Counted from the stretch's first letter, positions 1 through 24,000 are shown. The stretch: DNA of 24,000 nt from Candidatus Calditenuis fumarioli (GCA_030059665.1 JANVYR010000001.1:313368-337367), one strand, 5' to 3'. A program made the numbers and translations. The notes: a model not told the origin generated them from the letters alone.

Positions 1-95
1 AGCGGGAGGTTAAGGGCCTGCTCGATGAGAAGTTCACGGTGATCCATCCCTCCACAGCGCAGGCTCCCAAACCAGTCGTCTCCGAAGAGGGATGA
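1..95 (+). CDS. 3' end of an unidentified CDS (partial, runs off the window)
   Basis: Frame 3 is open from the window edge to TGA at 93-95. It reads ...REVKGLLDEKFTVIHPSTAQAPKPVVSEEG*. Codons are GC3-rich like the neighbouring host genes. No family recognised. Confidence 0.25.
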   Translation, partial: REVKGLLDEKFTVIHPSTAQAPKPVVSEEG

Positions 96-182
96 CCCGG
101 AAGATCCCTGCGTAATACGCTAACCACATCGGGGGATGGACGGAGCTCCTCCGGTGGGTCAAGCCATATCATCGACTCGGCG

Positions 183-461
183 TTGCGAGATCACGTGAAC
201 AGGGTAAGGCTCGGACTGACCGTGTCGCTCCTGGGGGTCACGATGAGCTTCCTGCCACTGATCATAGGCGCCGTCGCCCTCTGGGGAGGAGCGGACTTCG
301 TGTTCCAGCTCTTCACGGTTGGCAACGGCGCGACCATGCACGTCCCCCTCTCGTTGGTCTTCTGCGCGGTCTCAGTACCCGTCACGCTGCTCGGCCTCTC
401 GGTGTTCAGGCGATCGATCAGGCAGATGGTTCGCGAGGTGCAGGGCTCAGGCGGTACCTGA
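183..461 (+). CDS. small hydrophobic protein (2-3 predicted TM helices), unknown function
   Basis: 92-codon ORF with strongly GC3-biased codons. Hydrophobic stretches are LGLTVSLLGVTMSFLPLIIGAVALW and LSLVFCAVSVPVTLLGLSVF. The start is uncertain (TTG 183, GTG 195 or ATG 243). It overlaps the convergent sucC 3' end by 15 nt. Confidence 0.4.
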   Translation: MRDHVNRVRLGLTVSLLGVTMSFLPLIIGAVALWGGADFVFQLFTVGNGATMHVPLSLVFCAVSVPVTLLGLSVFRRSIRQMVREVQGSGGT

Positions 462-1571
462 TGCCAGCTCGACGGCCCTCCTCGCCGCCTCCTCCATCGA
501 CCTGAAGAACTCGTACCCGTTCTCTCTGAGGATCCTCTGTCCCTCCTCCTCCCTCGTGCCGACCAACCTGACCACGAGCCTGACTTCCTTCCCGGACTCC
601 CGGATGCCTCTCACGAGGCCGAGCGCCACCTCGTCGCATCGCGTTATGCCGCCGAGCACGTTCACGAACACCACCCTGATCCCCTCCTTCTGCAGGAGGA
701 ACCTGACGGCCTTCTCGACCCTTTCGGCGTTCGCGCCGCCTCCAATGTCGAGGAAGTTCGCGGGCCTGCCGCCGTAATGCTTGATGAGGTCCATCGTAGC
801 CATCGTGAGGCCTGCGCCGTTGCAGATCACGCCGATGTCGCCGTCGAGCTCGACGTAGCTGAAGCCCAGATCCCTCGCCACGTCCTCAGGCCCCTTCTCC
901 CTCTCGAAGGGCATGCCCTTAACCCTGACGAAGTTGTCGTCGATGATCACCTTCGCGTCGAGCGCCATCAGCCTATTCCTCTCGTCGACCACCAGGGGGT
1001 TGATCTCGGCGAGCTCGCAACCGTAATCCGAGTAGAGCGAGTAGAGGCCCGTGAGGACCCGCTCGCAATCCGCGGCAGCCTCGCCCTCAAGCCCGAGGAA
1101 CCGCACGGCCTTCCTCACGTGATAGCTCCGGAGGCCGACGATGGGATCGATCGGGACGCGCAGGACGCTCTCAGGATGCTTGGCCGCTATCTCCTCGATG
1201 TCGACCCCTCCCATCGGTGAGACCAGGAGCAGGTGGCCCCTGTTGGTCCTGTCCGCGGTCAGCGACAGGTAAAGTTCTCTCCCGAATCCGATCAGTTCTG
1301 CCACCAGAAGCTTCCTGACGACCTCGCCCTTCAGCGACGCGCCGAGCATCAATCTGGCGACCGCCTCCGCCTCATCAGGGGACCCGACGACCCTTATCCC
1401 GCCGGCTTTACCCCTACCTCCCACGAGGACCTGCGCCTTCAGCACAGCTCTTCCGCCGAGCTCGACGACGGCCTTCCTGACGTCCTGGGGTGAGGACGCG
1501 ACGATCGATCTGGGAACCGGTATGCCGTAGGACCTGAAGAGCTCGACGGCCTCATGCTCGTAGAGCTTCAT
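447..1571 (-). CDS. sucC: succinyl-CoA synthetase (ADP-forming) beta subunit / ATP-grasp CoA-ligase large subunit
   Basis: Starts MKLYEHEAVELFRSYGIPVP at ATG 1571, which is internal to the 447..1628 ORF. It has an ATP-grasp N-terminal half (VLKAQVLVGGRGKAGGI) and the C-terminal CoA-ligase motifs ICNGAGLTMATMD, ANFLDIGGGA and VNVLGGITRCDEVA. Confidence 0.85.
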   Translation of the reverse strand: MKLYEHEAVELFRSYGIPVPRSIVASSPQDVRKAVVELGGRAVLKAQVLVGGRGKAGGIRVVGSPDEAEAVARLMLGASLKGEVVRKLLVAELIGFGRELYLSLTADRTNRGHLLLVSPMGGVDIEEIAAKHPESVLRVPIDPIVGLRSYHVRKAVRFLGLEGEAAADCERVLTGLYSLYSDYGCELAEINPLVVDERNRLMALDAKVIIDDNFVRVKGMPFEREKGPEDVARDLGFSYVELDGDIGVICNGAGLTMATMDLIKHYGGRPANFLDIGGGANAERVEKAVRFLLQKEGIRVVFVNVLGGITRCDEVALGLVRGIRESGKEVRLVVRLVGTREEEGQRILRENGYEFFRSMEEAARRAVELASGTA

Positions 1572-1599
1572 GCTCCCTGCTCCCGACCGTCGGGGACGA

Positions 1600-1607
1600 C
1601 TTAAACT
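1600..1607 (-). promoter_or_regulatory. TATA-like box (AGTTTAAG on the minus strand) upstream of sucC
   Basis: The only A/T-rich element in the 85-bp nurA-sucC gap. It is centred about 33 nt upstream of ATG 1571, consistent with a leaderless or short-leader archaeal mRNA. Confidence 0.35.
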
Positions 1608-1656
1608 CCTCGACCCCGTTAGGAGCACACGTGATCGGCCGCGACCGCGGAGGAGG

Positions 1657-2943
1657 TCACTCGAACTCCTTCTGAGGGTTGATCTTGCTGAAGACTGCCC
1701 TCATCCTGCTGAGGTCGAGGCCCCGGGAGAGGAGAATTCCCTCCACCTCCTCCACGAACTCCCTCCCGATGCCTCGGGGCAGCGAGATCAGCTCGTCCAC
1801 GAGGTCCAGGGCCAGGGGAAGGCCAGTTGCGGGGTTGGCGGTCTCGAACGCGTAGGTCACCGCGAGTTCGACCGTCTCGGCATCGACGCCCTTCGGGAAC
1901 TCGATGCAGACCGGCGGCTGGTCCGGCACGGTCCTGAGGAAGACGCGCTTCGTCGAGAGGACGGTTTCGAGAATCCTTGCCTTTCTCTCCTCCGGCTCAT
2001 CCGTCCCGCGATGGAGGAGGTCCGTGACGATCTGGTTGCTGACCCGCCTCCAGGATTCTTTGTACAGTTCATTCACGTTCACCTCCTTTCCCCTCCTACG
2101 CCGCTCGTGGATCATGCCCGAGAGCGCCGATAAGACCTCCGGTGGGTTCTCTGGACCCAGAAGCTCGCTCATGTCCAGGACCTGGCCGACCTCCATCGCA
2201 AGCGTCAGGATCGACCTGTCCGTGAGACCAGTCGTCAATTCCGCGTTGCCGGTGCGGTGCGCGACGTAGCCGTCGATGGCCGAGGTGGCAACCCTCTTCA
2301 CGACCCCGAAGGCCCTGCCCGACTGGAGGAGTTTCTCCGTCATCCTCACCAGCTCGTCGATCAGCTGATGCGTTTCGCGGAAGGTCTTCTGCGTGACGGG
2401 ATCGGTCCAGTTCAGCTCGAGGTGCTTGACCCTGCTGCACCCTGCCCTGAACCCCCAGAAGGAGCCGTCGATGACCACGTAGTCGACTCTTTTGTCCTCG
2501 AGGGCCTTGACGGCGTAGAGCCTCTCCAGGTACGTCGTGACCAGGTCTAGGGTCTTGGCGAAGTCCTCTCGGGAGGTGTGATGGGTGCCCCTGAGGGCGT
2601 CGCCGACGTACCACTCGGCCTCCGGGATCTGCCCGATGCCCCTGAAGTCCTTACGGCACGCGGCCACCAGCCCAAGCCTCAGGCCTATCCTCTCGTCGAT
2701 GGAGGGCGTGTCGGAACCGTCCACGACGGCGAAGACCTTATCCCTCCACTCGGGCCTTTCGGCGCCATCGGCGCGAGACCTCAGCAGCGGCACCAGGAGC
2801 TCGAAGGCCCTCCGGATCGGTTCGCTGACGACCGACAGCTCGCTTAGTATCCTCTCGGCCTCCTTCTTCGCCAGCTCGAAGTAGGCCTCCTGTAGGGGTC
2901 GCGGTATCCTCAGGATCTCCGGGATCTCCTCCTCAGCCTCCAC
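1657..2943 (-). CDS. nurA: NurA-family 5'-3' nuclease
   Basis: 428 aa with the NurA-type catalytic aspartate motifs VFAVVDGSD and DYVVIDGSFWGF. GTG start at 2943 overlaps the herA stop by 11 nt, giving operon coupling with a HerA ATPase, the canonical partner. Confidence 0.8.
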   Translation of the reverse strand: MEAEEEIPEILRIPRPLQEAYFELAKKEAERILSELSVVSEPIRRAFELLVPLLRSRADGAERPEWRDKVFAVVDGSDTPSIDERIGLRLGLVAACRKDFRGIGQIPEAEWYVGDALRGTHHTSREDFAKTLDLVTTYLERLYAVKALEDKRVDYVVIDGSFWGFRAGCSRVKHLELNWTDPVTQKTFRETHQLIDELVRMTEKLLQSGRAFGVVKRVATSAIDGYVAHRTGNAELTTGLTDRSILTLAMEVGQVLDMSELLGPENPPEVLSALSGMIHERRRRGKEVNVNELYKESWRRVSNQIVTDLLHRGTDEPEERKARILETVLSTKRVFLRTVPDQPPVCIEFPKGVDAETVELAVTYAFETANPATGLPLALDLVDELISLPRGIGREFVEEVEGILLSRGLDLSRMRAVFSKINPQKEFE

Positions 2944-4450
2944 CCCATCCCACCCTCTCGTGCTCCGGTATCTCGAAGGTCATCAGGAGCGGAACCGGTG
3001 ACGGGTTGACCTTCCCCACGATGTAGAAGTGACCCTCCGGCAGCCTCAGCAGGCTGTCGCTGGTGACGAAGGAGTTGGCGAAGTACCTCTCGGCCTCCGG
3101 CGCGTCGAGCGGGTGGATCCTTCCGATGAAGAGCGTGTTGAGGTTCCTCCGGACGGCCGCGTTGATCCCTATCTCGCCTGCTATGCCCTGGGAGACCAGC
3201 GTCAGGGAGAGCTTGTACGACCTTCCCAGCGCAGCGAGCTCGATCAGGGTCTTCGTCGTCTTCTCCTCGAGACCCCTGGGCTGCCACGGACAGTACTGCG
3301 GTGCCTCGTCGATCAGCAGGGCTATCCTCAGCTCGTTCTTCTCCTCCATCAGCCGCTTGAGGTACCTGGTCAGGGAGAGGAAGACGGAGAGCTTCTGCTC
3401 CTTCGAGCCGTAGGAGAGGTCCATCACCAGCACGCCCTTCTCCCTCAACAGCTGTATGATTTCGCTCGGCTTCATCGTTCCCATCAGGGGCTTCAGATCA
3501 TCGGGCGAGAGCCTCTCGAACGCGCGCATCGCCTTCCGCTGGTAGATGTAACCCCATCTGCCCAGCTTCCCGGTCGGCTCGAGGTTGTCCTCCTTGATTA
3601 CGTCGAGGAGGTTGTAGAGCAGCCTCTCTTTCGTCTCCGTCGCAGTCCTACCGCGCCATTCCGACGTCGAAATCACCTCCTCTAGGTAGCTCACCATGCG
3701 CATGCCGGAGTCGCCGCCTCCGAAGTATCCCAGAGCCTCCGCGAGGTAGGAGACGACGGCGCTGTCGTCGAGCTCCACATCGCCCATGCTGATCACGTTA
3801 TCGGGGTAGTACGGCGCGTAGTCGCTCCCCTTCCAGTCCAGCACGAGGACGTCGTACCCGTACTCCCTCAGAAGTGGTATCAGCTGGTACCTGCATAGGA
3901 ACGACTTGCCCGAACCGGTCACGCCGAAGACGCCTATGTGGTGTGATAGGTAATCGGCCATCAGCGGTATCGTCCAGCTCTTGTGACCCTTCGCGTAGTA
4001 CCCGACGGTGAACCTGGACCTGTACAGGAAGTTCATGGGGTTGAGGCGCTCGTTGAACCGGTAGACAGGAGAGCCGGGTGCAATGATCATCGTGTTCTGC
4101 TTGACGGTTCCGTCGGTCACGTCACCTATCACCACCAGCCTGAAGCCGAAGTACTCCTTCGAGCTGCTGGGTCCGTGACCCCTCTTGGCGTAGGCGATGC
4201 CGGGCGTGTATGCGGAGGTCCTGAGGGCGTCGTTGTACCCGAACCCTCCCCTGCAGACCGCGAGTATCTTGTTCCCTGCCCTGTTGTCGATCAGCACGAG
4301 CGTCTCGTTGGTGACGGTCCCCTCCTTCCCCTCCTGGAGGACCATGATGGCGCTGTTCTCCGTGGACTGGCTCGCTATCACGCCGATCTGCTCGAGCGAC
4401 TTAGTCCAGCTGCTCCAGTCGATCCCCTCCTCTCCACCCATCCGCACCAT
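2933..4450 (-). CDS. herA: HerA-type hexameric DNA translocase/helicase (DUF87 ATPase)
   Basis: 505 aa. Has an N-terminal HAS-barrel-like region, Walker A GVFGVTGSGKS and Walker B IALLIDEAPQY, and is coupled to nurA. ATG 4441 (MGGEEG) is an alternative start that fits the TATA spacing better. Confidence 0.85.
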   Translation of the reverse strand: MVRMGGEEGIDWSSWTKSLEQIGVIASQSTENSAIMVLQEGKEGTVTNETLVLIDNRAGNKILAVCRGGFGYNDALRTSAYTPGIAYAKRGHGPSSSKEYFGFRLVVIGDVTDGTVKQNTMIIAPGSPVYRFNERLNPMNFLYRSRFTVGYYAKGHKSWTIPLMADYLSHHIGVFGVTGSGKSFLCRYQLIPLLREYGYDVLVLDWKGSDYAPYYPDNVISMGDVELDDSAVVSYLAEALGYFGGGDSGMRMVSYLEEVISTSEWRGRTATETKERLLYNLLDVIKEDNLEPTGKLGRWGYIYQRKAMRAFERLSPDDLKPLMGTMKPSEIIQLLREKGVLVMDLSYGSKEQKLSVFLSLTRYLKRLMEEKNELRIALLIDEAPQYCPWQPRGLEEKTTKTLIELAALGRSYKLSLTLVSQGIAGEIGINAAVRRNLNTLFIGRIHPLDAPEAERYFANSFVTSDSLLRLPEGHFYIVGKVNPSPVPLLMTFEIPEHERVGWGGG

Positions 4451-4467
4451 GAGGCCTATCCCGAATG

Positions 4468-4473
4468 ATATAA
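4468..4473. promoter_or_regulatory. near-palindromic TATA element (ATATAA) in the herA / DUF763 divergent intergenic region
   Basis: The only A/T-rich hexamer in the 78-bp divergent gap. It lies about 27 nt upstream of the herA ATG at 4441 on the minus strand. It could also serve the plus-strand DUF763 gene, with a longer leader. Confidence 0.35.
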
Positions 4474-4528
4474 GCTCCGATGCGCACGAACCCGGGTCAC
4501 GGAAAGGCTATTGAGATGTTGAGGGAAG

Positions 4529-5668
4529 TTGGATATTGGAGTGAGGAGGGTCGGTACCGCTCGGCTCTGGCTGGTGGAGGGCCCAGTACCCCACTTCAGG
4601 GAGATGGTGGAGCTGGGACGCGAGATCGTGCGGGCCCTCGTCGAGGTGAGAGGACCTGCGGAGACGGTCAGGCTCTTCTCCGACCCCCACTGGCTCACTG
4701 CCCTCTCCTGCGTTCTCGGCTTCGAGTGGGACACGAGCGGCCAGACGACGGTCACGCTCAGGGCGATCAAGGAAGGCCTGAAGGGGACCGAGATCCCGGT
4801 TAGGGTGCTCGGCGGCAAGGGCGAGGAGATGAGGTGGGTTCCCTACGAGGTCGAGCGGGAGCTGAGGCACCTGGACGTGGATGACCCCGACGAGATCGCG
4901 ACCGTCTCGAGGCTCACGTGCAGCGTCGACGAGTCGGCACTTCAGGACTCCTACCACGTTTACTTCCACGCGGTGGTGGTCTCGGAGGGAGGCGAGTGGT
5001 CGGTCGTGAATCAGGGGATGAACGTTAACGACCTGACAGCGAGGCGCTACCACTGGTCGTCTTCCGTCGGAGCCTCATCGGAGGGGCACTACTCCGCAAT
5101 CTACTCCGAGCGGACGGAGGAGATCGTGCTGGACATGACCAGCCCCGAGTCGAAGGAGACCAGGGAGACGATCTTAGAGGTTTTGAGGGACACGCCGCCG
5201 AGCGACATCAGGCAGGACCTGATCAGGGCTAAGGCGATGCTGAAGGGCCAGAGGACCCTCGACGAGGAGGGGCCGATCCCTGTAGCCCGACCGGCCGAGA
5301 TACCCGAGCACCTGAGGCCGCCGCACGACCTGGACGTCGAGGTGCTGAGGAGGGCGAAGAACGTCGGGTCCTTCGACGAGCTCCTCCTGACGAAGGGGGT
5401 CGGTCCTGCTACGATCAGGGGACTTGCGTACGTCTCGGTCCTCGTTTACGGATCACGGGCCTCCTGGAAGGACCCTGCGAGGTTCGCGTACGCCCACGGC
5501 ACCAAGAGCGGCAGGCCCTATCCGGTCAACAGGAGGGCGATGAGGGAGGTGGCCGCGGTGCTGAGGGAGGCGGTGATGGCCTCGAGGCTCGGCGATCCCG
5601 AGAAGCTGCAGGCGCTGAGGCGCCTCGCTGCCCTCCTTCAGGAGTCGGAGGGTTCGGGCTCCAACTGA
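4529..5668 (+). CDS. DUF763-family protein with a C-terminal helix-hairpin-helix-like motif
   Basis: Recognised DUF763 signature blocks: FSDPHWLTALSCVLGFEWDTSGQTTV, VVNQGMNVNDLTARRYHW and YAHGTKSGRPYPVNRRAM. An HhH-like LLLTKGVGPATIRGLAYV is present. The start could be TTG 4529 or GTG 4541 (MRRVGTA...). Confidence 0.7.
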   Translation: MDIGVRRVGTARLWLVEGPVPHFREMVELGREIVRALVEVRGPAETVRLFSDPHWLTALSCVLGFEWDTSGQTTVTLRAIKEGLKGTEIPVRVLGGKGEEMRWVPYEVERELRHLDVDDPDEIATVSRLTCSVDESALQDSYHVYFHAVVVSEGGEWSVVNQGMNVNDLTARRYHWSSSVGASSEGHYSAIYSERTEEIVLDMTSPESKETRETILEVLRDTPPSDIRQDLIRAKAMLKGQRTLDEEGPIPVARPAEIPEHLRPPHDLDVEVLRRAKNVGSFDELLLTKGVGPATIRGLAYVSVLVYGSRASWKDPARFAYAHGTKSGRPYPVNRRAMREVAAVLREAVMASRLGDPEKLQALRRLAALLQESEGSGSN

Positions 5669-5727
5669 CGGGAACGTCAGCTCTGCGCGGACCAGACGTC
5701 TTGCTGTTGAGTGGGACGATCGCTTAC

Positions 5728-5740
5728 TCCGGATACCGGA
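5728..5740. promoter_or_regulatory. palindrome TCCGG-ATA-CCGGA upstream of the etf TATA box (candidate operator)
   Basis: Perfect 5+5 inverted repeat with a 3-nt spacer, 13 nt upstream of TATAAAA. The function is inferred from position only. Confidence 0.2.
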
Positions 5741-5752
5741 TCTGAGGCACCT

Positions 5753-5759
5753 ATAAAAC
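5753..5759 (+). promoter_or_regulatory. TATA box (TATAAAA) of the etfB-etfA-fixCX operon
   Basis: Canonical TATAAAA about 40 nt upstream of ATG 5799. A GGAGG Shine-Dalgarno-like element sits at 5791-5795. Confidence 0.5.
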
Positions 5760-5798
5760 ATCCCGCTAATCCAATGTCGATCGAGGCGAGGGAGGTTC

Positions 5799-7001
5799 AT
5801 GCTGGTCTTCCTGTTGACGAAGGCGGTGCCAGCGAGGACCACGAGGGTCGTGACCGTGGGCGGGGTTCTTCGGAGGGAGGAGATGGATCTCGTAATCAAC
5901 CCGCTCGACTTCAAGGCCCTCCAGGCGGCGGACTATGCGAAGAGGTACAACGGTGGCAAGCTCATCGCGGTCAGCATGGGCCCGGACTTCAAGGTCAAAC
6001 CGCTCCTCTCGGAGCTGTACTCCCACCCGATCGAGGGGGTTGACGAGGCGATCGTTCTGAGCGACCGGAGGATGGCGGGTGCGGACACCTGGGCCACAGC
6101 TTACACTCTCTCGCTGGGGGTGAAGAAGGCGCTCGACCTGAACAGGGGAGCGGTGGAGGAGGTCTTAGAGCTGGTCGAGTCTGGCGCATCGGGCGAGAAG
6201 GTCCTGGAGAGAGCGCGGGAGCTCTATCACGCTAATCTCCTCCCCAACCTGGTCTACACCGAGAAGCCCGGTCTTCCGGAGGGAGTGGTCCAGCGGTACG
6301 CGAAGGGGAGGGCCACGGTCGAGGAGGTCAGGGAAGCGCTGCTGAAGGTGAGGACCGAGCTGGAGAGGTTCCTGATTGTGGCCGGCCTGAAGACCTCGGA
6401 CGGCGAGACAGGCAGCACCGGACCCCAGACCGCGGAGGCCCTCTCCGACGCCCTCGGAAGGAAGATCCCGGACATAACCCACGTTGTGGACTTCGAGGTC
6501 GACGCTGAATCGGGGACTCTTGTCGCGGTGAGGAAGACCGGATCGTACCTCCAGAGGCTCAGGTCCCCGCTGCCCTGCGTCATCACGATCATGCCGGATT
6601 ACAGGGCCGGGGTGACACCTGTCCTGAGGCGAAAGAGGGCCGCGCTCTACTCGTACAGGGGAAAGGTGAGGGAGGTGAGGGTCTGGAACGCCGATGACAT
6701 AGGCGCCGACCCGTCGAAGATAGGGCTCGCGGGGTCGCCGACCATCGTGGGCCCTGGCATCGACATAGGAGGGCCGCCCGTGCAGAAGTTCGTCGGCAGA
6801 ACGAGGGTCTTCACGCAGAGGGTCGAGGCCTTCGAGTTCAACGGCAAAACCTACGGGCCCTTCGAGCGGTTCGCGAAGGCTGACGACCTGCCGGAGGAGC
6901 TGGTCCGCGAGCTGGAGGCAAAGGGTCTGGTCAAACGGTTCGATCTCCGGGACCTCCTGGAGGAGGTGTTCGGAGGTGTCCTCGTCGCAGCAAAGCATTG
7001 A
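5799..7001 (+). CDS. etfB: electron transfer flavoprotein beta subunit (FixA/EtfB), atypically long (400 aa)
   Basis: EtfB blocks: INPLDFKALQAADYAK, IAVSMGP, VLSDRRMAGADTWATAYTL, IVAGLKTSDGETGSTGPQTAEAL and IGLAGSPT. An extra segment of about 80 aa (residues ~112-190) interrupts the fold. Confidence 0.8.
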   Translation: MLVFLLTKAVPARTTRVVTVGGVLRREEMDLVINPLDFKALQAADYAKRYNGGKLIAVSMGPDFKVKPLLSELYSHPIEGVDEAIVLSDRRMAGADTWATAYTLSLGVKKALDLNRGAVEEVLELVESGASGEKVLERARELYHANLLPNLVYTEKPGLPEGVVQRYAKGRATVEEVREALLKVRTELERFLIVAGLKTSDGETGSTGPQTAEALSDALGRKIPDITHVVDFEVDAESGTLVAVRKTGSYLQRLRSPLPCVITIMPDYRAGVTPVLRRKRAALYSYRGKVREVRVWNADDIGADPSKIGLAGSPTIVGPGIDIGGPPVQKFVGRTRVFTQRVEAFEFNGKTYGPFERFAKADDLPEELVRELEAKGLVKRFDLRDLLEEVFGGVLVAAKH

Positions 7002-8094
7002 GGTCAGGATCGAGGGCTACAGGGACGTCTGGGTGTACTGCGAGCACGAGGACGGGAAGCTGACGAGGCCCACGACCGAGGTCATAGCTGGAGCCAGGAA
7101 GGTGGCCGACAAGGTGGGGATGGACGTCGTCGGCGTCCTCATCGGGTACAACCTCGGCGACCTGGTGAGAGAACCGATCTACTACGGAGCCGACAAGGTG
7201 ATCTACTGCGACGACCCGAGGCTGAAGGACTACCAGGTGCTGCCCTACACAACCGTCCTATCGGACATGGTGATGCAGCTGAAGCCGTGGGCGCTCCTCT
7301 TCGTCACCAGCGAGATCGGCAAGGACCTCGGCCCGAGGGTCGCATACAGGACGAGGACCGGGCTGGCGGCGGACGTGATCGACCTCGTAGTTGAGGACTT
7401 CGTGATGAACCTCCCAACCGGAAGGTACGTGTACAAGGACTGCATCGCGCAGGTCAGACCAGACTTCGCCACGAGGATAGCCAAGATCTTCACGCCGAAG
7501 CACAGGCCCCAGATCAGCAGCGTGAGACCCGGGAACTTCACGCCGTTGCCGAGGGACGAGTCGAGGAGGGGAGAGATCGTGAGGTGGGAGCCGAGGTTCG
7601 ATGAGGACGACTTCCAGGTCGAGGTCCTCGAGACCGTGAGGGTTCCCAAGAGCGAGGTCAAGCTGGAGGAGGCCAAGGTGGTGATCAGTCTGGGGCTCGG
7701 TGTGCTCAGGGACGCCTCGGGCAGGCCGAGGAACCCGAGGGAGGCCTACGAGCTCGCGAAACAGTTGGCCGACCTGATCAGGGAGAAGTTCGGCGTCGAG
7801 ACCGAGATTGGCGCCAGCAGGGCCCTCATATACGCTGAGTTGAAGGAGCTCGAGGGCCTGATAACCAAGGACCGTCAGGTGGGACAGACCGGCAAGACGA
7901 TAGCTCCGGACGTCTACATCGCGCTCGGCATCAGCGGCGCCCTCCAGCACAGGGTCGGGATGCAGAGGTCGAAGAAGATCATCGCGGTCAACGTAGACCC
8001 GAACGCCCCCATCTTCCAGATAGCGCACTACGGCTACGTCGGGGACCTCTACGAGTTCCTGCCCAAGGCGATCGAGATCCTGAGGTCGATGTGA
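6976..8094 (+). CDS. etfA: electron transfer flavoprotein alpha subunit (FixB/EtfA)
   Basis: GTG start, 10 nt after AGGAGG, overlapping the etfB end by 26 nt. C-terminal FAD-binding blocks are GASRALIYAE, QVGQTGKTIAPDVYIALGISGALQH and IIAVNVDPNAPIFQIAHYGYVGDLYEFLP. Confidence 0.85.
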   Translation: MSSSQQSIEVRIEGYRDVWVYCEHEDGKLTRPTTEVIAGARKVADKVGMDVVGVLIGYNLGDLVREPIYYGADKVIYCDDPRLKDYQVLPYTTVLSDMVMQLKPWALLFVTSEIGKDLGPRVAYRTRTGLAADVIDLVVEDFVMNLPTGRYVYKDCIAQVRPDFATRIAKIFTPKHRPQISSVRPGNFTPLPRDESRRGEIVRWEPRFDEDDFQVEVLETVRVPKSEVKLEEAKVVISLGLGVLRDASGRPRNPREAYELAKQLADLIREKFGVETEIGASRALIYAELKELEGLITKDRQVGQTGKTIAPDVYIALGISGALQHRVGMQRSKKIIAVNVDPNAPIFQIAHYGYVGDLYEFLPKAIEILRSM

Positions 8095-8095
8095 G

Positions 8096-14422: not shown

Positions 14423-14635
14423 GTCGGGCTCCGGCCCCCTTCACTCCGTGGGCTGGCTCGGGGCACGGTAATCGCCCCGACTCCCTTCGACGGGAGGACA
14501 AGTAGGGGAAAGAAAGGGGGTGAGGTTGCGCTTGCATCGATCATCAGCTGGAGTCTTCATCCTCGGCTTTGAGCGTCGGTGGCCACCGGCCCGGACTCTC
14601 CCGGTCGGAGGGACGCGGGCTTGGCGAGCTGGGGG

Positions 14636-16225
14636 TTATTCGCCCCAGCCTGCGACCGTCGTGTCCCTCCTTGTCAGTGGGGTCACCTTCATTACCCACC
14701 CCGGCCTAGACCACCCTGAGCGGGTGGGGTGGTCTGGCTCGGGGCGGGTTCGGGTGTCCCCGCCTCCGCGCCAAGCCTGTTCTTCATCCCCACCCTCTCG
14801 GGGTCCAGGCCGGGGCTTCGTCTTCGAGTATTGCAGCGGATTCCTGATCCCCTTAGGACACAGCTTACCGTCCTCTATGCAGAGTCCGTGGGCCTTCATC
14901 GTCTGGCAAGAGGGCGGTTTGTATTTTATCCGAGATCCCCTCTCGCCGGCGATATGCTCTATCTGGTACCTGGCTATCTTCTCGTCGAAGTCAGGCCTCT
15001 CCTGTAGCATCGCCAATATGTCCTCCTTGGAGTACCCACGGTTTATCATGAAGGCCGTTATCGAGAACAGCTCCGCATGCGATGCCTCAGAAATCCTCGC
15101 CCTTATCGCCTTCATGCACGGCGGCCAGTCCTCGCTCGTCGTCTCCGTCGTCTCAACGTACCGGCTTCTTACCCTTATCAGCTCTTTGAGTGTGTCCTCC
15201 GCGGCCTCACGGAGAACGTCGGGTAGTAAATTAATCTTCGGCCTTACTCCCTCGAATCTGGCGAACGCCTCGGCGATCCTCTCCCTCGCCAGCCGGGCCA
15301 GCTCCGCCTTCGTGAGATGAACATAGCCTCTGTGCACCGTCCGGTTTACGAGGCGCCACTCGGGGTTCCGCAAAAGGTTCCTCGCGGCCGTCAAGTAGTC
15401 AGCCAGCGGAACCTTGTAGTCGTAGCCCTCGATCTCCGAGGGCTCGGCGTCCAGTTTCGTCCTCCTTATCAGTTCCCTGAACGTCTCCTCGTCCTCGGCC
15501 AGCATCTGCCGCTCTATTCGGGAGGCCTCGGCGAGCGCCCAGCGCTTCAGCAACCAATCGTCGTTAATAGCTAAGCAGATCACCTTTGCGACGATGAAGC
15601 TCAGCGCCTCGGTAAGGGGATCGTCCAGAGACTGGACGATCCCCCGCTCCCCGCGTTGTAACGCGTCGATTAACCTCTCTTTTGCTCTTGTCGCTGTCGC
15701 CTCGTCGACGTCGGCGACGTTCCAGGCTTCGATTAATTGGCGGTATTCGTCCAAATATTGGAATTTGCTGAGCGTTTGAAGGGTGATAACTAGACCCCTC
15801 GGTTTAACCGTCTCCTGCCGCGCTTCCTTTTCTTCCTTTTGCGCTACCTCTTCGGACTTCGACGCTAACAGCTTTCGTCTCAAAATCTCGATCGCCTCGT
15901 CGTCCAGCTCCGCTAGGACCTGCTCGACCTTCTGCCTTCTCATCTCTTCAAACTCCTCCTCGTTCGGTTCTCTCGGCCTATCCCATCGATACATGGGATA
16001 GGCCCGTTTGAAGCTCTCCAGAAGCTCGTCGTAGGTCAGCGACGGGTCGTAGTGACCCAACCAGTCGATCTCTAGTGGGTCGGCGCGGGGGTTGAACTCC
16101 ATGAAACGCCTTATCAATGCCCTCAGCGTTACGTAGTCCGACTTGCCGTACCTGTCGTAGATCTGTCTGTGGACTCTCTTCGTGACCTCCTCAAGGATTT
16201 CCTCATCGACCGTCATCCGAACCAC
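14636..16225 (-). CDS. PriL-like DNA primase large subunit with an N-terminal extension of about 160 aa
   Basis: The C-terminal Fe-S domain is unmistakable: DWPPCMKAI, SHAELFSITAFMINRGYSKEDILAMLQERPDFDEKIARYQIEHIAGERGSRIKYKPPSCQTMKAHGLCIEDGKLCPKGIRNPLQY (4 Cys). The PriL helical N-domain is also present (ALSFIVAKVICLAINDDWLLKRWALAEASR). Residues 1-160 and the ~65-aa GC-rich tail have no recognisable homology. Confidence 0.75.
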   Translation of the reverse strand: MVRMTVDEEILEEVTKRVHRQIYDRYGKSDYVTLRALIRRFMEFNPRADPLEIDWLGHYDPSLTYDELLESFKRAYPMYRWDRPREPNEEEFEEMRRQKVEQVLAELDDEAIEILRRKLLASKSEEVAQKEEKEARQETVKPRGLVITLQTLSKFQYLDEYRQLIEAWNVADVDEATATRAKERLIDALQRGERGIVQSLDDPLTEALSFIVAKVICLAINDDWLLKRWALAEASRIERQMLAEDEETFRELIRRTKLDAEPSEIEGYDYKVPLADYLTAARNLLRNPEWRLVNRTVHRGYVHLTKAELARLARERIAEAFARFEGVRPKINLLPDVLREAAEDTLKELIRVRSRYVETTETTSEDWPPCMKAIRARISEASHAELFSITAFMINRGYSKEDILAMLQERPDFDEKIARYQIEHIAGERGSRIKYKPPSCQTMKAHGLCIEDGKLCPKGIRNPLQYSKTKPRPGPREGGDEEQAWRGGGDTRTRPEPDHPTRSGWSRPGWVMKVTPLTRRDTTVAGWGE

Positions 16226-16367
16226 CTCTCGAGGAGCATCGGTACGTCAGTAACCGCTACCGTCCCCTCCACCCTCTCCCGGAACCCTCGCGGCCCCTCC
16301 TCCGGGCTCTCGCCCGGGCCCCTCGCCCAAAGGGCGGGGTATGTACCCACCACGGGGTAAATCGGGG

Positions 16368-18053
16368 CTATCGCGGCAGGAGAGGGAGGAGCTTCCGGTA
16401 GCGATCATCCACGAGGAGAACCAGAGCGTTATCTTCGGGACCCCTGATCGCCCTCCCGGCGGCCTGAACCGCGGAGTAGACCGCAGGGAGGACGAGGCCG
16501 TGGAGCCTCGCAGAATCCTCGTCCCCTAACAGCTCCTTCAGTCTCCTCAGCAGCTTCTCCCTCCTCGGCGTGGGTGCGGCGAAAGGCACCCCTATCAGCA
16601 GCACGAGCTCAGCAGATAGGTCAATCCCTTCGGCGAGCCTGCCGTTGAAGACGCTGACCAGCGCTTTGGAGTCCATCTCGAAGGCTCTGGCGACCGCTTC
16701 AACCTCCTCCTGCGTCATACCTTGCTTCTCGGCCAGGACCTCTGCCTCGGCCCTTTTCAGCACCTCCTCGAGGACCTCGTGGCTCGGCAGGAAGACGAGG
16801 GACCTCCTCCCTGCTACGAGCTTCAGCAGCCAGGCGGCGTCCGAGTAGAGCTTCTCGTCCCGTTTCTCGAACTTCGTCGTCAAACCCTTCACCACGGCCG
16901 CGCTCAGGTTGTCTCCGAATGGCCATCCGGCCCTCAGCAACGTCATCTCCCGGCCTACCAGCCTTTCCAGAAGCTCCGCGTTGACCGTCGCGCTCATCGT
17001 GACCGTCGCCCTCCACTTGTCGTAGACGGCCTCGAGCACTTCTTTGGGGTCAGCCATAGCCTCCAGCCTCAGGGACCTCCCCTCCCTCACCAGTAGGGGT
17101 CTGGAGCCCCCGAGGCTCGCCTTGAAGTCGGCTACCGTAAGCACATGGCTCGCCGGAGCGAGGTTCTCCCTAAGCTTAAGCTCCTGTATCTCGAAGCCCG
17201 CCTCTCGGAGCTCCGTGTAAGACGGTAATACGTCATCGACCTCCGCTTCGCCGTCTCCGGGAAGCAATGACTCGTAGTGGTTGGCGGCCCTCTCAAGCTC
17301 TGATGAGATCTCGTTAAACCCGTACTTCCTTGCCTCCCTTGCCGCCCGCTTCAGCGTCCTCAGACTGATGGAGTCCTTGACCATCGACAGCGCCTCACTG
17401 ACAACGTGCTGTGCCTCGTCCAGAACCAGTATCGTCCTCTCCTTCGACCAGCGCCATTTGGCCAGAAGCCATCCGAGGAATCCGAGTTGCCTGTGGGTAG
17501 CGACCAACCCCCGTGCGGTCGGCATCGAGATAGTGAGTACCTCATAGGGGCACGTCAACGTCCTCCGTCCCAAGTCCTTGAGTTCGCTGACCGTCATCGG
17601 CCTCCCCACCGCCCGAGGTTTCCCGGGCCAGTAGGGGCATCTGTGGGCGTATCTGGTCGCCCTGCACGCGGCGTTGAACCGTCTCTGATCTATTTGGGCT
17701 ATTACCTCGTGAAGACACAGTAGCTTCCTCCCGAAGAGCGGCAGCATGCCGGTTTCCAGCGAGACATGTCTAACTTGCGAAGCAGTCCTCGTAAGCCAAA
17801 GCACCCTCAGATTGTTCTCCTCCGCGTACTTGGCTACGGCGGCGTAGACCGCGGCGGTCTTACCCAGACCGGTGGGCGCCTCGACGACCACGTCCCTGTT
17901 GCCGTCGCTCAGCAGTTCGTAGAGCCTGTTGGCGAGGTCGGCTTGGTATTTCCTCGTCGTCGGATGCGGGAAGTGCCTCTTCAACGCAGCCGTCAGCTGG
18001 ACGTCCTCTTCGAGGTCAACCACCCTGACCTTCCCCGGCTGGGGGATAGACAC
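16368..18053 (-). CDS. XPD/Rad3 (DinG-family) SF2 helicase with a 4Fe-4S domain
   Basis: Motifs: FPHPTTRKYQ, motif I VEAPTGLGKT, a four-Cys cluster (LLCLHE, AACRATRYAHRCPYW, LTCPYE), motif II VLDEAQH, MSATV, RLAEGIDL and motif VI VQAAGRAIRG. The start is GTG. Confidence 0.8.
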   Translation of the reverse strand: MSIPQPGKVRVVDLEEDVQLTAALKRHFPHPTTRKYQADLANRLYELLSDGNRDVVVEAPTGLGKTAAVYAAVAKYAEENNLRVLWLTRTASQVRHVSLETGMLPLFGRKLLCLHEVIAQIDQRRFNAACRATRYAHRCPYWPGKPRAVGRPMTVSELKDLGRRTLTCPYEVLTISMPTARGLVATHRQLGFLGWLLAKWRWSKERTILVLDEAQHVVSEALSMVKDSISLRTLKRAAREARKYGFNEISSELERAANHYESLLPGDGEAEVDDVLPSYTELREAGFEIQELKLRENLAPASHVLTVADFKASLGGSRPLLVREGRSLRLEAMADPKEVLEAVYDKWRATVTMSATVNAELLERLVGREMTLLRAGWPFGDNLSAAVVKGLTTKFEKRDEKLYSDAAWLLKLVAGRRSLVFLPSHEVLEEVLKRAEAEVLAEKQGMTQEEVEAVARAFEMDSKALVSVFNGRLAEGIDLSAELVLLIGVPFAAPTPRREKLLRRLKELLGDEDSARLHGLVLPAVYSAVQAAGRAIRGPEDNALVLLVDDRYRKLLPLLPR

Positions 18054-18056
18054 AGG

Positions 18057-18076
18057 GCAGGGGCCTTAGCCCCTGC
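18057..18076. other. perfect 8-bp hairpin (GCAGGGGC-CTTA-GCCCCTGC) abutting the helicase start codon
   Basis: Read directly from the sequence. It ends 3 nt from GTG 18053 in the minus-strand sense. A second hairpin, CCCCTCC-AAA-GGAGGG, lies at 18094-18108. Confidence 0.45.
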
Positions 18077-18142
18077 TAGCCCACTCGGCGCTCCCCTCCA
18101 AAGGAGGGTGCGTTTATCCCGCCAGCCTATGGGGGTCTCACC

Positions 18143-18385
18143 TCACAGGTATCCGAAAATCTTTAGCAGTATCGCGCTGATCAACGTCGTCACCCACAGC
18201 CAGAAATAGCGATCTATCCGCGACTCGAGCCTTTCGAACCTCCTGTCTATGTTCTCCAGTATCTTCCTGTGCTCCTCGACGATCACCTCGAGCTTTGCGA
18301 TCCTCTCAGCCAACTCCATCACCATTCGTGTAAGCTCCTCCGGCGTTAATGGGTCTCCGGCCTGATTTATCTCTTCTGACCTCAC
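18143..18385 (-). CDS. tail-anchored coiled-coil protein, unknown function
   Basis: 80 aa. A heptad-like helix (LTRMVMELAERIAKLEVIVEEHRKILENIDRRFERLESRI) is followed by the C-terminal TM segment YFWLWVTTLISAILLKIFGYL. The start overlaps the upstream gene stop (ATGA at 18382-18385). Confidence 0.5.
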   Translation of the reverse strand: MRSEEINQAGDPLTPEELTRMVMELAERIAKLEVIVEEHRKILENIDRRFERLESRIDRYFWLWVTTLISAILLKIFGYL

Positions 18386-19113
18386 CTGCCATCACCCCTG
18401 TGAGACTCGTAGTGCTTCTTCAGCTCCTCCTCAGAGGGGCAGAGGAGGCCGCAGCTGGGGCAGAAGTAACCCTGTCCCGTGCTGACGACCTCCCCCACCC
18501 CCCGGAGGAATGTCCACTCCCATCTGCATGACGCCGGATGCTTCTCAGCGACGTGCGCCGTTGCTTCAGCTAGGGTCCCGAACCCTGCCCCGCAGTAGGG
18601 GCAGAGCCAGGACCCGTCCTTGTTCTCGAAGAACGTCTTCAGCTCCCCCACCCAGGCCACCTTGACCCGGGCGGGGGTGGTCTCGTCAACGTCGGCCGGG
18701 TGCCTCCCTCCCAGCCAGCCCCGTCTTATGACGACGGGGCGGGCCGAAAGGGAGTACCTCTCCAGAACGTCGGCACACCCTTTGCAGAGGGGCCCTGCGT
18801 ATGAGGGCAGGGCCGCGGGAGCCCCGCACCTCGCGCAGAACCCCTCTACCCTTTTCGATTCGGCGGGTACCTCATCGACCTTTGGCTTGCACTCCGCCTG
18901 CTTCAGCTTCAGGGCCTCCGTGAGCTTGGCCGACGCTCCGCAGCGTGTGCATCGTAGCATGCTGATCGCCTCGCCCGGCACAACCACTTCTTCGACCTCG
19001 TGCTCCCCGAGGGGGAAGGTCCTGTGCCTCTCTCCCTCAGGGGTTTCGACTTGTTCCTTTTGCACCTTCGTCTCCTCTTCCTCGAACCTTTCCTCTTCCT
19101 CCTCGAGCCCCAA
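18382..19113 (-). CDS. multi-zinc-finger protein (two C2H2 fingers plus CxxC ribbons)
   Basis: The C2H2 fingers are CPYCGAGFGTLAEATAHVAEKH and CPSCGLLCPSEEELKKHYESH. The CxxC pairs are CTRCG, CARCG and CKGC. The N-terminus is acidic. The start (TTG 19113) is uncertain. Confidence 0.6.
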   Translation of the reverse strand: MGLEEEEERFEEEETKVQKEQVETPEGERHRTFPLGEHEVEEVVVPGEAISMLRCTRCGASAKLTEALKLKQAECKPKVDEVPAESKRVEGFCARCGAPAALPSYAGPLCKGCADVLERYSLSARPVVIRRGWLGGRHPADVDETTPARVKVAWVGELKTFFENKDGSWLCPYCGAGFGTLAEATAHVAEKHPASCRWEWTFLRGVGEVVSTGQGYFCPSCGLLCPSEEELKKHYESHRGDGR

Positions 19114-19220
19114 CCCCTCGACCCCCTGCTCAGGGGCCTCGGAGAGGGGCTCCTCGGACTCGACGTCCTCCTCCAGTCTCAGCTCGACCCTCCCGGGGCC
19201 TGCCTCCGACCGCCGCTCGA

Positions 19221-20909
19221 TTACACGAAAACCCCTCCCCCTCTCGCGGCGATCAGGGCAGACCCTTTCGGGGTCTCCTCTTCGACCTTCTCAGCCTCCT
19301 CAACAGTCACCTCCTCTCCCTCTTCGGTCTCCTCCTCGACAGTCATCTCAGCCCCCTCCTCGGCTTTCCCCCACGGAAGGCGCCACGGGATTGGCCACGT
19401 CCCCGTTGCCGTGCGGACCAATAGTAGTGACGCCGTCCCGCGGCTGGGGGCCTCGGAGGGAGTGGTTGGAGTGCTGACATCGGCTTCCTCTTCGAAGTCT
19501 TCGTCTTCCTCCAGCTTCAGCTCCACGGAGCCTGTAGGCTCCGGGGGCTGGGCGGGCTCCCCACCTTTTTCAGCCTCCTCGACCCGCCCCTCGACCTCAA
19601 CCCCCTCCGGCAGGGAGGGGGTGGGGGTCTCTGGAGCGGACACCTCTCCCTCCTCGACCTCCTCACCTTGCTCCTCAGCCCTTACTTCCTCAGTTACTGT
19701 TGGCTTCGTGAGCATAAGCTTGATCGGCTTAGGTTTCGGTAATCGTCTTAGATGGAGTCTGCGGTGATCGTAGATGATAAGCTTCGCCTTAATCAGCTTC
19801 TTCCACATCTTCTCCGCCTCCTCGAGGCTCGCCCTGAAGAGGAACCTCTCTAGGACGAACCTCGGGAGGCTGTCGGGGGAAGTGACGACGATAGCTCCCA
19901 CGTCTTTCGTTATTGCTATCGGCATCAGCTCGGGATCGGGGCATATTAGAACCACCCCGACCCCAAAACCTCTCAACTCATAGACGATCCGCTCTCCTAC
20001 CGTCGGTGGTTCGTCAGGAGTTCTCGGCCTGATGTAGTTCTGCGCCTCCTCAGCAACTATCAACTCTCCCAGCCTCGCCTTTAGCCCCCCTTTCAGCGCG
20101 TCCTTGTACTTCCTCACTAGGATCGCGATCGCATATGCAGACTTCAGGTATACTGAGGGGAGTTGGCTGAGGTCGTAGACGACGACGGAGTCGCTTCCTC
20201 TGACGTTCACCGCAGGCCTCTCCTCGTCTATCAGCAACACGTAAAGCCTCCGGATAAGCGCCAGGTACATGTTGGCTTCAGCGTATCTCCTTTCGATGCT
20301 CGCGAGGTCGGCGGCCCTCGTCAGCTCGCGTATTACTTCGGACGTCGTCGGAATCCCCTTCTCGTAGAGTTTGACCATGGTCCTCAGCAGAAGCGTCGCG
20401 CTCGCCGGCGACACCTCCGCCACGTCTTTGCTCATCTCGCGTATCATCTCCACGGCGTAAAGCGCCTTCTCCTCCGCAGTTTCTCCGGGGACGTCCCAGA
20501 TATTGATCTTCCTTACCACAGACGCTCCCTTGAGGTAGGAAACGTACTCGCCCTTCCAGTCGATGACCGTCATTTTGATCCCCTTTTTGACCGCCTTAGC
20601 AATTACCTCCTTCGCAACCGTGGTCTTCCCCGACCCCGTCGGCCCCAGCACGACCATGTGTCGTGCCAAGGCCGACAGGGGCACCACCCCCAGCACCCTC
20701 CTAGCCCTCAATGCCCGGAGGAAGAGGAGGGCAGGGGTGATGGTCGTTATCGCCGCGATCGCTGCGATTGTTGCGATTGGTACTACATTGACCCTCGGCA
20801 GTAGCTCGGGTACCCCTTGGACGATTCCGTACTTCGCCCAGTCCCTCATACCCTCCTGTACCACGTGCAGGAGGGCAAGGGGAACGTCTATCTCGTAGAC
20901 GGCGACCAC
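19221..20909 (-). CDS. membrane-anchored HerA/VirB4/FtsK-superfamily ATPase with a ~160-aa acidic low-complexity tail
   Basis: N-terminal TM segment VVPIATIAAIAAITTITPALLFL. Walker A is VLGPTGSGKT (20622-20645). The Walker B-like motif is ELIVAEEAQNY, in a DUF87/AAA_10-like body. The tail (19221-19709) is Glu/Val/Pro/Thr-rich and contains TWPIPWRLPWGK. ATG 20849, preceded by AGGAGG, is a likely alternative start. Confidence 0.75.
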   Translation of the reverse strand: MVAVYEIDVPLALLHVVQEGMRDWAKYGIVQGVPELLPRVNVVPIATIAAIAAITTITPALLFLRALRARRVLGVVPLSALARHMVVLGPTGSGKTTVAKEVIAKAVKKGIKMTVIDWKGEYVSYLKGASVVRKINIWDVPGETAEEKALYAVEMIREMSKDVAEVSPASATLLLRTMVKLYEKGIPTTSEVIRELTRAADLASIERRYAEANMYLALIRRLYVLLIDEERPAVNVRGSDSVVVYDLSQLPSVYLKSAYAIAILVRKYKDALKGGLKARLGELIVAEEAQNYIRPRTPDEPPTVGERIVYELRGFGVGVVLICPDPELMPIAITKDVGAIVVTSPDSLPRFVLERFLFRASLEEAEKMWKKLIKAKLIIYDHRRLHLRRLPKPKPIKLMLTKPTVTEEVRAEEQGEEVEEGEVSAPETPTPSLPEGVEVEGRVEEAEKGGEPAQPPEPTGSVELKLEEDEDFEEEADVSTPTTPSEAPSRGTASLLLVRTATGTWPIPWRLPWGKAEEGAEMTVEEETEEGEEVTVEEAEKVEEETPKGSALIAARGGGVFV

Positions 20910-20999
20910 CTCCGTTACATACCCAGCCTCGGCTACTACAGGATACCGGAAATCGACGTCCCGCTCGATTACCTGCTATCGAGGATAAAGGGTAGCGGG

Positions 21000-21602
21000 A
21001 TGGATACGGAGAGCATCGACCACGTCTATGATTATTTCGGCAACAGGAGGATCCTGATCGAGGTCCCGGAGGAGGAGATAGAGAGGGAGATGGAGCAGAA
21101 CAGGCTCAGGAAAGAATGGGAAGCCAAGATCGCCGAAAGACTCCAGAAGTGCACGCTCCTCTGGCAAAGCGATAAGGTGCGGGCCTACCTGCTCGACGAC
21201 GAGGAGCTCGCCGGGGTGTTTTTAGATGCGGTAAGCGTTCAGATGGTGAAGGATCTGGGCAGACTCATCGTTATCGCCGGGCCATATTTTGACGAGCCAT
21301 ACAGGGTCGCCTCCCTGAGCATCCATATGCCGACCAAGGTCCTCGCCGCGAAATCTTTGCTTGAGAGGAGAGGAGTTCCGGGAACTCTCACGGTAAAGAA
21401 CGAGGGGGTGCCGGGACCGAAATACCTGATCAGGCTTACCTTTAGACACCTCGACCCGCTCGGATACTGCACGCTCTACCTCGATCCGGACAAGAAATGC
21501 GTAGAGATGGCACCCAAGGCGAGGGTCATCTACGAGGACGGGAAGCTCGTGCTGATAGACGACGAAGCGGTGGAGGAGCTGATGAGGGAGAGGGGAGCTT
21601 AG
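21000..21602 (+). CDS. hypothetical protein (ORFan)
   Basis: ATG 21000 (MDTESIDHVYDYF...) is chosen over the track start at 20817, which would overlap the divergent ATPase gene. The composition is protein-like and no motif was recognised. Confidence 0.45.
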   Translation: MDTESIDHVYDYFGNRRILIEVPEEEIEREMEQNRLRKEWEAKIAERLQKCTLLWQSDKVRAYLLDDEELAGVFLDAVSVQMVKDLGRLIVIAGPYFDEPYRVASLSIHMPTKVLAAKSLLERRGVPGTLTVKNEGVPGPKYLIRLTFRHLDPLGYCTLYLDPDKKCVEMAPKARVIYEDGKLVLIDDEAVEELMRERGA

Positions 21603-21612
21603 GCCCAGCCCG

Positions 21613-21620
21613 TATTTATT
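21613..21620 (+). promoter_or_regulatory. TATA-like box (TATTTATT) for the PCNA-like gene
   Basis: Centred about 26 nt upstream of GTG 21642 / ATG 21645, implying a leaderless mRNA. Confidence 0.4.
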
Positions 21621-21641
21621 CCTCGTTTCAGTTTTTATTTC

Positions 21642-22445
21642 GTGATGATCCGCCTACCTGTCCAGTACTGGAGATTCTTGATCAGGTCATTTCTCGACGA
21701 AGGCGCAGACCGCGTCTTTTATGATCAGGGCAGGCTCCAATCCCTCAGCGTAGACAGAGTCTCCCTGATCAGAGCTTCTATCCACGACCATGACTGTGGC
21801 CGTATGGAACTCGACCTCGACAAGCCGAACGAACTGCTGAAGAAGGCCCGTGTTAAAAGAGGCTATATGACGGTAAGGAGGATCGGCGAAGGTAAGGAAG
21901 AGGAGGAGGTAGAGGTAAGGATAACGGGAGACCAATGCCTGACGACAACGTTCAAATATAAGAGAGAGGTCGGGTCATCTTTCAATCCCGACGTCACGAG
22001 GTTGAACTTTACAGACGGATTCAGGATAGGAGCTGAGGCTTTAGCCCGCACATGCGAGGGCTTGAAGGACTGTGATATCATGTTTTTATATGTGGGGTCT
22101 AAGCTGTTTGTGGGAGGCAGACTGTTTGAAAGCCAACTAAGGTTCACCACGATCCCCACCGTTGCAGGTAACGGCTCGTTCTCGGCATTTGAGCCAAGCA
22201 GGTTGTGCAGGTTCTTGAGGAGGATAAGCGAGTTCTCCAGCGTCCTAACCGTCAGGCTCAAGACGGACGGCCCCATCTACATCCACGCTCCGACACCGTA
22301 TTTCGACGTCGAGTTTATGCAGGCCCCGCGTGCCATCGCTTCCGACGACGTCAAGCTCCTGAAGGAGGTTCTAATTCAGGAAGGGGAGGCTCAGGCTATA
22401 CCCGTCCTTGAGCAGTTGGTGGAGGCTAAACCACAGACCGGATGA
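21642..22445 (+). CDS. divergent PCNA-like sliding-clamp protein
   Basis: Length and collinear pattern resemble archaeal PCNA. The N-terminus has ..FLIRSFLDEGADRVFYDQGRLQSLSVDRVSLIRASI. Mid-protein has LDLDKPNELLKKARVKRGYMTVRRIGE. The C-terminal VLTVRLKTDGPIYIHAPTPYFDVEFMQAPRA matches the PCNA ...fG.d.Pl.l.y....g.l.f.lAPR ending. It carries an extra ~40-aa tail. This is pattern recognition only. Confidence 0.45.
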   Translation: MMIRLPVQYWRFLIRSFLDEGADRVFYDQGRLQSLSVDRVSLIRASIHDHDCGRMELDLDKPNELLKKARVKRGYMTVRRIGEGKEEEEVEVRITGDQCLTTTFKYKREVGSSFNPDVTRLNFTDGFRIGAEALARTCEGLKDCDIMFLYVGSKLFVGGRLFESQLRFTTIPTVAGNGSFSAFEPSRLCRFLRRISEFSSVLTVRLKTDGPIYIHAPTPYFDVEFMQAPRAIASDDVKLLKEVLIQEGEAQAIPVLEQLVEAKPQTG

Positions 22446-22678
22446 TGGGTTTTTACAGGCTCAGGGTTCGCATGGATCTGATCGGAGAGGCCCGGGACTC
22501 ACCCGTCGCACCCGGAACGGCAGGAAACGGTCAAGTCTATGACCAATCTCAAAAATGTTTACCGGGTGAGGAAGGATGAGGGGCTTCAGGACTTGGATCC
22601 GATTGAAACGAGAACGGGTGCCTCCTCGACCCCTTCTGCGGAAGCGCCACCATCCCCATCGAGACAGCGCTCTACGCG

Positions 22679-24000: not shown

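What the first reader, a model, noticed from the sequence alone, without database searches (positions are those of the whole stretch)
14636..18053. Element-encoded PriL-like primase large subunit without PriS, paired with an XPD-type Fe-S helicase
A complete PriL homologue (helical N-domain plus 4-Cys Fe-S domain) carries a unique ~160-aa N-terminal extension. It lies directly downstream of an XPD/Rad3-like helicase in the same operon. No AEP catalytic subunit (PriS or PrimPol DxD/SGxGxH motifs) was recognised anywhere in the element. Mobile-element primases are normally PrimPol-helicase fusions. A stand-alone regulatory large subunit plus a repair-type 5'-3' SF2 helicase is not a replication module I recognise. 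It could recruit or redirect the host PriS, or the novel N-terminal domain could supply catalysis. Alternatively these are the host's own priL and xpd in a low-GC patch.
Basis: partly seen in the sequence, partly recalled or inferred. Interest (0 to 1): 0.65.

Follow-up and report, generated by a model that had tools for sequence, protein, structure and literature searches.

The report
Mobile-element primase large subunit plus XPD helicase
A 12-kb mobile element in a hot-spring archaeon carries its own copy of the non-catalytic primase subunit (PriL) next to an XPD-type helicase but no catalytic primase. This conserved gene pair probably borrows the host's catalytic subunit to copy the element's DNA, an arrangement I did not find described in the papers I could search.

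Summary
ORF 14636-16225(-) is a full PriL (helical NTD plus 4-Cys domain) with a ~145-aa N-terminal extension. ORF 16368-18053(-) is an XPD-type Fe-S helicase. They are not housekeeping genes. The genome has a canonical priL and a single priS elsewhere. A congeneric genome has an empty site, so window 10488-22810 is a 12.3-kb insertion. The pair is patchy among Caldarchaeales.

The helicase-PriL pair is adjacent in every related element and metagenome contig with enough flank. More than 300 PriL homologues of this type exist. No AEP was found by profile search in the element or on seven other contigs, and five other carrier genomes hold one priS locus each.

The element PriL clade branches inside Caldarchaeales host PriL. 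In one genome the PriL body has been replaced by a host-like one while the extension was kept. The extension is an all-helical orphan fold, so it is not catalytic.

Best reading (unproven): a helicase plus primase-adaptor module that uses host PriS.

This scan had already noted the same module in another genome (e1-3783724). Its claim that a membrane ATPase always accompanies the pair is not borne out here.

The parts
10488..22810 (.). 12.3-kb insertion (integrated element plus a scar zone at its left end) relative to a congeneric genome
   Evidence: In G002 the EMG1/NEP1 and SerK/ParB-like genes lie ~160 bp apart. blastn aligns the G002 locus to window 8948-10487 and 22811-23999 only. GC is 0.591 inside against 0.632 and 0.618 in the flanks.
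14636..16225 (-). PriLx: element-borne PriL paralogue, 529 aa
   Evidence: PF04104, NCBIfam PriL profiles, PDB profile search, AF2 model and Foldseek. It is 44% identical to the host PriL over 304 aa.
15791..16225 (-). N-terminal extension (aa 1-145): four-helix domain aa 8-80, then a helical hairpin and a disordered linker
   Evidence: pLDDT is ~95 for aa 10-80. Invariant residues are N45 P46 D49 D54 W55 E67 Y76 P77 W81. No solved or viral structural relative was found. The core also occurs on pPolB, ParB-like, DnaJ and AAA proteins in metagenomes.
15155..15781 (-). PriL N-terminal helical domain (aa ~149-357), the PriS-binding domain in canonical PriL
   Evidence: Foldseek matches 1zt2, 5ofn and 2dla NTDs. 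19 of 26 sites invariant in canonical Caldarchaeales PriL are kept.
14816..15133 (-). PriL C-terminal 4-Cys (Fe-S) domain (aa ~365-470)
   Evidence: C370, C440, C449 and C456 are invariant. It aligns to the SsoPriL CTD and to eukaryotic p58C. 34 of 43 canonical invariant sites are kept.
16368..18053 (-). XPDx: XPD/Rad3-type SF2 Fe-S helicase, 561 aa, uninterrupted in this element
   Evidence: PF13307 and PF06733. TaXPD 4a15 at E 2.5e-35, with aligned Cys, Walker A GLGKT, DEAQH, and motif VI QAAGRAIR. It belongs to an element-specific clade (SH-aLRT 100) that is 22-28% identical to cellular XPDs.
18143..18385 (-). Small coiled-coil protein with a C-terminal hydrophobic helix, conserved in some related elements
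   Evidence: tblastn hits in L018, L090, L092, L095 and L136 directly upstream of XPDx.
18382..19113 (-). Zinc-ribbon / C2H2 zinc-finger protein, 243 aa, conserved upstream of XPDx; candidate DNA-binding (origin or regulatory) factor
   Evidence: Weak zf-C2H2 and zinc-ribbon hits. Four Zn-type motifs are visible in the sequence. Homologues occur in most related elements.
19221..20909 (-). Membrane-anchored HerA/FtsK-type ATPase, weakly CedD/CedB-like; common but not universal partner
   Evidence: PF01935. NCBIfam CedD at E 2e-23 but 83 bits against a cut-off of 600. Present in most related elements, absent from L090, L091 and L093.
14084..14371 (-). Small two-helix membrane protein downstream of PriLx
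   Evidence: Homologues occur in 12 of 21 related loci. Only a faint TrbC/VirB2 hit (E 0.27).
11570..12433 (-). Candidate recombinase that travels with the module
   Evidence: Homologues (28-57% identity) lie downstream of PriLx in L019, L020, L023, L024, L028, L091, L093, L135 and L137. There was no Pfam hit here. The IS110-like assignment comes from an earlier scan note and was not verified by me.

Best explanation
The helicase XPDx and the PriL paralogue PriLx form the conserved DNA-synthesis module of a family of small integrative elements of Caldarchaeales (Aigarchaeota).

Shown:
- The pair sits in a 12.3-kb insertion.
- The pair is the invariant core of related elements.
- PriLx derives from a Caldarchaeales host PriL. 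It keeps both PriL domains and the four Fe-S cysteines.
- PriLx carries a conserved all-helical N-terminal domain that is not catalytic.
- No archaeo-eukaryotic primase catalytic domain is detectable in the element, or as a second copy in carrier genomes.

Inferred:
- PriLx binds the host's single PriS through its retained PriL N-terminal domain. This would give a hybrid primase dedicated to the element.
- The N-terminal extension tethers that primase to an element-specific partner. The partner would most plausibly be the XPD-type 5'-3' helicase, or another element protein or DNA site.
- The helicase unwinds element DNA along the strand on which primers are laid, as in bacterial and phage helicase-primase pairs.
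- The zinc-finger protein may mark the origin.
- In elements that also carry the membrane ATPase and the small membrane protein, the same module could prime incoming or outgoing transferred DNA.
For: Accessory and mobile:
- There are two PriL loci but one PriS and one XPD-like locus in the genome.
- A congener has an empty site.
- The long PriL form occurs in only ~9-10 of 76 Caldarchaeales genomes.
- Close XPDx homologues occur only in genomes that carry, or partly assemble, the same element.

Conserved pair:
- XPDx lies directly upstream of PriLx in G012, G021, G024 and G030 and on seven metagenome or MAG contigs. Other genes vary.

Host-derived, functional PriL:
- PriLx is monophyletic (SH-aLRT 100) and nested in the Caldarchaeales PriL clade (96).
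- It is 44% identical to the resident PriL.
- 73% of NTD and 79% of CTD canonical invariant sites are kept.
- The G012 copy keeps the extension but has a body 56% identical to its own host PriL, against 36% for the window copy. That is what a need to fit host partners would predict.

No catalytic subunit:
- Four HMM libraries give no AEP hit for the ORFs screened.
- PF09250 is absent from the genome.
- There is no AEP Pfam family on seven other contigs.
- G012, G016, G021, G024 and G058 each hold one PriS locus.
- The extension is all-alpha.

Literature:
- Archaeal elements often capture host replication proteins such as MCM (PMC6563490).
- PriL is described as nearly exclusive to chromosomal primases (PMC5862659).
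Against: - No interaction was tested. Co-folding of PriLx with host PriS or XPDx was not possible with the tools.
- PriLx does not co-diverge with host PriL in general. In genus g7 hosts it is only ~33-34% identical to the resident PriL, so compatibility with each host's PriS (43-52% identical across families) is assumed.
- XPD-family helicases are known as repair or transcription helicases and CRISPR type IV accessories, not as replicative helicases.
- Three unannotated or weakly annotated ORFs were screened only by sequence profiles, not by structure: 20817-21602, 21642-22445 and 18382-19113.
- The element type (plasmid, virus or conjugative element) is unresolved. There were no relatives in IMG/VR and no circular contigs.
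Confidence: 0.55

Rival explanations
1. DNA-transfer processing module. The pair serves a Ced/Ted- or conjugation-like apparatus (membrane ATPase plus pilin-like protein). XPDx would unwind DNA for export or import. PriLx with the recipient's PriS would prime complementary-strand synthesis, like the plasmid primases Sog and TraC in bacteria. On this reading it is not the vegetative replication module.
For: A TM-anchored HerA/FtsK-type ATPase with a weak CedD/CedB match and a small two-helix membrane protein accompany the pair in most elements. An earlier scan note on another genome reached this reading (e1-3783724). CedB and CedD are membrane ATPases of DNA import (PMC11823120, PMC11868833). 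The G024 element also encodes a multi-TM protein with a PriL-NTD-like domain.
Against: The ATPase is missing from three contexts with 7-10 kb of upstream flank (L090, L091, L093), so it is not obligatory. The CedD score is far below the cut-off (83 against 600 bits). No CedA/VirB6-like polytopic channel protein was identified. The pilin assignment rests on E 0.27.
Confidence: 0.2
2. Host-takeover or exclusion decoy. PriLx sequesters host PriS, or competes with host PriL, to slow chromosome replication or block rival elements. It would not build a productive primase.
For: PriLx retains the PriS-binding type domain. The G024 element carries a second, membrane-anchored PriL-NTD-like protein without the Cys cluster, which looks like a tether or decoy.
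Against: The Fe-S domain, which serves initiation and not PriS binding, is as well conserved as the NTD, and all four Cys are invariant. The strict pairing with a helicase is not explained.
Confidence: 0.08
3. Defence, anti-defence or repair module unrelated to priming. This could be a DinG/XPD-type helicase effector with a Fe-S DNA-end-binding partner.
For: A PADLOC DinG model associated with type IV-A CRISPR matches XPDx full-length (E 2.5e-59). Some contigs carry Mrr, PLD, AAA_15 or HerA genes nearby.
Against: That model is a general DinG/XPD profile. No cas or other defence partner is conserved next to the pair. The pair travels with a recombinase-like gene inside an insertion.
Confidence: 0.07
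4. A cryptic, highly diverged AEP elsewhere in the element supplies catalysis (ORF 20817-21602, 21642-22445 or the zinc-finger protein).
For: ORF 20817-21602 has a VDGD motif near its N-terminus. These ORFs have no annotation and were not modelled.
Against: Homologues of ORF 20817-21602 cover only aa 60-245, so the motif is not conserved. They lie apart from PriLx in G021 and G030. ORFs 20817-21602 and 21642-22445 are absent from all other elements. The zinc-finger protein is filled by four Zn motifs. A required catalytic subunit should be as conserved as the pair.
Confidence: 0.05
5. Housekeeping priL and xpd of the host in a low-GC patch.
For: It is the only XPD-like gene in the genome.
Against: A canonical priL lies 500 kb away. 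Congeners lack the whole region. Most Caldarchaeales searched have no XPD at all.
Confidence: 0.01

Closest known systems
Cellular archaeal primase PriS-PriL (for example S. solfataricus PriSL/PriSLX, PDB 1zt2, 5of3)
   Same: PriLx has the same two-domain PriL architecture, the same four cysteines and the conserved CTD motifs. It branches within host-lineage PriL.
   Different: It is encoded on a mobile element as a second copy, without a cognate PriS. It carries an extra ~145-aa N-terminal helical domain. It scores far below the NCBIfam equivalog cut-offs.
PrimPol/AEP-helicase replication proteins of archaeal and bacterial mobile elements (pRN1 ORF904, AEP-PriCT-S3H; PolpTN2 PriS-PriL fusion)
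   Same: A primase-related component sits next to a helicase as the replication module of a mobile element. PriCT domains and the PolpTN2 C-terminus are PriL-related (PMC5862659, PMC3973330).
   Different: There is no AEP catalytic domain at all. This is a full-length PriL rather than a PriCT remnant. The helicase is SF2 XPD-type rather than SF3 or MCM.
Capture of host replication proteins by archaeal elements (MCM, Cdc6/Orc1, PCNA, PolB)
   Same: A host replisome gene is captured by an element and then evolves as an element lineage. The presumed use is to recruit the host machinery (PMC6563490).
   Different: The captured part is the regulatory subunit of a two-subunit enzyme, which implies subunit swapping with the host catalytic subunit. 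I found no such case described in the papers searched.
Archaeal XPD (Thermoplasma Ta0057, Sulfolobus XPD) and bacterial DinG / type IV-A CRISPR Csf4
   Same: SF2 helicase core with a 4-Cys Fe-S domain between Walker A and B.
   Different: It forms a separate clade restricted to the elements, 22-28% identical to cellular XPDs of the phylum. The region corresponding to the Arch domain is shorter. No TFIIH-like or Cas partners are present.
Ced/Ted archaeal DNA-import systems
   Same: A membrane-anchored HerA/VirB4-like ATPase and a small two-helix membrane protein occur in many of the elements.
   Different: Scores are far below family cut-offs and no CedA-like channel was found. The ATPase is absent from some elements. 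Ced loci are not reported with primase or XPD genes (0 mentions in PMC11823120 and PMC11868833).

Membership tests
PriL (archaeo-eukaryotic primase large subunit; PF04104 + PF26466) | Profile match above the Pfam gathering score | tested here: met
   PF04104 at 97.8 bits against a cut-off of 22.4. Homologues carry precomputed PF26466 (DNA_primase_lrg_N) plus PF04104.
PriL (archaeo-eukaryotic primase large subunit; PF04104 + PF26466) | Helical N-terminal domain plus C-terminal domain with four cluster-binding cysteines | tested here: met
   The AF2 model matches the PriL NTD (1zt2, 2dla) and CTD (5of3, 3lgb). C370, C440, C449 and C456 are invariant.
PriL (archaeo-eukaryotic primase large subunit; PF04104 + PF26466) | Orthologue of the housekeeping PriL (NCBIfam equivalog cut-off) | tested here: not met
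   Best score is 194.9 bits against a cut-off of 439. It forms a separate clade from canonical PriL. The genome has a canonical copy elsewhere.
PriL (archaeo-eukaryotic primase large subunit; PF04104 + PF26466) | Forms a heterodimer with PriS and supports primer initiation | not testable with these tools
   No complex prediction or assay was available. The only indirect evidence is retention of canonical invariant sites.
XPD/Rad3 Fe-S SF2 helicases | DEAD_2 and Helicase_C_2 domains with helicase motifs I, II and VI | tested here: met
   PF06733 at 33.4 bits and PF13307 at 75.8 bits, both above cut-off. GLGKT, DEAQH and QAAGRAIR are visible in the sequence.
XPD/Rad3 Fe-S SF2 helicases | Four-cysteine Fe-S domain inserted in helicase domain 1 | tested here: met
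   C113, C129, C139 and C168. Three align to the TaXPD cluster cysteines in the phmmer alignment.
XPD/Rad3 Fe-S SF2 helicases | Arch domain; rad3 subfamily cut-off (TIGR00604) | tested here: inconclusive
   TIGR00604 at 100.7 bits against a cut-off of 247. The region aa ~253-329 is not aligned to TaXPD. No model of XPDx was made.
AEP / PrimPol replication proteins of mobile elements | Catalytic AEP domain (DxD, sxH, hD motifs; PF01896, PF09250 and relatives) | tested here: not met
   No hit for the element ORFs screened in four HMM libraries. PF09250 is absent from the genome and PF01896 hits only the host priS. The N-extension is all-alpha.
Ced/Ted DNA-import system | CedB/CedD-type ATPase, CedA-type polytopic channel, CedA1/TedC pilin | tested here: inconclusive
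   The ATPase gives CedD 83 bits against 600 and CedB 22 bits against 700. The pilin-like ORF gives TrbC at E 0.27. No CedA-like protein was seen in the element.
Type IV-A CRISPR-associated DinG (Csf4) | DinG helicase encoded with csf1-3/5 genes and a CRISPR array | tested here: not met
   Only the helicase matches (PDLC01439). TIGR03117 cas_csf4 gives 27.6 bits against 400. No Cas protein hit among element ORFs. The repeat finder on 10500-23300 listed only acidic-codon repeats and no CRISPR-like array.

The most novel reading that the evidence does not exclude
A family of archaeal mobile elements hijacks the cellular primase at the subunit level. It encodes only a captured, re-tooled regulatory subunit, which pairs with the host catalytic PriS. 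A new docking domain couples this hybrid enzyme to an XPD-type 5'-3' Fe-S helicase acting as the element's replicative helicase. That would be an archaeal primosome built like a bacterial or phage helicase-primase pair from eukaryote-type parts. The PriL body can be re-captured from a new host while the docking domain is kept.
Probability: 0.4. Interest if true: 0.8.

Novelty: new variant of a known kind. Interest (0 to 1): 0.62.

Why it matters
Mobile elements are known to bring their own primase (AEP-helicase fusions) or to capture whole host replication proteins such as MCM. An element that carries only the non-catalytic half of a two-subunit primase, strictly linked to a repair-type Fe-S helicase, points to a different strategy. 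The element would reprogramme a host enzyme by swapping its regulatory subunit.

If confirmed, it would give three things:
- a natural system for asking what PriL contributes to primer initiation and to coupling with helicases;
- a replicative role for an XPD-family helicase;
- a marker gene pair for a so far undescribed, widespread family of hot-spring archaeal elements (more than 300 homologues in public data). Integrase-based surveys appear to have missed this family. For example, the survey of Ca. Caldiarchaeum subterraneum in PMC6563490 never mentions PriL or XPD and names only CalSub-E1 and CalSub-Pro in the passages I read.

Tried and rejected
1. Housekeeping reading: rejected (second priL, empty site, patchy distribution).
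2. N-extension as a catalytic or PriX-like domain: rejected at fold level. It is all-alpha, the best PDB hit has E 1.5 and the best BFVD hit E 0.84.
3. ORF 20817-21602 as an AEP: unlikely. The VDGD motif lies outside the part conserved in its few homologues, which are unlinked to PriLx. PDB and Pfam searches were empty.
4. ORF 21642-22445 as PCNA (earlier scan note): no Pfam or PDB sequence support. It was not modelled and remains open.
5. The small ORFs between XPDx and PriLx in L090 and L093 as split-off N-extensions: rejected (no similarity).
6. Viral origin: no PriLx relatives in IMG/VR and no terminal overlaps on whole short contigs.
7. A word-based search with the N-extension alone found only itself, and a genome-contig scan with it found nothing.
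9. The 707-aa PriL-like ORF of the G024 element as a PriS-PriL fusion: rejected. Its N-terminal 320 aa are hydrophobic membrane segments.


Full report
**What is there.** The window comes from a 1.57-Mb archaeal genome in 3 contigs, 91% complete. NCBI names on homologues and related genome records place the lineage in Caldarchaeales, the former Aigarchaeota. ORF 14636-16225(-) encodes 529 aa and ORF 16368-18053(-) encodes 561 aa. They are on the same strand, 142 bp apart.

**The PriL-like protein.**
- It matches Pfam PF04104 at aa 270-450 (E 9e-28).
- NCBIfam PriL profiles match across aa ~152-478, but at 195 bits against an equivalog cut-off of 439.
- A profile of 86 family members aligns aa 177-477 to full-length S. 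solfataricus PriL (5of3_B, E 1e-21).
[quoted passage not shown] All significant Foldseek PDB hits are PriL chains.
- Four cysteines (C370, C440, C449, C456) are invariant in the family.
- The last ~55 residues are disordered, lie in a GC-rich spacer, and are absent from homologues (~480-495 aa).

**The helicase.** It has DEAD_2 and Helicase_C_2 domains above their cut-offs. Its best solved relative is Thermoplasma XPD (4a15, E 2.5e-35). Cysteines in the Fe-S insertion align, and the motifs GLGKT, DEAQH and QAAGRAIR are present. The N-terminal extension is ~145 aa, not 160.

**Not housekeeping genes.**
- A six-frame search of the genome finds a second, canonical priL (352-aa ORF) about 500 kb away.
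- It finds a single priS about 11 kb beyond the right end of the window. The only DEAD_2/Helicase_C_2 locus is the one in the window.
- In the closest congener (G002), the genes that flank the region here (EMG1/NEP1 methyltransferase and a SerK/ParB-like gene) lie ~160 bp apart.
- blastn aligns that locus to window 8948-10487 and 22811-23999 only.
- Window 10488-22810 is therefore a 12.3-kb insertion. Its GC is 0.59, against 0.62-0.63 in the flanks.

**Distribution among relatives.**
- Every one of 40 relatives but one (G013, 82% complete) has a ~360-375-aa canonical PriL. The long form is found in only a few of them.
- The core of the extension is found in 9 of 76 Caldarchaeales genomes, always inside a PriL gene of this type.
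- Close homologues of the helicase (47-64% identity) occur only in genomes that carry or partly assemble the same element. One genus has a distinct ~620-aa XPD at 32% identity. Most genomes searched have none.

**A conserved gene pair in a family of elements.**
- In G012, G021, G024 and G030 the order is membrane ATPase, zinc-finger protein, XPD-like helicase, long PriL, then a homologue of the window's ORF 11570-12433. An earlier scan note calls that ORF IS110-like; I found no Pfam support for this.
- A database search returned at least 300 homologues of ~480-500 aa, mostly from hot-spring metagenomes.
- On seven further contigs with gene tables, an XPD-like gene lies immediately upstream of the PriL gene every time, twice with a small Cys-rich ORF in between. 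The remaining genes vary.
- The HerA/FtsK-type membrane ATPase (weakly CedD-like: 83 bits against a cut-off of 600) is present in most. It is absent from three contexts with 7-10 kb of upstream flank (L090, L091, L093).
- ORFs 20817-21602 and 21642-22445 are peculiar to this element.
- No relatives were found in IMG/VR. No whole short contig has terminal overlaps. Whether the elements are plasmid-like, virus-like or conjugative is open.

**No catalytic subunit.**
- Pfam, NCBIfam, PHROGs and PADLOC gave no AEP hit for the element ORFs screened, including a Pfam run at E up to 5 on six unannotated ORFs.
- PF09250 (Prim-Pol) finds nothing in the genome. PF01896 finds only the host priS.
- None of the seven other contigs carries an AEP Pfam family.
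- Five other carrier genomes have one PriS locus each.
- ORF 20817-21602 has a VDGD motif near its N-terminus. Its few homologues share only aa 60-245 and are unlinked to the pair.
- The zinc-finger protein consists of two zinc ribbons and two C2H2 fingers.
A cryptic AEP is therefore unlikely, not excluded.
- A required catalytic partner should be as conserved as the pair, and nothing else is.

**Origin of the two proteins.** In a maximum-likelihood tree of 90 PriL sequences, 31 of 32 element copies form one clade (SH-aLRT 100). That clade lies inside the Caldarchaeales PriL clade (96), apart from PriL of other orders of the phylum. The window copy is 44% identical to the resident PriL over 304 aa, and the C-terminal motifs are almost identical.

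The exception is informative. The G012 copy keeps the N-terminal extension (37% identical to the window's), but its body groups with canonical PriL of its own genus (100). That body is 56% identical to G012's own PriL, against 36% for the window copy. So the PriL body has been re-captured or recombined from a host while the extension was retained.

Of the sites at least 90% conserved in canonical Caldarchaeales PriL, 19 of 26 in the N-terminal domain and 34 of 43 in the C-terminal domain keep the same residue in the element clade. Both domains remain under PriL-like constraint.

The helicase has a different history. Element copies form a clade (100) that is only 22-28% identical to cellular XPDs of the phylum.

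**The N-terminal extension.**
- Residues 8-80 form four helices (pLDDT ~95), followed by a less confident helical hairpin and a disordered linker. There are no strands, so it cannot be an AEP core.
- Foldseek finds nothing significant in the PDB (best E 1.5) or in BFVD (best E 0.84). This also argues against a PriX-like domain.
- Nine residues are invariant (N45 P46 D49 D54 W55 E67 Y76 P77 W81).
- An exhaustive search of 1.8 billion representatives found only 53 proteins with this domain. Besides PriL proteins, the ~60-aa core occurs on a protein-primed family B polymerase, on ParB-like proteins, on a DnaJ protein and on an AAA ATPase.
- I read it as a docking domain shared by proteins of related elements. 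Its partner is unknown.

**Mechanism.** The best-supported reading is that the pair is the element's DNA-synthesis module.
- PriLx would use its retained PriL N-terminal domain to bind the single host PriS.
- The Fe-S domain would support initiation, as in canonical PriL.
- The extension would tether this hybrid primase to an element component, most plausibly the 5'-3' XPD-type helicase. That is the geometry of bacterial and phage helicase-primase pairs.

The shown steps are mobility, conservation of the pair, host origin and integrity of PriLx, a non-catalytic extension, and absence of a detectable AEP. The inferred steps are PriS binding, the helicase's replicative role and the tether.

Points against:
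- No interaction has been tested.
- PriLx does not co-diverge with host PriL in genus g7 (33-34% identity).
- XPD helicases are not known as replicative helicases.

Rivals:
- A role in Ced/Ted- or conjugation-like DNA transfer. This is compatible with the membrane ATPase and the small membrane protein, but these are not universal.
- A PriS-sequestering decoy.
- A defence or repair module.
- A cryptic AEP.

**Comparison with the literature.** Kazlauskas et al. 2018 (PMC5862659) state that PriL is nearly exclusively associated with chromosomal primases, while the related PriCT domains belong to element AEPs. PolpTN2 is a PriS-PriL fusion (PMC3973330). Krupovic et al. 2019 (PMC6563490) surveyed integrated elements, including Ca. 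Caldiarchaeum subterraneum. The survey never mentions PriL or XPD. In the passages I read, it names only CalSub-E1 (primpol, PriCT-1 and S3H genes) and a provirus for that genome. Four full-text searches found no description of an element-borne stand-alone PriL with an XPD helicase. I file it as a new variant of a known kind, namely element modules that capture host replication proteins.

This scan had already noted the same module in another genome (e1-3783724). My data agree on the module. They contradict the claim that the membrane ATPase is always present.

Noticed in passing
L019:7250-7640 and L020:7250-7640 (G021, G030); L018:12200-12620 minus strand (G012); L095:2720-3120 (G017); L029 near 8480-8560: In five related elements the XPD-like gene is interrupted exactly between the K and T codons of the Walker A motif GKT. 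The intervening sequences are four different ones of 61, 84, 88 and 88 nt. Three are not multiples of three, and the 84-nt one carries an in-frame stop. The reading frames on both sides are intact. The insert ends can pair with each other (AGGC...GCCTCCTAY; TGG...CCTGYCAK), and in L020 the flanking exons pair. The window's gene and five others are uninterrupted. This looks like an archaeal endonuclease-type (bulge-helix-bulge-like) intron in a protein-coding gene of a mobile element. I could not fit a strict BHB geometry by hand, and no RNA data were available.
   Followed up: partly
L021:6739-8862 minus strand (G024, single 1,680,938-bp contig): The related element in G024 encodes, 1.3 kb downstream of its long PriL, a 707-aa protein. 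Its first ~320 aa are multiple hydrophobic membrane segments. A PriL N-terminal-domain-like region follows (33% identity to PriLx aa 147-351), then a helical tail without the cysteine cluster. It could be a membrane-anchored PriL-NTD tether or decoy.
   Followed up: partly
L018:9218-10687 minus strand (G012) and L096:1-760: The long PriL of G012 is a mosaic. It has the element-type N-terminal extension, but a PriL body that groups with, and is 56% identical to, the host PriL of the same genome.
   Followed up: yes
window 21642-22445 (+): An earlier scan note calls this 267-aa ORF a divergent PCNA. Pfam (E up to 5), PHROGs and a PDB sequence search give no PCNA hit, and the ORF is absent from all related elements examined. 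It was not modelled.
   Followed up: partly
window 1657-4450 (-): The host chromosome to the left of the insertion carries a HerA (DUF87) gene and a weakly NurA-like gene in tandem. They are distinct from the element's membrane-anchored HerA-type ATPase.
   Followed up: no
window 12744-13424 (-) and 19221-19709 (-): Long acidic Glu/Asp-rich tails with regularly spaced Trp/Phe residues occur in the zinc-ribbon ORF and in the C-terminus of the ATPase. They show up as the main direct-repeat families of the element.
   Followed up: no
L022:5344-8638 (G031): This is a variant arrangement. A HerA-type ATPase is followed directly by a ~403-aa PriL-like gene that lacks most of the N-terminal extension, with no XPD-like gene between them.
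   Followed up: no
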